A DNA stretch of 49,375 nucleotides from a virus: IMG/VR virus record IMGVR_UViG_3300005262_000002; one strand, given 5' to 3'. Position numbers and translations under genes: made by a program. This document shows, in pieces, positions 1 to 49,375 of this stretch (positions within the stretch are counted from its first letter, which is position 1; every line of letters starts with the position of its first letter). The notes beneath the pieces were generated by a model. That model had not been told where the DNA came from. It did no database searches and was given only the letters and a program-made list of their open reading frames with translations.

Positions 1-120
1 CACCGGAGAGGTGGCCGAGTGGTCGAAGGCGCTCCCCTGCTAAGGGAGTTTAACATTTCCCTTCGGGCGCCCCTAACGATTTGTTTATGCTCGGTTTTCC
101 TGTCAAGAATATTTTCTGAA
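1..120. repeat. Terminal direct repeat, copy 1 (identical to 49256-49375)
   Basis: Base-by-base comparison of CACCGGAGAGGTGGCC...AATATTTTCTGAA at both window ends. Confidence 0.97.
5..48 (+). other. tRNA-Ser(GCU)-like 5' half (acceptor 5' strand, D-arm, anticodon arm); candidate att core
   Basis: GGAGAGG-T-GGCCGAGTGGTCGAAGGCG-CTCCC-CTGCTAA-GGGAG. No variable arm or T-arm follows. Confidence 0.7.
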
Positions 121-154
121 TGTGCGCACTGTGTCTCAGGTGTGTCAAAAGCTC

Positions 155-1120
155 TCATTTCTTGCCAAAAACGCGGTCAATAACTTCACGATCCGCGTCC
201 CCTTCCACATAGGTCTCCATCAGCAACCGGCGTGACTTCCAGCCGCCGTGATCTGCTGTCGTCGCCACGTCCACGCCATTGCGTCGGATCATCTCAGTGG
301 CAAACCCATGCCGGCCGATTTCGTGGCTGGTGAGGCGCGAGAGACCAGCTTCCTTGATCACCTTGTCGAACCGCTTCTTGATCGTCGATCGGTTGGCGGC
401 CGCGAATACCAATGTCTCGTGAAGGCTTCGGATGTTCGCCAGATCGATCACCATGGCGCGCGTCAGAAACACCTTGCGCGGCTCGGTCTTCGTCTTCTCC
501 AAGAAAGCTATGCCCAACTGCAGATCGACGTGCTCCCATGTAAGGCGACAAGCCTCAGAGACGCGTGTGGCGGTCTCGAACATGAAGCGGGCAATCGCTG
601 CGGTCTCTGGCATGTCAAGCTTCTTGGCTGCCTTGCAGAAAGCATCCAGCCACGACTTGTTGCCGGCCGGTCTAGCCTTCCGCTCTTCCTTGAACCGCTT
701 GACAGATATCTTCGGCCAGCCTTTGGCGTCGGCTATGTGATTGACGACTGCGCGGGTAGGGGTGATCACCTGCCGGTTCCATGTAGCTGGCTGTGCGCCA
801 GGATACAGCGCCTTGGCGGCTTTCCGGATCTCTGGTCCGGTGATGTCCTTCACCTTCCATTTGCGGAAGTGCTTGATGAGCGGGGCTAGAAACCGCCCAT
901 CCTTGCCGTCGTTCAGGTACTCCGCGACGGCTTCAGGGAACGTTAGGACCGCCTCTTCGCCATGGACAGCGGCACGACGGACGCGTTCTTCGTGTTTGAT
1001 CGCGATGTCTTCCGCGAGCCGCTTGTCAGTCGTGTAAGAAGACGGTCGGTATCGTTTTCCGTCCACCGTGAAATCGTAGTGCCAGTTGTCGCTCCCGGCT
1101 CGCTTGAAGAGGTTCGGCAT
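155..1120 (-). CDS. int: Tyrosine recombinase / phage integrase
   Basis: 321 aa. N-terminal MPNLFKRAGSDNWHYDFTVDGKRYR, HEIGRHGFAT (HxxR) and LMETYVEG (catalytic Tyr). GGAG lies 9 nt upstream. Adjacent to the tRNA-like att. Confidence 0.93.
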   Translation of the reverse strand: MPNLFKRAGSDNWHYDFTVDGKRYRPSSYTTDKRLAEDIAIKHEERVRRAAVHGEEAVLTFPEAVAEYLNDGKDGRFLAPLIKHFRKWKVKDITGPEIRKAAKALYPGAQPATWNRQVITPTRAVVNHIADAKGWPKISVKRFKEERKARPAGNKSWLDAFCKAAKKLDMPETAAIARFMFETATRVSEACRLTWEHVDLQLGIAFLEKTKTEPRKVFLTRAMVIDLANIRSLHETLVFAAANRSTIKKRFDKVIKEAGLSRLTSHEIGRHGFATEMIRRNGVDVATTADHGGWKSRRLLMETYVEGDADREVIDRVFGKK

Positions 1121-1317
1121 TCTTTCGGCTCCGGACGGGCGGAATTGACAATGGTATCGAGATCGGAAGGCAGGAGAAACATGGCTTTGCCGAGAACGCG
1201 GCAGGCGCCTAGAGCCCGCGCACGTTCCCGCAAGGTCCGCTCAGAGATTTGTATGCCCGCCGCTTGGAGCTTGGCAACTGCCATAGCTGGTGAGATGGCT
1301 TCATCGAGAAACGTCAT
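943..1317 (-). CDS. Excisionase-like HTH protein whose ORF runs 178 nt into int
   Basis: N-terminal about 60 aa look like an Xis/MerR-type HTH (ISPAMAVAKLQAAGIQISERTLRERARALG...FLLPSDLDTIV). The tail is the alternative frame of the int N-terminus. Confidence 0.55.
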   Translation of the reverse strand: MTFLDEAISPAMAVAKLQAAGIQISERTLRERARALGACRVLGKAMFLLPSDLDTIVNSARPEPKECRTSSSEPGATTGTTISRWTENDTDRLLTRLTSGSRKTSRSNTKNASVVPLSMAKRRS

Positions 1318-1754
1318 GCCGCGCTTCTCCCGCGTCCGTACGAATTCGACCAGTCGAGCAGAACGCGCTCTATGTCTTCGGCGGAAAGAACCGGCGAACC
1401 GGCGGTAGATTCTATGTCAAAATCTTCGAAGCATTCGCAGAGCTGGTCTACCTCCTTCCCCTTGAACCATTCGTGAGAATGTCGATACGGGGCAAGGAAG
1501 GTATGGATTACCTTCTCGGCCTCGACCGGCGCTTGGAATGAGAACATATGGGACAATCGCGTACCCATAATGCTGCTCAGTTCCCGGCATCGTCTTTTCG
1601 GGTCGTCTGACTTACCTATCTTGAACAGGCCGGTGGCCTCGTTCCAGAAGAAATATATCCAGGCGACCTTTCCACCATGGTGCTGTATTTGCATCGTGCG
1701 AAAGTCCGCGTGCTTCACGAGCGCTGCTCTGGTCATCGTCCGTCGATCCTCCAT
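1314..1754 (-). CDS. T5orf172 / GIY-YIG-superfamily domain protein
   Basis: IYFFWNEATGLFKIGKSDDPKRRCRELS is the typical T5orf172 core. Confidence 0.6.
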   Translation of the reverse strand: MEDRRTMTRAALVKHADFRTMQIQHHGGKVAWIYFFWNEATGLFKIGKSDDPKRRCRELSSIMGTRLSHMFSFQAPVEAEKVIHTFLAPYRHSHEWFKGKEVDQLCECFEDFDIESTAGSPVLSAEDIERVLLDWSNSYGRGRSAA

Positions 1755-2125
1755 TGATTGATAACCGCCGTCGCGAACGGCGCGGCATCGTCGCCCATGT
1801 CCGAGAATAGGCCCCAGATGACGAGGCAGAGCGTGTGCGGATCGCGGCCGTGCCAGAAGGTGTGCTCACCGATCTGGTGTTGCCGGTGGTGCTCTTCCTG
1901 GCAGATCGGGAGTGCCCAGCGGTCCGGAGCCTTACGACCTTTGCCCCGGCCATAGTGGCCATGCTGTGGGGAAGCCATGGACAGGTGCGCAGCTTCGACA
2001 CCATACCGGCCCGTCAGAACGCATGGGAGATCGCGGAGAAAAGACAGGTAATCCTTGCTCTTGGCAGGCTTCTTCTTGGGGAAGGGATCGGGTGCGATGC
2101 TCGCAGCAATACGGAAGGCGCTCAT
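1733..2125 (-). CDS. HNH-type zinc-finger nuclease-like protein (DUF968/Ref-like)
   Basis: LPCVLTG...EAAHL...RKAPDRWALPICQEEHHRQHQIGEHTFW. AAGGAGG RBS upstream. Confidence 0.5.
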   Translation of the reverse strand: MSAFRIAASIAPDPFPKKKPAKSKDYLSFLRDLPCVLTGRYGVEAAHLSMASPQHGHYGRGKGRKAPDRWALPICQEEHHRQHQIGEHTFWHGRDPHTLCLVIWGLFSDMGDDAAPFATAVINQWRIDGR

Positions 2126-2168
2126 TCGGACGCCTCCTTACGGTATTCGGAGAGTGCGCGGCGGGCCG

Positions 2169-2336
2169 TTAGGACGCATGCCATCGGCTCGGCGCATCTT
2201 CCCCGCCACAGATCGCAAGCGCTAGCTGATAGCGCTCCACTTCCGCCTTCTCGGCTCTGGAGCGTAGGGATTCGTCATACCCGCAGGTGCAGGTGTAGTT
2301 TCGGCCGTCGCAGCCTCGTGCGTGGTCGGTCTGCAT
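2169..2336 (-). CDS. Small Cys-rich hypothetical protein (55 aa; not in the supplied ORF track)
   Basis: ATG overlaps the upstream stop (TAATG). Translation by hand: MQTDHARGCDGRNYTCTCGYDESLRSRAEKAEVERYQLALAICGGEDAPSRWHAS. Confidence 0.4.
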   Translation of the reverse strand: MQTDHARGCDGRNYTCTCGYDESLRSRAEKAEVERYQLALAICGGEDAPSRWHAS

Positions 2337-2551
2337 TAGGCCCTCCCGCTTCTAGACAGTTGATCATGACGGTGTTGTGCGGCTTCCTTCGCCTCTTTGA
2401 GGGTTAGAAATTTCATGGACGGGAAGACGTGCGTTCCTCGAAGTTCGAAATAGGATACGGGCGCCTCTACAAACTCGATTGAGTAATGGCAGCCCTTAGA
2501 CGGGCGCGCGACGTGATAGGGGACTTCACCCCTCCAGTTTAGCGGGCTCAT
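2336..2551 (-). CDS. Hypothetical protein (71 aa)
   Basis: Internal start MSPLNWRG, preceded by GGAGGGG. The longer 102-aa ORF would overlap the upstream gene. Confidence 0.55.
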   Translation of the reverse strand: MSPLNWRGEVPYHVARPSKGCHYSIEFVEAPVSYFELRGTHVFPSMKFLTLKEAKEAAQHRHDQLSRSGRA

Positions 2552-2553
2552 CT

Positions 2554-3267
2554 TCACCCCTCCTGCGTAGAGTGAAGGGCTGGAGCAGGAGGCAGAGGCA
2601 TCCAGTGGGTGGCCACGAAACCGTAGTTGCCGCCGTCGGTCCAACCGCTATCGTAAGATTTCGTCTTGCGGTTATAGGCTGCGGCACCCCACCAAGCGAT
2701 CTTCAAGCCGTACTGATGGGAGATGAGGATTCTCGAACCATCCTTCGGAGCCGTCTCGATCGGCTTCCAGACATCCCTCACGGCTGCTGACTGTGGTCGG
2801 GCGTAGAGACCTTGCCAAATCTCGTCATCTTCCTTGTAGCGCGGCTCTTTCGTGAAGTAGTTCCAGAAATCTTCGGACCATTCCTTGTGACGGTATCTCC
2901 ACGCCACCGGAGCCTCATCGTCTCCTGACGTGCCGCTGATGCCCCATTCCTGATCGCGTCCGGTCTTGGTTGCATCGTCAAGTAGGTTGAGCGTCTCGAA
3001 GCGATCAACGATGCGCTGGATCATTTCAGCAGGGCCGGGAGTGTGCCGGTCAGGATCGTGATCAGTGCAATAACGGTATTCGCCATCGCCGCCGGTCAAC
3101 TGGTCGATCTGCTGGACGGCTTCAGAATAGCCGTCGTCTGCCGCATCTGGGTATCCATTTAGCCACCAGTATGCATCTGCAGCTTCAACCTTCATCCGAT
3201 TGTAGGCACGCTGCTCTTTGAAGACCGATGGGCAGAGCTTTTCTGCAAGCCATTCTCTGATGCTCAT
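2554..3267 (-). CDS. DUF551-like C-terminal domain protein
   Basis: C-terminus WKPIETAPKDGSRILISH...ATHWMPLPPAP matches the DUF551 pattern. Confidence 0.55.
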   Translation of the reverse strand: MSIREWLAEKLCPSVFKEQRAYNRMKVEAADAYWWLNGYPDAADDGYSEAVQQIDQLTGGDGEYRYCTDHDPDRHTPGPAEMIQRIVDRFETLNLLDDATKTGRDQEWGISGTSGDDEAPVAWRYRHKEWSEDFWNYFTKEPRYKEDDEIWQGLYARPQSAAVRDVWKPIETAPKDGSRILISHQYGLKIAWWGAAAYNRKTKSYDSGWTDGGNYGFVATHWMPLPPAPALHSTQEG

Positions 3268-4043
3268 TCTCCGCCCTCCTTTGCGGTGAGGGCGGCGCGG
3301 TAGGCGTCTATGGCGCGTTTAAGCGTAGCGTCGCTGATGTAAACGCCTTCATGACCTAGCGCCTTACAAGCAGCCACGATCCCCTTCTCATGCGCCCCGC
3401 CTTCCGTTGCGTTGTCTTCCACGATCTGCGTGTTTTGGGAGACAACCGGATTTGAGTGGTTAACTTGGTGGGCAACGCCTTCCGTTGCCTCTGGCTTTGG
3501 TTCGGCTGCGAGGCAGTATTGCTGCCATAGATCGTTGATCAGCTTGCTGACTTCATCGAATGGGGTGTTTTCTGTGATGTTAAAGCATCGCATTTCAAGA
3601 TCCCATTCAGCTTCGGTTTCCCAACCTACCGGCTCTGGCTTTGGAGGATGGGCGTAGAGCGGGACCATAGCGAAACCTTTCGGAACAACCTTGCCGAAAA
3701 GATCGATGCACGACACTCCAAGCCGTAGCTGCGCAAGCTCGACCTCAGTCACGTATCCGACCGGCTCTGCCTCTAGCTTTGGAGTGGGGAGGAGTGTGCT
3801 GAGGATGCGGGACTCGTAGTCGTCTTGGGCGGCGGCCTTGGCTTCGTCGCATGTTGGGAGAAAACCAGACCAAACGTTCTGTCGGGGCTGCTTCCATCCA
3901 TATCCATGCTCACCGGCTGGCGAAATTGCATACCGTCCAAATGGGCAATCGGCGCAGACCTCGTAAGCGGGTTGGTCGTTTCGGTACGACCAGACAAGAG
4001 CCTTCACGCTCACCGTACCGTTTGGGAAGTTGCCGTTGCTCAT
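3264..4043 (-). CDS. Hypothetical early protein (259 aa)
   Basis: Long ORF with ATGA-type coupling to its neighbours. Confidence 0.6.
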   Translation of the reverse strand: MSNGNFPNGTVSVKALVWSYRNDQPAYEVCADCPFGRYAISPAGEHGYGWKQPRQNVWSGFLPTCDEAKAAAQDDYESRILSTLLPTPKLEAEPVGYVTEVELAQLRLGVSCIDLFGKVVPKGFAMVPLYAHPPKPEPVGWETEAEWDLEMRCFNITENTPFDEVSKLINDLWQQYCLAAEPKPEATEGVAHQVNHSNPVVSQNTQIVEDNATEGGAHEKGIVAACKALGHEGVYISDATLKRAIDAYRAALTAKEGGE

Positions 4044-4300
4044 GGCTGTGCCTCCGCCTTAATCTCGGAAGCCAGATCCATGATCACCTTCGCGATCTCG
4101 AAAGGGTCCTCTAGCTTCTTGCGGTAGACCGCGCTGTAGGCGCCAGAGCACATGCCTACGGCTGCTGTCATCGCATGGAGGGTGATGAGAAACTGAGTTT
4201 CCTTGGTGTCTGCGAGTTGCAAAACAGAAACTCGGTGGCCTGCCAACCCGCAAAGGTCACGCTCAAGCGCGCCATATGGCATTGTTTTCGGTTTGCTCAT
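4040..4300 (-). CDS. Hypothetical protein (86 aa)
   Basis: Translationally coupled within the leftward operon. Confidence 0.5.
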   Translation of the reverse strand: MSKPKTMPYGALERDLCGLAGHRVSVLQLADTKETQFLITLHAMTAAVGMCSGAYSAVYRKKLEDPFEIAKVIMDLASEIKAEAQP

Positions 4301-4713
4301 GATTGCGGCTGTCCTTCGTTTATCCGGTAGAGGGGGCGAGCGGGAAGGGAGGGCTTCTCGACACGGCGGGCGGATTTCTCGGACTTCGGGAAGCCAGCGG
4401 ACTTGATGGTCTGCTTGGGCCGCTTCATGCCGAGGAACCGCTCCTCGTTGCGCTTGGCCTTGGAAATCGTCCCCTGATCGGTCTTTGTCTTCGGCTTATG
4501 GCAGCACTCGACACCGAGGAGCTTTCCGTCGTCGGCCGTCAGCTTCCGGGACTTATCGACCTGGAGCGCATCCGGGACCGTGTGGTCTATGTGATAGACC
4601 TTCTTGCCGAGGATGAGGCCGCAGCCTTCGCAGGCGATCTCTCCGCTTTCCAGCATGGCGCGCTTGACGATCTGGGCGTAGACGGCCTTGGTGAATTCAC
4701 GACGCTTGCTCAT
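4297..4713 (-). CDS. HNH endonuclease
   Basis: CEGCG...HIDHTVP...GVECCHKPKTKTD. Confidence 0.8.
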   Translation of the reverse strand: MSKRREFTKAVYAQIVKRAMLESGEIACEGCGLILGKKVYHIDHTVPDALQVDKSRKLTADDGKLLGVECCHKPKTKTDQGTISKAKRNEERFLGMKRPKQTIKSAGFPKSEKSARRVEKPSLPARPLYRINEGQPQS

Positions 4714-5468
4714 GCTGCCCTCCCGATCTCGTCTTGATCACAGCCGACTACACCGGCGACCATCGCCAGCCCGTCAGCCTTCGACATTTCCTTGAGGACT
4801 ACCTGCGTGCAGTAGCCAAACACGCCGTTGGCCTTGGCTCTGCAGCCTTCATCTGCTGGCACCTCGTAGGAGGTCATTGCAGCGGCTTTCTGCGCTTTCA
4901 GGACGCCGATATCGCCTCCGAAGTTAGTCGCAGCCCACAGCATCTTGCTGACGGCTACGAGCCAACCATGAGGCGTGAGGGAGCCAGCCGAGGGGGAGGA
5001 GGAGGCCTCGGCTGGCTCTTGCGGAGAAGGTTGGGCGGCTTCTTCCGCATCATCCGGCTCGGGAGAGGAACCGGAATCGGTGTCTTTTGGATTGTGAAGG
5101 ATCACACCGCGCTCGGCGGCTTCCTTGATGATGAACTCGATGAAATCGGTCATCTCCTGCTTCGATAGGTCGGAGGATGACATCTCGATCGGCAGGAAGG
5201 TCTTGCCGTCCAGGCTGGGCAGGAAGCTAACCTCGCGCCCAAAGGCATGAAGGAATATCGCTTTCCACTGGCTCGGCTCGTACTTGATGCCGTTGTGGCT
5301 GTACTGCTGGGCGAACTCGGTGAGGAGCGCCCATAGCAGATCATTTTGCGGCAAGGTCCGCTTGGACGCTTTGAACTCAACGCGCGTCCCGACAGGAGCT
5401 TTGCCGATCCAGTTGACCGCTTTATTGCGGTCATCCGTGGTTTCGAGGATCAAGAGCGCTCTTCCCAA
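4710..5468 (-). CDS. ninB: NinB/Orf-family recombination mediator with an acidic C-terminal extension
   Basis: RTLPQNDLLWALLTEF...SQWKAIFLHAF resembles lambda NinB (RSLDQNRKLWACL...WKCVF). Confidence 0.7.
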   Translation of the reverse strand: MGRALLILETTDDRNKAVNWIGKAPVGTRVEFKASKRTLPQNDLLWALLTEFAQQYSHNGIKYEPSQWKAIFLHAFGREVSFLPSLDGKTFLPIEMSSSDLSKQEMTDFIEFIIKEAAERGVILHNPKDTDSGSSPEPDDAEEAAQPSPQEPAEASSSPSAGSLTPHGWLVAVSKMLWAATNFGGDIGVLKAQKAAAMTSYEVPADEGCRAKANGVFGYCTQVVLKEMSKADGLAMVAGVVGCDQDEIGRAA

Positions 5469-5469
5469 A

Positions 5470-6438
5470 TCAGCCTCCGTTCACCGGATGGATTTGAGCA
5501 AGCCGGCGCTGCTTGATCTTGTGGGCGATCTCGAGGTTCACGTCGTCGCCGTCAAACGTTCCTTCCGGATCGAGAACAGACCAGATTTCCTCGATGGTCG
5601 CCTCGTCCATTGCGACAGACATGGCCTCTTCCAGTTCGCCAAAGAACTCGGCGGTGTCTATTGGCTCTTCCGCTGCTGGAGCCTCGTCTGTGGCTTCCAG
5701 CGTGACGTCGACCACTTCCGCGTCCTCAACAGGAGGCGCCGGCGGGACCGGAGGAACTGGAGGCGTGTGATTGTGCGGCGTGACGTCGCGCATGTCCTCA
5801 GCGTCGGCGATCTCGCGAGCTTCGAACTCGTCACGGATACCGCCGAGTACGTCGCCGAACAGTTCGCGCAGGCAGTAGCCAGCGGCACGCCAAGCAAGCA
5901 TTCGCTGCGGGAAACGCCACCATGGGCTATCGTTCGGCTTCTGCTCGTTCTTCTTGTCCCACTTGTTCCACTTCGTGACGACGGCTTCCGTCTGCCATAG
6001 ACCGGCTCGGACGGCGTCTTCCTGTGAGAACTCGACGCGCTTGTCTTCATCTGTGTCGTTGCGCTTGGCCTCACACCATCCGACCATCTGGCCATCGCGA
6101 GTTTCGCAGCCGGTACGCAGGTATGAGACTTTGCCCGACTGGCGAACGACGTTGATCAGGCCATCACCATAGAGGGCAGGCTTTCCGTTGATGACTGTAA
6201 AGCTGCGGAGCGCCACCATCGGCTTGAGCCCGAGCTCGGCGCCCGACATGATAGCGACGGTAACGGCTGAGATAGCCGCATCGCCTTCCAGCTTTCCGAT
6301 GAGAGCCGATGGCGCGAGACCGCCTAGGTAGACAGCTTTCGCAACACGGAAGGTCTCTTCGAAGGTCTGCGGCACGATAGCCATGACGTGACCGCCACCG
6401 GCCAGCGCCGGCATGTTGGTTTTAACGGGAGCGTTCAT
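5470..6438 (-). CDS. recT: RecT-family single-strand annealing protein
   Basis: GAELGLKPMVALRSFTVINGKPALYGDGLINVV...PQRMLAWRAAGYCLRELF. Confidence 0.85.
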   Translation of the reverse strand: MNAPVKTNMPALAGGGHVMAIVPQTFEETFRVAKAVYLGGLAPSALIGKLEGDAAISAVTVAIMSGAELGLKPMVALRSFTVINGKPALYGDGLINVVRQSGKVSYLRTGCETRDGQMVGWCEAKRNDTDEDKRVEFSQEDAVRAGLWQTEAVVTKWNKWDKKNEQKPNDSPWWRFPQRMLAWRAAGYCLRELFGDVLGGIRDEFEAREIADAEDMRDVTPHNHTPPVPPVPPAPPVEDAEVVDVTLEATDEAPAAEEPIDTAEFFGELEEAMSVAMDEATIEEIWSVLDPEGTFDGDDVNLEIAHKIKQRRLAQIHPVNGG

Positions 6439-7451
6439 CGTACGGCTGCTTTCTCTTCAACGGTGATGCCTGGGATGTTCGTGCGGCCAGCGTCCAAAGC
6501 GCGTTGCGCGAGCTGGCGGAGGAGCGTCTGCACTTCTTCGCGACCGGCCATGTAGGCGTAGAGCGCCGCGTAGTCGGTGACATCGGCCACGATCTTCTTG
6601 ACCTGAACCGACGCGGATTTGCCGTAGGTCGCCTTGATTGCCGTAGGAGCGGCTTCTGCAACGGTCTCGGTCTTCGGCGCGTCGATGACAGCCGTTTCGC
6701 CCTGTTGCTCGCGAGCGGCCTTCTCCGAGGCAAGGCGAGCCTGTTCGGCTTCCCACTCCCGCTTACGCTGCTCCTGGAGCTTCTGCGTCTCCCATGAGCC
6801 GATGGCATCGCGCACCTTGTCGGCGCCTGCCTTCGCGGATTTCACAAGCGGCTGCCACTTGGCGTCCACCGCCTTGCCACCTTCAAGGAACGGCTCTTTC
6901 TCCTTCGTGCGTATCTTGTCGGCCTGGCCTGAAAGCTCGTTCAGACGATTGCGAAGCGATAGAGCCTTAGCCGCGGTCGCGTCGTCAGCGATCTTGGAAT
7001 AGGCGTCCATGCCGGCGAGAGCTGCGGCGATCTGATCCTTGAGAGCTTCCGCTTCGTCGACCGTGGCCGAGTTGTCGCCAATAGAAGGCGCCGGAGCGGT
7101 CACCTGTGCAGCGACAGTCTTGTCGTCGTCCGGCCAGCCTTTGCCTTCCAGAGCGTCGTTGTAGGCCTGATACGAGACAGGGTTGCGGCATGCGAAGGTC
7201 CAGATCTCATCCGGACGAACCTCGCGACCATTGCGATACGCGACGAGCTCCTTCGATCCTTCCGGGTAGAAGATCGCCACCGGCTGCCAGGGCGAGTCCT
7301 TGAAGCGCGTGCGGTAATAGCCCTGCTGCGGCTCGTTCTCGTGAACCGGAAGCGTCTTGCCGATCGCTGCGGGGTTCTTGAGTGCTGCCTGCCACCAGCC
7401 CCACGGGCCGACGATTTTGAGCGCAAGCGCGCCGATAGACTGAGCGGTCAT
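6435..7451 (-). CDS. Hypothetical coiled-coil protein of the recombination module (338 aa)
   Basis: Start MTAQSIG overlaps the upstream stop (TAATG). Central KEKEPFLEGGKAVDAKWQPLV followed by a coiled coil. The longer 400-aa ORF start is rejected. Confidence 0.6.
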   Translation of the reverse strand: MTAQSIGALALKIVGPWGWWQAALKNPAAIGKTLPVHENEPQQGYYRTRFKDSPWQPVAIFYPEGSKELVAYRNGREVRPDEIWTFACRNPVSYQAYNDALEGKGWPDDDKTVAAQVTAPAPSIGDNSATVDEAEALKDQIAAALAGMDAYSKIADDATAAKALSLRNRLNELSGQADKIRTKEKEPFLEGGKAVDAKWQPLVKSAKAGADKVRDAIGSWETQKLQEQRKREWEAEQARLASEKAAREQQGETAVIDAPKTETVAEAAPTAIKATYGKSASVQVKKIVADVTDYAALYAYMAGREEVQTLLRQLAQRALDAGRTNIPGITVEEKAAVR

Positions 7452-7666
7452 TAGATCCTCGCTTGAAGTTGAAATTCGCGTTCCTGGACGGTCAGCGCGT
7501 GATAGGTCTGCCCCGTAATCAGCGCGATCACGATGCAGAAGACCCACAGGACGAGCATGTCTTGGTTGGTCGGGCGGATCGGCGGGAGAGCGATGGCCTT
7601 GGGCTGCTGGTCGCAGGTTCCCGGCTTGCAGGCGCATTCGTTATGGGTGCGGAGGTCACAGCGCAT
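7451..7666 (-). CDS. Small membrane protein (71 aa) with a Cys-rich N-terminus
   Basis: MRCDLRTHNECACKPGTCDQ followed by a TM segment MLVLWVFCIVIALITG. Confidence 0.45.
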   Translation of the reverse strand: MRCDLRTHNECACKPGTCDQQPKAIALPPIRPTNQDMLVLWVFCIVIALITGQTYHALTVQEREFQLQARI

Positions 7667-7865
7667 CGGCCATCTCCTCGATCTGCTCGTCGATATCGGC
7701 CTTGGCAGCTTCCAGAGAAGCAGAGCAGCCGCAGCGACGGTCATTGCCATCAGGAGCGCCGTCGAAGTCGTCGTGATACCAGTCCCAATCGACACCCATA
7801 GAGGCCGGGACAGGCTTGGGGTTGAAGCGGATCCAGTAGCCGCGGTGAGGAATGCGATCGCTCAT
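7656..7865 (-). CDS. Hypothetical protein (69 aa)
   Basis: Protein-like composition. Coupled to its neighbours. Confidence 0.5.
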   Translation of the reverse strand: MSDRIPHRGYWIRFNPKPVPASMGVDWDWYHDDFDGAPDGNDRRCGCSASLEAAKADIDEQIEEMADAL

Positions 7866-8263
7866 TGTGCAGCCCTCTGATCCGTCAGGATGTTGTCCGA
7901 GAGCTTCTTCATTGTCGCTTGAAGCGGGTTGACGAACTCGACGTCGATACCGTTCGCGCGGCCAAGCTCGATCGCAGCAGCGAGAGACTTTACGAAGTCC
8001 TTTATCCGCTTTTCTTCTGGAGACGGGAGAGCGTCGATCCAGCGCTCGGCGTCATCGAACCTTTCGGAAAGCGTATCGCCGGCGCCGTAATAGATCACGT
8101 CCTTGACGTAAGCACTCGACTTCGTCTCGTAGAGCATGACGTGAGGCTCTTCATTGGCGCTCCACACGATCGTAACGTCTGGTCGGACGATGGCCTTCGT
8201 CAGCATTTTCACGACGAGGGCCGAAAGCTTCGCGTTGATTTCCTTGATGTCCATCGCCATCAC
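7862..8263 (-). CDS. Hypothetical protein (133 aa)
   Basis: Second gene of the leftward operon. Confidence 0.6.
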   Translation of the reverse strand: MMAMDIKEINAKLSALVVKMLTKAIVRPDVTIVWSANEEPHVMLYETKSSAYVKDVIYYGAGDTLSERFDDAERWIDALPSPEEKRIKDFVKSLAAAIELGRANGIDVEFVNPLQATMKKLSDNILTDQRAAQ

Positions 8264-8658
8264 TCCCCAGCCGGCCGCAGAAGGCGCTCAAGACGAGCGA
8301 CCGAGCTATGCCCGCCGAAGTAGGCGAGATCATCGATCCGAGCGTCACGGGCGAGATCCGGGTCCGGCTGCTTCGACTGCTCCAGCTCGTCAGCCCATTC
8401 CTGAGCGCAGTGACGGCCGTCGACGGTCTTGTCGTCGTAGAGCACGGCCATGATCTGCATGCACAGGAGCTGCCGGAAGCTGTTGTCTCCGGTCTTGCTC
8501 GGCATCGGCAGGGTGAACTTGCCGTCCAGAACGATAGACGTGATCACGAACTCGCCGTCGCCGTTATCTTCCAGCGTGGCCCGACCGTAGAGAAGGCAGC
8601 CCTCGCAGAGGCCGGGGAGCTTTAGCTCGTCGAAGAGATATTCCGTTTGAAATGCCAT
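8260..8658 (-). CDS. Hypothetical protein (132 aa), first gene of the leftward early operon
   Basis: GAGGAG RBS upstream of the ATG at 8658. Confidence 0.6.
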   Translation of the reverse strand: MAFQTEYLFDELKLPGLCEGCLLYGRATLEDNGDGEFVITSIVLDGKFTLPMPSKTGDNSFRQLLCMQIMAVLYDDKTVDGRHCAQEWADELEQSKQPDPDLARDARIDDLAYFGGHSSVARLERLLRPAGE

Positions 8659-8742
8659 TGCCCAAACTCCTCATTCGAGCCGATCCCGTTTCTCGCGTCC
8701 CGTTTGGGAGGTCATTCGTGATCGGCTGATGAGAAGAACGTA

Positions 8743-8812
8743 TACGCAGAAAACGTAAGGCGCAACAAAAATCGTACGTGGAGTGCGTAAAAAGATTTGC
8801 GCAGTTTGCGTA
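8743..8812. promoter_or_regulatory. Three operator-like 15-mers (TACG-N7-CGTA type) upstream of the leftward operon
   Basis: 8743-8757 TACGCAGAAAACGTA, 8775-8789 TACGTGGAGTGCGTA, 8798-8812 TGCGCAGTTTGCGTA. Confidence 0.45.
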
Positions 8813-8820
8813 GAGGGCTT

Positions 8821-8856
8821 AAAAGAAAAGCGCCGGCGGGATGATCCGACCGGCGC
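8821..8856 (-). terminator. Rho-independent terminator (minus strand)
   Basis: GCGCCGG (8830-8836) pairs with CCGGCGC (8850-8856). On the minus strand this is followed by TTTTCTTTT. Confidence 0.6.
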
Positions 8857-9373
8857 TCAAAGCAGCTTTCCTGATAGAAAATACCTAACACATCACAATG
8901 ATTGATGGAATAGGCATAGCTGCCGAGAGGCGCTGAAAAGCGCAAAATCTTGGGTCTGCTCGGATGTTCCCGCCAAGATGATGCGTCTCAGAGGTGCAAA
9001 GGCAGCGGTTTTTCAAGGGTATTGTCCCGCGCCGCCGATCACTCCGGCAAATCAATCCCAACGCGGTACCGGCGCCAGGCTCACCGGGCGAAGTCAGACG
9101 GGGTTGATGGCCCGCCCGATCACAGCTTTGCAGGCTGCGGGATAACAGCAGAACCAAATGTGGAGACCGCCGAGAGGCGAACTTCAATAGTGGCGAGTAC
9201 CGATTGCACCGCTTGACCGGCGGGAGGATGCCAGAACACAGCCCGGTAGGGTCCGGGAAAACAAAACTATCTGCTGGTTATATCGACTTCATGGATGCTT
9301 GGCCGAGAGGATCGGCAGCGAAGGATGTGTCTCCACAGGACCATCCTAATGCCTAGGTTATGCCCAGAGCAGA
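8857..9373 (-). ncRNA. Candidate long non-coding transcript / structured 3' region downstream of the Arc-like gene
   Basis: About 515 nt without a credible ORF, bounded by the arc-like stop and the terminator. Several 5-7 bp hairpins and three copies of GCCGAGAGG. Confidence 0.25.
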
Positions 9374-9652
9374 TTAAGGGATCTCTTTTCGAACTGTTTC
9401 GAGACGATCGAAGACTTCCCGCCAAGCATCATCGCGGTTTTCCACAGGCAAGCCTTTAACCACATCAGCGATCTCTTGTATGTACGCGTCGATCACGGAC
9501 GTGGCCGGATAAGTCTTGTCCAGGAGGATGAGAAGTTCAGCGTTCATAGATCGGCCATTAGCGTCCGCAGCCCGTTTAATGCGGTCTCGCAACCCGTCTG
9601 GTACGCGGATGATGATTTTGTCCAGCAATTGGCTGGGGCTCAGATCGCTCAT
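9374..9652 (-). CDS. Arc/Mnt-type ribbon-helix-helix DNA-binding protein
   Basis: IIIRVPDGLRDRIKRAADANGRSMNAELLILLDK matches the Arc RHH pattern. Confidence 0.8.
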   Translation of the reverse strand: MSDLSPSQLLDKIIIRVPDGLRDRIKRAADANGRSMNAELLILLDKTYPATSVIDAYIQEIADVVKGLPVENRDDAWREVFDRLETVRKEIP

Positions 9653-9802
9653 GAAGAGAGTGCATACAATCCACTACTCGGCAAATAAATCGTGGCAACT
9701 TGCCATACTCGGTTGACGCGAGTGTGAGCGGTCGTCAACATTTGCGTAGGGGGCTATCGTTGGGAGGAAAATTACTTGGCGGAAAAAGACGTGATGAAAA
9801 CG

Positions 9803-9843
9803 AAAAGGCGGAGCACCGGCTTACGAATCCAGCTTCGCCTTTT
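9803..9843. terminator. Weak symmetric hairpin (A4-GGCG...CGCC-T4), possible bidirectional terminator
   Basis: AAAAGGCG (9803-9810) pairs with CGCCTTTT (9836-9843). The 25-nt loop makes it weak. Confidence 0.25.
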
Positions 9844-9961
9844 GGGAAAAGCAACATTCAAAGTTGGGGACCGTCAACATGCCGAGGCATGCTAGCATCA
9901 GTGCGTTTCTGTTTGCAATCGTACCAAGCCTGAATAACTGTTCTCGGAGGCTTGATGAATA

Positions 9962-10324
9962 ATGCATAGACTATTCACGCCTTTACCACCTCCCGAGAAA
10001 GTCCTCTCCGATCGCTTCCGCGTTCATCCGGTCGAGGGAGATGGAATGGACCCGACCCTTCGAGGCGGTCGTGATTATGTCCTGCTGGCACCCGTAACCC
10101 TTTATGAAGGTGAGGGGATCTACCTCGTAAACGTAGGTGCCGGCCTCGATCTCTTCCGCGTCAGCAACGTCTTCGACGGCAATGGAGGACTGCTTCTCTC
10201 TCAAGAGAACCCCCGCGGCGGATACCACAGACTAAGCAGAGAACAGTTTGATAGCCTGGTCGTCGGCATAGTGGTTGCCGACATAAGAACGCGCGATGAG
10301 CGCTTCCTACGGGGCGGCGCGTAA
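9962..10324 (+). CDS. Stand-alone S24 (LexA/CI C-terminal) domain protein lacking the Ser/Lys dyad
   Basis: VEGDGMDPTLRGGRDYVLL aligns to GDSMYPNYMPGDRVIV of the neighbouring CI, and LDLFRV aligns to PQIKRL. GGAGG lies 11 nt upstream. Confidence 0.7.
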   Translation: MHRLFTPLPPPEKVLSDRFRVHPVEGDGMDPTLRGGRDYVLLAPVTLYEGEGIYLVNVGAGLDLFRVSNVFDGNGGLLLSQENPRGGYHRLSREQFDSLVVGIVVADIRTRDERFLRGGA

Positions 10325-10333
10325 CAGCGCCGC

Positions 10334-11146
10334 TTATCTTCTGGCGATATGTCCGCAGATGCGGCCAATGATGATCAGTCGCTCGAGTTCCACCGTGAAC
10401 GTCTCCAACGCTGGATTGTCCGAGATGATCTTCACTTGCACCGGATCGGAGAACGGGACGCGCTGCAGCCGCTTGATTTGAGGCTCTGACGCTCCATCAG
10501 AGATTGAGTAGACCGTATCGGAGACGAACCTGTTTTGAGACAGGTCGACGATCACGCGGTCCCCCGGCATGTAGTTCGGGTACATCGAATCGCCAATCAC
10601 TTCCATGACGACGGTATGCGACGGCGATGCCTTGGCTTCGCTGCGAAGGTAGTCCTTCGGGATGAGCCACTCGGCGATTACCCGGTGGCCAGATATACTG
10701 GCGTTACCGACAGGCAGGTTGATGACCTCACCCACGACGCCTTCACCCGCGCCGAGCTTCACGTCCAGCTCGGGCAGGGCGTTTGCGACACTCGGCTGCC
10801 AATGCTCCCGTGTGTAGGCTACTTCGCCATCATGGCTGTCGGTTTCGTCAGGATCAAAGGACGGAATGAAGCCGCCTCGGCCAATCACCTCTGGCATTGC
10901 AAGAGCCCAAACCTCCGACGGCGTGATGGCCGGATCACCCCTGCCGACGAGCGCCTTGATCATCTTCATGACTAGTTCGGTGGCAAGGTATTCCTTCTTG
11001 AATAGGGCTGGGTCCTCATAGCGCTGGATGCTCGACGCGCGGGAGTAACCCATCGCGCGGGCAAACTCATCCATGGATAAGCCAGCCCGTTCGCGGAGGG
11101 CTCTAACTTTAGCAGTTACAGAATCAGTGTCGTGTTCAGCGCTCAT
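10334..11146 (-). CDS. cI: CI-like repressor (XRE HTH plus S24 autopeptidase domain)
   Basis: N-terminal LRERAGLSMDEFARAMGYSRASSIQRYE. C-terminal GDSMYPNYMPGDRVIV and QIKRL. Confidence 0.9.
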   Translation of the reverse strand: MSAEHDTDSVTAKVRALRERAGLSMDEFARAMGYSRASSIQRYEDPALFKKEYLATELVMKMIKALVGRGDPAITPSEVWALAMPEVIGRGGFIPSFDPDETDSHDGEVAYTREHWQPSVANALPELDVKLGAGEGVVGEVINLPVGNASISGHRVIAEWLIPKDYLRSEAKASPSHTVVMEVIGDSMYPNYMPGDRVIVDLSQNRFVSDTVYSISDGASEPQIKRLQRVPFSDPVQVKIISDNPALETFTVELERLIIIGRICGHIARR

Positions 11147-11154
11147 GGTTTAAT

Positions 11155-11211
11155 TACGCAAAATGCGTTTACGTTTTCCACGTTGACATGCTTACGCGAA
11201 GCGCGTAGAAC
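11155..11211. promoter_or_regulatory. cI/cro divergent control region: two operator palindromes and a rightward promoter candidate
   Basis: 11155-11169 TACGCAAAATGCGTT. 11193-11207 TACGCGAAGCGCGTA is a perfect 6-3-6 palindrome. TTGACA (11183-11188), 17-nt spacer, TAGAAC (11206-11211). Confidence 0.55.
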
Positions 11212-11230
11212 AGCATGAAACCAACGATGG

Positions 11231-11473
11231 ATGCGTAAAGTGGAACCCAAAACCCCAGCGGAAAACATCATCATGACGCTCGGCGGCCTGTCGAAGACCG
11301 CCAGCCTGCTTTCCACCGAGGAGAAGCGCGTAGCTGTTTCGACCGTCCAAGGTTGGAAGGAGCGCGGGAAGATCCCACAGGAATGGTGGGAGCTGATCAT
11401 CGAGGCCGGCAAGTCGGTCGACAAGACGATCGAGCTGCAGATGTTCCTCCAGATCCCGGAGAAGGCAGCGTGA
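11231..11473 (+). CDS. cro: Cro-like small DNA-binding regulator
   Basis: VSTVQGWKERGKIPQEWW is a Cro/YdaS-like motif. Divergent from cI. The start is uncertain (11231 or MTLGG at 11273). Confidence 0.6.
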   Translation: MRKVEPKTPAENIIMTLGGLSKTASLLSTEEKRVAVSTVQGWKERGKIPQEWWELIIEAGKSVDKTIELQMFLQIPEKAA

Positions 11474-11928
11474 GCGTGTTCTCTGAGAATCTTCGGAAGG
11501 CACGCAACGCCGCTGGATATACGCAACAGGAAGTCGCCGATCATTTCGATGTGACGCGGGGAGCGATAGCTCAGTGGGAGTCTGGTGTCGTTTATCCAGA
11601 AGGGCCCAGGTTGGCAGCAATCGCGGAATTCCTCGATTGTTCTCTCGACGTACTTTTCCGCTCTGAGCAATGCGATGTTGAAGCGGAGCCCATAAAGCCG
11701 AGCACAGCAAAGTTCTGGATGGTTCTCGGCATAGGGCAGGGCGTGCCTCGTTACCAGCACGGAAGCCTTGAAAGCGCACAGGCGGAAGCCAAGCGCCTCG
11801 CTGGTCTCTACCCGGAAATCACCTTCGTCGTGCTGGCTTCTGTCGACGCCTACGTGTCCACCAAGCCGCAGGTCAATCAACTCGTCATCGGTGAGCCAAT
11901 TGGGCCGACCGACGATATCCCATTCTGA
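11470..11928 (+). CDS. XRE-family HTH regulator (cII-position)
   Basis: GTG start overlaps the cro-like stop (GTGA). LRKARNAAGYTQQEVADHFDVTRGAIAQWESG. Confidence 0.7.
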   Translation: MSVFSENLRKARNAAGYTQQEVADHFDVTRGAIAQWESGVVYPEGPRLAAIAEFLDCSLDVLFRSEQCDVEAEPIKPSTAKFWMVLGIGQGVPRYQHGSLESAQAEAKRLAGLYPEITFVVLASVDAYVSTKPQVNQLVIGEPIGPTDDIPF

Positions 11929-11940
11929 GGAGGAGTTCCC

Positions 11941-12183
11941 ATGACCGAGATCCTTCAAGGTCTTCTGTTCTGCCTGGGCGGCGCGACGTTCTTCATTTGC
12001 GGCATCGTCGCTATCGCATCCCCAATGCTCTCTTCTCAAATCAGTCGGGAGAGCCGGGATGAAGAGTCCGGCGCCCCGGAGGGCGATATCACTAATTCCC
12101 ATCATTTCCAGACCCCAAACGCTCCAGGTTCCACGCTTAGCGTTCGGGCTTCGTACCAGTCAGTGCGTTCAGTAGACGGGTAA
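11941..12183 (+). CDS. Small membrane protein (80 aa)
   Basis: GAGGAGGAG RBS. TM segment LLFCLGGATFFICGIVAIASPML. Confidence 0.55.
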   Translation: MTEILQGLLFCLGGATFFICGIVAIASPMLSSQISRESRDEESGAPEGDITNSHHFQTPNAPGSTLSVRASYQSVRSVDG

Positions 12184-12236
12184 CTCAGTACCAGTACCCG
12201 CCCGCCCTGATCATCAATCTATCAGGGCTGGCGAAC

Positions 12237-12650
12237 ATGAAGTGGCTGAAATCCAACCAGAACGAATCAACAACAAAGCAGGGAAAGCAGCAGATGTCTT
12301 TTGTAGATGCATACTCCCCGGAAAGGGCGTCGGGTTATGCCAAAAAGCTCTTCCAATCAGTCGTAAAGGGATGGGGGACCTACCCCCTTGCCGTCGATGA
12401 ATGCGCCAAGCGGAGCCGCATGTCCGAGAGAAGTTTCGAGCGCCTGATGAAAGGCGAGACGAAGGACCCGAAGCTGACCATCCTCGGTCGGGTCCGAGGC
12501 GCATACATCCAATACTGCGAAGAGCAGATCTCGCGCCTCCAGCATGAAATCCACATCGAGATGACGAGGAACTCCGATGACGTTTTGGAAACTCTGGCTG
12601 CTGAGGCTGAGGCTTTGGCTGCACGTATCAAGCAAGCGAAGGGAAGGTGA
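12237..12650 (+). CDS. Hypothetical protein (137 aa)
   Basis: Protein-like with a C-terminal coiled coil. An alternative start is MSFVD at 12294. Confidence 0.5.
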   Translation: MKWLKSNQNESTTKQGKQQMSFVDAYSPERASGYAKKLFQSVVKGWGTYPLAVDECAKRSRMSERSFERLMKGETKDPKLTILGRVRGAYIQYCEEQISRLQHEIHIEMTRNSDDVLETLAAEAEALAARIKQAKGR

Positions 12651-12655
12651 TCAGA

Positions 12656-13201
12656 ATGACGGCAGTCGGGCACAACACAGCACTCAACGCGGAAGAGCAC
12701 CAGGCACTCTGGAGCCATCATATCCGCAAGAAGCTCGACATTCATCGCCGTCTCGCAGAGCTCAAGGCTGACGAAAAGAAGATCGATGCGGATCTGAAGA
12801 ACGACGGTTTCTCCAAGTCCGAGATGAAAGACTACATCGACTGCATGACCACCGACGACCCTCAGAAGAAGGTCGACAACTTCAACATGCTCAAGCGCAA
12901 TCGTGTCCGGCTCGGTCTGATCCAGGATGATCGAGGCGCCGATCTCCTCGCGGACCGGGTCACGACCGAGCAGATGATCTATGCCGCCGGTGTCGAGGCG
13001 GGTCTCGCCGCTCTCGATCGCGTCTCCAAGAAGTATCAGGCCGGCAGCACCGAAGATCGGGCGTGGCTTGACGGTTATGACGAGGGCCAGCGCATCGCCC
13101 GAGAGAACCTCCAGTCGGCCATGGAGAAGCGCAACGCCGCCAAGCAGGCCGCGACGAATGAAGAACCAGCGGCTGATCCGGATACCGATCCCTTCGAATA
13201 G
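12656..13201 (+). CDS. Hypothetical protein (181 aa)
   Basis: ATG at 12656, 9 nt after GGGAAGG. The track start at 12647 is a GTG. Confidence 0.55.
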   Translation: MTAVGHNTALNAEEHQALWSHHIRKKLDIHRRLAELKADEKKIDADLKNDGFSKSEMKDYIDCMTTDDPQKKVDNFNMLKRNRVRLGLIQDDRGADLLADRVTTEQMIYAAGVEAGLAALDRVSKKYQAGSTEDRAWLDGYDEGQRIARENLQSAMEKRNAAKQAATNEEPAADPDTDPFE

Positions 13202-13307
13202 CAAGCTCCCTGCACGGCCGCCATCCTCCTCCCAAGCGCGGCCGTCAAACTACCGAGGCGCAAATGCCTCGGTCCTTCTCCCAAAATACCAGACAGACGA
13301 GGGGAAC

Positions 13308-13955
13308 ATGCTCCAGCAAATTTTTACATGGACGGAAGCAAACATTGGGCTCCTACGGGAGATGGTTGCCTCCGGAATGTCAGCAAGCCAGGCAGCCGCC
13401 AAGCTCAGATGCTCGCGCAATGCGGTTATCGGCAAGGCTCACAGGTTGGGCATCAGCTTCGGTCATAGCCGTGGCGCACCGACGAAGCTCAAGCCAGAGA
13501 AGAAGCAGACACAAGCCCCAAAGACACCGTGGACGCCCGAGCGGATCGAGAAAGCCGCTCAGATGTGGCGGGACGGCAAGGCTGCAGAGGCCATTGCAAA
13601 CGCTGTAGGCTGCTCTTTAGCCGCTCTACACTTCACCGCCGGCAAATATCGCGAACAGTTCCCTATGCGCAATCTGCGCCGTGGTCGAGCTACCAATACT
13701 GCCGAAAGCAGCGGCCACACCTTCACCGCAGACTCCGTTCCGTTCCTTCTGCCTGACTTTCCCGGCGTCGAGTTCCAACATCTGGAGCCCCACCACTGCA
13801 AGTTTCCCGTCTCCAATGACGTAGGCGCCTCGATGAAGTGCTGCGGAGCCGATCGCAACACAACCGGCCCTTACTGCGCCGTGCATGCCGCTGTTGCCAG
13901 GGGACGCGGAACCGAGAGCGAGCGCAAGGCTACGAAAATCGGGAGGGCTTGGTGA
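13308..13955 (+). CDS. gcrA: GcrA-family cell-cycle regulator homologue
   Basis: WTEANIGLLREMVASGMSASQAAAKLRCSRNAVIGKAHRLG plus C-terminal CKFPV...MKCCGADRNTTGPYCAVH. Confidence 0.8.
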   Translation: MLQQIFTWTEANIGLLREMVASGMSASQAAAKLRCSRNAVIGKAHRLGISFGHSRGAPTKLKPEKKQTQAPKTPWTPERIEKAAQMWRDGKAAEAIANAVGCSLAALHFTAGKYREQFPMRNLRRGRATNTAESSGHTFTADSVPFLLPDFPGVEFQHLEPHHCKFPVSNDVGASMKCCGADRNTTGPYCAVHAAVARGRGTESERKATKIGRAW

Positions 13956-14560
13956 TGACCCTCATCTTCGGCTTCGACCCGTCCAAGTCTACCGGCTGGT
14001 GCGTCTATGACCCCGACCAGCAGAAGCGGGACCGCAACTTCGCCCATATCAAATGCGGCGTGTTGCAGATGCCCGACAAGGCTGATCACTACTACACCGG
14101 CGATCAGATCGGTCTGAAGGTAGCGGCTCTCATCCGCGAGTATGGCAAGCCCGACTGGGTGGTCCTCGAGGAGCAATCCCTCGCCAAGATCGGCAACACC
14201 AGCGCCGACGCCATGCTCTATCCGTGGATTGCTACCACGGCCATCGTCTCGACGATCGCTAACTTCGGCATTCCATACGGCACGCTTCCCCCAGGCACAT
14301 GGCGCAAGGCCTTCTACGGCCAGACGTTCAAGCCGCCGCTCGACAACAAGGGCAAGAAGGACTGGAAGAGCGCGGCTGTCACCGAGTGCGAGCGCCTAGG
14401 GATCAAACTCCCACCACAGAAGGCTCTTGGACACAACGCGGCCGAGGCGTGCGCTCTCGCCATCTGCTGGGGCGTTCGAGAAATGAAGGTTCACGCCGGC
14501 CGGTACCAGCAGCCGCTTATGGATCTCCGTATGGCTCGAAATGAGAGGGCGGTGGCATGA
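13955..14560 (+). CDS. RuvC-like Holliday junction resolvase
   Basis: MTLIFGFDPSKSTGW, VVLEEQS, HNAAEACALA. TGATG coupling to the upstream gene. Confidence 0.65.
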   Translation: MTLIFGFDPSKSTGWCVYDPDQQKRDRNFAHIKCGVLQMPDKADHYYTGDQIGLKVAALIREYGKPDWVVLEEQSLAKIGNTSADAMLYPWIATTAIVSTIANFGIPYGTLPPGTWRKAFYGQTFKPPLDNKGKKDWKSAAVTECERLGIKLPPQKALGHNAAEACALAICWGVREMKVHAGRYQQPLMDLRMARNERAVA

Positions 14561-15129
14561 GGCTCTTCAACTGGCCGTTCGGCGACCTTCAACCTCATTC
14601 CTTCGATTTCATCATGGCTGACCCGCCGTGGCGATTCCAGCTTCGCTCAGAGAAGGGCGAGGGGAAATCGGCGCAGGCTCATTACCGGACCATGCCACTC
14701 GACGAGATTAACGCGATGCCTGTTCTCGATCTGGCTGCACCGAATTGCACGCTTTGGCTCTGGTGCACCGCGCCGATGCTGCCAAAGCAGATGACGACTG
14801 TACGCGCGTGGGGCTTCTCCTACTGCACAGAAGGTGTGTGGGTGAAGATGACAAAGCACGGAAAGGTGGCTTTCGGCACCGGCTACGGCCTCCGAGGTGC
14901 CCACGAGCCCTTCATCATCGCCAAGCGTGGCGAGCCGAAGCTTACCAAATCCACCCGCTCAGTCATCCACGGTAAAGTGAGGGATCACTCTCGCAAGCCT
15001 GAAGAGGCCTACGCCGAGGCCGAGCGGCTCATGCCAAAGGCTAACCGGCTCGATCTATTTTCGCGCACCAACCGCAACGGCTGGACAGCGTGGGGCGATG
15101 AGGCTGGTAAGTTTGGAGAAGCCGCATGA
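14557..15129 (+). CDS. MT-A70-family N6-adenine DNA methyltransferase
   Basis: IMADPPWRF (DPPW motif), LWLWCT, RDHSRKPEE. Confidence 0.85.
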   Translation: MRLFNWPFGDLQPHSFDFIMADPPWRFQLRSEKGEGKSAQAHYRTMPLDEINAMPVLDLAAPNCTLWLWCTAPMLPKQMTTVRAWGFSYCTEGVWVKMTKHGKVAFGTGYGLRGAHEPFIIAKRGEPKLTKSTRSVIHGKVRDHSRKPEEAYAEAERLMPKANRLDLFSRTNRNGWTAWGDEAGKFGEAA

Positions 15130-16583
15130 ACCAGCTTGCACGCGACTTCTCCACAGACTCCCGCATGATGGACGGCATCTCGGAAGACGACATCTTCCAA
15201 GCCGAGGAGGGCGTCCTAGCAGGCATCCTCAGCAAGAACGACTATCTCGGCTCTTGCGGGCTTGAGCCTCACGACTTCGCCGAGGGGCTTCACCAGAAGA
15301 TCTTCGCATCGATCCAGCAGCTTTGCGCCGGGCACCATATCGCCGACGCGCACACGCTGAAGCCCTTCATGCCGCGGGCTATCGACAACCTTCCCATCTC
15401 CCCATCCGAATACGTGAACCGCCTGCAGAAGGCCGGCCTCTACACCCTCCAGCAGGAATTCGAAGCCAAGGTCCAGATCATCAAGGGCGCTTCGATGTCC
15501 CGCCAGTTGGAACGAGAGGCTGAGTTCATCGGCAACCTGGCGCGAGAAGGCCATACGCTTCTCACGCTCGGAGACGAGATCGAAGGCCTTGAGCAGCGAT
15601 TGAAGGAACTGCAGTCACGGTTCGCCGAGACCAAATCCATCAAGTCTCCCGGCTCTCAGTACCTCGCAGCATTCAACGCATCCGGCCGGCGCAAGAGCAT
15701 CGTAGGTGTTCCAATCGGCCTCACCGAAATCCAGCGTGTGCTGTCGGAATCGGTCTTTGCCGGCGGCAACCTCTATGGACTGCTTTCCTCATCGGGCGAG
15801 GGCAAGACCAGCCTGACGATCCAGATCATCTATCACGCGCTCGTCGAGGGGCACCCGGTCCTTTTCCTCTCCTACGACCAGTCCGCATATCAGTGCGTCC
15901 GCCAGATGGTCGCCCAGGTGCACGGCATCACGGTCAAGCAGCAGGACGAGCCTATGCGGCTCATGACCGAGCAGCAGCGCGACAAGTGCGTGGCCTTCGC
16001 AACATGGATCGAGAAGCAGCCGCTTGAGATCATCCGTTGCCAGCGGGAAGGGGTCTTGCAGCTCACGGCCTACGCCCGACGCTTTATCAAGAAATATGCC
16101 AACGGACGCACGCCGCTCATCGTCCTAGACCACATCGGCAAGGTGAAGCCTCGCGACCCTAAGCTTTCTCCCGATCGGATCTCCGGAGAGGTCACCGTCG
16201 AGCTTAAGGCACTCGCAGACGAGACGCAGAGCGCCTTCCTAGTCCTGAACCAGCGCAACAGCTTCGGCACCCGCCGAGACAACCCACGGCCAATCTCTGC
16301 TGACCTATACGGAGGCGAGGGCGCCAAGGCCGACTATGACGGCATCATCTACCTATACCGAGCCGAGAAGTACAAAGCCGATCGTGTGGCCACCGCCGCA
16401 ACAGATCAGGACTGGAAGAAGATCAACAAGGTGTTCGGGTCGGAGATCGAGGGCATCGCGGAGATCGGCAGCATCAAATGCAGGTTCGGCGATCCCAATG
16501 TCCGCGAGACGCTGAAATTCGAGGCTCAGTTCACCCGATACGTTTCCAATGCGCCAGCGCGCCCGCAGGAGTTGGATTTTTGA
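15126..16583 (+). CDS. dnaB: DnaB-like replicative helicase
   Basis: N-terminal AEEGVLAGIL...LEPHDFAEGLHQKIF. Walker A SSSGEGKTS. VLDHIGKV. Confidence 0.85.
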   Translation: MNQLARDFSTDSRMMDGISEDDIFQAEEGVLAGILSKNDYLGSCGLEPHDFAEGLHQKIFASIQQLCAGHHIADAHTLKPFMPRAIDNLPISPSEYVNRLQKAGLYTLQQEFEAKVQIIKGASMSRQLEREAEFIGNLAREGHTLLTLGDEIEGLEQRLKELQSRFAETKSIKSPGSQYLAAFNASGRRKSIVGVPIGLTEIQRVLSESVFAGGNLYGLLSSSGEGKTSLTIQIIYHALVEGHPVLFLSYDQSAYQCVRQMVAQVHGITVKQQDEPMRLMTEQQRDKCVAFATWIEKQPLEIIRCQREGVLQLTAYARRFIKKYANGRTPLIVLDHIGKVKPRDPKLSPDRISGEVTVELKALADETQSAFLVLNQRNSFGTRRDNPRPISADLYGGEGAKADYDGIIYLYRAEKYKADRVATAATDQDWKKINKVFGSEIEGIAEIGSIKCRFGDPNVRETLKFEAQFTRYVSNAPARPQELDF

Positions 16584-17627
16584 ATGTGGCTCTACGTCCC
16601 GAACACCTCAACATCCTCTCCATCTGCACCGGCGGAGGAGGCCTCGATCTCGGCGTCGAGCTGGCAATTCCAAGCGCTAGAACAGTCTGCATGGTCGAGA
16701 GGGAAGCCTTCGCGGTCGCGCAACTGGTATCAGCTATGGAAGCGGGCCTCATGGCTCCAGCGCCTATATGGAGCGATGCCAGAACCCTTGACGGCCGCGC
16801 ATGGCGTGGCGCTGTTGACGGCTTCATTGGTGGCATCCCGTGCCAGCCTCACAGCCTCGCCGGCAAGAAGCAAGGCAGCAACGACGCCAGAGACCTCTGG
16901 TCAACAGCCCGTCGCCTCATCATCCAGTCGCGCGCGTGGTTCGTCCTCATCGAGAATGTCGCCGGCATGCTCTCTGCGGGGGATGACGAAATCGCTGGAG
17001 CGGAGCGGGTTTACCGAGACCTTCTCAAGCTTGGCTTCCAGGTGGAGGGAGGACTGTTCACGGCGTCAGAGGGCGGCACGAGCCATCAGCGCGAGCGGGT
17101 CTTCATCCTTGGGGTGGCTGACGCCCTCTGCGAACGAGGATGCGGCCGGGACTGTGGATGGGAAGATGCAACGGATGCTCACTCACCAAGCGAAAGAAGC
17201 CTCCGATCAATGGGCAACGCCGCGGGTGTCGTCGGAGAGGACATCATCGATCGCTCTGGAAAGGCCGGACAGCGTGTCGTCACTCTCGATCGCTCAACAG
17301 GCGGAAATCGTCATGGGGGAGGTGCCGAGGGAAATCTACCTCGTGAGCGAAAAGACACAGCGACGGCTTGGATTCGACCCATCTTCCCTCCCGGCCCAGC
17401 CGATCGAGACGGATGGAGAAGTATCCTCGAAAGAGCCCCGGAGCTTGAACCCGCTTTTCGTCGAGTGGCTGATGGGCTGGCCTCGAGGCTGGACATTGCT
17501 CGCGTGGACCGACTTCGCATGCTCGGCAATGGAGTTGTCCCACTTCAAGCAGCGTATGCGATCCGCACTCTTATCACTCGGCTTGCCGCAAGAGGCCCCG
17601 CCGGCGCAGCTCGCCTTGTTCGGATGA
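16584..17627 (+). CDS. Full-length +1-frame ORF overlapping the C5-methylase gene (frame B, 347 aa)
   Basis: ATG directly after the dnaB-like stop (TGAATG). No stop for 347 codons. WLTPSANED, WATPRVSSERT and LNPLFVEWLMGWPRGWT. Codon-position GC favours this frame distal to about 17110. Confidence 0.45.
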   Translation: MWLYVPNTSTSSPSAPAEEASISASSWQFQALEQSAWSRGKPSRSRNWYQLWKRASWLQRLYGAMPEPLTAAHGVALLTASLVASRASLTASPARSKAATTPETSGQQPVASSSSRARGSSSSRMSPACSLRGMTKSLERSGFTETFSSLASRWREDCSRRQRAARAISASGSSSLGWLTPSANEDAAGTVDGKMQRMLTHQAKEASDQWATPRVSSERTSSIALERPDSVSSLSIAQQAEIVMGEVPREIYLVSEKTQRRLGFDPSSLPAQPIETDGEVSSKEPRSLNPLFVEWLMGWPRGWTLLAWTDFACSAMELSHFKQRMRSALLSLGLPQEAPPAQLALFG

Positions 17628-17647
17628 TGGAAGGAATTGACGCATGA
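16586..17647 (+). CDS. dcm: DNA (cytosine-5) methyltransferase (frame A)
   Basis: Motif I LSICTGGGGLDLG, IV GGIPCQPHS, VI LIENV, VIII QRERVFILG, C-terminal FPPGP...RLRMLGNGVVPLQAAYA. Only a GTG start (16586) lies near motif I. Confidence 0.85.
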   Translation: MALRPEHLNILSICTGGGGLDLGVELAIPSARTVCMVEREAFAVAQLVSAMEAGLMAPAPIWSDARTLDGRAWRGAVDGFIGGIPCQPHSLAGKKQGSNDARDLWSTARRLIIQSRAWFVLIENVAGMLSAGDDEIAGAERVYRDLLKLGFQVEGGLFTASEGGTSHQRERVFILGVADALCERGCGRDCGWEDATDAHSPSERSLRSMGNAAGVVGEDIIDRSGKAGQRVVTLDRSTGGNRHGGGAEGNLPRERKDTATAWIRPIFPPGPADRDGWRSILERAPELEPAFRRVADGLASRLDIARVDRLRMLGNGVVPLQAAYAIRTLITRLAARGPAGAARLVRMMEGIDA

Positions 17648-17937
17648 ATAAATTTGACGCCGGTGCCATGAAAACCCCATTGGGCTACATCGCCTTCTAT
17701 CGCCAGGTGCACCGCTCCGCCAACTTCGTTCTCCGGAACGGAAAGCACGACATCATCTTCGCAACCAAGGAAGAGGCGGAGAAGGCGGCGCTGGATGCCT
17801 TCCTCGACTATCTCAACTCGCCGATCGTCTCGGAGTCTCTCACCGGCCCGACCACCAAGCGCGCCGCGGCTAAGAAGTCGGCAGAGGCGATCTTCAGGAA
17901 GGGCAAGCGTATCCCGGTAGAGAGGGCAAGCGCATGA
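17644..17937 (+). CDS. Hypothetical protein (97 aa)
   Basis: ATGA coupling to the methylase gene. Confidence 0.55.
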   Translation: MNKFDAGAMKTPLGYIAFYRQVHRSANFVLRNGKHDIIFATKEEAEKAALDAFLDYLNSPIVSESLTGPTTKRAAAKKSAEAIFRKGKRIPVERASA

Positions 17938-18320
17938 CCATAGCTGTTCGGCAATACGCAACCGGCGCCGAGATCCACGCCAATGCAGTCGCGATCCATA
18001 AGCGGCTGATGAGCCCACGAAACGCGGTCAAGGACACGGCACTCCCCCGCCATATTCATCGCATCGAGGTCAAGCATGAGCCCGCTGATGAGCCGTTGCC
18101 GGTGAAGGAGGACGTGAAGCCCTCGGGCCCGAAATCACCCGCCGTTATGCAACGGCTAGCGGCCATCAAAGAAGTTTATGTCGAAGGCATTTCGGCAAGC
18201 AAGATCGCGGAACTGCTCGGCACGTCAAAGAACGTGATAGTTGGTTTTTATCGCCGCAATCCGGATGAACTGCGACTTTACCCATTGGTCTCTGCTCCTG
18301 GGCGGAAGGGGAAGGAATGA
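17934..18320 (+). CDS. Protein with a GcrA-type HTH at its C-terminus
   Basis: GISASKIAELLGTSKNVIVGFYRRN resembles the GcrA N-terminal HTH (GMSASQAAAKLRCSRNAVIGKAHRLG). Confidence 0.55.
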   Translation: MTIAVRQYATGAEIHANAVAIHKRLMSPRNAVKDTALPRHIHRIEVKHEPADEPLPVKEDVKPSGPKSPAVMQRLAAIKEVYVEGISASKIAELLGTSKNVIVGFYRRNPDELRLYPLVSAPGRKGKE

Positions 18321-18736
18321 TTGATCCACGCGTCATAGCCCTATGCGAGGAGTTCGGCATCGAAGTGCTGGAAAGCACCTCATACCCGAAGCTCGGGCAG
18401 ACGCGCGCCCACGGCACGATCCGGAACATGATCGACACCTTGGGCGAGGATCATGCTCGCATGGTTCTGATGACCTTGGCGGAGACCGCAAACAACAAGG
18501 CCCTGCTAGACGAGGTTGGTCTCTGGATGGCTTCGGACATGGTGAAGCGGTTTGCCCCCGAAATAGAGAAGAACGCCTCTCTGTGGCTCGATACGTGGGA
18601 CAGGATGCCGATAGGCTTCCTTCAATCCCGAGCTCATGAACTGAGAGGCGCTGTGAAGCCACGATTTGCCTTAGGTGGAATGGTATATCTGATGCTGCGG
18701 CAGGTTTACGGGCAGCCCGAGCTAGTGGAGATCTGA
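18317..18736 (+). CDS. Hypothetical protein (139 aa)
   Basis: Coupled ORF with protein-like composition. Confidence 0.55.
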   Translation: MIDPRVIALCEEFGIEVLESTSYPKLGQTRAHGTIRNMIDTLGEDHARMVLMTLAETANNKALLDEVGLWMASDMVKRFAPEIEKNASLWLDTWDRMPIGFLQSRAHELRGAVKPRFALGGMVYLMLRQVYGQPELVEI

Positions 18737-19369
18737 ATGACGCGCGAGGAAATAGCAGAACTCTTCATCCACGCGGCGGAAGTGGATCGGAGATTGCCCA
18801 ACACGGCGAGGCCGGCAAGGCTCAAGGCGCAAGCGCTGCCCTACGTCCACGACCACGTTGACCAAGCTGGATGGGGTGGCCAACGTTACGAGGAAGAGCG
18901 TCAGGCATTCTGGGAGGCTCGGTCTACCCGCCTTCAGGTCAAGGATGTCACCGACTGGGAGAGAGCAAACGATCTGATCGTCCACGTGAGCCGAGAGCGT
19001 GACCGTCGTTGCCTCTGGGCTCATAGCAAATCAAAGGTGGGCGGGATGTCGTTCAGCAAGTGGTGCCGGGACGTAGAACACATCCATCGGAACTACGGGA
19101 AAGAGTGTTCCGACCGTGCAATACATCAAATAAGCGAATATTTCATTCGAAACGCATCAATCGATGTGATGGGAGACGTTCTAGCCACCTTGCAGGAAAC
19201 CCGGGAAATCAGCCATATTCCGGTCATCATAGACGAGGCGCGACGGTGGGCATGGATGGCTCCCGGAGCATTCGTCGAAGCCGCAGACATCGAAGCTAGA
19301 GACTTCTCCTGGGCCGAAACGCAGAACGAGCGACGGCGCCAGAGACTGGCAAAGCAGACAGCGGCATAG
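18737..19369 (+). CDS. Hypothetical protein (210 aa), last gene of the early rightward operon
   Basis: Long ORF directly abutting the previous stop. Possible late regulator by position only. Confidence 0.55.
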   Translation: MTREEIAELFIHAAEVDRRLPNTARPARLKAQALPYVHDHVDQAGWGGQRYEEERQAFWEARSTRLQVKDVTDWERANDLIVHVSRERDRRCLWAHSKSKVGGMSFSKWCRDVEHIHRNYGKECSDRAIHQISEYFIRNASIDVMGDVLATLQETREISHIPVIIDEARRWAWMAPGAFVEAADIEARDFSWAETQNERRRQRLAKQTAA

Positions 19370-19513
19370 AATACCAGGGGAAGCCGACGCGCCCCAATCC
19401 ACGAAGTGCTGGATACGCAACCAGCGCCGTCGGCCAAGCCGGGAGGGTAGCCCGGCATCAGTAAGCGCCAGAGAGTCCGTCGCCGGTTTGTCACCCGGTC
19501 GGCGGGTTTCACA

Positions 19514-19780
19514 CTACCGCCGTTTCCTGCCGGCGGAATAGATGCATGTGGGCGAAGTAGTTAGATGCTTGAAGCGTGGGCCAGCTTCTTCCTTGTACGG
19601 TCGCACATAGCGCCCGCATTCTGGGCATAAAAACACAGAGGCTGAACGGTACAGCGCATCTTTTATGTCGCAGTTTTCAAGCTCACCCATTAGGTTTCGG
19701 CGTTTGGCCAACAGTAGCTTCAACGACCTAGTCTCCCAGGCAGATATCACACAGCGGATTTTCTGGATCGGAGGCTTCAT
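19514..19780 (-). CDS. Small putative zinc-ribbon protein (start uncertain: 19780 or 19690)
   Basis: CPECGRY...SPTC. Lower-GC segment. No clear RBS. Confidence 0.3.
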   Translation of the reverse strand: MKPPIQKIRCVISAWETRSLKLLLAKRRNLMGELENCDIKDALYRSASVFLCPECGRYVRPYKEEAGPRFKHLTTSPTCIYSAGRKRR

Positions 19781-19916
19781 AAGAGTGCATCGGCGACCCG
19801 CAGTGGAGGCATGTCGTACCTGTTCCTTGACGCGTCTCCCACCGACCTTTCCCTTTGATTGCCTCGTCCCGCCGCTTCATCTCTGCTTCGATCTCTTCTT
19901 TCGTAAATCCGCTCAT
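19728..19916 (-). CDS. Small zinc-ribbon protein (62 aa)
   Basis: MSGFTKEEIEAEMKRRDE...CLHCGSPM...NPLCDICLGD. GAGGGGG RBS. Confidence 0.5.
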   Translation of the reverse strand: MSGFTKEEIEAEMKRRDEAIKGKGRWETRQGTGTTCLHCGSPMHSYEASDPENPLCDICLGD

Positions 19917-20015
19917 TTCCGCCCCCTCTGTTGGTTCTTCCAATGCTCGTCATGAGAGCATGAGGGAGACGACAGCGCAAGTATGGCATGCTGGGGGAGA
20001 TCGGAGAGGAGCGCC

Positions 20016-20147
20016 ATGTCGAATTTCTATCGGACGCTCCTTATCCTCTCCATTGTCATAGCAGGCGCTATCATTTTCGCCGCCGTCCTGTCGGCATGCC
20101 AGGCGCCACAGGTGTGCAAGAACTGCTGGGTGGCTATCGGCGACTAG
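20016..20147 (+). CDS. 43-aa putative lipoprotein (not in the supplied ORF track)
   Basis: GGAGAGGAG RBS. MSNFYRTLLILSIVIAGAIIFAAVLSACQAPQVCKNCWVAIGD with an LSAC lipobox. Confidence 0.4.
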   Translation: MSNFYRTLLILSIVIAGAIIFAAVLSACQAPQVCKNCWVAIGD

Positions 20148-20368
20148 CTCTCGCCCCGGGCAAGACGCTCGTCGATCTGGGAGATTATATCCTCAAGGAT
20201 CGCCTTCTGACGCTCAAAGATCGATATGCTGCCGGCGGTGGTGTCCACCTCTCCGGTCCCCGGTCGCCTTTCGGTTGACGTGAGGATGCCCTCATTCATC
20301 AGGGTGAGGGTCGCATCGATCTCAGACACTTGTTCTGCATAGTACGCACGGCGTTCTTCGAGGTTCAT
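20144..20368 (-). CDS. Hypothetical protein (74 aa)
   Basis: Start MNLEERR after GGGAG. Its stop overlaps the lipoprotein ORF stop (CTAG). Confidence 0.4.
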   Translation of the reverse strand: MNLEERRAYYAEQVSEIDATLTLMNEGILTSTERRPGTGEVDTTAGSISIFERQKAILEDIISQIDERLARGES

Positions 20369-20575
20369 TGAAGGCTCCCATTTGAAAATGCGCGGCATGA
20401 GAGCATGGCTCCAACACTCGCGCAAGGTAACCATTTCGCGGCCATACTCCGGGCGGCCCAACCAGCGACCGCCAACAAGACTACGCTCGTCCCTAAGAAG
20501 GACGCCGGGGCCGCAACGAGACATCATCGCCGGCGCAAGCGGGTAGGCTGGACCCACCACTCAAGAGGAAACCCG

Positions 20576-20713
20576 ATGAAGAAGCCATCGCTCACTGCGG
20601 CGAAGCGGAAGATCGCGGCCGCAAAGAACGCCAAGCCGAAGACACAGGCGGAATGGTCAAAGGTCATCAAGATCGCCGAGTCCGTCCTGAAGTCGGCCGG
20701 CATCAAGTCTTAA
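20576..20713 (+). CDS. Small basic protein (45 aa)
   Basis: AGAGGAAA RBS. MKKPSLTAAKRKIAAAKNAKPKTQ... Confidence 0.4.
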   Translation: MKKPSLTAAKRKIAAAKNAKPKTQAEWSKVIKIAESVLKSAGIKS

Positions 20714-20726
20714 AGGAGATCACGGC

Positions 20727-20996
20727 ATGCCAGCGAGAGACGAATTCGGCAATCCGGGGAATATTCCCACGGCTCCGGCCTACAATTTCGCCGCCATCTC
20801 CCCGAGCGATTCCACCGATCTCACGTATCTGACCCGGTACGTCTATGTCGGCGTTACCGGCGACGTCATAGCTGTTGATCGCAACAACAATGCGGTCACG
20901 TTCAAGGCTGTCCCCGCCGGGACAACGATCCCCATTCGCGTCAGGCGCATCAACTCCACGGGCACGACGGCAAGCAGCCTCGTCGCTCTCTGGTGA
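20727..20996 (+). CDS. RcGTA head-spike-base-like protein (Rcc01079 family)
   Basis: ISPSDSTDLTYLTRYVYVGVTGDV...VPAGTTIPIRVRRINSTGTTASSLVAL matches my recollection of that family pattern. Confidence 0.5.
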   Translation: MPARDEFGNPGNIPTAPAYNFAAISPSDSTDLTYLTRYVYVGVTGDVIAVDRNNNAVTFKAVPAGTTIPIRVRRINSTGTTASSLVALW

Positions 20997-21036
20997 CCAC
21001 TTCCACTAGCAACAGCAAACACAAAGGAAGCTCCCC

Positions 21037-21429
21037 ATGGCAGGCAGACATTCACTCTACGGCCGCTCTCTCGCGATCGACGCATCGTCCGGCGGGATCG
21101 TATCCGATGACGGCACCAAGACGGCAACAGCAACCGGCACCGGCGCCACCGGCACGGCCACGCTGCACAAGACACAGGGCAAGGTCACGACCGGCGCGCT
21201 CACGACCGCTGCAGCCGCAACCCACGTCCTGACCCTGACCAACTCCAAGATCGCTGCAGGCGATACGGTTCTCGTCACGGTCGGAAAGGGTACGGCCACC
21301 ACGGGCACGCCCACCGTCGCTGATGTCACCCCGGCCAACGGCTCGGTCGTCATCACCCTGCAGAACATCCACGCAAGCGCGGCCATCAACGGCACGCTGG
21401 TCGTCGGCTTCCTCGTCCTGAAGCCATAA
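21037..21429 (+). CDS. Thr/Gly/Ala-rich beta-type protein, possible head-spike fibre partner
   Basis: 130 aa, directly downstream of the spike-base-like gene. Function is inferred from position only. Confidence 0.35.
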   Translation: MAGRHSLYGRSLAIDASSGGIVSDDGTKTATATGTGATGTATLHKTQGKVTTGALTTAAAATHVLTLTNSKIAAGDTVLVTVGKGTATTGTPTVADVTPANGSVVITLQNIHASAAINGTLVVGFLVLKP

Positions 21430-21442
21430 GGAGCGCTCGCCC

Positions 21443-21655
21443 ATGAAGGCCGCATACAAGAAACTGGTCTCGGCAGCCGCCGCGGCCCGCAAGGCTCTCA
21501 ATGAGGCGAAGGCCAAGGCTGAAAAGCTGCAGGCATCCCTCGACGAAAGCAAGGTCGAGATCGTCAAGCTCGCGGCCACCCTCAGCGAGATCGAACACGA
21601 GGCTGCCGAGAGCGGTCTCGCCGTATCCGATCTCCACAAGTCCATCAAAGGCTGA
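21443..21655 (+). CDS. Small coiled-coil protein (70 aa)
   Basis: Heptad-like KALNEAKAKAEKLQASLDESKVEIVKL. Confidence 0.5.
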   Translation: MKAAYKKLVSAAAAARKALNEAKAKAEKLQASLDESKVEIVKLAATLSEIEHEAAESGLAVSDLHKSIKG

Positions 21656-21680
21656 AGCATAGGCTTGGAGGCAACAAGCT

Positions 21681-21890
21681 ATGACGGACGAAGAAAAGGA
21701 AATCGCCCACGTGACCGGCTTCATCAAAGTCACGAGCGTGGTCGCCCCGGAAGAGGCCCGTTGGATCAGGATGTCGTCGATCACGACTGTCATCCCCAAT
21801 GAGCGCGGCTTCATTATCGACGGCCCGAGCCTCGTATCGTTCATGTGTCGGGAGAACCCGCTCGAGCTGATCGCAGCGGCGCAGGTGTAG
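21681..21890 (+). CDS. Hypothetical protein (69 aa)
   Basis: Compact ORF upstream of terS. Confidence 0.45.
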   Translation: MTDEEKEIAHVTGFIKVTSVVAPEEARWIRMSSITTVIPNERGFIIDGPSLVSFMCRENPLELIAAAQV

Positions 21891-21894
21891 GTCT

Positions 21895-22386
21895 ATGGCA
21901 GCTCCAAAAGGAAACAAGTTCGCCGTCGGCAATAACGGCGGACGCCCGACGAAGTACGATCCCTCGTATTGCGACGCCGTTGTCGAGCACATGAAGGAAG
22001 GCGCGAGCCTGACATCCTTCGCTGCCTCGATCGGAGTCCACCGCGGAACGATCAACGAATGGATCGATTCCCAATATGAGTTTTCCGAGGCCGTAAAAAA
22101 GGGCAAGGCTTTTTGCGCTGCCTGGTGGGAAGAATTGGGCCGGAAAAACGCCAAGGAAGGCGGCGGAAACGCGACCCTCGTCATCTTCGGTTTGAAGAAC
22201 ATGGCCCGGGAAGACTGGCGCGAACGCCATGAGGTAGAGCACTCCGGTCCAAACGGTGGAGCTATCCCGATCGAAGAGACAACCCGCTCGCCCCGCAACC
22301 TTGCGAGAGAGATCGCATTCGGCCTCGCTGCTGGTATGCGCGCTGCCAAGGAGAGCGATGAGCAGAAGACAGGCGAGCAAGAGTGA
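21895..22386 (+). CDS. terS: Terminase small subunit
   Basis: APKGNKFAVGNNGGRPTKYDPSYCDAVVEHMKEGASLTSFAASIGVHRGTINEW. Confidence 0.8.
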   Translation: MAAPKGNKFAVGNNGGRPTKYDPSYCDAVVEHMKEGASLTSFAASIGVHRGTINEWIDSQYEFSEAVKKGKAFCAAWWEELGRKNAKEGGGNATLVIFGLKNMAREDWRERHEVEHSGPNGGAIPIEETTRSPRNLAREIAFGLAAGMRAAKESDEQKTGEQE

Positions 22387-23945
22387 GCGCTTCCGGCACG
22401 CTCGACGACATCCTCAAGAGCTTCAACGCGCTGCCTGAGGAGAAGCAGACAGAAATACTCTCTGCTGCCCACCAGCTAAGGGACGGGCGCAAATGGCTGC
22501 CTAACCCCGGCCCACAGACGGAAGCTTACTTCTCGGAAGCCGACGAGCTGTTCTATGGCGGTGGTGCTGGAGGAGGGAAGTCGGCTCTGCTTTGCGGTGC
22601 CGCCGTTAACGAGCACCAGAACACGCTTATCCTCCGCCGAGTGGGTAAGAACCTCCGAGGCATCAAACGCGAGCTGCGGACGATCCTCGGGTCATACGAT
22701 GGCTTCAATGATCAGGCGGGCATCTGGCGCCATCCTCGCGGCGTCATCGACCTCGGCCACTGCGAGCATGAGAGCAATAAGGAAGACTATCAGGGCGTCC
22801 CTCACGACCTGAAGGGCTTCGACGAAATCACACAGTTCACGGAAAGCCAGTACACCTACATCATAGGCTGGAACCGATCGGCGGACCCGAAACAACGCTG
22901 CAGGGTGATCGCGACAGGCAACCCACCGACAACCGCCGAAGGGCAATGGGTAACAAAGCGCTGGGGCGCATGGCTCAACCCGAACCACCCGAACCCGGCA
23001 AAGCCCGGTGAACTGCGCTGGTATACGACCATTGATGGCGACGACATCGAGGTGACGCGGGACTACATCGGCCCGAATGGCGAGAAGCCTCGCTCTCGTA
23101 CCTTCATCCCGGCCCTGCTTGAAGACAACCCAGACCTCGCAGAGACCGGATATGCAGCCGTCATCGAGGCCATGCCCGAACCGCTGCGCACAATGATGCG
23201 CTCCGGCCGGTTCGATGTGGCCACGCAGGATGCAGCCTTCCAGGTCATCCCGACGCAATGGATCCTGCAGGCTCAGTCCAGATGGACGCCAAAGGCGCCT
23301 GACCGGATGGGCATGACGGTTCTTAGCCATGACGTGGCGTTGGGTGGTGGAGATGCCAATACCTACGCCCGCAGGCACGGCCATTGGTACGATGAAGTGG
23401 TGTCGGAGCGGCTTAAGGGCGAAGTCGATCCGATAGACCTGGCAGCGCGCACCGTGTCGCTGATGCGCGACGGCTGCGATGTCGTGATCGATATGGGTGG
23501 CGGCTATGGCTCCGGCGTTTACTCGCACCTGAAGCACAACGTCGTCGGCATCCGGCTTCACAGCCACAATGGCTCGGACAAGAGCGGCAAGCGAACGAGA
23601 GACGGAAAGCTCAAGTTCGCCAACAAGCGATCTGAGGTGCACTGGCGCTTCAGGGAGGCATTGGAGCCGAACCTCGGCGAGCCTGTGGCTCTACCTCCTG
23701 ACGCCGAACTGCTGGCCGATCTCGCTGCCCCGACGTGGAAGCTTACGGCAAGCGGAATCCTGATCGAGTCCAAGCTCGACATCAAGAAGCGCCTCGGCCG
23801 CTCTCCCGACAAGGGGGACGCGGTTGTGAACGCCTGGGCCTACGGCGAAAGCGCCGTCGAAGTCCGCATCAAGACGCACAGTGCAAGCAATGGGCGCAAG
23901 CCTACCGTCAACTTGGGCCACGCGGCCATGAAGAAGAGGAGATAG
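22383..23945 (+). CDS. terL: Terminase large subunit
   Basis: GTG start overlapping the terS stop. Walker A YGGGAGGGKSAL. 520 aa. Confidence 0.88.
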   Translation: MSASGTLDDILKSFNALPEEKQTEILSAAHQLRDGRKWLPNPGPQTEAYFSEADELFYGGGAGGGKSALLCGAAVNEHQNTLILRRVGKNLRGIKRELRTILGSYDGFNDQAGIWRHPRGVIDLGHCEHESNKEDYQGVPHDLKGFDEITQFTESQYTYIIGWNRSADPKQRCRVIATGNPPTTAEGQWVTKRWGAWLNPNHPNPAKPGELRWYTTIDGDDIEVTRDYIGPNGEKPRSRTFIPALLEDNPDLAETGYAAVIEAMPEPLRTMMRSGRFDVATQDAAFQVIPTQWILQAQSRWTPKAPDRMGMTVLSHDVALGGGDANTYARRHGHWYDEVVSERLKGEVDPIDLAARTVSLMRDGCDVVIDMGGGYGSGVYSHLKHNVVGIRLHSHNGSDKSGKRTRDGKLKFANKRSEVHWRFREALEPNLGEPVALPPDAELLADLAAPTWKLTASGILIESKLDIKKRLGRSPDKGDAVVNAWAYGESAVEVRIKTHSASNGRKPTVNLGHAAMKKRR

Positions 23946-23948
23946 CCC

Positions 23949-24176
23949 ATGGGTGGTCTATTCAAGACAAAGGCTCCCGAGCCTACCCCGGTGCAGCGTC
24001 TTCCCGACAATGAAGATCCGGCCGTGGTCGAAGCTCGGCGCAAGGCAGCAGCAGAGGCGCAGAACCGCTCCGGCCGTGCGTCCACTGTCCTGACCAACCC
24101 GACTACCCGCGCCGCCACAGCGGGCAATGCGGGGACGGCGGCATACACCAATAGCCTTCTTGGCCAGGCAGGTTGA
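23949..24176 (+). CDS. Small hypothetical protein (75 aa) between terL and the portal gene
   Basis: Low-complexity C-terminus. Conserved position. Confidence 0.45.
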   Translation: MGGLFKTKAPEPTPVQRLPDNEDPAVVEARRKAAAEAQNRSGRASTVLTNPTTRAATAGNAGTAAYTNSLLGQAG

Positions 24177-24754
24177 TCTTGGACTACAATATCGAGCCGA
24201 CGCTCCCGCGCAAAACGCCGCGAGCGATCCGGATTGAAGGCGAGTACGCTTTTATTCCGCTAACCAAGGGATTTGAGGCGCGCATAGATGCTGTCGACGT
24301 CCCGTTGGTCAAAGGACGGAACTGGACGGCAATCGTCATTGGCCGAAAGGTCAAGCGGGTCTACGCGGCAGTTGGCGTTCGGGTGGGAAAGGGAAAGACG
24401 CGCCTTGCCTATCTGCATCGCGTCCTTTGCCCCGGCGGAATCAAGACAGATCATGAAGACGGCGACACATTGAACAACACGAGGCCTAACCTCAGGCCCT
24501 GCAATTCAGCGCAGAACGCGTGGAATTCGGCGCCGCAACGGCGAAGCAAGACTGGCGTCAAGGGTGTGTTCCCGTCTGGACGCTTTCCGGGACGTTACCG
24601 CGTAGCCCTTCGGAAGGGTGGCAAGGTCTACTTCGATGGTGACAACTATACGCTAGCCGAGGCAACGGCAGCATATGACAGGGCTGCGGCTGAAGCGTTT
24701 GGCGAGTTCGCCTACCTCAATGCTTCCGCACCTGCGAGGGCGAGAGTCGTATGA
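24173..24754 (+). CDS. HNH endonuclease with an AP2 DNA-binding domain
   Basis: YLHRVL...DHEDGDTLNNTRPNLR...AQN plus GVKGV...GRYRVALRKGGKVYFDG...LAEATAAYDRAAAEAFGEFA. Only a TTG start is available. Confidence 0.8.
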   Translation: MILDYNIEPTLPRKTPRAIRIEGEYAFIPLTKGFEARIDAVDVPLVKGRNWTAIVIGRKVKRVYAAVGVRVGKGKTRLAYLHRVLCPGGIKTDHEDGDTLNNTRPNLRPCNSAQNAWNSAPQRRSKTGVKGVFPSGRFPGRYRVALRKGGKVYFDGDNYTLAEATAAYDRAAAEAFGEFAYLNASAPARARVV

Positions 24755-26391
24755 TTGACAGTAGGGCCAAAGAGTTGTGCCGGATCGGCGCCACCCTCTT
24801 TTCAAAGAAGCAGCCGTACGACGCGCTGTGCCAGGATATTGCGGACAATTATTATCCGCTTAGGACCGACTTCACGCGGGAGCTTTCCCTCGGCGACGAC
24901 TTCACGAGCAACCTGATGGAGAGCTTTCCGGTTCAGGCCCGTGAAACCCTCGGCAACGCACCGACGGCCATGCTCCGGCAGGGCGATTGGTTTGAGGTCA
25001 AGACCGGACGGGAAGAGATCGACGAGGACCCGGAAGCTGCACGCTGGCTGGAATACGCTACGAAGCGCTATCGCCGGCTCGTCTATGACCGTCGCGCCAA
25101 CTTCACGGCCTCCACTATCGAGGTCGATCACGACTGGGTGGCGTTCGGCAATGGCGTCATTTCGGTCGAAGAGTCTCCAACCCGCGACCACATGCTGTTC
25201 AGGGCTTGGCACCCTCGTGATTGCGCATGGATGCTGAACGAGGTCGGCAAGGTCGACCACATCCAGCGGAAGATGAAGAAGACCGCGCGGAACCTGAAGA
25301 AGATCTACGGCGATAAGGTCCATGCCGACATCAAGCAGGCTTGCGAGACCGACCCGTCGAAGGAGTTCAACTGCCGCCATATCGTGATGCCGGTCGACGA
25401 CATCTATGGCGACGACAAGGCCATGCGGAAGAAGTACCGCAAGACGCCGTTCATCTCGATCTATATCGACCTGGACCACGAGCAGATCCTCGGCGAGGCT
25501 GGACTTCCTGTCTTCAACTACGTGGTGCCGCGCTGGCGCACGCTGGCGAACATCCCGCAGGGATTCTCTCCGGCAACGATCAACTCGCTGCCAGATGGTC
25601 GCATGATCCAGCAGATGGCCCGCATCATCCTCGAGCAGGGCGAAAAGGCCGTTGACCCGCCGACGGTGGCCAAGGGCGAGATGTTCCGCGATGCGGTCAA
25701 CATGTATGCCGGCGGCATGACCTATGTGGATCTGGAAGCGGATGACGATATCCGCAAGCTGTTCCAGACCATCGAGACCGGTAACGTGTCGATCGGCATG
25801 GAGATGAAGCAGGACGTCCGCGAGATGATCGCCGAGGCGTTCTTGCTCAATAAGCTCTTCCTGCCCGATACCCGCGAGATGACGGCCTATGAGACGCAGC
25901 AGCGCATTGCGGAGTTCCGGCGTGCTGCCCTGCCGTTCTTCGGCCCGATCGAGAGCGAGTATCACCTGCCGCTGCTCGACACCGGCTTCCAGCTTGCACT
26001 TCACAACCGTCATTTCGACGTCGGTGAGATCCCGGACATCCTTGATGGCGAAGAGACGACATTCTCCTTCGAAAGCCCGCTGAACACCGCAGAGGGCCGC
26101 CAGCTCGTCGCATCCTTCCAGGAGAGCGTGCAGATCCTCGCCGGCTCTGCTCAGTTCGACAAGTCGATCCCGTCGACCATGGACTTCAAGAAGATGACCA
26201 AGGACGCGGTGAAGGGCACGGGCGCCCCGGCTGACTGGTTCAACGACGAGGAAGTGCAGAAGTCTGAGGAAGATCAGGTCGCCGAAGTCGACCGTCTCCA
26301 GAACGCCGCTGCAGCACTTCGCGAAGGGGCAGGGGTGGCAACTGATGTGGCTGGGGCCTCCATGGCGCTCCAGCAGGCTGGTCTCGCATGA
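24751..26391 (+). CDS. Portal (T7-type head-to-tail connector)
   Basis: 546 aa, located after terL. The N-terminal pattern is like podoviral connectors. Confidence 0.8.
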   Translation: MIDSRAKELCRIGATLFSKKQPYDALCQDIADNYYPLRTDFTRELSLGDDFTSNLMESFPVQARETLGNAPTAMLRQGDWFEVKTGREEIDEDPEAARWLEYATKRYRRLVYDRRANFTASTIEVDHDWVAFGNGVISVEESPTRDHMLFRAWHPRDCAWMLNEVGKVDHIQRKMKKTARNLKKIYGDKVHADIKQACETDPSKEFNCRHIVMPVDDIYGDDKAMRKKYRKTPFISIYIDLDHEQILGEAGLPVFNYVVPRWRTLANIPQGFSPATINSLPDGRMIQQMARIILEQGEKAVDPPTVAKGEMFRDAVNMYAGGMTYVDLEADDDIRKLFQTIETGNVSIGMEMKQDVREMIAEAFLLNKLFLPDTREMTAYETQQRIAEFRRAALPFFGPIESEYHLPLLDTGFQLALHNRHFDVGEIPDILDGEETTFSFESPLNTAEGRQLVASFQESVQILAGSAQFDKSIPSTMDFKKMTKDAVKGTGAPADWFNDEEVQKSEEDQVAEVDRLQNAAAALREGAGVATDVAGASMALQQAGLA

Positions 26392-26702
26392 CCGCCAAAC
26401 CAGCCGCCTACGACAAGGAAGTGCTCTACGCCTTCCGCGCGCTCTTCGATGGCGTGGCCAATGATGGTCAGCAGAAGCGGGCGCTTGAGTGGCTGCTCTT
26501 CAATGCCTGCCACGTCGGGCAGTTGAGCTTTTCGGCCAATGAGCGCGAGAGCGCCTTCAACGAGGGAGAGCGCCACATCGGGCTCCAGATCGCCCGTATG
26601 CGAGAGCCGGAAGCGCTGCAGCTCATCGAAGGCAAGTCCCGCGCCGAGAAGATGGCAGCAGCCACAAAGAAATCTGAGGCAGGCCGCAAGGCCGGTGAAT
26701 GA
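26388..26702 (+). CDS. Hypothetical protein (104 aa)
   Basis: ATGA coupling to the portal gene. Confidence 0.55.
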   Translation: MTAKPAAYDKEVLYAFRALFDGVANDGQQKRALEWLLFNACHVGQLSFSANERESAFNEGERHIGLQIARMREPEALQLIEGKSRAEKMAAATKKSEAGRKAGE

Positions 26703-26709
26703 GGCAAAC

Positions 26710-27660
26710 ATGACCGAGGCAAACACGCAGATCATCGATGACCCGGCAAATACGCCCCCGGCGGGAGATCCGCCACCTTCCGACCCGCCAGCATCCGATC
26801 CTCCGGCAGGCGACCCACCAGCCGGCGATCCGCCAGCAGCACCACCAACCGGCGATCCACCGGCTGACCCTCCTTCTGATGATAAGCCCTCCGCATTGCC
26901 TGACAATTGGCGCGAGCTGGCTGCCGGCGACAACGAGGATCAGCTCAAGCTCCTGAAGCGCTACGGCTCCCTGAGCGGCGTCGTGAAGGCACTGCAGGAG
27001 GCGCAGAACACCATCCGCTCCGGCAAGATCAAGCGCGACATGCCTGATCCCAAGGACGAGAAGGCCATGGCGGAGTGGCGGAAAGAGCAGGGGATTCCGG
27101 ACAAGCCGGAAGGCTACGTCCTGCCCGAGCCGGTCACCAAGCGCCTGGTCGATGCTGACAAGCCTGTCTTGTCGAGCTTCACCGAGTTCGCTCATGCCAA
27201 GAACGCCCCTCCGGCCTTCGTCGAGATGGCGGCTGAATGGTATGTCGATATGTCTGAGCGGGCTGCTGAAGCCCAGACGCAGGCCGACAACAAGGCCCGT
27301 GAGGATGCCGAGGACAGCCTCCGCGATGCATGGTCCCGTGACGAGTACAAAGGCAACCTGACCCTTGCAAAGAGGTTCATGTCTTCCTTCGGCGACATTG
27401 GCGATGCATGGACGGAAGCCCGTCTCCCCGATGGGCGTCGTCTCGGTGACATAGCGAGCTTTGTGCAGGCTGCTTCCGATCATGGCCGCGCTGCCTTCGG
27501 TGATGTCGTCTTCTCGTCCAGTGACGCAGAGGCCAAGCACGCCAGCCGCCGCGCGGAGATCGAGAAAATCCGCGATACCGACTTCGACCGCTACGAGCGC
27601 GACTATGCCGCCGAATATCGCCAGATCCTCGAAAGAGACCAGGCGCGCGGCAAGCGCTGA
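26710..27660 (+). CDS. Scaffolding protein with an N-terminal Pro-rich repeat
   Basis: Located between the portal and capsid genes. Helical, charged 316 aa. Start MTEANTQ at 26710. Confidence 0.7.
   Translation: MTEANTQIIDDPANTPPAGDPPPSDPPASDPPAGDPPAGDPPAAPPTGDPPADPPSDDKPSALPDNWRELAAGDNEDQLKLLKRYGSLSGVVKALQEAQNTIRSGKIKRDMPDPKDEKAMAEWRKEQGIPDKPEGYVLPEPVTKRLVDADKPVLSSFTEFAHAKNAPPAFVEMAAEWYVDMSERAAEAQTQADNKAREDAEDSLRDAWSRDEYKGNLTLAKRFMSSFGDIGDAWTEARLPDGRRLGDIASFVQAASDHGRAAFGDVVFSSSDAEAKHASRRAEIEKIRDTDFDRYERDYAAEYRQILERDQARGKR
26752..26880 (+). repeat. Degenerate tandem repeat encoding (G/S/A)DPP(A/P) units
   Basis: PPAGDPPPSDPPASDPPAGDPPAGDPPAAPPTGDPPADPPSDD. Confidence 0.8.
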
Positions 27661-27690
27661 CACCATTCCCTGACATCAGGTCAGTGAACA

Positions 27691-27712
27691 GCCCGCCTTG
27701 AGCGGGTTTTTA
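27691..27712 (+). terminator. Rho-independent terminator after the scaffold gene
   Basis: CCCGC-CTTGA-GCGGG followed by TTTTT. Confidence 0.65.
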
Positions 27713-27725
27713 TATGCCAGCACAA

Positions 27726-27819
27726 CGGCCACCCCGGCAACGGCCCCCGAGTGACGGCTCCCAGACATCGCCAAGCGTGAAAGCCCCGGAACGAAAGCGG
27801 CCACCCCGGCAACGGCCCC
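27726..27819 (+). repeat. Two exact 22-nt direct repeats in the capsid-gene leader
   Basis: CGGCCACCCCGGCAACGGCCCC at 27726-27747 and 27798-27819. Partial third copy CCGGCCACCC at 27828-27837. Confidence 0.9.
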
Positions 27820-27888
27820 GCTGACCTCCGGCCACCCTTGATTGCTCCGGCTCCAACCCCCTCAACAAGTCTTTGAAAGGATGCGACC

Positions 27889-28731
27889 ATGGCTATTGAA
27901 GCTGCAGTCGTCCAGTACAAGAAAGACTTCGTTCCGGCGTTTGAGCAGAAACAGAGCCTGCTCAAGCTGACCACGACGAAGGAAACTGTCGTCAACGGCA
28001 ACCAGGCTACCTTCCTTGTCTCCGGTTCCGGCGGCGATACCGCTGTCACCCGCGGCACGAACGGCCAGATCCCCTACGGCAACCCGACGAACAACCAGAG
28101 CACCGCGACGCTGGTTGAGAAGCACGCTCCCTACGAGCTCACCGGCTTCAACGTCTTTGCCTCGCAGGGCAATCAGATCCAGGTCATGCGCAATGCATCG
28201 ATCGCGGTCATCAACCGTGACATCGATCTCACGCTGCTGGCAGAGCTGGCGAATGCGACCAACGACTTTCCGTCCACGGCGCAGACGGCAACCCTGAACA
28301 TGGTCACGGGCGCCCAGGCGATCCTTGGCAACAACGATGTCGACGTCGAAGACGAAGACAACATGTTCGCCATCATCTCCCCGGCCTTCCGCGGCTACCT
28401 CCTGCAGACGACGGAATTCGCCTCCGGCGACTATGTCGAGCAGAAGCCGCTCAATGGTCCTGCCCGCAAGATGTTCCGCTGGGCCGGCATCAACTGGCTG
28501 GTATCGAGCCGTGTCACCGGCCTCGGGACCGCAGCCGAGATTTGCTACATGTATCACCGCAACGCCATCGGCTACGCGGTCAACGTGGGCGAAGAAAAGA
28601 TCGCTGCTGGCTATGACGAAAAGCAGGACACCTCGTGGTCCCGCGCTTCCGTCTTCCACGGCGCGAAGATCCTCCAGAACAACGGCATCGTGAAGATCAC
28701 TCACGACGGCTCCGCGTTCGTTGCCACGTAA
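27889..28731 (+). CDS. Major capsid protein
   Basis: 280 aa, directly after the scaffold gene and preceded by its own leader. Composition is typical of an HK97-fold MCP. Confidence 0.8.
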   Translation: MAIEAAVVQYKKDFVPAFEQKQSLLKLTTTKETVVNGNQATFLVSGSGGDTAVTRGTNGQIPYGNPTNNQSTATLVEKHAPYELTGFNVFASQGNQIQVMRNASIAVINRDIDLTLLAELANATNDFPSTAQTATLNMVTGAQAILGNNDVDVEDEDNMFAIISPAFRGYLLQTTEFASGDYVEQKPLNGPARKMFRWAGINWLVSSRVTGLGTAAEICYMYHRNAIGYAVNVGEEKIAAGYDEKQDTSWSRASVFHGAKILQNNGIVKITHDGSAFVAT

Positions 28732-28744
28732 GGAGACCTGAAAC

Positions 28745-29008
28745 ATGGCTTATGTTGCAGATAATTTGTCTCTCGCAGACACCCAGGTCGGTGGCTACCA
28801 GCCGCGCCGCTGGCGCTACACGACGGCCTCCGACTCCGATGCCACGATCGTTGGCGCCGGGTATTTCTCCGATGGTGTGACCAAGGGCATGAAGGTCGGT
28901 GACCTTGTCGATGTCATTGCCACCACAGGTCCGAAATACAAGCTCTATCAGGTTGCCTCGGTAAGCGGCGCTGCTGCTACCGTGGCGGCTCCGACCGCTA
29001 TCACCTGA
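28745..29008 (+). CDS. Small virion-module protein (87 aa), possible decoration protein
   Basis: Follows the MCP gene. Function is inferred from position only. Confidence 0.45.
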   Translation: MAYVADNLSLADTQVGGYQPRRWRYTTASDSDATIVGAGYFSDGVTKGMKVGDLVDVIATTGPKYKLYQVASVSGAAATVAAPTAIT

Positions 29009-29023
29009 TGCCAGCATCGCGAC

Positions 29024-29045
29024 TTCGGTCGCGGTGTTGCCTCCA
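29024..29045 (+). promoter_or_regulatory. Stable UUCG-tetraloop hairpin 3' of the capsid genes
   Basis: CATCGCGAC-TTCG-GTCGCGGTG. No U-tract follows. Confidence 0.5.
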
Positions 29046-29134
29046 TCGTGACCGGATACGGGCGGCGGCTTCCTCTTGTCGCCGCTCGTTCTCGGTTCTC
29101 GCTGGATTCCTTTCACCCATGAGCTGAGGCAATC

Positions 29135-29596
29135 ATGAAAACCCTTCATCCGACTAAGATGCGCAATGCCGCCGAGTATGCCCGCACACAACACCATGTG
29201 CTTGTCGACCCGGATCACAAGCTCGAGGACGTTCTGAAACCCGGTTACTGGGCTCACCATGTCGATCGGCTTCGCGTCCATGACCTGATCGACGTCATCC
29301 ACAACGACTACGACGTCACACTTCGGGTCACCGGCAAGGGTACCGGCTATGTCGAAACCCGCGTCCTTCGCGCTTGGATCTCGGACGAAGTCGATGCCAA
29401 CCTCTCCGACGAGCAGGACGCTGAAGTCATGTCCAGTATTCCGGATGGTTATGTCATCGACCACACGCCGAAGACCCTCTGGCGGGCTCGCATGAAGGAT
29501 GGCGGCGTCGAGATCAGCAGGAACCACAAGACCAAGGTCGAGGCCATCCAGTCCGCGCTCAAGCATGCTGCTCGCGCTCAAGGCATTGCGGCTTAA
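29135..29596 (+). CDS. Hypothetical virion-module protein (153 aa)
   Basis: ORF with GAGG upstream, between the capsid and adaptor genes. Confidence 0.55.
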   Translation: MKTLHPTKMRNAAEYARTQHHVLVDPDHKLEDVLKPGYWAHHVDRLRVHDLIDVIHNDYDVTLRVTGKGTGYVETRVLRAWISDEVDANLSDEQDAEVMSSIPDGYVIDHTPKTLWRARMKDGGVEISRNHKTKVEAIQSALKHAARAQGIAA

Positions 29597-29608
29597 GGAG
29601 CCTTCCAG

Positions 29609-30229
29609 ATGGCTGACCGTCTCGCGATTTACCGGGGAGCGCTTCGCCTCCTCGGGCCGTCCAACCTTGCGTCACTGACCGAGGACCGGCCTGAAAAGCT
29701 CGCGCTCGATGGCGCATGGCAGGATTCGGTGAACTACATGCTTGAGCAAGGCATGTGGAACTTCGCGATTCGGACGGTTCAGCTTCAGCCTGACGAGGAT
29801 GTCGAGCCGCTGTTTGGGTTCGACTATGCCTATTCAAAACCCGAAGACTGGGTGCGGACGGTTGCGATCTCCTACGACCCCGCCTTCCGCGAGGGCATCC
29901 TCGAGTATGAGGATGAGACCGACCACTGGCACACATCCCATAGCGTGATCTATGTCCGCTACGTCTCGAATGACGAAGCATGGGGCTGGAACATCGGGGC
30001 ATGGCGGCAGCACTTCTCGAAGGCTCTGGAAGCGTATCTGGCCTTTGAATGCGGGCTCCCGATCGCTGCCGACCGAGGCAACCGTAATGACCTGTTCACG
30101 CTCTTCCAGAAGCGATTGCAGGACGCCAAGACCAAGGATGCCGTCGATGAGCGCGTAAGGGAGAAGCCTCCCGGCCGCTGGACGCGCTCGAGAAGCGCAG
30201 GATACCCAGGAGACCGCCGGCGTGGCTAA
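29609..30229 (+). CDS. Tail tubular protein A / adaptor (T7 gp11-like)
   Basis: ADRLAIYRGALRLLGPSNLASLTEDRPE...MLEQGMWNFAIRT parallels the T7 gp11 N-terminal pattern (...ILASIGEPPVSTLEGD...SRGWTFN). Confidence 0.6.
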   Translation: MADRLAIYRGALRLLGPSNLASLTEDRPEKLALDGAWQDSVNYMLEQGMWNFAIRTVQLQPDEDVEPLFGFDYAYSKPEDWVRTVAISYDPAFREGILEYEDETDHWHTSHSVIYVRYVSNDEAWGWNIGAWRQHFSKALEAYLAFECGLPIAADRGNRNDLFTLFQKRLQDAKTKDAVDERVREKPPGRWTRSRSAGYPGDRRRG

Positions 30230-32927
30230 GGTCAATACCTACGTTCAGAGCTTCAATACGGGCGTCCACGACAAGACCGCTCTGACGCGCACAGACCTTG
30301 AGCGCATGCGCCTTGCTGCTGAGATCCAGACGAACCTTCTGTGCAAGGCTGTCGGCCCCGGCTTCATGCGTCCAGGCACGCAGTACCTGGCGCCAACCAA
30401 GACGAATGCGGAAGCGCGCCTTGAGGAGTTTGTCTTCGGTGAGTCCGACGCATCGCTCATGGAGTTCACCAACCTGAACTTCCGTGTGATGGTCAATGAC
30501 GTGATCATTTCCCGCGCGGCCGTCTCCAGCATTGTGACCAACGGCGATTTCTCCTCAGCGACTGGGTGGGACCTGACCGGCGTCGGCGGTGGCGTCTCCA
30601 CAATCTCTGGCGGCTCGCTTCGCATGAACGCCACCACGATTGAAGGCGTTGCCCGATGCTCTCGGTCGGTAACGACTGCATCTCCTGGGGTTGAGCATGC
30701 ACTGCGGATTGTCGTCGAGCACGGCCCCGTCATGTTCCGCTGCGGCTCCACCAGCGGCGGAGATGAATACATCGCACAGACCTTCCTGCCGACTGGCGAA
30801 CACTCGCTCGCCTTCACGCCGTCGGGAACCTACTTCGTTCAGTTCTTGTCTAAAGATCGCTTTGAGCGCCGCGTCGACAGCATCCAGGTCGAAGCGGCTG
30901 GCGAGATGAACATCCCGACACCGTGGCCGCTGGCAGCTATACCGAACATCCGCATCGCGCAGTCGGCCGACGTCTGCTTCATTGCCTGCGAAGGTTACCA
31001 ACAGCGCCGGATAGAACGCCGAGCAGCTCGCTCATGGTCTGTATGCCTCTACGAGAGCAACGACGGGCCTTTGAGTGCCAACGCCGATCCTACGGTCAGA
31101 CTGCGACCGAACGCGCTGGAGGGCAATACAAGCCTGTTTGCGAGTGGTCCCTATTTCACTCCGGGCCATGTCGGATCGCTGTTCAGTCTGACGCACACCG
31201 GCCAGACCGTTATTCAGCAGCTTGGGCAGGAAGACACCTATACGGATCCCGTCAAGATCAGCGGCGTATATGCCAGCACCGGAGGCGACCGAGATTTTTC
31301 GATCATCGTCTCGGGATCGTGGACCGGCACGCTCAACTATCAGAAGTCTTACAATGACCCGGACACCGGCTATATCGACGTCGGTGGGATGACCGTCAAC
31401 GGCACGACTGTTGTCAACGACCAGGGTAGCAACATCAACTATTACTACCGGGTTGGCTTCAAGCCGGGTGGCTGGGGTTCTGGGGTTGCTGTTGTCACCA
31501 TCGGCTATGACGGCGGCGGCGGGACCGGTATTTGCCGTGTCACCCAGTACGTCTCTCCGACGCAAGTGCAGATAGAGGTTCTTGAGCCGTTCAAGGCCAC
31601 CCTTTGGACACGTGACTGGCGGCCAGGCGAATGGTGCGACTACACCGGCTGGCCGTCTGCTGTTGCGCTCTCTGATGGGCGTTTATGGTGGTCTGGTGCC
31701 GATCGCATCTGGGGCTCGGTCTCTGATGCCTTTGCCTCGTTCGATGAGGACACAGAGGGCGACAGTGGTCCGATCTCCCGTTCCATCGCTACAGGCGGGG
31801 TGAACAATACCCAATGGTTGCTCTCTCTCAAGCGACTGCTGGTCGGCACTGAAGGAGCGATCTCGACGGTGAAATCCTCCTCACTCGACGAGCCGCTCAC
31901 GCCAACGAACTTCGGCATCAAGGATGCGGCCACCAGCGGCGCGGCTTCCATCGATCCGATCAAGGTTGATACGCGGGGTATCTTCGTCGAACGAGCCGGC
32001 ACCACGCTGCTTGAACTGACCTTCAATGGCTCGGACGCCGATTATGTGGCAACGCAGATCAGTAAGCTCACGACTGATCTCTTCGAAAGTGGCGTGAAGT
32101 CCATCGCCGTCCAGCGCCGGCCCGATACTCGCATCTGGCTCGTCCTCAACGACGGCTCATGCGTCTCGATGGTCTACGAGGCTAGCGACGAGGTTCTCGC
32201 CTTCATCCCGATGGAAACGGATGGCTTCTTCGAAAGCGTTGCTGTCCTTCCAGCGTTCTCTCAAGACCGGGTCTATTTCAGCGTGCGCAGGACCGTAAAC
32301 GGCTCCACAGTCCGGTACATCGAGAAGATGGCAATGGACATCGAGGTGAAGCCGGCAACGCTCTGCAAGGTCATGGATGCCTTCAAGAGCGGGGTGAACG
32401 CTCCGGCTTCCACGACCGTCGCTGTTGGAACACATCTGATCGGCGAGACGGTTGTTGTCTGGGCCGATGGCGCTCCGATCGAGGCATCCTATGGTGTCCC
32501 GGCTGAGTTCGTCGTCAATGGCTCCGGCAACATCACTCTGCCTAGCGCTGTCACCAACTGGGTTGCCGGCCTGCCGTATCGAGCCCGCTACAAGTCCGCA
32601 AGGCTTGCCTATGGCGCTCAGGGCGGGACGGCCATGCTGCAGAAGAAGGCGGTCGACGGGCTCGGCATCATCATGACCGATTTCGTGCGGTCTGGGATCA
32701 AGTATGGGCACTCGTTCGATGACCCGTACCTTGGCCTCTTCCCGCTGCCGCAGATGGCAGATGGAAAGATCCAGCCTAACGTTGTGCTCAGCGATATCCG
32801 GGATGAGGAGACCTTCCCATTCCCAGGCGAATGGAACACCGACAGTCGTGTGTGCCTGGAGGTGAACTCGCCTTACACCGGGACTTTCCTCGGTATGGTT
32901 TTCGCTATCACGACGAATGAACGCTGA
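30222..32927 (+). CDS. Tail tubular protein B / nozzle (T7 gp12-like)
   Basis: 901 aa, directly after the gp11-like gene. GTG start after AGGAG. Confidence 0.6.
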   Translation: MAKVNTYVQSFNTGVHDKTALTRTDLERMRLAAEIQTNLLCKAVGPGFMRPGTQYLAPTKTNAEARLEEFVFGESDASLMEFTNLNFRVMVNDVIISRAAVSSIVTNGDFSSATGWDLTGVGGGVSTISGGSLRMNATTIEGVARCSRSVTTASPGVEHALRIVVEHGPVMFRCGSTSGGDEYIAQTFLPTGEHSLAFTPSGTYFVQFLSKDRFERRVDSIQVEAAGEMNIPTPWPLAAIPNIRIAQSADVCFIACEGYQQRRIERRAARSWSVCLYESNDGPLSANADPTVRLRPNALEGNTSLFASGPYFTPGHVGSLFSLTHTGQTVIQQLGQEDTYTDPVKISGVYASTGGDRDFSIIVSGSWTGTLNYQKSYNDPDTGYIDVGGMTVNGTTVVNDQGSNINYYYRVGFKPGGWGSGVAVVTIGYDGGGGTGICRVTQYVSPTQVQIEVLEPFKATLWTRDWRPGEWCDYTGWPSAVALSDGRLWWSGADRIWGSVSDAFASFDEDTEGDSGPISRSIATGGVNNTQWLLSLKRLLVGTEGAISTVKSSSLDEPLTPTNFGIKDAATSGAASIDPIKVDTRGIFVERAGTTLLELTFNGSDADYVATQISKLTTDLFESGVKSIAVQRRPDTRIWLVLNDGSCVSMVYEASDEVLAFIPMETDGFFESVAVLPAFSQDRVYFSVRRTVNGSTVRYIEKMAMDIEVKPATLCKVMDAFKSGVNAPASTTVAVGTHLIGETVVVWADGAPIEASYGVPAEFVVNGSGNITLPSAVTNWVAGLPYRARYKSARLAYGAQGGTAMLQKKAVDGLGIIMTDFVRSGIKYGHSFDDPYLGLFPLPQMADGKIQPNVVLSDIRDEETFPFPGEWNTDSRVCLEVNSPYTGTFLGMVFAITTNER

Positions 32928-33289
32928 TGCTCCAAATCGTCCAAGTCGACCCTTCCACCGTGCAAGCGATGGAGGGGATCAAGATCGATATGCCTGCCGT
33001 CGCTTATATCGGGATCGATGATGGCGAGGTGGTTGGGTCCTATGGATTGGCATGGGGTGGCGGGCGCTGCTGGGCATGGCTCCGTTTACCTGCAGGTAAA
33101 CAAAGCTATGGCCTGACAGTTGCCAAACGCTTCAAGGCACTGCTCGCAAAAGCCCGCCAACTAGGGGAGACGGAAGTCTTCACTCCGAGGGATGCGGAAT
33201 ACCCGACATCGGAAAAGCTGCTCAAGGTTCTGGGGTTTCATATGCATGGCATTGAAGAAGGCATGGAGGTCTGGCGGTGGCAGCTCTAG
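32927..33289 (+). CDS. Hypothetical protein (120 aa) in the gp13 position
   Basis: TGATG coupling. Confidence 0.5.
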   Translation: MLQIVQVDPSTVQAMEGIKIDMPAVAYIGIDDGEVVGSYGLAWGGGRCWAWLRLPAGKQSYGLTVAKRFKALLAKARQLGETEVFTPRDAEYPTSEKLLKVLGFHMHGIEEGMEVWRWQL

Positions 33290-33720
33290 CAGCAATAGGC
33301 ACTCTCGTATCTGCCGCTGGTACCGTTGCCGCTGGCGCCGCTGAGAAGCGGAACGCGGACTATGTCGCCAAGCAGGAAGAGATGAAGGCCAACGAAGAGA
33401 TGGCAGCCGCAGGGCGCGAGGCCACTCAGCAGAAGACTGAGGCAGATCTCGCGGCTTCGCGTGCGCAGGCATTGGCCGCATCGTCTGGCGGTGGGGCTGG
33501 CTCTGATGCTCCGACCATCGTCAAACTCATGGGCGACATCGCAGGGCAGGGCGAACTCAATGCCGGCACAACCCTCTATGGCGGGCAGTCACGTGCGGCA
33601 GGACTTAGGGATAGTGCGCGTGGGCGTCGGGCAGCCGGCAAGGCCTCCTTCCTCGGAAGCATTGCAAGCGGATTCGGGCAGGCAGCATCCGGTCTCGCCA
33701 AACTCAATGGATACGGTTGA
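33277..33720 (+). CDS. Internal virion protein (gp14-like), Ala/Gly-rich
   Basis: GTG start after TGGAGG. Hydrophobic N-terminus AALAAIGTLVSAAGTVAAGAA. Confidence 0.5.
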   Translation: MAALAAIGTLVSAAGTVAAGAAEKRNADYVAKQEEMKANEEMAAAGREATQQKTEADLAASRAQALAASSGGGAGSDAPTIVKLMGDIAGQGELNAGTTLYGGQSRAAGLRDSARGRRAAGKASFLGSIASGFGQAASGLAKLNGYG

Positions 33721-36650
33721 TGGCGGTTCTTCCTACAAAATTTAGCATCAGCCAGCAGCCATCGGGCCGCTCTGGTCGCCAGATTGCCGAATACGACACC
33801 AGTGGCCTTGGGCGTGGCCTCCAGAGCCTCGGCAACTCGGTCTCTGCCATCGGCGAGGACATCAAGCGCCAGCAGAACACGGTCGACGTCGCTCGGGCAG
33901 AGGCTGCGAAGTCGCAAGGCTTCATCGATGCCGAGAATGAGTTTTCGAACGATGGCGACTACTCGACGTTTGGGCAACGTGCTCCCAAGCGAACCGGCGA
34001 TATCGTCACCAAGGCGGCTGACCTTATCCGTGATCCTCAGATGCGCGAGCGCTGGAAGCTTGGCGCGCAGACGGACGCGGCTCGGGTCAACGATTCCATC
34101 GGGGATCGCGGTCGTGCTCTCGGCAAGCAGGCGGAGACTGTAGCCTTCGACGATGCCTTGGAAACGAACCGGCGAATCTATGTCGATCCAAACAGCCCCG
34201 ATGCGGCTAAGGCCAAGGCACGAGCCGACATCGAGGGGGCTATCACGACCGGCGAGAAGAGCGGCCTCTTGACGCCTGCCCAAGCTGCGGATCGCCGGGA
34301 CAAGTTCGTCAAGGGCGCAGACTTCAGCCGGGCAAAGCTCGCCGTCGAGACGAACCCGAAACAGTTCGCCCGCCATAGCGTCACAGATTCCGGCGTGCCT
34401 CCGGAGGGCGCGGCACTGCTCGACACGATCGCCGGCACTGAAAGCCCCGACTACAACACCCTGAATGGCGGTGAGAAGTTCTATGACTTTTCCGATCATC
34501 CTCGGCGTGTTGGCCAAGGCGGTACAGCGACGGCGGCAGGCCGATATCAGTTCGTCAAGGGGACATGGGATCGGGCCAAGGCGGCTACCGGCGTGGAGGA
34601 CTTCTCTCCGGCCTCGCAGGATAAGGCTGCATGGTGGCTCGCTCAGGCAGACTACAAGGCCAGCACTGGCCGCGATCTGCTCAGCGATCTACGCTCCAAA
34701 GACCCGAACACGGTCGCTGGTGTGCGCCGTGCTCTTTCGTCGACTTGGGAAGGGCTGAAGAGCCTCGATGACAATCGGTTTAACGCGAAGCTTGAAGCAG
34801 GCCCGGTAACGACACCGGCCTATTTCAAGAACCTCTCGCCGGAAGAGCAGCAGATCGTCTTTAACCAGGCCGAGGCCCGTCAGCGTGAAATCTCGGTCGA
34901 GCAGCGCGGCAACATTGAGACGGTAGTCCAGAACGCTCCTCAGGCCATCCAGAACACCGGCACCTATGATGGGTCTGTTCCCAGCCGTTCTGAGTTCATG
35001 GACGCCTATGGGGCGCAGGATGGCAATGAGCGCTATAACAAGTTCCAGACGGCTCTAGAGGTCAGCCAGCAAGCCTATAACTTCCGCACCATGTCGGCCG
35101 ATGACATTCAGTCGATGGTCAATGACGCGAAGCCAACGACGAGCGGTAATGATGCGGCACTGGAAACGGCTCGCTATGATGCCCTTCAGACCGCAGCAAC
35201 AAGCACGCTGGCAGCTCGGAAGGCCGATCCCGCAACCTATGCGCAGCAGGCGTTTCCGAACGTTGCCCGCGCCTGGTCCGATGCAGCGACAACCGGCAAC
35301 TATCAGGCCGCCATGAATGCCACGGCGGCCGCACAGCAACAGCTAGGCATCAAGGACATGAAGCTCCTGCCGAAGCAGGTTGCGGATCAGTCTGTTGTTG
35401 CTTTCAAGAACCCGGATGCGACGGACGATCAAAGGCTTGGGGCTGTTAGCTCGCTCGTCTTCTCGACCGCAGACCCTGCGCAACGTCAGGCCGTCTTCAA
35501 TCAGTTGGTTGATGCCGGTCTCCCGGCAATGACGGAAGGCGCTGTCGAAGCTGCTGCCCGTGGTGATAGTGGAGCGGCCAAGCGATTGCTTCAGGCGGCA
35601 TTGACCGACACTGGCAAGCTGCCGAAGTCCGGAGATGTGAAGCCATCGGATATCGATGACGCTCTCTACTCGTCCGTATGGGCGCCGGGAGCGATCGGAG
35701 ATGCGTCCTACGGCGTGGCCTATGGAGACGCGGCAAGCCTTGAGCGGGCGCAGCGCGGCGGCGAGCTGATGAAGAAGGCAACGCAGCTTCGCATTTCGCA
35801 GGGACAGGATCTGGAGACCGCGGTCGCCGGAGCGTCCAAGGATCTCTTCGGCGACAGGAAGGTCTACGACGGCAGCTATGGCGTGAATGCCAATCTGCCG
35901 GTGCCGACGGATACCGACGAGGACACGCTCTATAGCGGGCTGAATTCTGCCAAGACATCGTTCAAGGCAGCACTTGAGCTCCAGCGGGAACGCATCATCG
36001 GCAAGTCCAATGGATCGCCTGCACCGACGGGTGAAATCAAAGGGCTTGTTCAGGCTGGAAACATTGACCTGGCCAATCGGCCTGTCGTCAAAAACGATGA
36101 CGGCTCGATCAGCACGGTTCGTTCCATGTCGTTCAACGAGGACGGCAAAGAAGTCTTGGTGCCGACGGTATCGCCGGACGGGAAGATCCTGTCAGACGAC
36201 GAGGCGATCGATCTGTATCACAAGACCGGCCAGAACCTTGGAGTGTTCGAGGATGCTGCGGCAGCCGACGCTTATGCCATCGCTCTGCACGAAGCACAGG
36301 ATAGCTACTACACGTCCCGCGCAACGGGGCAGAAGGCCATCATCGATCAATCCACGCAGAACCGGGTTGATGACATCCTGGAGAACGGCGTGTTCGTCGC
36401 CTCCGGTGATGGCGTCGGCTTGCGCGATCCATATACCGGTCAGTTTGTGCCGGGGCCGGATGGTGTCACGCCGCTGTCTATCCCGCTTCAGACGATCCTC
36501 GATATGGGCGCCCAGGTCTCGCAGAACACAGGCGGCAACCCGACAAGCGGAAGCGTGGGCGGGCAGGGGCCTTTGATTATCGACATCAATCGCGGTGACA
36601 TTAACCAGCGCGGCCGCCGCGACCAGGATGTGAAGACGTTCAAGCCATGA
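33720..36650 (+). CDS. Internal virion / ejection protein with a lytic transglycosylase (lambda-lysozyme, GH104-like) domain
   Basis: GTESPDYNTLNGGEKFYDFSDHP...AAGRYQFVKGTWD. 976 aa. Confidence 0.7.
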   Translation: MAVLPTKFSISQQPSGRSGRQIAEYDTSGLGRGLQSLGNSVSAIGEDIKRQQNTVDVARAEAAKSQGFIDAENEFSNDGDYSTFGQRAPKRTGDIVTKAADLIRDPQMRERWKLGAQTDAARVNDSIGDRGRALGKQAETVAFDDALETNRRIYVDPNSPDAAKAKARADIEGAITTGEKSGLLTPAQAADRRDKFVKGADFSRAKLAVETNPKQFARHSVTDSGVPPEGAALLDTIAGTESPDYNTLNGGEKFYDFSDHPRRVGQGGTATAAGRYQFVKGTWDRAKAATGVEDFSPASQDKAAWWLAQADYKASTGRDLLSDLRSKDPNTVAGVRRALSSTWEGLKSLDDNRFNAKLEAGPVTTPAYFKNLSPEEQQIVFNQAEARQREISVEQRGNIETVVQNAPQAIQNTGTYDGSVPSRSEFMDAYGAQDGNERYNKFQTALEVSQQAYNFRTMSADDIQSMVNDAKPTTSGNDAALETARYDALQTAATSTLAARKADPATYAQQAFPNVARAWSDAATTGNYQAAMNATAAAQQQLGIKDMKLLPKQVADQSVVAFKNPDATDDQRLGAVSSLVFSTADPAQRQAVFNQLVDAGLPAMTEGAVEAAARGDSGAAKRLLQAALTDTGKLPKSGDVKPSDIDDALYSSVWAPGAIGDASYGVAYGDAASLERAQRGGELMKKATQLRISQGQDLETAVAGASKDLFGDRKVYDGSYGVNANLPVPTDTDEDTLYSGLNSAKTSFKAALELQRERIIGKSNGSPAPTGEIKGLVQAGNIDLANRPVVKNDDGSISTVRSMSFNEDGKEVLVPTVSPDGKILSDDEAIDLYHKTGQNLGVFEDAAAADAYAIALHEAQDSYYTSRATGQKAIIDQSTQNRVDDILENGVFVASGDGVGLRDPYTGQFVPGPDGVTPLSIPLQTILDMGAQVSQNTGGNPTSGSVGGQGPLIIDINRGDINQRGRRDQDVKTFKP

Positions 36651-38395
36651 CCTTTAGCTTCATCCCAACTCCAAGGGGGAATACCCTCACGGACAGCGAC
36701 CTTGTGACGTCGGCGCTTGATCAGCCGATGTCGCTTGGATCGACGTTCTGGGATCAGGCCAAGGGCGGCGTTGTCGAAAGCTTCGGCCTTGGTACCGGCA
36801 TTCGGAACTTCTACACGCCGGAAGCCGCGCCACCTGAACCGGAAGGCCCAATCTCGGAAACCCTGCAGTCGATCAACCGCGCGATCGATCCTGCTGTCTT
36901 GCTGAGACGGGCTCTCGGCACGTCTTACGATGGCTCGGCTACGATAACGCAGGACCAGTACAAGCAGTCTCCATCTTTCAGGGCGGACATCCCTTGGACT
37001 CCCGGCATGACCGAGGAACGGGCTGCATCGCTTGCCGAGCAGGATGACATTCGCAAGGTACGTGAATTCTACGGGCAGAAGCGCCCGGTGACGGCGTTCT
37101 TCGGCAATCTCGGCGGTCAGGCTATCGACCCGATCAACTACATCCCGATCTTCGGAGAGGCGGTGCAGGCTGCAAACGTCGCACGCTTTGGCCGTGTGGC
37201 TGGTCGGGCATTGACGGCAGCAGGGGATGCGGCGGCGAACACGGCGCTTGCTGGTCTTGGTACGGCATCGATCCGCGGCGAGCTTGGAGATGATATCTCC
37301 TGGCAGTCCACGGTCTCGCAGATCGCCATGGCCGCGCTCATTGGTGGTGCCTTCGGGGCAATCCATGGCCGCTTTGGTCGGGCAACACCGGCAGAGCTAC
37401 GGGCAGACGCCGAGGCCAAGCTTGCCACGCTCGACAACGTGCAGGCCTCCCGCGTCTCATTGAACGACGCCTTGGACGGGATGATCCGCGATGGTGAGGT
37501 CAGCCTGACACCGGCGAGCGCTGACTTCGTGGTGCGGGCTGCCGATCAGGAACTGCCGAAAGTGGTTATCTCCCGCATGGCGCGGGAAGCTGATCCAGAA
37601 GCCCACGCTAGGCTTGAGACGCTGAACCGGACCTTCGATATCAACGATGCCGAGATCCGCCGCCTGCAAAGCCAGACGATGGATAACGAGGCCTATGGTC
37701 CGACACGCGGCGCGATGATCAAGGCGGATGAGCTTGCTGCTCGCCTGCAAAATGCAGAGGACGCCATCGCCAAGGCTCCGAACGAGAAGGAAAAGGCCCT
37801 CGCCAGTAAGCGCGCCGATGATCTCAGGCAGCAGCTTCGCGACCATCTGGGTACGATCGATGATGCTAAGGTGCAGGAGATCGAAGCGATCGACGAGCAA
37901 CTCGCCCAACGTCGAGCAGTGCAGGAGCCTGTCGCCGCCGAACGTGCTAAACTGAAGCAGCGGGTCGATCAGCTGTTCGCTTCGGCTCGCGATCAATATT
38001 GGCAGACGAGATATTCGCAGCCGCCAACCCAGAAGGCCGTGGAAGCGAACGGGATGCCTGGGGCTGTCACCGAGCCTGTTCAGCAAGTAGGCGCGTCACA
38101 GACCCGCCCTGCGGCTGCAATCGATGCTCGCGTTCCACAGGCTCCAGTCGACTTCGCTGTCTCTGAAGCATCAAAGCGCGTCGGCAAGCCGGAAGGCTCT
38201 CGCGCTCTGGCCGAGCAATACCGCATTAATCCTGAGACCGGCGACTTCCCGGAGATGGCCGACATCGACCAGCTTCGCGCTGAAGGCCGGCTGACGGAAG
38301 GCGACATCGCCGCGCTTGACGATGCCGACGAGACGATCAAGACCGCCAACGCCTATGGCGAAGCCCTGAAATCCTTTGCGAGCTGCGTGATCTGA
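36647..38395 (+). CDS. Internal virion / ejection protein (582 aa)
   Basis: Position and size. Coiled-coil segments. Confidence 0.5.
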   Translation: MTFSFIPTPRGNTLTDSDLVTSALDQPMSLGSTFWDQAKGGVVESFGLGTGIRNFYTPEAAPPEPEGPISETLQSINRAIDPAVLLRRALGTSYDGSATITQDQYKQSPSFRADIPWTPGMTEERAASLAEQDDIRKVREFYGQKRPVTAFFGNLGGQAIDPINYIPIFGEAVQAANVARFGRVAGRALTAAGDAAANTALAGLGTASIRGELGDDISWQSTVSQIAMAALIGGAFGAIHGRFGRATPAELRADAEAKLATLDNVQASRVSLNDALDGMIRDGEVSLTPASADFVVRAADQELPKVVISRMAREADPEAHARLETLNRTFDINDAEIRRLQSQTMDNEAYGPTRGAMIKADELAARLQNAEDAIAKAPNEKEKALASKRADDLRQQLRDHLGTIDDAKVQEIEAIDEQLAQRRAVQEPVAAERAKLKQRVDQLFASARDQYWQTRYSQPPTQKAVEANGMPGAVTEPVQQVGASQTRPAAAIDARVPQAPVDFAVSEASKRVGKPEGSRALAEQYRINPETGDFPEMADIDQLRAEGRLTEGDIAALDDADETIKTANAYGEALKSFASCVI

Positions 38396-40980
38396 TGGCT
38401 GACAACGACTTCGTGCGCTCTTCCTGCTATGCCGCAGCGGCAAATGCTGCCAAGGCGGCAGGTGCGGAACTGAGCGACCGCGACCTTGCTTCGGCCTTCA
38501 GGCAGGCATCCGAGGAGAAGGCTCGCCTCAAGGCATCGGGCACGACCGACAATGTGGCCGAGCGCATGAAGGTGATTGCCGACGCCACGGCAGAACGGAC
38601 CAAGATCGCCGCTGCTCTGCAGAAGAAGCATGCGGCCCTGAACATCCTTGCCCGTGATCGCCTTGAGCAAACGCTTGACGCCTTCAAGAAGGCGGGCCTT
38701 TCTCCAAGGGATTCGATCCTCGCTGTCATGGAAGGATCGCAGCAGGGTATCGCAGGTGCTCGAGACTCGGTGCATGCGCGGCGCCTTGGCTATGAGGCTC
38801 GTTACGTCGGCGGCATGATGGCCGAGATCCAGAAGGATCGCCCGCATCTGGTCAACGTCCTGGCTGACAAGCGCCTCTCTGATGATGTCTTCCGTGAGAT
38901 GGGAGAGCTTCGCGAAGGTGGCAAGCCAGGTGTGACCGGCAATGATGACGCCAAGTATCTGGCCTCTGTCTTCGCCAAGCATGTGGAAGCCAGCCGCACG
39001 GACTTGAATCGCCTTGGCGCCTCGATCGGCAAGCTCGACGGATGGGCAGGGGCTCAGGTCCATGACGACATGAAGATGATGCGGGCAGGTAAGGAGGCAT
39101 GGGTCGACCAGCTTTCTCCCTTGCTCGACCTCAGCCGCACCTTTCCGGATGCTGTCACCGGCAATGAAGTCCGCGATATCCTCGGCGATATCTACGATAC
39201 GATCATCACCGGCGTCCCAAACAAGGCGACGGCAAAGGAGAAGGGCCAGCGGGTCAATCCGGCCAACCTCGCCAAGTCGCTTGGCAAGACACGCGTGCTG
39301 CACTTCAAGGACGCGGAGAGCGCAATCGCTTACCGAGACGCATTCGGCTATGGCAATTCGATCTACGGCATCATGTCCCATCAGCGCAGGGCCGCGAGCC
39401 TCGCAGCGCAGATGGACATGTTCGGGCCGAACCCGGAAGTCATGTTCAACAGCCTCGTCGAGGGCGAACGCCGCAAGCTCAGGGATAATCCGGATCTATC
39501 TCCAGAAGAGAAGGTCAAGGCCATCCAGAAGCTGAATGCGGATGCCGGTCCTTTGCGCGGCGCCTTCGATGTCATGTCCGGAGCGATCTCTCGCCCGGGC
39601 AACGTCAATGCCGCCAAGATCAGCAACGACATCCGAGCCGTTCAGAGCATGGCCAAGCTCGGAGGCGCTGTCCTCACAGCCATGCCGACCGACGTGGTGG
39701 GCGCTGCGCAGGCCGCCATGTTCCGCGGCTCCGGTTTCTGGAAAGGAATGGTCGATCAGGTGAGCGGCATCCTGAAGGGACGGCCGAAGCGCGAGCAGGC
39801 GGAAATCTCCTACCTGTTCGGCGAAGGCTTCGACAGCCTGATTGGCGACGTTCTGTCGCGTGGCCTCGCCAATGACGGCCCCGTCGGCAAGATGTCGAAG
39901 CTCACCGAGAAGTTCTTCAAGTGGAACGGATTGAACTGGTGGACGGATGTCGGCCGCTCTGTCGTCGGCCGCACAGTGGCCGCCGAGATGGGCATGCGCG
40001 CCGATACTGCCTTCAAGGATCTGCCGGCTAACTATTCCCATGTGCTCGGGCTTCATGGCATTGGCGAGAAGCAATGGGAGGCCCTACGGCAGGCGACACG
40101 GCGCGAGGTGAATGGAAACGCCTACATCACGCCGGACGCTATCCGTGAGCTTCCTGACGCGGCTGTAGAGCCATTGGTTATCGATCGGCTGGCAAGTGCC
40201 AAGACACCGGAGCGCAAGGCGGAGATCATCGACCAGGCACGGCGCGACCTTGAGCTCCAGGCGCTCCGCTTCGTGGCCGACGAAACGAACTATGCCATCG
40301 TCGAGACCGATGCAGCATCGCGCCGCATCTCGACACTCGGGACGAGACCGGGAACCTTCGCCGGTGAAGCTGCGCGCTTCGTCATGCAGTTCAAGGGATT
40401 CCCCATCGCTTTCTCTCAGCGCATCCTCGGGCGGGCTCTATTCGGGGGCAGGGGAGCCACCAAGTACGAGCGCATCATGAACAATGCCCCGCACCTTGGA
40501 GCTTTGATCGGCGGGCTCACTGTCGCCGGCTACATGGCCATGACCATGAAGGATCTGGCGAAAGGCTACTGGCCACCACGCGATCCGCTCGACCCGAAGG
40601 TGATCACGGCCGCTCTGACGCAAGGCGGGGCGCTCGGCATCTATGGCGACTTCCTCTTTGGGGAAGCCAACCGCTTCGGATCTGGCGCGCTGGAGACGTT
40701 CTCCGGCCCGTTCATCGGAACGCTCAGCGACATCGTCAATGTGCCGCTGAAGGCGAGAACGGCTTTGGAGAAGGGGGAGCGCCCGAAGATGGCGGGGGAC
40801 ATCCTGAACCTCGCGCTTCAGAATACGCCGTTCATCAACCTGACCTATGCACGGCCGGCGCTGGATGTCCTGTTTCTGAACTCACTGAGGAACTGGGCAA
40901 GCCCCGGCTACACGAACCGGCTGCAACGGCAAAGGCTCAAAGACTATGGCCAGCGCCCGCTAATGCCAGCCACGCTATGA
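38395..40980 (+). CDS. Large internal virion / ejection protein (861 aa)
   Basis: Position and size (gp16-like slot). Confidence 0.5.
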   Translation: MADNDFVRSSCYAAAANAAKAAGAELSDRDLASAFRQASEEKARLKASGTTDNVAERMKVIADATAERTKIAAALQKKHAALNILARDRLEQTLDAFKKAGLSPRDSILAVMEGSQQGIAGARDSVHARRLGYEARYVGGMMAEIQKDRPHLVNVLADKRLSDDVFREMGELREGGKPGVTGNDDAKYLASVFAKHVEASRTDLNRLGASIGKLDGWAGAQVHDDMKMMRAGKEAWVDQLSPLLDLSRTFPDAVTGNEVRDILGDIYDTIITGVPNKATAKEKGQRVNPANLAKSLGKTRVLHFKDAESAIAYRDAFGYGNSIYGIMSHQRRAASLAAQMDMFGPNPEVMFNSLVEGERRKLRDNPDLSPEEKVKAIQKLNADAGPLRGAFDVMSGAISRPGNVNAAKISNDIRAVQSMAKLGGAVLTAMPTDVVGAAQAAMFRGSGFWKGMVDQVSGILKGRPKREQAEISYLFGEGFDSLIGDVLSRGLANDGPVGKMSKLTEKFFKWNGLNWWTDVGRSVVGRTVAAEMGMRADTAFKDLPANYSHVLGLHGIGEKQWEALRQATRREVNGNAYITPDAIRELPDAAVEPLVIDRLASAKTPERKAEIIDQARRDLELQALRFVADETNYAIVETDAASRRISTLGTRPGTFAGEAARFVMQFKGFPIAFSQRILGRALFGGRGATKYERIMNNAPHLGALIGGLTVAGYMAMTMKDLAKGYWPPRDPLDPKVITAALTQGGALGIYGDFLFGEANRFGSGALETFSGPFIGTLSDIVNVPLKARTALEKGERPKMAGDILNLALQNTPFINLTYARPALDVLFLNSLRNWASPGYTNRLQRQRLKDYGQRPLMPATL

Positions 40981-41218
40981 AGGCAGCGCCGACCAGCGCG
41001 GCGCCCCACATGAGTAGCGTATAGGAAACCAGGGTCTTTGCCCCTTTGCGGCCATTGACGATCAAGCCGATGGCGGCAAGCACGCCGATGATCCAGATGA
41101 TGCCGATCGGAAGCTCAAAGCCTCGGGTCCATCGCTGCTCGATGAGAATGCCGCCAACGGCAGCAGAACCGAACATCGCGGCAAGGAATGCAATGAACTG
41201 CTGAGTGCCTTTGGTCAT
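40937..41218 (-). CDS. Three-TM membrane protein encoded antisense inside the late operon (moron)
   Basis: FIAFLAAMFGSAAVGGILI, IGIIWIIGVLAAIGLIV, LLMWGAALVGAAFIAWLALAG. Overlaps the 3' end of the 861-aa gene by 44 nt. Confidence 0.55.
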   Translation of the reverse strand: MTKGTQQFIAFLAAMFGSAAVGGILIEQRWTRGFELPIGIIWIIGVLAAIGLIVNGRKGAKTLVSYTLLMWGAALVGAAFIAWLALAGAGHSL

Positions 41219-41255
41219 TCGCTACTCATACGACAAAACCTGACGAGAAACCAAG

Positions 41256-41280
41256 GGCTCCTTTCGAGGGGCCTTTTCTT
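41256..41280 (+). terminator. Rho-independent terminator candidate before the tailspike gene
   Basis: GGCTCC-TTTCGA-GGGGCC (one G:U pair) followed by TTTTCTT. Confidence 0.45.
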
Positions 41281-41300
41281 ATTCCCACAAAGGAACCCAC

Positions 41301-43220
41301 ATGACCTCGATCCTGATCGACCGCACGGACGGCTTGTCTTCGAGCACTGCGATCAAAGGGCCGTGCAAGGCTACCACGACTGCCAACATTGCTCTGTATG
41401 GCGAGCAGACGCTTGACGGCATCGCTGTGGTCACTGGCGATCGAGTCCTCGTCAAAAACCAGACGGCTGGCTATGAGAACGGCATCTACGTTGTAGATAC
41501 CGGTCAGTGGCGTCGGGCTAAGGATTTCAGCCGCAACAACGATGTGCGCGAAGGGACACAGGTATTTGTTGCCAACGGCACTGCCAACGAGCGGAGCCTG
41601 TGGTGCGTCATAACAAATGACCCGATCATTGTCGGGACCGACACCATCACCTTTCTGCAGATCATTGTCAGCGCCTTTGAGTTGGAGACGCTGCTTGCCG
41701 AAGCCGAGGCAGCGGCAGCGGCAGCTGAAGCGGCACAGGCAGCGGCGGAAGCAGCAGCGGCTGCTCTACCGCCAATCACCGCAAACACGATGCTGGTCGA
41801 CAACGCGGCCGGTACGGCGAGACAGTCGAAGTCTTTCGCTGATATTCGCTCGCTCTTGGCACTCAGTATCTTCGTCGATACGAGAACAGCCCTTAAGGCG
41901 CTCGACACGACGAAGGATGTCAACGCCTACCTGAAAGAGGCCGGCCGTGAGGGCGTGTTTCTTTGGAAGACTGGTGATTACAGCGCCCAGGTTGCGGCAG
42001 ATACTCTTGAGGGGATCTATGTCAAAGCCAATGCCATCGCGGCCACCGCCGGCGCTTGGGTCCGAGTCTTCCAAAGCGAAGTCAACGTCAAATGGTATGG
42101 CGCCGTCGGCGATGGCGTGGCTGATGATACCGCAGCAATAGCCGCGGCGATTGCGACAACGAGAAACGTATACCTCCCGAAGAGCACCTATCTCGTCACG
42201 GCAGGCCTCACAATCGCGACCACCGGCCAATGCATCCGGGGGGACGGCGCCAAGGCGTCGATCATCCTGAACAACACGGCGTCTGTCACCGTCCTCACGT
42301 TTACCAGCAGCTATTCCGGCTTGTCGGATATGAGCATCGAGGCGTCGGCGCAGCTCACCACCGGCCAATTCGTTCTGTTTAACTCATTGACCAGGGACAA
42401 TTTCGTCAAGAACTTCTCCATGCGGTTTCCGCATGTCGGAATTCGTATCGGTACCGCAAACCCGGTCATCACGCACATCGTTCAGGGCGAGATTTCGGTA
42501 GGCGTCGACGCCACCGCTGCGGGCATCCTTGTCGAAGGCGGCAATGACACCTTCATCGATCGTGTCGTCTTGCAGGGCGCGAGCAATGGAAACGGCGTCC
42601 AGATTTCGAGTTCCGGCGCTGTGTGGATGACGGATTGCGACGCCATCGCTTTCAGCGTCGGCCTGAGACTGAACCCGAATGGCGGCAACATCTCCTGGTG
42701 CTTCTTCGAAAACTGCGCCTTCGACACGAACGCCGCCTATGGCCTTTACATCACGGGCAATGGTTCCAACACAATCAAGGGCTTGTCGTTTTCGAATTGC
42801 TGGTTCGCCACCAACACATCCGGCGGCGTTGCGATCGTAGACGGCGCAACGAGCGACATCACTGGCGTCAACTTCACCAACTGCCGTGTGTTTAATAACG
42901 GCGGCCATGGCATCAATCTTCAAGCGGTAAACGGCAAGATCAACAATATCGTCATCACGAGCTCCCTGATCTCTGGAAACTCGCAGACCGCGAGCAATAC
43001 GACCGATGGCATCAACGCTGCAGCCGTGACGAACCTCACCATAACCGGGAACAACTCCCGCCTGATGGCAGGGTTTTCAAACACCCAGCGCTACGGCATC
43101 AACATCAACGGTGCGGCCAACAATTACATCGTCAGCCTGAACAACTGCTCGGGCAATGCTACCGGCACCATCAGCGATACTGGCTCCGGCGGCACAAAAG
43201 TAGTTGCGAGTAACATCTAA
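41301..43220 (+). CDS. Tailspike / tail fibre with a pectate-lyase-type beta-helix (polysaccharide depolymerase-like)
   Basis: VNVKWYGAVGDGVADDTAAIAAAIATTRNVYLPKSTY. Repetitive N-x-G beta-helix rungs. Ala/Glu linker after the N-terminal anchor domain. Confidence 0.8.
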   Translation: MTSILIDRTDGLSSSTAIKGPCKATTTANIALYGEQTLDGIAVVTGDRVLVKNQTAGYENGIYVVDTGQWRRAKDFSRNNDVREGTQVFVANGTANERSLWCVITNDPIIVGTDTITFLQIIVSAFELETLLAEAEAAAAAAEAAQAAAEAAAAALPPITANTMLVDNAAGTARQSKSFADIRSLLALSIFVDTRTALKALDTTKDVNAYLKEAGREGVFLWKTGDYSAQVAADTLEGIYVKANAIAATAGAWVRVFQSEVNVKWYGAVGDGVADDTAAIAAAIATTRNVYLPKSTYLVTAGLTIATTGQCIRGDGAKASIILNNTASVTVLTFTSSYSGLSDMSIEASAQLTTGQFVLFNSLTRDNFVKNFSMRFPHVGIRIGTANPVITHIVQGEISVGVDATAAGILVEGGNDTFIDRVVLQGASNGNGVQISSSGAVWMTDCDAIAFSVGLRLNPNGGNISWCFFENCAFDTNAAYGLYITGNGSNTIKGLSFSNCWFATNTSGGVAIVDGATSDITGVNFTNCRVFNNGGHGINLQAVNGKINNIVITSSLISGNSQTASNTTDGINAAAVTNLTITGNNSRLMAGFSNTQRYGININGAANNYIVSLNNCSGNATGTISDTGSGGTKVVASNI

Positions 43221-43288
43221 AGATGGATGACGGATGAGGCGCATATGCGTATAGGAACGGTTAACGCCCAATCTATGAGAGCAATGCC

Positions 43289-45493
43289 GTGCATACCCAA
43301 CCTATAAAGCATGCGACGATTATACATTTCGTCCTGGGGGCCATCCTTCTCGCATATGTACTAGTCGTCAATGGTGCAGTTCCGGGTGTTTTGTCACCGA
43401 CGGCGGCTCAAGTGTTCTGGCTGATTGGTTTTTCGGAGTCCTTCGCTAATTACGGGTCTCTCTACGCGCACAACTTCGGCCTTCCTATGCCAGCGCCGAT
43501 TTCCTTTGGCATGGCGTCAGCGCTGCCCGCAGCCGTGCTTCTCAAGCTGGGGGTAGGGGTAGCAAGCGCGTATGCGCTGGTGTTCGCCGCGTGGCTGTCA
43601 GTGGCATTCGTGGGGGCATTCTTCTTTGTTCGGCACTTCGGAGTAGGCCAGAGAGACGCACTTCTGAGTGCGACGATCTGGTGCACCTTCCCAATCGTTT
43701 GGCAGCATCATCTCTATTCCGCATTGGCGCTCGGGGTTGCGATGTTGCCGGCATACTTCCTGATGGCCATTCTGGTCTGCGGCGGCCGGTTCTCCATTTG
43801 GTCGTCTCTGGGTCTTGCAAGTGCGGCAATCATAGCCGTCTTCCAAGATGGCTATACGTTCATGATGTTTGCGTTAGGGACCGGCATCCTTCTTTTGGGC
43901 GTCCTGGCCAAACGATGGCATTCGTTGAGCCGTGAGCTTCTTTATCGTTGCATCGTCGTGGCTGCGTCATTCGGCGTGGCCTACGCCCTCTATGCCGCCT
44001 ACGAGGGTCGGTCAGGATTCGGGGCTGAGCCGATCGACTTTTTCAGGGGCTGGGGAGCCAGTATCGAATTTTTCTTCACCCCGACCTACGGAATTCTGGC
44101 CCTGCCGGATTGGCTTGGCCTCAGTATCGATCGGTCGCCGGATGATTATTTCGGAGACGCATCGACATTCGTTTCAACGTTCTGCGCTCTCATCATGCTG
44201 ATTGCGCTATACGGGGCCTTCACCAAGAAAGTGAGCGTCTTCAAGCTCATAGTCTTCGGCCTTATTGCGCTGGTCGGGTTCTATATGTCGCTTGGCCCTA
44301 CAGTAAAGTTTTTGACGTTCCGAGGTGCTGGCGACACTCAGTTGATGCACGAAGCGTCAGGATGGTTTTCTACGGGAAGTGCCGCAATTTCGGAGAATTT
44401 GCCGGGATTCAAGAGCATGCGCGCGAGTTATCGGTGGGCCGCTCTCGGTATATTTGGCTGCTGGGCTATCTTCGTTCTGATGCTTGCCGGTGGACGGGTC
44501 AGCAGTATTGCTCGTTGGGTGATGATCGCGGTTTTGCTTCTGTTCAATGTGCCGAGCCCGGGTCAGTTTCACGAATACTGGCATCACCGCATTGTAATCA
44601 ATGACGTAGTCAACGAAATAGAAACGTGGCGCCCCGATTTTAAGCTAGGGGAAACAGTCGCATTCCTGCCTTACAGCAACGACTTCCTGATCAACTACGC
44701 TGCGAGCGCCCTCAAGATTAGGACGTTCAATGCCGGCGGTGACAAGAACGTTGTGTATGCCACCCAATACTGGCCGGAAGAGATGCTCGAATTTGAGCAA
44801 GGGCAGATAGGAAGTGGTTTCGGTCTGAAAGTAAAATCTCTCCTCGAGAGCGGGAAGGCGACCGCTGTAGCGCTTCCATATCTTAGCCTGCTCTGGGCAG
44901 CGCATGATTGGCCAACAGATGAAACCAATAGAAATGAGCTTAGCACGGTCGCGAGCGGCATTGCTGCTGATCCTCGGTATCAGGTGGTATACAGGGACCA
45001 CTATGCCGTCATCAGATTGAAGCCAGAGGCTGAACCGCTTGGAGTTGGAGCGGTGTGGGCGGCGATCCCGCCTATCGACCTGGATACTCCTGTTTCCTTC
45101 TCAAGTGACAAGCTGGATTTTGACCATCTAGTCGGGCGAGGTTGGTACTTGTCGGATCCGGTAGGAACGTGGTCCAAAAAGAAAAGTGCGTCTATCCTTG
45201 TCGACGCGTCCGACATTCCGGACGAAGCGTCGTTCCTGCGAGCAACGTTCACTGCGTATACGCCGAATGACACCTGCACGACCGTGGAGATTGCAAGCGG
45301 TGGCAATTCGCTTTTGAAGGAACGCTATTGCTCCCTCGCGGGGATGGTCACTGTGGACCTTCCGAAAGACAAGATCGCGGCAAATGGGCAGATCGACTTT
45401 ATCGTGGACACCCTGCGGTCGCCATCGGAATACGGCAGTGGCGACGGCAGGAGCCTCGGTATCTTCCTTCAGTCATTGACCGTCTCGAAGTGA
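43289..45493 (+). CDS. Large polytopic membrane protein (GT-C-like glycosyltransferase/polymerase candidate) with a C-terminal soluble domain
   Basis: 734 aa. Many TM segments in the first 430 aa or so. Visibly lower GC than the virion genes. GTG start. Confidence 0.55.
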   Translation: MHTQPIKHATIIHFVLGAILLAYVLVVNGAVPGVLSPTAAQVFWLIGFSESFANYGSLYAHNFGLPMPAPISFGMASALPAAVLLKLGVGVASAYALVFAAWLSVAFVGAFFFVRHFGVGQRDALLSATIWCTFPIVWQHHLYSALALGVAMLPAYFLMAILVCGGRFSIWSSLGLASAAIIAVFQDGYTFMMFALGTGILLLGVLAKRWHSLSRELLYRCIVVAASFGVAYALYAAYEGRSGFGAEPIDFFRGWGASIEFFFTPTYGILALPDWLGLSIDRSPDDYFGDASTFVSTFCALIMLIALYGAFTKKVSVFKLIVFGLIALVGFYMSLGPTVKFLTFRGAGDTQLMHEASGWFSTGSAAISENLPGFKSMRASYRWAALGIFGCWAIFVLMLAGGRVSSIARWVMIAVLLLFNVPSPGQFHEYWHHRIVINDVVNEIETWRPDFKLGETVAFLPYSNDFLINYAASALKIRTFNAGGDKNVVYATQYWPEEMLEFEQGQIGSGFGLKVKSLLESGKATAVALPYLSLLWAAHDWPTDETNRNELSTVASGIAADPRYQVVYRDHYAVIRLKPEAEPLGVGAVWAAIPPIDLDTPVSFSSDKLDFDHLVGRGWYLSDPVGTWSKKKSASILVDASDIPDEASFLRATFTAYTPNDTCTTVEIASGGNSLLKERYCSLAGMVTVDLPKDKIAANGQIDFIVDTLRSPSEYGSGDGRSLGIFLQSLTVSK

Positions 45494-45811
45494 TGCCACA
45501 TATAATGACGCCAATGGAAGCAGGACAACGAGAATGGCTGGCATCACTGTTAGGGATTGCCTCCCGCTCATCTTGAGCCTTCTGGTCGTTGCAGCGGCGG
45601 TGCTTTTCGTGAACAGCCGCACAATCTCAATACCGGACTCGGCAGCCAAATGCGTCACGAATTCGCCCAACAGTGACCAGGCGCCGGCGACGGTTTTCTG
45701 CCCCGGCTTCTAAGTCGACCTACCCTTGGATCGGACCCCATGGTAGCCGCGGGTTTTACGGCCACGCACAGATAGATGACGGTCTCTTTGAGGCAGCTGC
45801 AATCCTCTGGA

Positions 45812-46858
45812 TTATTGAGCGGTCGGCACGAGGGCCAGGTCCTCGATCCGCAAATAGTTGCCCCACGAGGACAGCAGTTCATCAACGCTGGACACGCTTC
45901 GCTCTCCGCCGGTGCGTTCTAGTACTCGAATGGAATAACCCAGTGCGGTTATCCATTCCAAAAACGCTTTTCCGCTCACGCCGGAGACTCGCTCTGTCAT
46001 CTCGAGACTGAATTCTATGGTGATGATCGGCTTGTGCTTGCGTATGAGTTGTTCGCCACCAGACAAGGCAAGATACTCTGCACCTTCGATATCGGCCTTG
46101 ATGAAGTTGACCTTGTCGTTGATGACTTCGTCAAGGCGCATCGTTGGAATCACAACGCAATTGGGGTGCATCAAGGTCTGTTGATCGCTCGGCATAAAGG
46201 AGCCGTTGCTGCCGATCTGAGGGGCGTAATATGCAGTGCCGTTTTCAGATGAGAGCGCGAACGGATGCAATGTGACATTGGTGAATTCATTAACTGCCTG
46301 GTTCAGCAGTAAAAGCCGACAGTTCTCGGTGTTTGGCTCGAAGGCGTGTATATGTCCAGCATCTCCGACGATGCTCGCCATTGCCATCGTGAAGTAGCCG
46401 ACGTTCGCGCCAATATCGAGAGCGTGCATCCCAAGTGTCAAATGCTTGCGTACGAAGGTCTCAAGGTGTGGCTCGTATTCCGCCCCAGCGACAAGGTGCG
46501 CGCCGACAGCCCCGTCGAAACGATCAGACATTAGCTTGAAGCCGTTGCGTTGCACTTCGCTGATGTCGTCGCTTCTAAACCTGACCGTTATTGGCGAAGA
46601 GTGCGCTTGTCGGTCGTACATGGTCAACAGCCGCCGCAACGTGGTGAGACCTTCCTCCCCTGGAGGGAAGGCATCAATCACCTGCAGTTCGGAGGGGGTA
46701 GGATCTTCTCCAAAGGCAAACCGGAAAATGTCGGCTGGTGCGCGTCTTTGAAGCTTAGACTTTTCCACGAGTAGCTGATCACGCTCATCAATGAGCGCCT
46801 GTCGCTCATCCCACAAGCGTTTGATCTGCGGCACACGCATTGCAATGGCCCGAAACAT
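45812..46858 (-). CDS. FkbM-family SAM-dependent methyltransferase
   Basis: ALDIGANVGYFTMAMA...IHAFEPNTENCRLLLLNQ...VNFIKADIEGAEYLALSGG...PIITIEF. GGAGGGGG RBS. Confidence 0.8.
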   Translation of the reverse strand: MFRAIAMRVPQIKRLWDERQALIDERDQLLVEKSKLQRRAPADIFRFAFGEDPTPSELQVIDAFPPGEEGLTTLRRLLTMYDRQAHSSPITVRFRSDDISEVQRNGFKLMSDRFDGAVGAHLVAGAEYEPHLETFVRKHLTLGMHALDIGANVGYFTMAMASIVGDAGHIHAFEPNTENCRLLLLNQAVNEFTNVTLHPFALSSENGTAYYAPQIGSNGSFMPSDQQTLMHPNCVVIPTMRLDEVINDKVNFIKADIEGAEYLALSGGEQLIRKHKPIITIEFSLEMTERVSGVSGKAFLEWITALGYSIRVLERTGGERSVSSVDELLSSWGNYLRIEDLALVPTAQ

Positions 46859-46965
46859 TCTTTCTTACCCCCTCCGCGAAGTCCATTGGCCATAGCAGCC
46901 ACGACATCCGCAACCTGCATAACTCAGGCAGGTTGCGGCAATCAACCCACAATCTGGAGCTTCTT

Positions 46966-47640
46966 ATGAAGACGAGCACCGAAGGGCTTATAGCCCTCAT
47001 CGGCCACGAAGGTATTGTCTTGTCCCGCTACAAAGACAGCGTAGGCGTCTGGACGATCGGCTGCGGCCACACGAAGGCGGCGGGCGGTCTGAATCCAGAG
47101 ACCTTCAAAGGCACGATCTCCCTGCAACAGGCGATCGATCTCCTCCGGACTGACATCGCCAAGTATGAGGACGCGGTGAATAAGGCGGTGAAGGTGCCGC
47201 TGACGCAGCCCGAGTTCGATGCTCTCGTTTCCTATCACTACAACACTGGCGCCATCGCGAGGGCAACACTCACCAAGACGCTGAATGCAGGCGACAAGGT
47301 GAGTGCCGGCAAGCAGCTCATGAACTGGGTGAAGCCTCCCGAGATCAAGGGCAGGCGCCAAGCCGAGAGCACGCTGTTTCTCACCGGCAAGTATCCGGCC
47401 CCTATGGCGACGATCTATCCAGCTGATGCGGCCGGCAAGGTCCAGTGGGGCAAGGGCGCACGCGTCAACGTCCGCGACCTCCTGAGCGCTGGCAGTATCG
47501 CCACGCCGCTCTCTCCCGCTCCGGTTCCAGTTCCAACTCCCAAGCCCGTCACCATTGAGCCGAAGCCCGTCTCTGACGGCAACTGGCTAGCTGCAATCAT
47601 CAAGGCAATCGCTGCCGTTTTCACGAGGAAAGAAGCATGA
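46966..47640 (+). CDS. Endolysin, T4-lysozyme-like (GH24), with a Pro-rich linker and a C-terminal hydrophobic helix
   Basis: LIALIGHEGIVLSRYKDSVGVWTIGCGHT. C-terminus PAPVPVPTPKPV...NWLAAIIKAIAAVFTRKEA. Confidence 0.85.
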   Translation: MKTSTEGLIALIGHEGIVLSRYKDSVGVWTIGCGHTKAAGGLNPETFKGTISLQQAIDLLRTDIAKYEDAVNKAVKVPLTQPEFDALVSYHYNTGAIARATLTKTLNAGDKVSAGKQLMNWVKPPEIKGRRQAESTLFLTGKYPAPMATIYPADAAGKVQWGKGARVNVRDLLSAGSIATPLSPAPVPVPTPKPVTIEPKPVSDGNWLAAIIKAIAAVFTRKEA

Positions 47641-47828
47641 CCGCTGTTATCGCAAGAATCGCATGCCGGTATGTCGCAGGCGCTCTCATCGCCAAGGGCT
47701 TCCTCGACGCCGGTACGGGCGACACGTTGGCATCCGACCCAGACGTGTTGATGCTCGTCGGCCTCGGCATCGGCGTGCTGACAGAGCTTGCCTATACCGT
47801 TGCAACGAAAATGGGCTGGAAGAGATGA
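47637..47828 (+). CDS. Holin-like two-TM protein (63 aa)
   Basis: ATGA coupling to the endolysin gene. Two hydrophobic segments. Confidence 0.55.
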   Translation: MTAVIARIACRYVAGALIAKGFLDAGTGDTLASDPDVLMLVGLGIGVLTELAYTVATKMGWKR

Positions 47829-48232
47829 TCTGGTCGCTCATCCTCGGTCTCTTCAAGGGTCCGTTGGGCCGGATTCTCGACACCGTGGACCGCAAGATCG
47901 ATAGCGAAACCGAACGCCAGCGCATCAAGAGCGAGACCGTAGAGAAGGCCATCGACGCGGAAATCTCAGCCAGGACCGCTTCGAAGGAAATCCGGGTCGC
48001 TACGGCCGGTTTCTGGGAGATGAGGATTATCACGTTCCTCATCGCGGGCTGCTTCGTGTCTCATCTCGTGCTGGTGACGATCGACACGAACCTTCAACTT
48101 GGCTGGGGCATCGCAAAGTTCCCGGCTCCCTTCGACGAATACGAGGGGACAATCCTTCTGTCGTTCTTCGGTCTGCAGGCTGCATCGTCAGGCATTGGCG
48201 CGATTGCAGCGGCGATCATGAAGCGAAAATAA
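47825..48232 (+). CDS. GTA-type 3TM holin-like membrane protein (135 aa)
   Basis: MIWSLILGLFKGPLGRILDTVDRKIDSETERQRI...FWEMRIITFLIAGCF resembles the GTA holin family pattern. Confidence 0.5.
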   Translation: MIWSLILGLFKGPLGRILDTVDRKIDSETERQRIKSETVEKAIDAEISARTASKEIRVATAGFWEMRIITFLIAGCFVSHLVLVTIDTNLQLGWGIAKFPAPFDEYEGTILLSFFGLQAASSGIGAIAAAIMKRK

Positions 48233-48368
48233 GCGGCCGGCGCTCGTGTTCCAGCACTGCGCCGACCTGACCGCATGATTCACGCGAGGAATCACGAGGC
48301 TGCGGCAAAGCTATCAGCCAAAGTGTTCCAAATTCTTTAAATGGCATGCAGCATAGGGGCACGGGGAA

Positions 48369-48716
48369 TTGACGCCAACGGAAGACGGAATGATGCATCG
48401 CGAACTCGGCATGCTAACGGCGAAAGTCGATATGATCCTTGAAGGGGTCCGACGATCGGAAGAAAAATCGGATGTTAGCCGTGCCTCGATGCATCGGCGC
48501 ATGGACGAGATTGCCGAACGTGTCGGCAAGGTCGAGGGCAATGTCTCAGCCGTCCAAGAGGACGTGGCCGAGATAAAGCCGACGGTCGATGAGGTGAAGG
48601 TGTGGCGGCAACGCGGCATTGGTGCTTTAGCCATCGTGGGCATCGGGGCCTCGGCACTAACCTTCATTGCCACAAAGTTCGGCGCGGCGCTCTTCGCGTG
48701 GGCGAGCAAGAGTTAG
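48369..48716 (+). CDS. Coiled-coil protein with C-terminal TM segments (DUF1515-like), lysis-associated by position
   Basis: Heptad-like N-terminus. C-terminus GIGALAIVGIGASALTFIATKFGAALFAWA. Confidence 0.5.
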   Translation: MTPTEDGMMHRELGMLTAKVDMILEGVRRSEEKSDVSRASMHRRMDEIAERVGKVEGNVSAVQEDVAEIKPTVDEVKVWRQRGIGALAIVGIGASALTFIATKFGAALFAWASKS

Positions 48717-48717
48717 C

Positions 48718-48876
48718 TCATCCCACCTTCTCCTGCTCCTTGAGGAGAGCCGCGTTCCTGATCGACGATATGCACTCACGAAGCGCGTTGATTTGCCCGA
48801 TATCCGTATAGAGCGGCAACCGAGCCTCAATGATCTGAACCGCCATCATCATGCCTTCCTGCTTCTTCCTGTCCAT
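48718..48876 (-). CDS. 52-aa hypothetical protein (not in the supplied ORF track)
   Basis: ATG overlaps the upstream stop (TGATG). MDRKKQEGMMMAVQIIEARLPLYTDIGQINALRECISSIRNAALLKEQEKVG. Confidence 0.35.
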   Translation of the reverse strand: MDRKKQEGMMMAVQIIEARLPLYTDIGQINALRECISSIRNAALLKEQEKVG

Positions 48877-49085
48877 CACAACACCCTCATCCTGTTCCCC
48901 TCAAGCATTTCTATCACCTTCTCAGAGTGCATTGCATATAGCGCGTTGACGATCTCGTCCTGCGTATACCGGTCATCCTTCAAGAGCAGCGGGCCGATAT
49001 CCAGTAGGCTGATCGGCGTTCCTCGCTCTGCCTTGCTGTTGGCGGCGTCTAGGATGGCTTGGCGGATGTCTGTGGTCTGGGTCAT
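48876..49085 (-). CDS. 69-aa hypothetical protein
   Basis: Start MTQTTDIRQAILDAANS. Last gene before the right-hand att copy. Confidence 0.45.
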   Translation of the reverse strand: MTQTTDIRQAILDAANSKAERGTPISLLDIGPLLLKDDRYTQDEIVNALYAMHSEKVIEMLEGNRMRVL

Positions 49086-49220
49086 GCGAGAACGTTCCGA
49101 GAATCGCTTGTGCCAAATTTGTGCCGTTTGTGTCGCCACGTACCTGAATCGTTCTGCTTTTTACCGCGAGAACCTGCAAGGTATATAAAGAGGGGAAAAT
49201 CGCGAAATACCGAAAAACCC

Positions 49221-49248
49221 CTTGCAAACAAAAGCGCATCGACATAAT
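49221..49248 (+). promoter_or_regulatory. Sigma70-like promoter candidate upstream of the tRNA-like fragment
   Basis: CTTGCA (49221-49226), 16-nt spacer, CATAAT (49243-49248). The -10 ends 11 nt before the tRNA-like G at 49260. Confidence 0.35.
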
Positions 49249-49255
49249 CACACCG

Positions 49256-49375
49256 CACCGGAGAGGTGGCCGAGTGGTCGAAGGCGCTCCCCTGCTAAGG
49301 GAGTTTAACATTTCCCTTCGGGCGCCCCTAACGATTTGTTTATGCTCGGTTTTCCTGTCAAGAATATTTTCTGAA
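49256..49375. repeat. Terminal direct repeat, copy 2 (identical to 1-120)
   Basis: Same 120-nt string as nt 1-120. Confidence 0.97.
49260..49303 (+). other. Second copy of the tRNA-Ser(GCU)-like 5' half
   Basis: Identical to nt 5-48. Preceded by CTTGCA-N16-CATAAT (49221-49248). Confidence 0.7.

Follow-up and report, generated by a model that had tools for sequence, protein, structure and literature searches.

What can a protein do beside a phage repressor if it resembles the repressor's C-terminal domain (CTD) and has lost its catalytic residues? This question is raised by a small gene, here called ORF120, that ends tail-to-tail with the cI gene of an integrated phage. Repressors of the S24 type are the standard example of how DNA damage is linked to prophage induction. 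The first-pass annotation described ORF120 as a paralogue of the adjacent CI CTD that could act as an antirepressor or as an induction buffer.

The ORF120 gene and its prophage

The window, the whole stretch of 49,375 nucleotides analysed here, is a complete integrated phage. Identical 120-nt terminal repeats are located at 1-120 and 49256-49375, as expected of the attL and attR sites of an integrated phage, and the window encodes an integrase, RecT, an exonuclease, DnaB, a terminase, a portal protein and tail proteins. In the switch region, Sinorhizobium phage phi2LM21 is the nearest of the deposited relatives. Hosts are rhizobia, which are harmless. The features around ORF120 are as follows.

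8743..8812: OL-like operators of the TACGC-N5-GCGTA type
9374..9652, minus strand: Arc-like ribbon-helix-helix gene, divergent from ORF120
9946..9950, plus strand: ribosome-binding site GGAGG, 11 nt 5' of the ATG at 9962
9962..10324, plus strand: ORF120 (120 aa), a free-standing S24-fold protein without the catalytic residues
10334..11146, minus strand: CI repressor of 270 aa with a helix-turn-helix (HTH) domain and an intact S24 domain (PF00717, E 4.5e-13)
11155..11237: OR-like operators of the TACGC-N5-GCGTA type, between cI and a cro-like gene

The predicted OL and OR operators bracket an immunity region from ~8.7 to 11.2 kb, and ORF120 lies inside it. The order in this region is a conserved non-coding tract, the Arc-like gene, ORF120 and cI. 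The Arc-like gene is an optional neighbour, present in ~12 related loci. CI carries the GDSM motif at residue 185 and the IKRL motif at residue 224, with Ser187 and Lys225, and its cleavage motif LGAGEG contains an Ala-Gly site. All that was read off the sequence at first pass, including the convergent layout of ORF120 and cI, is correct. ORF120 ends in a TAA stop codon at 10322-10324, separated by 9 nt from the cI stop codon, which occupies 10334-10336 on the opposite strand.

The public gene call for ORF120 has only 92 residues (P0003), with an apparent start at Met29 (ATG 10046). The N-terminal 28 residues of ORF120 are conserved among its homologues, suggesting that the public call is probably too short by these 28 residues. 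The short call strips the diagnostic G-D-x-M motif from the protein. A word-indexed search found 109 close homologues in Sinorhizobium, Rhizobium, Ensifer and their relatives, with 35-88% identity and nearly all 115-131 aa in length. The median pairwise dN/dS for ORF120 and its homologues is 0.22. ORF120 is a real gene under purifying selection; the possibility of a pseudogene is ruled out by the conserved length and sequence together with this ratio.

A catalytically dead S24 core

ORF120 consists of a disordered segment (residues 1-14), a β core (residues 20-108) and a short conserved helix (residues 113-119) within the sequence VVGIVVADIRxRDERFL. The likeness to the CI CTD that had been noticed by eye holds at the level of profiles and folds, but not in comparisons of single sequences. 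BLASTP detected no similarity between ORF120 and the neighbouring CI, their aligned identity is ~25%, and the single ORF120 protein had no match in Pfam (E<=1) or NCBIfam, the PF00717 gathering score not being reached. Across the family, 22 of 48 members weakly matched PF00717 (best E 8e-4). The PHROG family 'CI-like repressor' matched ORF120 with an E value of 0.008 and scored above the UmuD-like family. Alignment of the ORF120 family with 22 neighbouring CI proteins by hhalign gave a probability of 92.4% and an E value of 5e-7 over 75 columns. The family profile found only noise among PDB sequences. In a Foldseek search of the PDB, the AlphaFold2 model of ORF120 (pLDDT 81) retrieved only the C-terminal domains of LexA, lambda CI, UmuD' and 186 CI (E 9e-5, probability 1.0, TM up to 0.74). 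Its BFVD matches are phage CI repressors, and a protein language-model atlas concurs with the S24 assignment.

Both catalytic substitutions proposed at first pass are borne out. GDSM in CI is replaced by GDGM in ORF120, and Gly28 (codon GGA 10043-10045) stands opposite CI Ser187 in the hhalign register. IKRL is replaced by LFRV (residues 64-67), which places Phe65, followed by Arg66, at the position of the catalytic lysine. No Ser/Lys dyad exists elsewhere in the protein, since its sole lysine, K13, is located in the low-confidence, disordered and unconserved N-terminus. An alternative catalytic pair was considered and rejected because outside the close subfamily His22 is not conserved. No Ala-Gly or Cys-Gly cleavage site precedes residue 28, and the only Ala-Gly pair (residues 60-61) is inside the core. 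As had been stated, ORF120 has no DNA-binding domain: only 19 residues, modelled as disordered, precede the core, and no HTH family matched.

ORF120 shares the fold of the LexA and lambda CI CTDs (MEROPS S24, PF00717) and keeps their scaffold, including the G-D-x-M-x-P-T-L motif, the arginine after the lysine position and the D/E-N-P motif. It differs from them in lacking the serine, the lysine, the Ala-Gly arm and the DNA-binding domain, in being free-standing and in having an extra conserved tail, ADIRxRDERFL. ORF120 is thus a dead S24 core. With no nucleophile, base, substrate arm or DNA-binding domain, it can only bind.

A family of stand-alone proteins

An exhaustive profile search identified 362 clusters of the ORF120 family, 139 of them below 1e-10, and its members are nearly all free-standing proteins 105-140 aa long. 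An alignment of 132 sequences has Ala, Ser, Gly, Asn or Thr at the serine position, without preference. The lysine position is aromatic in 101 of them (Tyr in 73, Phe in 28) and never lysine. The arginine after the lysine position, Tyr54, Pro31, Asp27, Asp38 and Asn83 are almost invariant. This pattern indicates that the S24 scaffold is under selection in the family and catalysis is not.

The claim that ORF120 is a paralogue of the adjacent cI is not supported if a duplicate is meant. The ~25% identity, the lack of a BLASTP match and the existence of a separate large family, also found far from cI, indicate that ORF120 belongs to a separate old family and is no recent duplicate of its neighbour. 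The family is sparse. Among 401 genomes drawn from the order, 7 carried a member, and 401 drawn from the whole class gave one strong match; tblastn found no homologue among 50,697 deposited phage genomes. Scans with single proteins for distant relatives added nothing new. Its members are currently unannotated or mislabelled as "S24 family peptidase". The literature searched contained no characterised case of a dead S24 protein encoded as a separate, stand-alone gene.

Pairing with cI

We surveyed 79 related loci from genomes and IMG/VR (individual loci are given L numbers below). In 54 of them, a cI gene of the S24 type with GDSM is convergent to the ORF120 homologue at a distance of -17 to +41 nt, often with an overlap of 4-11 nt. 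In 10 others, cI is 420-780 nt away, with an additional gene, for example one encoding a DUF2750 protein, between them on the downstream side of cI. The convergent arrangement with an intact S24-type cI thus recurs in 64 of the 79 loci, and the remaining 15 have no cI near the ORF120 homologue.

Two C-terminal types, ~33% identical to each other, and many N-terminal (immunity) types can be distinguished among the CI partners. ORF120 is 60-69% identical across the two C-terminal types. On the ORF120 tree, the CI type requires 3-4 changes, at least two of which are forced by well-supported branches. These partner switches argue that the pairing of ORF120 with cI has survived module exchange. Much of the tracking between ORF120 clades and CI types could nevertheless stem from physical linkage, since ORF120 adjoins the 3' part of cI, which encodes the CTD. 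As a separate observation, phi2LM21 (L080), whose CI and Cro are the most similar among deposited phages, carries an unrelated ORF of 59 aa (record 5853-6032) convergent to cI and ending 1 nt from the cI stop. The ORF120 slot is filled otherwise there and is therefore variable.

Loci without cI

All distant relatives sampled (L088, L090-L093) are without a neighbouring cI, and the non-cI loci branch deeper on the ORF120 tree. Six of these contexts are satellite-like islands (L006, L010, L063, L071, L077, L088), in which the order is integrase, ribbon-helix-helix gene, AlpA, in some cases an antirepressor gene, protein X, ORF120 and primase/helicase. The ORF120 relative is downstream of AlpA in L006, L010, L063, L071 and L077, and an AntA/KilAC or Rha/KilAC gene is in the same operon twice. 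Protein X has 150-200 aa and a KGPAEAATSPS motif. Its gene abuts the ORF120 relative in L006, L063, L071 and L077, with a 4-nt overlap. In L088, an N-terminal KGPAEAATSPS-type motif of protein X is fused to an ORF120-like domain in one ORF. In three further loci (L003, L041, L072), a short XRE repressor gene is divergent upstream and the ORF120 relative either opens the operon or is second in it.

In several genera, ORF120 relatives are coupled, by a 4-nt overlap or by abutment, to genes for small proteins of 90-180 aa, which carry clear S/T-R-R-x-F-L twin-arginine (Tat) signals and belong to no Pfam family. The coupled loci are listed below.

L008: 5600-6997
L010: 6348-6659
L013: 1717-2163
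L041: 6336-6755
L062: 5527-5985
L072: 6360-6896
L093: 1830-2261

No small Tat-signal protein is encoded in the window, and no protein X gene lies beside ORF120.

Local signals around ORF120

Three inverted repeats are located near ORF120.

9803..9843: hairpin AAAAGGCG...CGCCTTTT, terminator-like on both strands
9878..9891: perfect palindrome CATGCCGAGGCATG, ~70 nt upstream of ORF120, a candidate operator
10312..10335: GC-rich 9-bp hairpin over both stop codons (plus strand -24.1 kcal/mol, z -2.5; minus strand z -0.7)

The hairpin at 10312..10335 is followed by UUAUCUUCU on the plus strand and has no U-tract on the minus strand; it looks like an ORF120 terminator. The hairpin at 9803-9843, which had been pointed out at first pass as a possible stop to cI read-through, does exist, with 12-nt arms of 92% complementarity, -20.3 kcal/mol and z -3.1, and it is conserved in L049. 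On the minus strand its stem is followed by UUUUCGUUUUC. The suggested function is reasonable. Such a terminator would keep read-through from cI out of the Arc-like gene and upstream transcription out of ORF120. The palindrome at 9878..9891 is also kept in L049, whose CI type differs.

CI-type operators were found only at 8743-8812 and 11155-11237, and none near the ORF120 start. Across the surveyed loci, operators shared with OR are 350-650 nt upstream, adjoining the leftward early operon and away from the ORF120 start. No alphaproteobacterial LexA box (GTTC-N7-GTTC or GAAC-N7-GAAC, <=1 mismatch) is present within 260 nt upstream of ORF120, and none is conserved upstream of its homologues across the 79 loci. 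No sigma-70-type promoter was recognised in 9653-9961, and Rfam had no match in 8000-12500.

Proposed action on CI and its alternatives

We propose that ORF120 is a binding-only pseudo-peptidase with a LexA/CI-type S24 core. In this prophage lineage it would serve as an immunity-region accessory gene, whose own promoter drives transcription toward the 3' end of cI. CI is favoured as the target by the common fold, by the tail-to-tail arrangement that persists within the immunity region and by the precedent of the 434 Hex protein, discussed below. An action on S24-type CI by protein-protein contact, in either direction, has slightly better than an even chance of being correct. Binding of ORF120 to CI is plausible. 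ORF120 and CI could form mixed oligomers via their shared CTD fold, and UmuD and UmuD' show that S24 cores can form functional heterodimers. Alternatively, the dead cleft of ORF120 could hold the cleavage-site strand of CI. Once made, ORF120 would help to switch CI off, as an antirepressor or commitment factor, and convergent transcription would add mutual interference between ORF120 and cI.

We give this antirepressor-type action a probability of about 0.35 and lean toward it over a stabilising, Hex-like one. The direction is suggested by the relatives of ORF120 in induced or repressor-divergent operons, some of them beside Ant-type genes, by rare fusions of an ORF6N or weakly Rha-like N-terminal domain to an ORF120-type domain, and by the Arc-like gene divergently upstream of ORF120 in the window and in about a dozen loci. 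The convergent and often overlapping layout would also make the expression of ORF120 and cI mutually antagonistic. By analogy, the operons of the relatives, the AntA/KilAC neighbours and the divergent Arc-like gene lend indirect support to the antirepressor version. Several observations stand against it. At ~25% identity to the CI CTD, mixed dimers are not a given. Linkage to the CTD-coding end of cI could by itself make ORF120 clades track the CI type, and a neighbouring cI is missing from 15 of the 79 loci and from all distant relatives sampled. Neither a LexA box nor a CI operator that could keep a putative antirepressor silent in the lysogen was found near the ORF120 start. In addition, the two fusions are single-member clusters located on short contigs.

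Some of these observations would fit a role independent of CI, in which ORF120 is a peptide-binding pseudo-peptidase of mobile elements and its place beside cI is a moron slot kept by linkage. We regard this as a serious rival, though on the doubtful side. The partners could be the small Tat-signal proteins or protein X, which are translationally coupled to ORF120 relatives elsewhere: the former by 4-nt overlap or abutment in seven loci, the latter by abutment in four and by fusion in L088. The deeper branching of the non-cI contexts is consistent with such a role, as is the use of the slot for another ORF in phi2LM21 beside a similar CI and Cro. Inactive members of the clan serve as chaperones, and SipA (4n31) is among the fold matches of ORF120. 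However, neither candidate partner accompanies ORF120 in the window, and a selected gene stays tail-to-tail with cI in 64 loci, across CI types. A role of the UmuD'/HumD kind, as an accessory of a translesion polymerase, is the least credible explanation. UmuD' and HumD of phage P1 are stand-alone S24 cores without an N-terminal arm, as is ORF120, and UmuD' is among its fold matches. They keep the dyad and serve a polymerase, UmuD' pairing with UmuC, whereas ORF120 has no dyad. A polymerase gene is beside ORF120 neither in the window nor in any of the loci examined, and the PHROG scores prefer the CI-like repressor family.

As a Hex-like induction buffer, which we consider unlikely, ORF120 would be made in the lysogen and would shield CI from RecA*-stimulated self-cleavage, lowering spontaneous induction. 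The immunity region is the usual site of lysogen-expressed accessory genes, and the dead cleft could hold the CI cleavage-site strand. 434 Hex, also an accessory protein of an immunity region, modulates RecA-dependent repressor cleavage: it blocks the RecA-stimulated cleavage of its own repressor, not that of lambda CI or LexA, and appears to work through the repressor and not through RecA (PMC3564112). The hex gene is co-transcribed with cI, and the sections consulted of that account report no S24-type fold for Hex (PMC3564112), whereas ORF120 is convergent to cI on the opposite strand, with its own control region. Relatives of ORF120 elsewhere are in derepressed or induced operons, some with antirepressor genes, which also argues against a buffer. 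[quoted passage not shown] ORF120 has its fold in common with proteins that dock in the RecA* groove (PMC9926225). In cryo-EM structures, RecA Phe203 enters a hydrophobic pocket formed at positions Ser-8, Ser-6 and Lys-3 of LexA (F111/L113/V153), UmuD (Y52/L54/F94) and lambda CI (F141/L143/F189) (PMC9926225). In the hhalign register, taken without superposition, ORF120 has Arg20 at Ser-8 and His22 at Ser-6, where the neighbouring CI has Val and Met. Every sequence of the close ORF120 family has Arg20, as do 105 of the 132 sequences of the wide family. Also absent from ORF120 is the cleavage-site region, the source of most contacts with RecA. These residues at the docking-pocket positions weaken the RecA-protection or decoy version put forward in the first-pass annotation, which appears unlikely.

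Comparison with known systems

The antirepressor reading invites comparison with other repressor systems. The CI repressor of coliphage 186 does not cleave itself and is inactivated instead by the antirepressor Tum. Its CTD (2fkd, 2fjr) is among the fold matches of ORF120 and likewise does not cleave. In 186 the non-cleaving domain is part of the repressor, whereas in our prophage the repressor itself has an intact S24 domain and a gene of its own encodes the dead one. P22 Ant, the Gifsy antirepressors, 186 Tum and P4 epsilon possibly have a mode of action in common with ORF120, namely a small protein inactivating a repressor by binding, but they show no kinship to it in sequence or fold. The ribbon-helix-helix gene divergently upstream of ORF120 is reminiscent of the control of P22 ant by Mnt and Arc. 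LexA-controlled antirepressors of the Tum/Gifsy type have an SOS box in the promoter, and none was found for ORF120. The satellite setting of P4 epsilon resembles that of the ORF120 relatives in satellite-like islands.

A more general and distinctly speculative possibility is that stand-alone dead S24 domains form a class of trans-acting repressor decoys, which would mimic the CI CTD and hit any co-resident repressor with a domain of that type. If so, a prophage's own and co-resident repressors could be switched off or shielded, which would couple induction among the prophages of a polylysogen. Satellite-like islands could then derepress their helpers, as P4 epsilon derepresses its helper P2. 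Should ORF120 act on CI, domain mimicry would be an added layer of control on the S24 induction switch. Such an action could be independent of immunity specificity, because the CTD varies much less than the DNA-binding domain does among the repressors of these phages.

Other conserved elements of these loci

In L015 (5980-6683), two stand-alone S24-like genes are in tandem with a 4-nt overlap. The second has GDVT in place of GDSM and passes the PF00717 threshold (E 1.6e-6).

Candidate operators of the Arc-like protein adjoin the start of its gene in the window, where the palindromes TGGCAACTTGCCA and ACTCGGTTGACGCGAGT are located within 9693-9723. They recur with the Arc-like gene in L049 (1811-1842), and a TGGCCAGTGGCCA form is found in L044 (5917-5929), L058 and L064. 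In L044, the candidate operators are within a 92-nt divergent intergenic region shared with ORF120. In phages without the Arc-like gene, the motif GGATTGTCACA and its inverse TGTGACAATCC are upstream of the ORF120 homologues, ~60-100 nt apart (for example L036:5881-5896 and L032:5877-5892), and the second copy is inside a CTGTGACAATCCACAG palindrome. This motif is conserved across both CI types and is therefore no CI operator.

The non-coding tract between the OL operators and the Arc-like gene is a conserved element of ~330 nt (8821-9150, minus strand), which is 76-89% identical in L002, L064, L065, L040, L048, L001, L043 and L012 and occurs in Brucella phage BiPBO1 as well. Indels of a single base exclude that it is coding. 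On the minus strand the element ends in a terminator hairpin (8821-8857), in which a GC-to-CG compensatory swap occurs in 4 of 8 sequences. Double changes affect 16 of the 63 predicted pairs. The element has no counterpart in Rfam and may be a structured RNA belonging to the immunity region.

What the first reader, a model, noticed from the sequence alone, without database searches (positions are those of the whole stretch)
16584..17647. Two full-length same-strand ORFs in different frames across the C5-methyltransferase locus (candidate overprinted gene)
Frame A runs 16586 (GTG) to 17647 (353 aa). Frame B runs 16584 (ATG) to 17627 (347 aa). Both are uninterrupted over the same 1.04 kb. Their start codons overlap in ATGTG immediately after the dnaB-like stop (TGAATGTG), and they share one AGGAG (16567-16571).

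Frame A has the complete C5-MTase motif set:
- motif I LSICTGGGGLDLG
- motif IV PCQ at 16838-16846
- motif VI ENV
- motif VIII QRERVFILG
- C-terminal FPPGP...RLRMLGNGVVPLQAAYA

Frame B is not junk-like. It contains WLTPSANED (17115-17141), WATPRVSSERT (from 17211) and LNPLFVEWLMGWPRGWT (17445-17495). From memory, and unverified, I recognise these as the W-x-T-P and NP-x-F-x-EWLMG-x-P-x-GWT signature of phage proteins annotated as methylases or hypotheticals. Its N-terminus (SSPSAPAEEAS...WSRGKPSRSRNWYQLWKRASW) also resembles the N-termini of such proteins.

The same nucleotides (17457-17495) read EWLMGWPRGWT in frame B and RVADGLASRLD in frame A. Both resemble conserved motifs.

Baseline for this window: every other overlapping ORF longer than 200 codons is antisense, apart from an in-frame N-terminal extension of the gcrA-like ORF (12981..13955). 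The next-longest same-strand alternative-frame ORF is 200 codons (35974-36576) and reads as Arg-rich junk.
Basis: partly seen in the sequence, partly recalled or inferred. Interest (0 to 1): 0.9.

Follow-up and report, generated by a model that had tools for sequence, protein, structure and literature searches.

The report
Dual-frame split cytosine methyltransferase gene
One 1-kb phage gene is kept readable in two overlapping frames from start codons 4 bases apart: one frame encodes the catalytic body of a DNA cytosine methyltransferase and the other its probable DNA-recognition part, an arrangement that recurs in about 120 related loci from E. coli prophages to Dehalococcoidia, where standard annotation usually records one frame.

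Summary
Frame A (16580/16586-17647) and frame B (16584-17627, +1 relative to A) are both open over about 1.04 kb. This is the longest same-strand overlap in the window.

It is not chance, not a sequencing error and not special to this contig. In about 120 independent homologous loci (50-72% GC), both frames stay stop-free end to end, while the third frame carries 5-20 stops. Synonymous-shuffle nulls expected 112, 160 and 104 stops in three tests. The observed counts were 2, 0 and 0.

Codon-position patterns show that amino-acid selection alternates between the frames:
- B: MWLYVP start
- A: motifs I-VIII
- B: WxTP modules
- A: FPPGPxDxxxW
- B: NPLFVEWLMGWPxGWT (motif IX-like)
- A: motif X

Individual B residues are also fixed at A's four-fold sites inside the catalytic domain.

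Best explanation: two full-length proteins are made from a conserved NTG-A-ATG double start behind one Shine-Dalgarno site. Alpha is the catalytic domain plus motif X. Beta carries the recognition modules plus motif IX. They would assemble like the heterodimeric M.EcoHK31I, whose beta chain lies inside the alpha gene in another frame.

The full-length overlap, the double start and the size of the family appear undescribed. There are no expression data.

The parts
16567..16571 (+). Shine-Dalgarno-like AGGAG, probably shared by both start codons. It lies 8 nt before TTG 16580 and 12 nt before ATG 16584.
   Evidence: Read directly from the sequence. A purine-rich GGAG(G) box at the same distance is visible upstream of the double start in most homologous loci.
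16580..16586 (+). Double-start motif NTG-A-ATG (here TTGAATG). It holds the A start (TTG 16580), the stop TGA 16581-16583 of the upstream dnaB-like gene (which is in frame B), and the B start ATG 16584.
   Evidence: The string (A/G/T)TGAATGTGGCT(C/G)TA(C/T)(G/A)T(C/T)CC is conserved in nearly all loci examined, including an E. coli prophage with GTGAATG.
16580..17647 (+). Frame A ORF, the proposed alpha chain. It contains C5-MTase motifs I, IV, VI and VIII, a disordered linker, the FPPGPxDxxxW element, motif X and C-terminal helices. Its stop overlaps the ATG of the next gene (ATGA at 17644-17647).
   Evidence: PF00145 matches at E 4.9e-24 over residues 9-179. More than 1500 homologues were found. 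The AF2 model has pTM 0.64 and Foldseek matches M.HaeIII 1dct at E 3.6e-10.
16584..17627 (+). Frame B ORF, the proposed beta chain, +1 relative to A. It contains the MWLYVP N-terminus, an N-half with scattered constrained residues, WxTP modules, the motif IX-like NPLFVEWLMGWPRGWT, and a tail.
   Evidence: Full-length homologues were recovered down to about 39% identity by protein search and 27% in viral loci. The B profile finds 23,428 cluster representatives at E<=1e-3. The frame is stop-free in about 120 loci.
16584..16601 (+). Conserved B N-terminus MWLYVP. The region is under frame-B-type constraint.
   Evidence: In A codons 1-15, position A1 (=B3) is the most variable: diversities 0.42/0.22/0.30. 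The nucleotide string is conserved across loci, with the changes falling at B third positions.
16631..17119 (+). Segment constrained in frame A (A codons 16-178, motifs I-VIII). B is kept stop-free here and is fixed at individual residues: L32, W48, L61, P68, A71, D157, R161.
   Evidence: A3 is the most variable position in every 15-codon window. B-frame stops: 2 observed against 112 expected, and 0 against 160. Rare codons are invariant at four-fold sites.
17115..17378 (+). Segment constrained in frame B (B codons 178 to about 265): the WxTP modules WLTPSANED and WATPRVSSERT, the probable target-recognition region. Frame A here is an unconserved, disordered linker that is nevertheless kept open.
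   Evidence: Close pairs differ at B positions 1/2/3 by 824/829/1554. A-frame stops: 0 observed against 104 expected. The A alignment is unalignable here and AF2 pLDDT is 29-41 for A residues 186-267.
17381..17452 (+). Segment constrained in frame A (A codons 266-289): lFPPGPxDxxxW..L..P.LEP.
   Evidence: P268, P269 and P271 have first and second positions at 0-0.25 and third positions saturated at 0.71-0.75.
17445..17495 (+). Segment constrained in frame B (B codons 288-304): LNPLFVEWLMGWPRGWT, motif IX-like. Frame A reads ...AFRRVADGLASRLD here, mostly as a shadow of B.
   Evidence: In A codons 290-304, A2 and A3 (=B1, B2) are about 0-0.1 while A1 (=B3) is 0.2-0.7. In an A-B-A chimera this motif and motif X align as one stretch to phrog_1008 profile positions 261-323 (64 bits).
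17498..17593 (+). Segment constrained in frame A (A codons 305-336): RVDRLRMLGNGVVPLQAAYA, which is motif X plus a helix. A few B residues are fixed on top of it (S314, L329, also M325).
   Evidence: A3 is the most variable position. pLDDT is 93-95 for residues 320-350. L313 CTC is found in 40/41 loci and T328 ACT in 39/39, fixing B S314 and L329.
17594..17629 (+). Tail where all three codon positions are low in diversity (A codons 337-348; B ...EAPPAQLALFG then stop 17625-17627). Probably constrained in both frames.
   Evidence: A341 GCA occurs in 37/37 loci, L344 CTT in 34/34 and V345 GTT in 35/35. Mean four-fold diversity is 0.13, against 0.42 elsewhere.

Best explanation
The locus is one dual-coding gene for a two-chain DNA (cytosine-5) methyltransferase.

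Ribosomes load at a single Shine-Dalgarno site, or re-initiate after terminating the upstream dnaB-like gene at TGA 16581-16583. They then start either at TTG 16580 (frame A) or at ATG 16584 (frame B). Both frames are read to the end.

Frame A gives alpha. It contains the AdoMet-binding and catalytic large domain (motifs I, IV, VI, VIII). A roughly 90-residue disordered spacer takes the place of a recognition domain. It is followed by a conserved FPPGPxDxxxW element, motif X and terminal helices.

Frame B gives beta. It contains a conserved MWLYVP N-terminus and a largely tolerant N-half with about a dozen fixed residues. These are followed by a variable number of WxTPxAxD modules, the probable target-recognition region. 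The motif IX-like NPLFVEWLMGWPxGWT and a short tail complete it.

Alpha and beta then assemble into the active enzyme, as shown experimentally for M.EcoHK31I.

What is shown: both frames are kept open under selection, amino-acid constraint alternates between them, the double start is conserved, and the arrangement is widespread.

What is inferred: both products are translated, they form a heterodimer, recognition resides on beta, and enzymatic activity needs both chains.
For: 1. Both frames are open end to end in about 49 of 54 loci that were found with frame-A-only peptide patterns. These loci include Rhizobiales, Bradyrhizobium, Parvularcula, Dehalococcoidia, Planctomycetota and Myxococcota. 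The third frame has 5-19 stops. The same holds in 73 of 76 viral loci found via frame B, at 27-74% B identity and GC 0.50-0.72, where the third frame averages 10.9 stops.

2. Synonymous-codon shuffle nulls:
- B stops in A's N-half: 2 observed, 112 expected (46 loci).
- B stops in A's N-half, viral set: 0 observed, 160 expected (69 loci).
- A stops in the B-coded middle: 0 observed, 104 expected (41 loci).
- The control (third) frame behaves as expected in all three tests: 162 vs 219, 287 vs 362, and 164 vs 149.

3. Codon-position diversity switches frame at least five times along the gene, in the order B, A, B, A, B, A.

4. B-specific constraint is seen at A's synonymous or variable sites:
- A47 is CTG or TTG, and B W48 is present in 43/43 loci.
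- A60 is CCT or GCT, and B L61 is present in 43/43.
- GCT at A31 occurs in 37/37 loci, although GCT is only 19% of Ala codons.
- GGA at G156 occurs in 41/41 loci.
- ACT at T328 occurs in 39/39 loci, although ACT is only 9% of Thr codons.

5. The NTGAATG double start and the MW(L/I)(Y/H/F) N-terminus are conserved, including in an E. coli prophage at about 55% GC.

6. An A-B-A chimera extends PF00145 from profile 2-163 (85.8 bits) to 2-319 (100 bits). It extends TIGR00675 to 2-319 and joins IX and X in one stretch on phrog_1008 and phrog_10223.

7. The AF2 model of alpha shows a confident Rossmann-type N-half and C-terminal helices with a disordered residue 186-267 segment. Its best fold match is M.HaeIII.

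8. There is a precedent. M.EcoHK31I beta is encoded entirely within the alpha gene in another frame. Alpha has I-VIII and X, beta has IX, and both are required (PMC2836561, PMC3404938).
Against: - No expression data of any kind are available: no Ribo-seq, no peptides, no methylation assay.
- The link between B and canonical motif IX/TRD is modest at the Pfam level. The chimeric C-half alone scores 13.6 bits, E 0.047.
- The B profile finds no solved structure by sequence. The B model has low confidence in the WxTP region (pLDDT 41-57, pTM 0.26) and no fold match.
- A few loci connect the segments differently. L056 has I-VIII, WxTP and IX in one frame. L031, L042 and L122 use three frames. L015 and L003 have N-terminal frame swaps. 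These could be pseudogenes or assembly errors, but they leave room for other connectivities or for recoding.
- Why beta would carry a 170-residue N-terminal half is unexplained.
- Homology to M.EcoHK31I itself could not be tested.
Confidence: 0.8

Rival explanations
1. A single methyltransferase polypeptide is made by programmed ribosomal frameshifting. The ribosome would shift A to B (+1) after motif VIII and B to A (-1) after GWT, restoring the canonical order I-VIII / TRD-IX / X.
For: The A-B-A chimera matches PF00145, TIGR00675 and phrog_1008 over the full canonical length and better than A alone. Amino-acid constraint does alternate between the frames.
Against: Constraint switches at least five times, not twice, because the A-coded FPPGPxDxxxW segment lies between the B-coded WxTP region and the B-coded motif IX. 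That would require four or more shifts.

There is no conserved slippery sequence at either junction. Codons 172-180 and 300-305 vary and carry indels.

Frameshifting gives no reason to keep B stop-free through the 170-codon N-half, or A stop-free through the middle. It also gives no reason to conserve an ATG-initiated MWLYVP N-terminus 4 nt from the A start.
Confidence: 0.06
2. Frame B encodes an independent protein whose function is unrelated to methylation, for example an anti-defence or regulatory factor. On this view it is truly overprinted on a self-sufficient methyltransferase gene.
For: B has residues under its own constraint inside the catalytic-domain overlap. AF2 gives pLDDT 80-87 for B residues 21-60 and 84 for 150-160. 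The B profile has no detectable similarity to solved C5-MTase structures. Pfam finds nothing in B.
Against: Frame A alone lacks any conserved region between motif VIII and FPPGP, and it lacks motif IX. B's NPxFVEWLMGxPxGWT aligns contiguously with motif X on phage methyltransferase profiles. B was always found together with A in the 76 loci that were selected through B. The M.EcoHK31I precedent shows that exactly such an embedded chain supplies motif IX (PMC2836561).
Confidence: 0.1
3. Frame B is open only because the DNA is GC-rich, and its apparent conservation is a shadow of frame A. Alternatively, the locus carries sequencing frameshifts or is a pseudogene.
For: The window is 59% GC, and long alternative ORFs are common at that composition. 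B's N-half mostly varies at B second positions, as a shadow would.
Against: Shuffle nulls that keep each gene's own codon usage expect 112, 160 and 104 stops where 2, 0 and 0 are seen. The third frame, at the same composition, is full of stops. Members at 48-56% GC, including an E. coli prophage, keep both frames open. The WxTP and motif IX segments show B third-position variability. The same architecture in about 120 independent assemblies excludes sequencing error.
Confidence: 0.01

Closest known systems
M.EcoHK31I (YGGCCR), a heterodimeric C5-methyltransferase of E. coli HK31
   Same: [quoted passage not shown] Both are needed for activity. The N-terminal 42-67 residues of beta are dispensable (PMC2836561, PMC3404938). 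The division of motifs between the chains is the same here.
   Different: - Here the second ORF is not nested. It spans the whole gene (347 vs 353-355 codons), starting at its own ATG 4 nt from the alpha start. The published beta is 176 aa inside a 309-aa alpha; these sizes are from my memory of Lee et al. 1995, a paper that was not held.
- The literature places the TRD of M.EcoHK31I on alpha. Here the only conserved sequence between VIII and FPPGP is in frame B.
- B residues are constrained even inside the catalytic-domain overlap.
- Sequence homology between the two systems could not be tested.
M.AquI (CYCGRG), a two-subunit C5-methyltransferase of Synechococcus (Agmenellum) PCC 7002
   Same: It is a natural split of a C5-MTase into two polypeptides that reconstitute activity (PMC3404938).
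   Different: M.AquI is split serially. [quoted passage not shown] According to the original description (my own knowledge), the two genes are adjacent with only a short overlap, not co-extensive in two frames.
Monomeric bacterial C5-methyltransferases (M.HaeIII, M.HhaI; PF00145/TIGR00675)
   Same: Motifs I, IV (PCQ), VI (ENV), VIII and X are present, and the large-domain fold is predicted. A conceptual A-B-A chimera aligns over the whole PF00145 profile.
   Different: No single reading frame of this gene contains all the motifs. The region that corresponds to the small domain is in the +1 frame.
Embedded same-strand phage genes such as lambda Rz/Rz1 (own knowledge)
   Same: A second protein is encoded in the +1 frame inside a phage gene, and the two products work together in one complex.
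   Different: Rz1 is about 60 codons and unrelated in origin to Rz. Here the overlap is about 350 codons, and the two products look like parts of one ancestral enzyme.

Membership tests
DNA (cytosine-5) methyltransferase, PF00145 / TIGR00675 | Motif I (FxGxG AdoMet site), motif IV (PCQ catalytic Cys), motif VI (ENV) and motif VIII (QxRxR), in order in one chain | tested here: met
   Frame A residues 9-179 match PF00145 profile 2-163 at E 4.9e-24. phmmer against M.HaeIII 1dct gives E 5.4e-11. G16/G17/G19, P85-C86-Q87, E123-N124-V125 and R169/R171 are invariant in 31 homologues (P85-C86-Q87 and E123-N124-V125 also in 91).
DNA (cytosine-5) methyltransferase, PF00145 / TIGR00675 | Motif X (GNxV) returning to the large domain | tested here: met
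   Frame A has L313-G314-N315-G316-V317 invariant. The region is A-coded and has pLDDT 93-95.
DNA (cytosine-5) methyltransferase, PF00145 / TIGR00675 | Target-recognition domain and motif IX in the same polypeptide, between VIII and X | tested here: not met
   Frame A residues 179-265 are unalignable and predicted disordered. The motif IX-like NPLFVEWLMGWPRGWT and the WxTP modules are in frame B. Only an artificial A-B-A chimera reaches PF00145 profile position 319.
Two-polypeptide C5-MTase with beta embedded in the alpha gene (M.EcoHK31I type) | [quoted passage not shown] | tested here: met
   Frame B is +1 relative to A and overlaps it by 1044 nt. The arrangement is conserved and under selection in about 120 loci.
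Two-polypeptide C5-MTase with beta embedded in the alpha gene (M.EcoHK31I type) | Alpha has motifs I-VIII and X but lacks IX; beta supplies IX | tested here: met
   The identification of B residues 288-304 as motif IX rests on contiguous alignment with motif X on phrog_1008 and phrog_10223, and on the PF00145 extension. The Pfam signal for the C-half alone is weak (13.6 bits).
Two-polypeptide C5-MTase with beta embedded in the alpha gene (M.EcoHK31I type) | Both polypeptides are made, associate, and are required for methylation | not testable with these tools
   This needs expression, pull-down and methylation assays. The only evidence here is evolutionary: both frames are kept open and constrained.
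Two-polypeptide C5-MTase with beta embedded in the alpha gene (M.EcoHK31I type) | Sequence homology to M.EcoHK31I alpha and beta | not tested
Lee et al. 1995 (PMC306636) is not held, and PMC2836561 has no supplement held.
Programmed ribosomal frameshift gene | A conserved slippery site at the frame junction, with the zero frame closing soon after it | tested here: not met
   The junction codons vary and carry indels. Both frames stay open for the whole gene.
De novo overprinted gene | The new frame has a narrow phylogenetic range and no homology to older proteins | tested here: not met
   Frame B is found from E. coli prophages to Dehalococcoidia, with 23,428 cluster representatives. Its core aligns with methyltransferase motif IX. 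The constrained residues of B's N-half could still be overprinted, but that was not resolved.

The most novel reading that the evidence does not exclude
This would be the founding example of a very large, apparently unrecognised family of fully co-extensive same-strand overlapping gene pairs. The pairs span about 250-470 codons and are represented by thousands of protein clusters. They occur in phages and prophages of at least five bacterial phyla. In this family an ancestral one-chain enzyme has been distributed over two reading frames read from a double start codon. Both frames are under amino-acid selection on the same nucleotides, even inside the catalytic domain. The N-terminal half of beta would then be a new, overprinted, functional domain. 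If so, it would be among the longest and most widely conserved dual-coding regions known in prokaryotic or phage genomes, and most annotated 'DNA cytosine methyltransferase' genes of this type would be missing their partner.
Probability: 0.55. Interest if true: 0.9.

Novelty: new variant of a known kind. Interest (0 to 1): 0.85.

Why it matters
Long same-strand overlapping genes are usually dismissed in bacterial and phage annotation, and well-supported examples are short or rare. Here comparative evidence from about 120 loci shows a 1-kb gene kept open and constrained in two frames.

- Annotation. RefSeq lists only the alpha frame in the E. coli prophage examined. Where the beta frame is annotated, it is called a hypothetical protein. 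PHROGs carries beta-frame families as 'unknown function'.
- Methylome and restriction-modification work. Cloning or predicting specificity from the annotated ORF alone would miss the probable recognition subunit.
- Evolution of overlapping genes. The family is a natural system for asking how one enzyme becomes split across two frames, and how two proteins share codons by alternating 'constrained' and 'tolerant' segments.
- Engineering. A naturally heterodimeric methyltransferase with a modular recognition chain carrying 1-6 WxTP modules could be useful for targeted methylation, the purpose for which M.EcoHK31I was already explored.

Tried and rejected
- Chance or GC-driven ORF. Rejected by the shuffle nulls and the third-frame control and by members at about 50-56% GC.
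- Sequencing error or pseudogene in this contig. Rejected by the same architecture in about 120 independent loci.
- Double ribosomal frameshift. Considered seriously because the A-B-A chimera fits PF00145. Rejected as the main mechanism after the per-codon map showed at least five alternations and no conserved slippery sites.
- Pfam and NCBIfam on frame B: no hit.
- B profile against PDB sequences: no hit even at E<=10.
- Foldseek with the B model: nothing significant. The model is also too weak to trust (pTM 0.26).
- tblastn of B's C-half against phage and plasmid collections: only 2 and 3 records, of little use.
- Attempt to read Lee et al. 1995 on M.EcoHK31I, and the supplement of PMC2836561, to obtain the sequence: not held.
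- Literature searches for a described family of dual-frame methyltransferases found only the M.EcoHK31I and M.AquI precedents.
- A formal overlap-aware dN/dS (OLGenie-type) was not implemented. Codon-position diversity and four-fold-site invariance were used instead.
- The third homologous-protein search was deliberately not spent.
Full report
**1. Observation**

Reading the window confirms the finding.
- Frame B is open from ATG 16584 to TGA 17625-17627 (347 aa).
- Frame A is open from GTG 16586 to TGA 17645-17647 (353 aa).
- Homologues begin MNVALR, and a 355-aa, 100% identical protein (P0121) exists. The real A start is therefore most likely TTG 16580.
- TTG 16580 overlaps the dnaB-like stop TGA 16581-16583. 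The B ATG follows that stop directly, giving the string TTGAATG.
- AGGAG lies at 16567-16571.
- The pair is the longest same-strand, different-frame overlap in the window: 1044 nt, against 603, 588 and 540 nt for the next three.

**2. What each frame looks like on its own**

Frame A matches PF00145 only over residues 9-179, which is profile 2-163 of 324. Frame B has no Pfam or NCBIfam hit.

Against PHROGs:
- A matches methyltransferase families such as phrog_363 and phrog_116.
- B matches phrog_27243 ('unknown function', E 8e-19, residues 167-336).
- On phrog_1008, B residues 286-307 fall on profile 261-282, and A residues 299-335 fall on profile 287-323. The two frames thus hit adjacent parts of one profile.

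Protein searches found more than 500 full-length relatives of B, down to about 39% identity, all without Pfam domains. They found more than 1500 relatives of A, annotated as DNA cytosine methyltransferase.

The alignments are complementary.
- A is strongly conserved in residues 1-178 and from about 266 to the end. Residues 179-265 are unalignable, Arg/Gly-rich and full of indels.
- B always starts MWLYVP. Exactly where A is junk, B has a variable number of W-x-T-P-x-A-x-D modules. These are followed by RRSLNPLFVEWLMGWPPGWT and a conserved tail.

**3. Is the double openness selected?**

I collected loci with frame-A-only peptide patterns (GGIPCQPH, IENVxGML) from one genome per species.
- Of 54 loci whose A match spans both termini, about 49 have A and A+1 (=B) open over the whole gene. 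The third frame has 5-19 stops.
- The hosts include Rhizobiales, Bradyrhizobium, Parvularcula, Dehalococcoidia, Planctomycetota and Myxococcota.
- A second, independent set of 76 viral contigs was found through frame B, with B identity 74% down to 27% and GC 0.50-0.72. In 73 of them both frames are open. Frame A always carries IV and X and nearly always VI and VIII (motif I and FPPxP were not picked up in every locus). Frame B nearly always carries WxTP and the motif IX-like element. The third frame has a mean of 10.9 stops.

Shuffling synonymous codons within each gene is a conservative null, because it keeps the gene's own adapted codon usage. Results:

| Test | Loci | Observed stops | Expected stops | Control (third) frame, observed vs expected |
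|---|---|---|---|---|
| B stops in the 170-codon N-half | 46 | 2 | 112 | 162 vs 219 |
| B stops in the N-half, viral set | 69 | 0 | 160 | 287 vs 362 |
| A stops in the middle region (B codons shuffled) | 41 | 0 | 104 | 164 vs 149 |

Both frames are therefore kept free of stops along their whole length, including the parts where they encode nothing conserved.

**4. Which frame is under amino-acid selection, and where?**

The frame relation is A1=B3, A2=B1, A3=B2. Nucleotide diversity per codon position over 43 loci gives a clean map.

| Segment | Frame under constraint | Evidence |
|---|---|---|
| First ~10 codons (MWLYVP) | B | A1 (=B3) most variable |
| A codons 16-178 (motifs I-VIII) | A | A3 most variable |
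| WxTP region | B | Close pairs differ at B positions 1/2/3 by 824/829/1554 |
| A codons 266-289 (lFPPGPxDxxxW..L..P.LEP) | A | Pro third positions saturated at 0.71-0.75 |
| A codons 290-304 = B 290-304 (NPLFVEWLMGWPxGWT) | B | A2, A3 near 0; A1 variable |
| A codons 305-336 (RVDRLRMLGNGVVP..., motif X) | A | A3 most variable |
| Last ~12 codons | Probably both | All three positions low |

On top of this alternation, single B residues are fixed inside A-coded segments. Rare codons are invariant at A's four-fold sites, or B is more conserved than A at the same site.

| A site | Codons observed | B residue fixed |
|---|---|---|
| A31 | GCT 37/37 (GCT is 19% of Ala codons) | L32 |
| L47 | CTG or TTG | W48, 43/43 |
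| P60 | CCT or GCT | L61, 43/43 |
| G70 | GGC 41/41 | A71 |
| G156 | GGA 41/41 | D157 |
| A160 | GCG 43/43 | R161 |
| T328 | ACT 39/39 (ACT is 9% of Thr codons) | L329 |

The overlap is thus mostly an interleaving of 'constrained in one frame, tolerant in the other', with local true double constraint.

**5. The start region**

The string (A/G/T)TG-A-ATG-TGG-CT(C/G)-TA(C/T)... is conserved in nearly all loci, with a GGAG-type box 6-9 nt upstream of the first start.
- In the loci that carry the full NTG-A-ATG motif, the B start is ATG, while the A start varies among ATG, GTG and TTG. Some more distant loci use GTG for B.
- The TGA inside the motif is in frame B. In this window it is also the stop of the dnaB-like gene. 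In phage Yong-M2-251 it is the stop of the upstream RuvC gene.
- Termination-reinitiation could therefore feed both starts. This is an inference.

An E. coli prophage (strain PT62) shows the same design at about 55% GC.
- The annotated 245-aa 'DNA cytosine methyltransferase' starts at GTG.
- An unannotated +1 ORF of 251 aa starts 4 nt later. It reads MSWLFSQ...ECGLWPTAKA...LNPQWVEWFMGWPIGWTELKPLAMDKFREWQ.

**6. Relation to canonical methyltransferases**

I built a conceptual chimera from A 1-176, B 178-304 and A 304-353.
- It matches PF00145 as one stretch over profile 2-319 at 100 bits. A alone gives 85.8 bits over profile 2-163.
- It matches TIGR00675 over profile 2-319 at 77.8 bits, against 66.8 for A alone.
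- It matches phrog_1008 profile 261-323 as one stretch at 64 bits.
- The chimeric C-half alone gives only 13.6 bits (E 0.047). The pure A and pure B C-halves give nothing for PF00145.

AF2 results:
- With a 91-sequence alignment, A folds into a confident Rossmann-type N-half and C-terminal helices (pLDDT up to 95). Residues 186-267 are disordered (pLDDT 29-41). pTM is 0.64.
- Foldseek puts M.HaeIII, DNMT1 and M.HhaI catalytic domains first for A.
- B gives only local confidence: residues 21-60 at 80-87, 150-160 at 84, and 290-300 at 84. pTM is 0.26. It has no fold or sequence match in the PDB.

**7. Mechanism**

The data fit two full-length products: alpha from frame A and beta from frame B.
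- Alpha contains everything that forms the large domain of a C5-MTase (motifs I-VIII and X). It has a spacer in place of the small domain.
- Beta contains what looks like the small-domain part: the recognition modules plus motif IX.
- This division has an experimental precedent. [quoted passage not shown] Alpha has I-VIII and X, beta has IX. Both are needed for activity, and the N-terminal 42-67 residues of beta are dispensable (PMC2836561).
- M.AquI and M.EcoHK31I are described as the only exceptions among characterised, otherwise monomeric C5-MTases (PMC3404938).

A single chain made by frameshifting is unlikely for three reasons. It would need four or more shifts. No slippery site is conserved at the junctions. 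It would not explain why each frame is kept open where it is not 'used', nor the conserved double start.

Translation, assembly and activity remain inferred.

**8. Variants and open points**

A few loci connect the segments differently.
- L056 (Myxococcota MAG) has I-VIII, WxTP and IX in one frame, and WPPGP plus GNAV in the -1 frame.
- L031, L042 and L122 use three frames. The B N-half and the first WxTP modules run into FPPGP and motif X, while IX lies in the third frame.
- L015 carries motif I in the other frame.
- In L003 the MWLYVP start runs into the A body. The annotated protein P0149 begins MWLYVPHLSTSSPSAPGGAGLDLG.
- L046, L051 and L061 are broken.

These may be decayed copies or assembly errors, or they may show that connectivity is flexible. 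I could not decide between these.

The role of beta's N-terminal half, and of its fixed residues, is unknown. The number of WxTP modules varies from 1 to 6 between homologues and is 2 here. That would suit a modular recognition region, but this is speculation.

**9. Scale and novelty**

A profile of frame B finds 23,428 representatives of 50%-identity clusters at E<=1e-3, 9,483 at <=1e-10 and 2,338 at <=1e-30. Some of the weak hits may be one-frame enzymes that share the motifs.

Full-text searches found no description of this family or of the double start. They found only the M.EcoHK31I and M.AquI precedents. The paper library is incomplete, so earlier recognition, for example in REBASE, cannot be excluded.

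I rate the finding a new variant of a known kind. The principle of a C5-MTase made of two chains from two frames of one gene is known from one enzyme. Four things appear new:
- the co-extensive overlap;
- the conserved double start;
- the placement of the recognition modules on beta;
- the double constraint inside the catalytic domain, together with the breadth of the family.

**10. Context**

The gene sits in a tightly packed phage early/replication operon:
- RuvC-like resolvase, 13838-14560
- a second methyltransferase, 14557-15129
- DnaB-like helicase, 15126-16583
- the dual-frame gene
- small unknown ORFs from 17644, whose ATG overlaps the A stop
- terminase large subunit, 22383-23945

The closest isolated relatives are Synechococcus phages Yong-M2-251 and Ssp-JY39, at about 81% nucleotide identity over 75% of the gene. 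One record annotates frame A as a methyltransferase. The other annotates a hypothetical protein that corresponds to frame B (P0067).

Noticed in passing
window 14557-15129 (+): A second DNA methyltransferase gene (phrog_359, E 4.6e-65) lies two genes upstream of the dual-frame gene. Its start overlaps the stop of the RuvC-like gene and its stop overlaps the dnaB-like start. The phage therefore carries at least two methyltransferases in one translationally coupled operon.
   Followed up: partly
window 12237-19369 (+): There is a chain of ORFs whose stops and starts overlap or abut: 12647/12650, 14557/14560, 15126/15129, 16580/16583 and 17644/17647, and so on. This pattern suggests translational coupling through the whole early module. 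The stop of the dnaB-like gene is part of the double-start motif of the methyltransferase.
   Followed up: partly
L158 1888-2647 (E. coli PT62 prophage, NZ_CP090448.1 1254489-1255248): RefSeq annotates only the 245-aa 'DNA cytosine methyltransferase'. A 251-aa +1 ORF starts 4 nt later (MSWLFSQ...LNPQWVEWFMGWPIGWTELKPLAMDKFREWQ) and is unannotated. It matches phrog_1008, phrog_26627 and phrog_35493.
   Followed up: yes
PHROG families phrog_27243, phrog_26627, phrog_35493 (unknown function) and phrog_1008 (DNA methyltransferase): These families appear to be built largely from frame-B products of this kind of gene. In phrog_1008, profile positions 35-141 match the N-half of the E. coli frame-B protein. 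Positions 261-282 match motif IX and positions 287-323 match motif X. Some members may therefore have B-type sequence and motif X in a single frame.
   Followed up: partly
L056 942-1994; L031 503-1939; L042 2369-4040; L122 2001-3300; L015 2428-3753; L003 2496-3664: These loci are natural connectivity variants of the same gene.
- L056: I-VIII, WxTP and IX are fused in one frame, with motif X in the -1 frame.
- L031, L042 and L122: three-frame arrangements.
- L015: motif I is in the other frame.
- L003: the MWLYVP start runs into the methyltransferase body (annotated protein P0149).

Whether these copies are functional, decayed or assembly errors is unknown.
   Followed up: partly
alignment A2/A3, B residues about 178-270; loci L080-L157: The number of W-x-T-P-x-A-x-D(-x-K-G) modules in frame B varies from 1 to 6 between homologues. 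This window has 2. All the indels keep both frames open. The pattern is reminiscent of the tandem recognition domains of multispecific phage methyltransferases (own knowledge, untested).
   Followed up: no
frame B residues 21-62 and 147-171 (window 16644-16769 and 17022-17096): AF2 predicts confident helices (pLDDT 80-87) in the part of B that overlaps the catalytic motifs of A. This coincides with the B residues that are fixed at A's synonymous sites (L32, W48, L61, D157, R161). It may be a real structured element, or it may be an artefact of shadow conservation in the alignment.
   Followed up: partly
Its long N-terminal extension overlaps ORF 12647-13201 in another frame.
   Followed up: no
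L001 (Synechococcus phage Yong-M2-251) 2994-4133 and phage Ssp-JY39: Two near-identical phage records annotate the same locus differently. One annotates frame A as 'cytosine-specific DNA methyltransferase'. The other annotates a 'hypothetical protein', which corresponds to frame B (P0067). The sequence is Rhizobiales-like for phages reported from a cyanobacterial host.
   Followed up: no

What the first reader, a model, noticed from the sequence alone, without database searches (positions are those of the whole stretch)
17096..17141. Codon-position GC switches from frame A to frame B near a CTT-GGG-G site: possible +1 frame change joining the MTase catalytic domain to the WxTP/EWLMG-GWT part
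These are hand counts of GC at frame-A codon positions 1/2/3, and they are approximate.
- 16586-16900: about 68/53/67 %. The minimum is at position 2, as expected if frame A is the selected frame.
- 17132-17380: about 70/60/47 %.
- 17441-17644: about 78/53/50 %.

In the distal half the GC-poor position is A3, which is B2, and the GC-rich position is A1, which is B3. That is the signature expected if frame B is the selected frame there.

The frame-A translation of the middle segment (CERGCGRDCGWEDATDAHSPSERS...GGNRHGGGAEGN) looks like out-of-frame sequence.

The switch coincides with CTT GGG G TGG (17108-17117). Skipping G17114 joins ...QRERVFILG to WLTPSANEDAAGTVDGK....

Possible readings:
- a sequencing or mutational indel (pseudogene)
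- a programmed +1 shift on CUU-GGG-G
- true dual coding, in which each frame has been kept open through the territory of the other

The GN motif (LGNGVVP) is back in frame A, so a canonical enzyme would need a second switch near 17495-17514.
Basis: partly seen in the sequence, partly recalled or inferred. Interest (0 to 1): 0.7.

Follow-up and report, generated by a model that had tools for sequence, protein, structure and literature searches.

The report
One methyltransferase gene, two reading frames
This phage DNA cytosine methyltransferase gene is open end to end in two overlapping reading frames, one holding the catalytic domain and the other the DNA-recognition domain, and the same layout recurs in over a hundred related genes, so it is a conserved dual-coding gene, not a sequencing error or a frameshift site.

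Summary

It is not an indel and not a CUU-GGG-G frameshift site.
- Two ORFs cover the same ~1,050 nt: frame A (16580-17647, 355 aa) and frame B (+1; 16584-17627, 347 aa).
- A carries C5-methyltransferase motifs I-VIII and X, which form the large domain.
- B carries the WxTP target-recognition modules and motif IX, which form the small domain.

The layout is conserved.
- 49 of 51 viral loci (found with frame A's catalytic domain) and about 50 of 55 genome loci (found with full-length frame-A proteins) keep both frames open, down to 41% identity and 44% GC.
- Ordinary C5-methyltransferases do not.
- A frame-B profile matches 2,519 protein clusters at E<=1e-30.

Substitution patterns show the selected frame alternating A-B-A-B-A. 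Two fourfold-degenerate A codons are frozen to keep a B-frame Asp and Arg. Start codons for the two frames lie 4 nt apart behind one Shine-Dalgarno-like site. No slippery site or RNA structure is conserved.

Best reading (confidence about 0.75): two polypeptides assemble into one enzyme, as shown experimentally for M.EcoHK31I alpha/beta. Here the overlap is complete and the recognition domain sits in the beta-like chain.

This is a new variant of a known kind, apparently undescribed as a large family.

The parts
16567..16571 (+). Shine-Dalgarno-like AGGAG, 8 nt before the frame-A start and 12 nt before the frame-B start
   Evidence: Sequence. A purine-rich GGAG/GAGG block sits at the same distance in most relatives.
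16580..16588 (+). Start cluster TTGAATGTG. TTG 16580 is the frame-A start. TGA 16581-16583 is the helicase stop and lies in frame B. ATG 16584 is the frame-B start. GTG 16586 is an alternative frame-A start (AUGUG).
   Evidence: The pattern NTGAATGTGG is present in 57 of the ~70 loci that carry ATGTGG; 30 further loci lack ATGTGG. Some of those 30 carry a variant, NTGAC(A/G)TGGCT, with the order reversed. AUGUG sites can start both frames in E. coli (PMC9841429).
16580..17647 (+). Frame A ORF, the alpha-like chain of 355 aa (P0121). It holds motifs I-VIII, a disordered spacer, the FPPGP..W helices and motif X.
16584..17627 (+). Frame B ORF (+1 relative to A), the beta-like chain of 347 aa (P0001). 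It holds an overprinted N-terminal part, WxTP recognition modules, motif IX and a tail.
16616..17113 (+). Frame-A-selected catalytic region. Motif I is LSICTGGGGLDLG (16616-16654). CMVEREAF is at 16688-16711. Motif IV is GGIPCQPHS (16829-16855). Motif VI is FVLIENV (16940-16960). Motif VIII is QRERVFILG (17087-17113).
   Evidence: Pfam PF00145 profile 2-163. Fold matches M.HaeIII, M.HhaI and DNMT1. The most variable codon position is A3.
16644..16766 (+). Frame B aa 21-61, overprinted on motifs I-II of A. AlphaFold predicts a helix, a hairpin and two helices with pLDDT 90-95.
   Evidence: A-frame third-position diversity is lowest here: codons 20-40 give 0.09/0.05/0.08. Several fourfold sites are invariant. 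A role for this segment is inferred only.
17022..17096 (+). Frame B helix aa 147-171, just before the recognition modules. It contains Asp157 (17052-17054) and Arg161 (17064-17066), both invariant.
   Evidence: D157 and R161 are invariant in 120 B proteins. They are fixed through A-frame fourfold third positions: Gly is GGA in 49/52 sequences and Ala is GCG in 52/52.
17108..17117 (+). This is where the selected frame passes from A to B. It is not a conserved slippery site.
   Evidence: A reads FILG-VAD and B reads SSSxW(P/L)TP. The nucleotide string differs among relatives.
17114..17383 (+). Frame A spacer (aa 179-268). It is not conserved, is predicted disordered, and is kept free of stop codons.
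   Evidence: AlphaFold pLDDT is below 50 for aa 192-262. A1 (=B3) is the most variable position here. A synonymous shuffle of the frame-B distal part (TRD to the B stop) leaves frame A open in only ~3% of trials at the median.
17115..17383 (+). Frame-B-selected target-recognition region, built of WxTP-led modules (WLTP 17115-17126, WATP 17211-17222).
   Evidence: Pi B1/B2/B3 is about 0.03/0.01/0.35 in the shared module. The number of modules differs between close relatives.
17384..17452 (+). Frame-A-selected segment FPPGPADRDGWRSILERAPELEP, lying between the B-coded modules and the B-coded motif IX.
   Evidence: The most variable position is A3 (0.54-0.61). Amino-acid identity is 0.54 in A against 0.36 in B. 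F269, P270, P271, P273, W279, P287 and P291 are invariant or nearly so in 118 A proteins. AlphaFold predicts helices with pLDDT about 80.
17439..17495 (+). Frame-B-selected motif IX, RSLNPLFVEWLMGWPRGWT.
   Evidence: Only B3 varies. Identity is 0.95 in B against 0.86 in A. It aligns to phrog_1008 profile positions 261-282.
17501..17542 (+). Frame-A-selected motif X, RVDRLRMLGNGVVP.
   Evidence: The most variable position is A3. Identity is 0.98 in A against 0.77 in B. It aligns to phrog_1008 profile positions 287-323 and weakly to M.HaeIII residues 299-318.
17543..17647 (+). Doubly conserved 3' tail. It holds the C-terminal helices of A and the tail of B. The B stop is TGA 17625-17627 and the A stop is TGA 17645-17647.
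   Evidence: Identity is 0.80 in both frames. In the more distant clade L047-L052, B stops right after GWTDC.

Best explanation
The gene at 16580-17647 encodes a DNA cytosine-5 methyltransferase whose two structural domains are written in two reading frames. Both frames are translated over the whole gene.

Start. Ribosomes load at one Shine-Dalgarno-like site. They may also re-initiate after finishing the helicase gene, whose TGA lies inside the start cluster. They begin either at TTG 16580 (or GTG 16586) in frame A, or at ATG 16584 in frame B.

Frame A chain (alpha-like):
- the catalytic large domain, motifs I-VIII;
- a stop-free spacer of about 80-90 residues, predicted disordered and with no conserved sequence;
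- the FPPGP..W helices and motif X, which belong to the large domain.

Frame B chain (beta-like):
- about 176 residues read from the +1 frame of the catalytic region, of which at least aa 147-171 and probably aa 21-60 are themselves under selection;
- WxTP target-recognition modules;
- motif IX, which completes the small domain.

Assembly. The two chains associate non-covalently into an active enzyme, as the alpha and beta chains of M.EcoHK31I do.

Shown here:
- the two co-extensive ORFs and which motifs lie in which frame;
- conservation of the layout and of the paired start codons;
- the alternation of the selected frame;
- selection on B residues inside the catalytic overlap.

Inferred:
- that both proteins accumulate;
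- that they bind each other;
- that both are needed for methylation.
For: 1. Anatomy.
- Frame A alone matches only PF00145 profile positions 2-163.
- An A-B-A chimera matches positions 2-318 of 324.
- phrog_1008 aligns B to its motif IX region and A to its motif X region, contiguously.
- In C5-methyltransferases, motifs I-VIII and X form the large domain, and the TRD plus motif IX form the small domain (PMC3404938).

2. Conservation.
- In 49 of 51 viral loci found with the frame-A catalytic domain alone, at 91-41% identity, both frames are open over 800-1,400 nt. PC, ENV and GN motifs lie in A; WxTP and motif IX lie in B; the third frame is closed.
- This includes loci with 44-46% GC.
- About 50 of 55 genome loci show the same layout, from Alphaproteobacteria to Dehalococcoidia, Phycisphaerae and Thermoanaerobaculia MAGs.
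- More than 500 full-length frame-B homologues were found.
- A frame-B profile matches 9,892 clusters at E<=1e-10.

3. Controls.
- Ordinary C5-methyltransferases L054-L076 have a mean of 9.8 +1-frame stops in 160 codons.
- Synonymous shuffles keep the second frame open in only about 4% and 3% of trials per region, at the median.

4. Selection.
- A3 is the most variable position in the catalytic region.
- B3 is the most variable in the TRD (0.35 against 0.01-0.03).
- A3 is again the most variable over FPPGP..W, then B3 over motif IX, then A3 over motif X.
- Frozen fourfold codons GGA (49/52) and GCG (52/52) in A keep Asp157 and Arg161 in B.

5. Paired start codons 4-5 nt apart are conserved. 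Dual initiation at AUGUG has been shown in E. coli.

6. AlphaFold.
- A has a folded large domain, a disordered spacer and folded FPPGP and motif X helices.
- Its fold matches M.HaeIII and M.HhaI.

7. Precedent. [quoted passage not shown]
Against: - There is no expression, proteomic or activity data for this gene or any close relative.
- The AlphaFold model of B has a low pTM (0.28) and no structural match.
- The alpha-beta interaction was not modelled.
- The distance from the SD-like site to the B start is 12 nt, which is long.
- Single-chain relatives with motifs IX and X in one frame exist (phrog_1008; L133 and L134). A minor frameshifted single-chain product therefore cannot be excluded.
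- Some conservation in the second frame is a by-product of conservation in the first. Only a few sites (GGA and GCG, and the invariant fourfold sites) separate the two cleanly.
- Sequence homology to M.EcoHK31I could not be tested.
Confidence: 0.75

Rival explanations
1. Two programmed ribosomal frameshifts produce one canonical single-chain methyltransferase, I-VIII / TRD-IX / X. The first is +1 near 17114 and the second is -1 near 17496. The full-length A and B products would be by-products.
For: - The A-B-A chimera is a complete PF00145 match, profile 2-318/324.
- Single-chain relatives have motifs IX and X contiguous (L134).
- CTT GGG G resembles a +1 shift site in this one sequence.
Against: - No slippery sequence is conserved at either junction.
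- No RNA structure stands out downstream of either junction: z = +0.90 and -0.05.
- Both frames stay open far beyond what a frameshift needs.
- The B start codon is conserved at the 5' end.
- Frame A is the selected frame over FPPGP..W, inside the stretch a shifted ribosome would read in B.
- B residues upstream of the junction are under selection.
- Two shifts in series would give a low yield.
Confidence: 0.08
2. Both frames are translated, but the frame-B protein or its N-terminal part has a function of its own, such as regulation, anti-defence or DNA binding. It would not be an obligate subunit of the methyltransferase.
For: - The B N-terminal segment aa 21-60 is predicted folded with pLDDT 90-95, and aa 147-171 is under selection.
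- No known domain matches B.
- PHROG 27243, which matches B aa 167-336, has unknown function.
Against: - B carries motif IX and the WxTP modules, which A lacks and which a C5-methyltransferase needs.
- A without B has no small domain.
- B is only ever found overlapping an A-type gene in the loci examined.
Confidence: 0.12
3. This is a pseudogene or an assembly artefact. Two compensating one-base indels in a formerly single-frame gene moved the TRD and motif IX out of frame.
For: - Single-chain relatives exist.
- A few family members do carry one extra indel: L034, L104, L117 and L120.
Against: - The same two-frame layout occurs in more than 100 loci from independent assemblies, isolates and phages, at 41-91% identity and with different TRDs.
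- Both frames show purifying selection.
Confidence: 0.01
4. This is a chance or compositional effect. A GC-rich gene simply lacks stop codons in its +1 frame, and frame B is not translated.
For: - The window is 59% GC.
- Alternative-frame ORFs of 100-200 codons occur in its other genes.
Against: - The other genes of the window have 3.0 +1-frame stops per 100 codons, and no open run longer than 210 codons.
- Relatives with 44-46% GC keep both frames open.
- The WxTP modules and motif IX show classical third-position variation in frame B.
- The third frame is closed.
Confidence: 0.02

Closest known systems
M.EcoHK31I (alpha/beta C5-methyltransferase of E. coli HK31, YGGCCR)
   Same: - The enzyme is made of two polypeptides, and both are needed for activity.
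[quoted passage not shown] - The N-terminal part of beta contributes to association with alpha.
(PMC2836561; PMC3404938.)
   Different: - Here the two ORFs are co-extensive (355 and 347 codons) and start 4 nt apart. From my own recollection, beta in M.EcoHK31I is a nested ORF of about 176 codons.
- Here the recognition modules lie in the beta-like frame. In M.EcoHK31I the TRD was predicted to lie in alpha.
- No restriction enzyme gene is adjacent here; this is a phage or prophage orphan methyltransferase.
- Sequence homology to M.EcoHK31I was not tested because its sequence was not at hand.
M.AquI (alpha/beta C5-methyltransferase of Synechococcus PCC 7002)
   Same: It is a natural two-subunit C5-methyltransferase split in the variable region.
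   Different: M.AquI is cut once: alpha holds I-VIII plus part of the TRD, and beta holds the rest of the TRD plus IX and X. There the genes are consecutive. Here the split follows the domain boundary twice, so motif X stays with the large-domain chain, and the genes overlap completely.
Monomeric C5-methyltransferases (M.HaeIII, M.HhaI; phage family phrog_1008)
   Same: - They share the catalytic fold and motif set.
- The motif IX to motif X region aligns contiguously to phrog_1008.
   Different: In those enzymes all motifs lie in one frame, and the +1 frame is full of stops (L054-L076).
Ambiguous initiation at AUGUG/GUGUG (Kohl et al. 2022, PMC9841429)
   Same: AUG and GUG overlap by one base (16584-16588) behind one SD-like site. 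Such sites can start translation in both frames in E. coli.
   Different: Those E. coli cases give short or incidental second products. Here both frames continue for about 350 codons. A further A-frame start (NTG at -6) is also conserved.
Phage lambda Rz/Rz1 spanin genes (from my own knowledge, not checked here)
   Same: One gene is embedded in the +1 frame of another, and the two products bind each other to form one functional unit.
   Different: Rz1 is short (about 60 codons) and unrelated in fold to Rz. Here the two frames encode the two domains of what is elsewhere a single-chain enzyme.

Membership tests
C5 DNA cytosine methyltransferase (Pfam PF00145) | Motifs I (FxGxG), IV (PCQ), VI (ENV) and VIII (QxRxR) in order, with the Rossmann-like large-domain fold | tested here: met
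   Frame A matches PF00145 at 85 bits over profile 2-163. The motifs are located. The AlphaFold model matches M.HaeIII, M.HhaI and DNMT1.
C5 DNA cytosine methyltransferase (Pfam PF00145) | Target-recognition region, motif IX and motif X in the same polypeptide as motifs I-VIII | tested here: not met
   Motif IX and the WxTP modules are in frame B only. Motif X is in frame A. Only an artificial A-B-A chimera covers profile positions 2-318/324.
Heterodimeric C5-methyltransferase of the M.EcoHK31I type | The alpha chain carries motifs I-VIII and X; the beta chain carries motif IX | tested here: met
Heterodimeric C5-methyltransferase of the M.EcoHK31I type | The beta ORF lies within the alpha gene in a different reading frame | tested here: met
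   B (16584-17627, +1 frame) lies inside A (16580-17647).
Heterodimeric C5-methyltransferase of the M.EcoHK31I type | Both polypeptides are made, associate, and are required for methylation | not testable with these tools
   Only indirect evidence exists: both frames are under selection and both have conserved start codons.
Heterodimeric C5-methyltransferase of the M.EcoHK31I type | Sequence homology to M.EcoHK31I alpha and beta beyond the general C5 motifs | not tested
The original paper is not held.
Heterodimeric C5-methyltransferase of the M.EcoHK31I type | Part of a restriction-modification system with a cognate endonuclease gene next to it | tested here: not met
   The neighbours are a DnaB-like helicase, a RuvC-like resolvase, a second methyltransferase and small proteins of unknown function. 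No nuclease hit was found among the ten ORFs scanned. Only the immediate neighbourhood was checked.
Programmed ribosomal frameshift site | A slippery sequence conserved at the point where the frames change | tested here: not met
   CTT GGG G occurs only in the window. Relatives have CTC GGC G, CTC GGA G, CTC GCA G and others.
Programmed ribosomal frameshift site | The zero frame closes soon after the site, and the new frame is closed before it | tested here: not met
   Both frames are open from the start cluster to the end of the gene, in the window and in more than 100 relatives.
Programmed ribosomal frameshift site | A stimulatory RNA structure downstream | tested here: not met
   Folding of 17115-17214 and 17498-17597 gives z-scores of +0.90 and -0.05 against shuffles. 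Pseudoknots were not assessed.
Same-strand overlapping (dual-coding) gene pair | The second frame is open more often than synonymous shuffling allows, across independent lineages | tested here: met
   Median P is 0.04 and 0.03 per region per locus over 50 loci, with zero stops observed.
Same-strand overlapping (dual-coding) gene pair | Purifying selection on each frame, shown by substitution phase or by constrained synonymous sites | tested here: met
   The phase alternates A-B-A-B-A. Fourfold codons GGA (49/52) and GCG (52/52) are frozen to keep B Asp157 and Arg161.

The most novel reading that the evidence does not exclude
This is a fully entangled gene. One mRNA and one ribosome-binding site feed two start codons 4 nt apart. 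The two nascent chains, each carrying one domain of the enzyme, assemble co-translationally on the same message. The overprinted N-terminal part of the B chain (aa 21-60 and helix 147-171) is not a passive leader. It is a folded, selected module that clamps the catalytic chain, so the same nucleotides encode two structured, interacting parts of one enzyme. On this reading the arrangement is ancient and is the normal state of a family of thousands of phage and prophage methyltransferases, most of which are annotated in only one frame.
Probability: 0.35. Interest if true: 0.9.

Novelty: new variant of a known kind. Interest (0 to 1): 0.8.

Why it matters
Long same-strand overlapping genes are thought to be very rare outside small viruses, and annotation pipelines discard the second frame by design.

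- **Size and conservation.** This is an overlap of about 1 kb and 100% of the gene. It is conserved across several bacterial phyla and their phages.
- **Unusual division of labour.** The two frames encode the two domains of one enzyme, and selection hands over from frame to frame five times along the gene.
- **Status of M.EcoHK31I.** The finding turns M.EcoHK31I, treated since 1995 as a curiosity, into the first characterised example of what looks like a large class.
- **Annotation.** It explains thousands of 'hypothetical proteins' that are the second frame of annotated methyltransferases. Methyltransferase annotations that keep only frame A describe an enzyme with no recognition domain.
- **A natural test system.** It can be used to study competing start codons, co-translational assembly of subunits from one mRNA, and how much sequence freedom a protein keeps when its partner is written on the same bases.
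- **Specificity prediction.** The recognition region is built of exchangeable WxTP modules read in the second frame, which bears on predicting methylation specificity in phages.

Tried and rejected
- **Indel or pseudogene.** Rejected after the first two relatives, and then more than 100 loci, showed the same two open frames.
- **Chance open frame in GC-rich DNA.** Rejected by the window controls, the ordinary methyltransferases, the 44% GC relatives and the synonymous shuffles.
- **Programmed +1 shift on CTT-GGG-G.** The site is not conserved and no structure lies downstream.
- **Canonical single-frame close relative.** I looked for one with the A-B-A chimera. Of the top 120 hits, 118 were frame-A-type proteins. 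Two (P0170, P0217) carry both motif sets but no motif X, and are probably indel variants. Canonical relatives appear only at 27-34% identity (L133, L134) and as the phrog_1008 profile.
- **Short frame-B proteins in the profile search.** P0376 and similar hits looked like nested, internally started beta genes. The contig shows both frames full length, so the short call is a gene-caller choice.
- **Structural and sequence searches with frame B.** Foldseek against PDB and phmmer against PDB gave nothing meaningful.
- **Literature.** Six full-text searches found no description of this family. The frameshifting review does not mention DNA methyltransferases. The original M.EcoHK31I paper is not held.
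- **Isolated phages.** tblastn of frame B against isolated phages found only the two Synechococcus phages.
Full report
**Observation.** I recomputed GC by codon position. In frame A, 16586-17113 gives 68/50/70%, the pattern of a gene read in A. In 17114-17500 it gives 71/60/50%, which is 60/50/71% in frame B. CTTGGGGTGG lies at 17108-17117, and skipping G17114 joins QRERVFILG to WLTPSANEDAAGTVDGK.

**What is there.** Two ORFs cover the same DNA.
- Frame A starts at TTG 16580, which is the start of P0121, the database protein predicted from this contig, and ends at TGA 17645-17647 (355 aa). The mechanical ORF from ATG 16478 begins inside the helicase gene and is not the real start.
- Frame B is the +1 frame. 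It runs from ATG 16584 to TGA 17625-17627 (347 aa).
- Frame A holds C5-methyltransferase motifs I, IV (PCQ), VI (ENV), VIII and X. Between VIII and X it has about 90 residues that look like out-of-frame sequence.
- Frame B holds WLTP and WATP modules and RSLNPLFVEWLMGWPRGWT, which is motif IX.
- Pfam PF00145 matches frame A only over profile positions 2-163. An artificial A-B-A chimera matches positions 2-318 of 324.
- PHROG 1008, a methyltransferase family profile of 329 positions, aligns B aa 286-307 to positions 261-282 and A aa 299-335 to positions 287-323. So motif IX in B and motif X in A are contiguous in that profile.
- In C5-methyltransferases, motifs I-VIII and X build the large domain, and the variable region with motif IX builds the small domain (PMC3404938). 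Frame A therefore encodes the large domain and frame B the small domain.

**This is not peculiar to the window.**
- Two nearly identical Synechococcus phages are 81% identical to the window at both ends of the gene but have a different middle. Both have the same two open frames, and their annotators each chose a different one.
- I searched viral contigs with the frame-A catalytic domain only, so that frame B played no part in the selection. This gave 51 relatives at 91-41% identity (L003-L053). In 49 of them both frames are open stop to stop over 800-1,400 nt. PC, ENV and GN motifs are always in A, WxTP and motif IX are always in B, and the third frame is closed.
- Four of these relatives have only 44-46% GC.
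- The 23 more distant, ordinary C5-methyltransferases in the same search have short +1 frames, with a mean of 9.8 stops in 160 codons.
- A scan of one genome per species found the layout in about 50 of 55 loci (L077-L131). Most are Rhizobiales and other Alphaproteobacteria. It also occurs in Dehalococcoidia, Phycisphaerae, Thermoanaerobaculia and Thermoguttaceae MAGs.
- The exceptions carry one extra indel (L034, L104, L117, L120) or a stop in B (L026).
- Frame B has more than 500 full-length database homologues. None has a Pfam domain, and those that carry a name are called hypothetical proteins.
- A profile of frame-B proteins matches 24,243 clusters at E<=1e-3, 9,892 at E<=1e-10 and 2,519 at E<=1e-30, out of 1.84 billion representatives.

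**More than chance.**
- The window's 17 other long genes carry 3.0 +1-frame stops per 100 codons. Their longest open +1 run is 210 codons, against 346 here.
- I shuffled synonymous codons while keeping protein sequence and codon usage. Frame B then stays open over the catalytic region in a median of 4% of trials. Frame A stays open over the distal part in a median of 3%. This was done per locus over 50 loci, and none of them has a stop in reality.

**Which frame is selected where.** I recorded which codon position varies among relatives.
- Catalytic region: A3 varies most, with pi 0.13/0.06/0.22 in six close relatives.
- Shared recognition module: B3 varies most, 0.35 against 0.01-0.03.
- The 3' part was anchored on motif IX in 22 sequences:
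  - FPPGPxDxxxW (17384-17416): A3 varies most (0.54-0.61). Amino-acid identity is 0.54 in A and 0.36 in B.
  - Motif IX (17439-17495): only B3 varies. Identity is 0.95 in B and 0.86 in A.
  - Motif X (17501-17542): A3 varies most. Identity is 0.98 in A and 0.77 in B.
  - The tail: both frames are at 0.80.
- The selected frame therefore runs A-B-A-B-A. A single chain made by two shifts cannot explain an A-selected segment between two B-selected ones.
- Inside the catalytic overlap, the invariant Gly and Ala of A (P0121 G158 and A162) use GGA in 49 of 52 distinct sequences and GCG in 52 of 52. Their free third positions are thus frozen. These positions are the second bases of Asp157 and Arg161 in B, which are invariant in 120 B proteins. 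B is therefore under selection upstream of its recognition modules as well.

**Start region.**
- Most relatives share NTGAATGTGGCT. This contains an A-frame start NTG, a B-frame TGA that is often the stop of a long upstream gene (here the helicase), the B-frame ATG, and an overlapping A-frame GTG.
- A variant, NTGAC(A/G)TGGCT, puts the B start first.
- In the window AGGAG lies at 16567-16571, 8 nt before TTG and 12 nt before ATG.
- Initiation in both frames at AUGUG has been shown in E. coli (PMC9841429).

**Structure predictions.**
- With 118 frame-A proteins as the alignment, AlphaFold folds aa 10-187 and 306-350 confidently. It gives helices at 276-302 (FPPGP..W) with pLDDT about 80 and leaves 192-262 disordered. 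The fold matches M.HaeIII, M.HhaI and DNMT1.
- With 120 frame-B proteins, aa 21-60 reach pLDDT 90-95. A helix is predicted at 147-171. The modules and motif IX reach 65-84. The overall pTM is 0.28 and there is no PDB match.

**Rival readings.**
- At the A-to-B junction the nucleotides differ among relatives (CTC GGC G, CTC GGA G, CTC GCA G).
- No RNA structure stands out after either junction.
- Both frames stay open far beyond what a frameshift needs.
- The indel, chance and frameshift readings are therefore unlikely. A minor frameshifted product cannot be excluded.

**Known precedent.**
- M.EcoHK31I is made of alpha and beta chains that must associate. [quoted passage not shown] - M.AquI is another two-subunit C5 enzyme.
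- The gene here has the same logic, with three differences. The ORFs are co-extensive with paired starts. The recognition modules are in the beta-like frame. The gene sits among phage replication genes with no endonuclease beside it.
- I could not obtain the M.EcoHK31I sequence, so common descent is untested.
- Six literature searches found no description of this family.

**Conclusion.**
- The flagged site is the first of several places where selection passes from one frame to the other in a conserved, fully overlapping gene pair.
- The most likely mechanism is two polypeptides, started side by side, that assemble into one methyltransferase (confidence about 0.75).
- Shown: the anatomy, its conservation, the start-codon pair, and selection on both frames.
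- Inferred: synthesis of both chains, their association, and the need for both.
- I rate it a new variant of a known kind and of high interest. The overlap is unusually long, each frame encodes one domain of the same enzyme, and thousands of database entries appear to be annotated in only one of the two frames.

Noticed in passing
L133 631-1770 and L134 1495-2673 (Deinococcaceae and Truepera MAGs): These distant relatives (27-34% identity) have a different layout. Frame A holds the catalytic motifs, about 85 junk-like residues, two LLPTP modules, motif IX and motif X, all in one frame. A nested +1 ORF (179 aa in L134) holds two more LLPTP modules and a 'WPRSGMTRAGRLYEL' segment. This may be a second, partial form of the same two-frame design.
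   Followed up: partly
window 17115-17383; L003, L004, L007, L009, L010: The frame-B recognition region is built of WxTP-led modules of about 30-40 residues. Their number differs between close relatives, from one to seven across the loci examined, while the last module is nearly identical. This suggests module gain, loss or exchange. Every new module must also be stop-free in frame A.
   Followed up: partly
L001 2994-4133 and L002 3001-4116: Two nearly identical Synechococcus phage genomes are annotated in different frames here. One is called 'cytosine-specific DNA methyltransferase' (frame A) and the other 'hypothetical protein' (frame B). In metagenome gene calls only one frame is kept, sometimes truncated. 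P0376 is an example: on contig L135 both frames are open over more than 400 codons (427 and 430 aa).
   Followed up: yes
L034, L104, L117, L120, L026: A minority of family members carry one extra indel that re-pairs the segments. For example, the B modules become fused to A's FPPGP and motif X, with motif IX moved to the third frame. L026 instead has a stop in the B N-terminal part. These may be decaying copies or assembly errors, but they were not distinguished from functional variants.
   Followed up: partly
window 14557-15129 (+): A second DNA methyltransferase gene (phrog_359, E 5e-65) lies two genes upstream, after a RuvC-like resolvase (13838-14560) and before the DnaB-like helicase (15126-16583). 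In relative L135 a Dam-type gene (PF05869) directly follows the two-frame gene.
   Followed up: no
window 16478-16583: The mechanical frame-A ORF starts at ATG 16478, inside the helicase gene. The real frame-A start is TTG 16580 (or GTG 16586). The helicase stop TGA 16581-16583 overlaps TTG and abuts ATG 16584, so translation of both frames could be coupled to the helicase gene.
   Followed up: partly
window 17435-17552: Only the doubly coded motif IX / motif X stretch gives blastn matches in plasmids: Ensifer canadensis at 79 nt and 83.5%, and Sphingomonas paeninsulae at 48 nt and 87.5%. This fits the unusually high nucleotide conservation of this part.
   Followed up: no
window 17205-17430 (frame B aa ~208-282): The last recognition module shows a weak, probably chance resemblance to the KH region of ribosomal protein S3 (phmmer E 0.14 against PDB).
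   Followed up: no
whole window: The frame-B protein is recorded on a contig of exactly 49,375 nt, the length of the window. The window is therefore probably a complete assembled contig of a phage or prophage, with replication genes at 13-19 kb.
   Followed up: no
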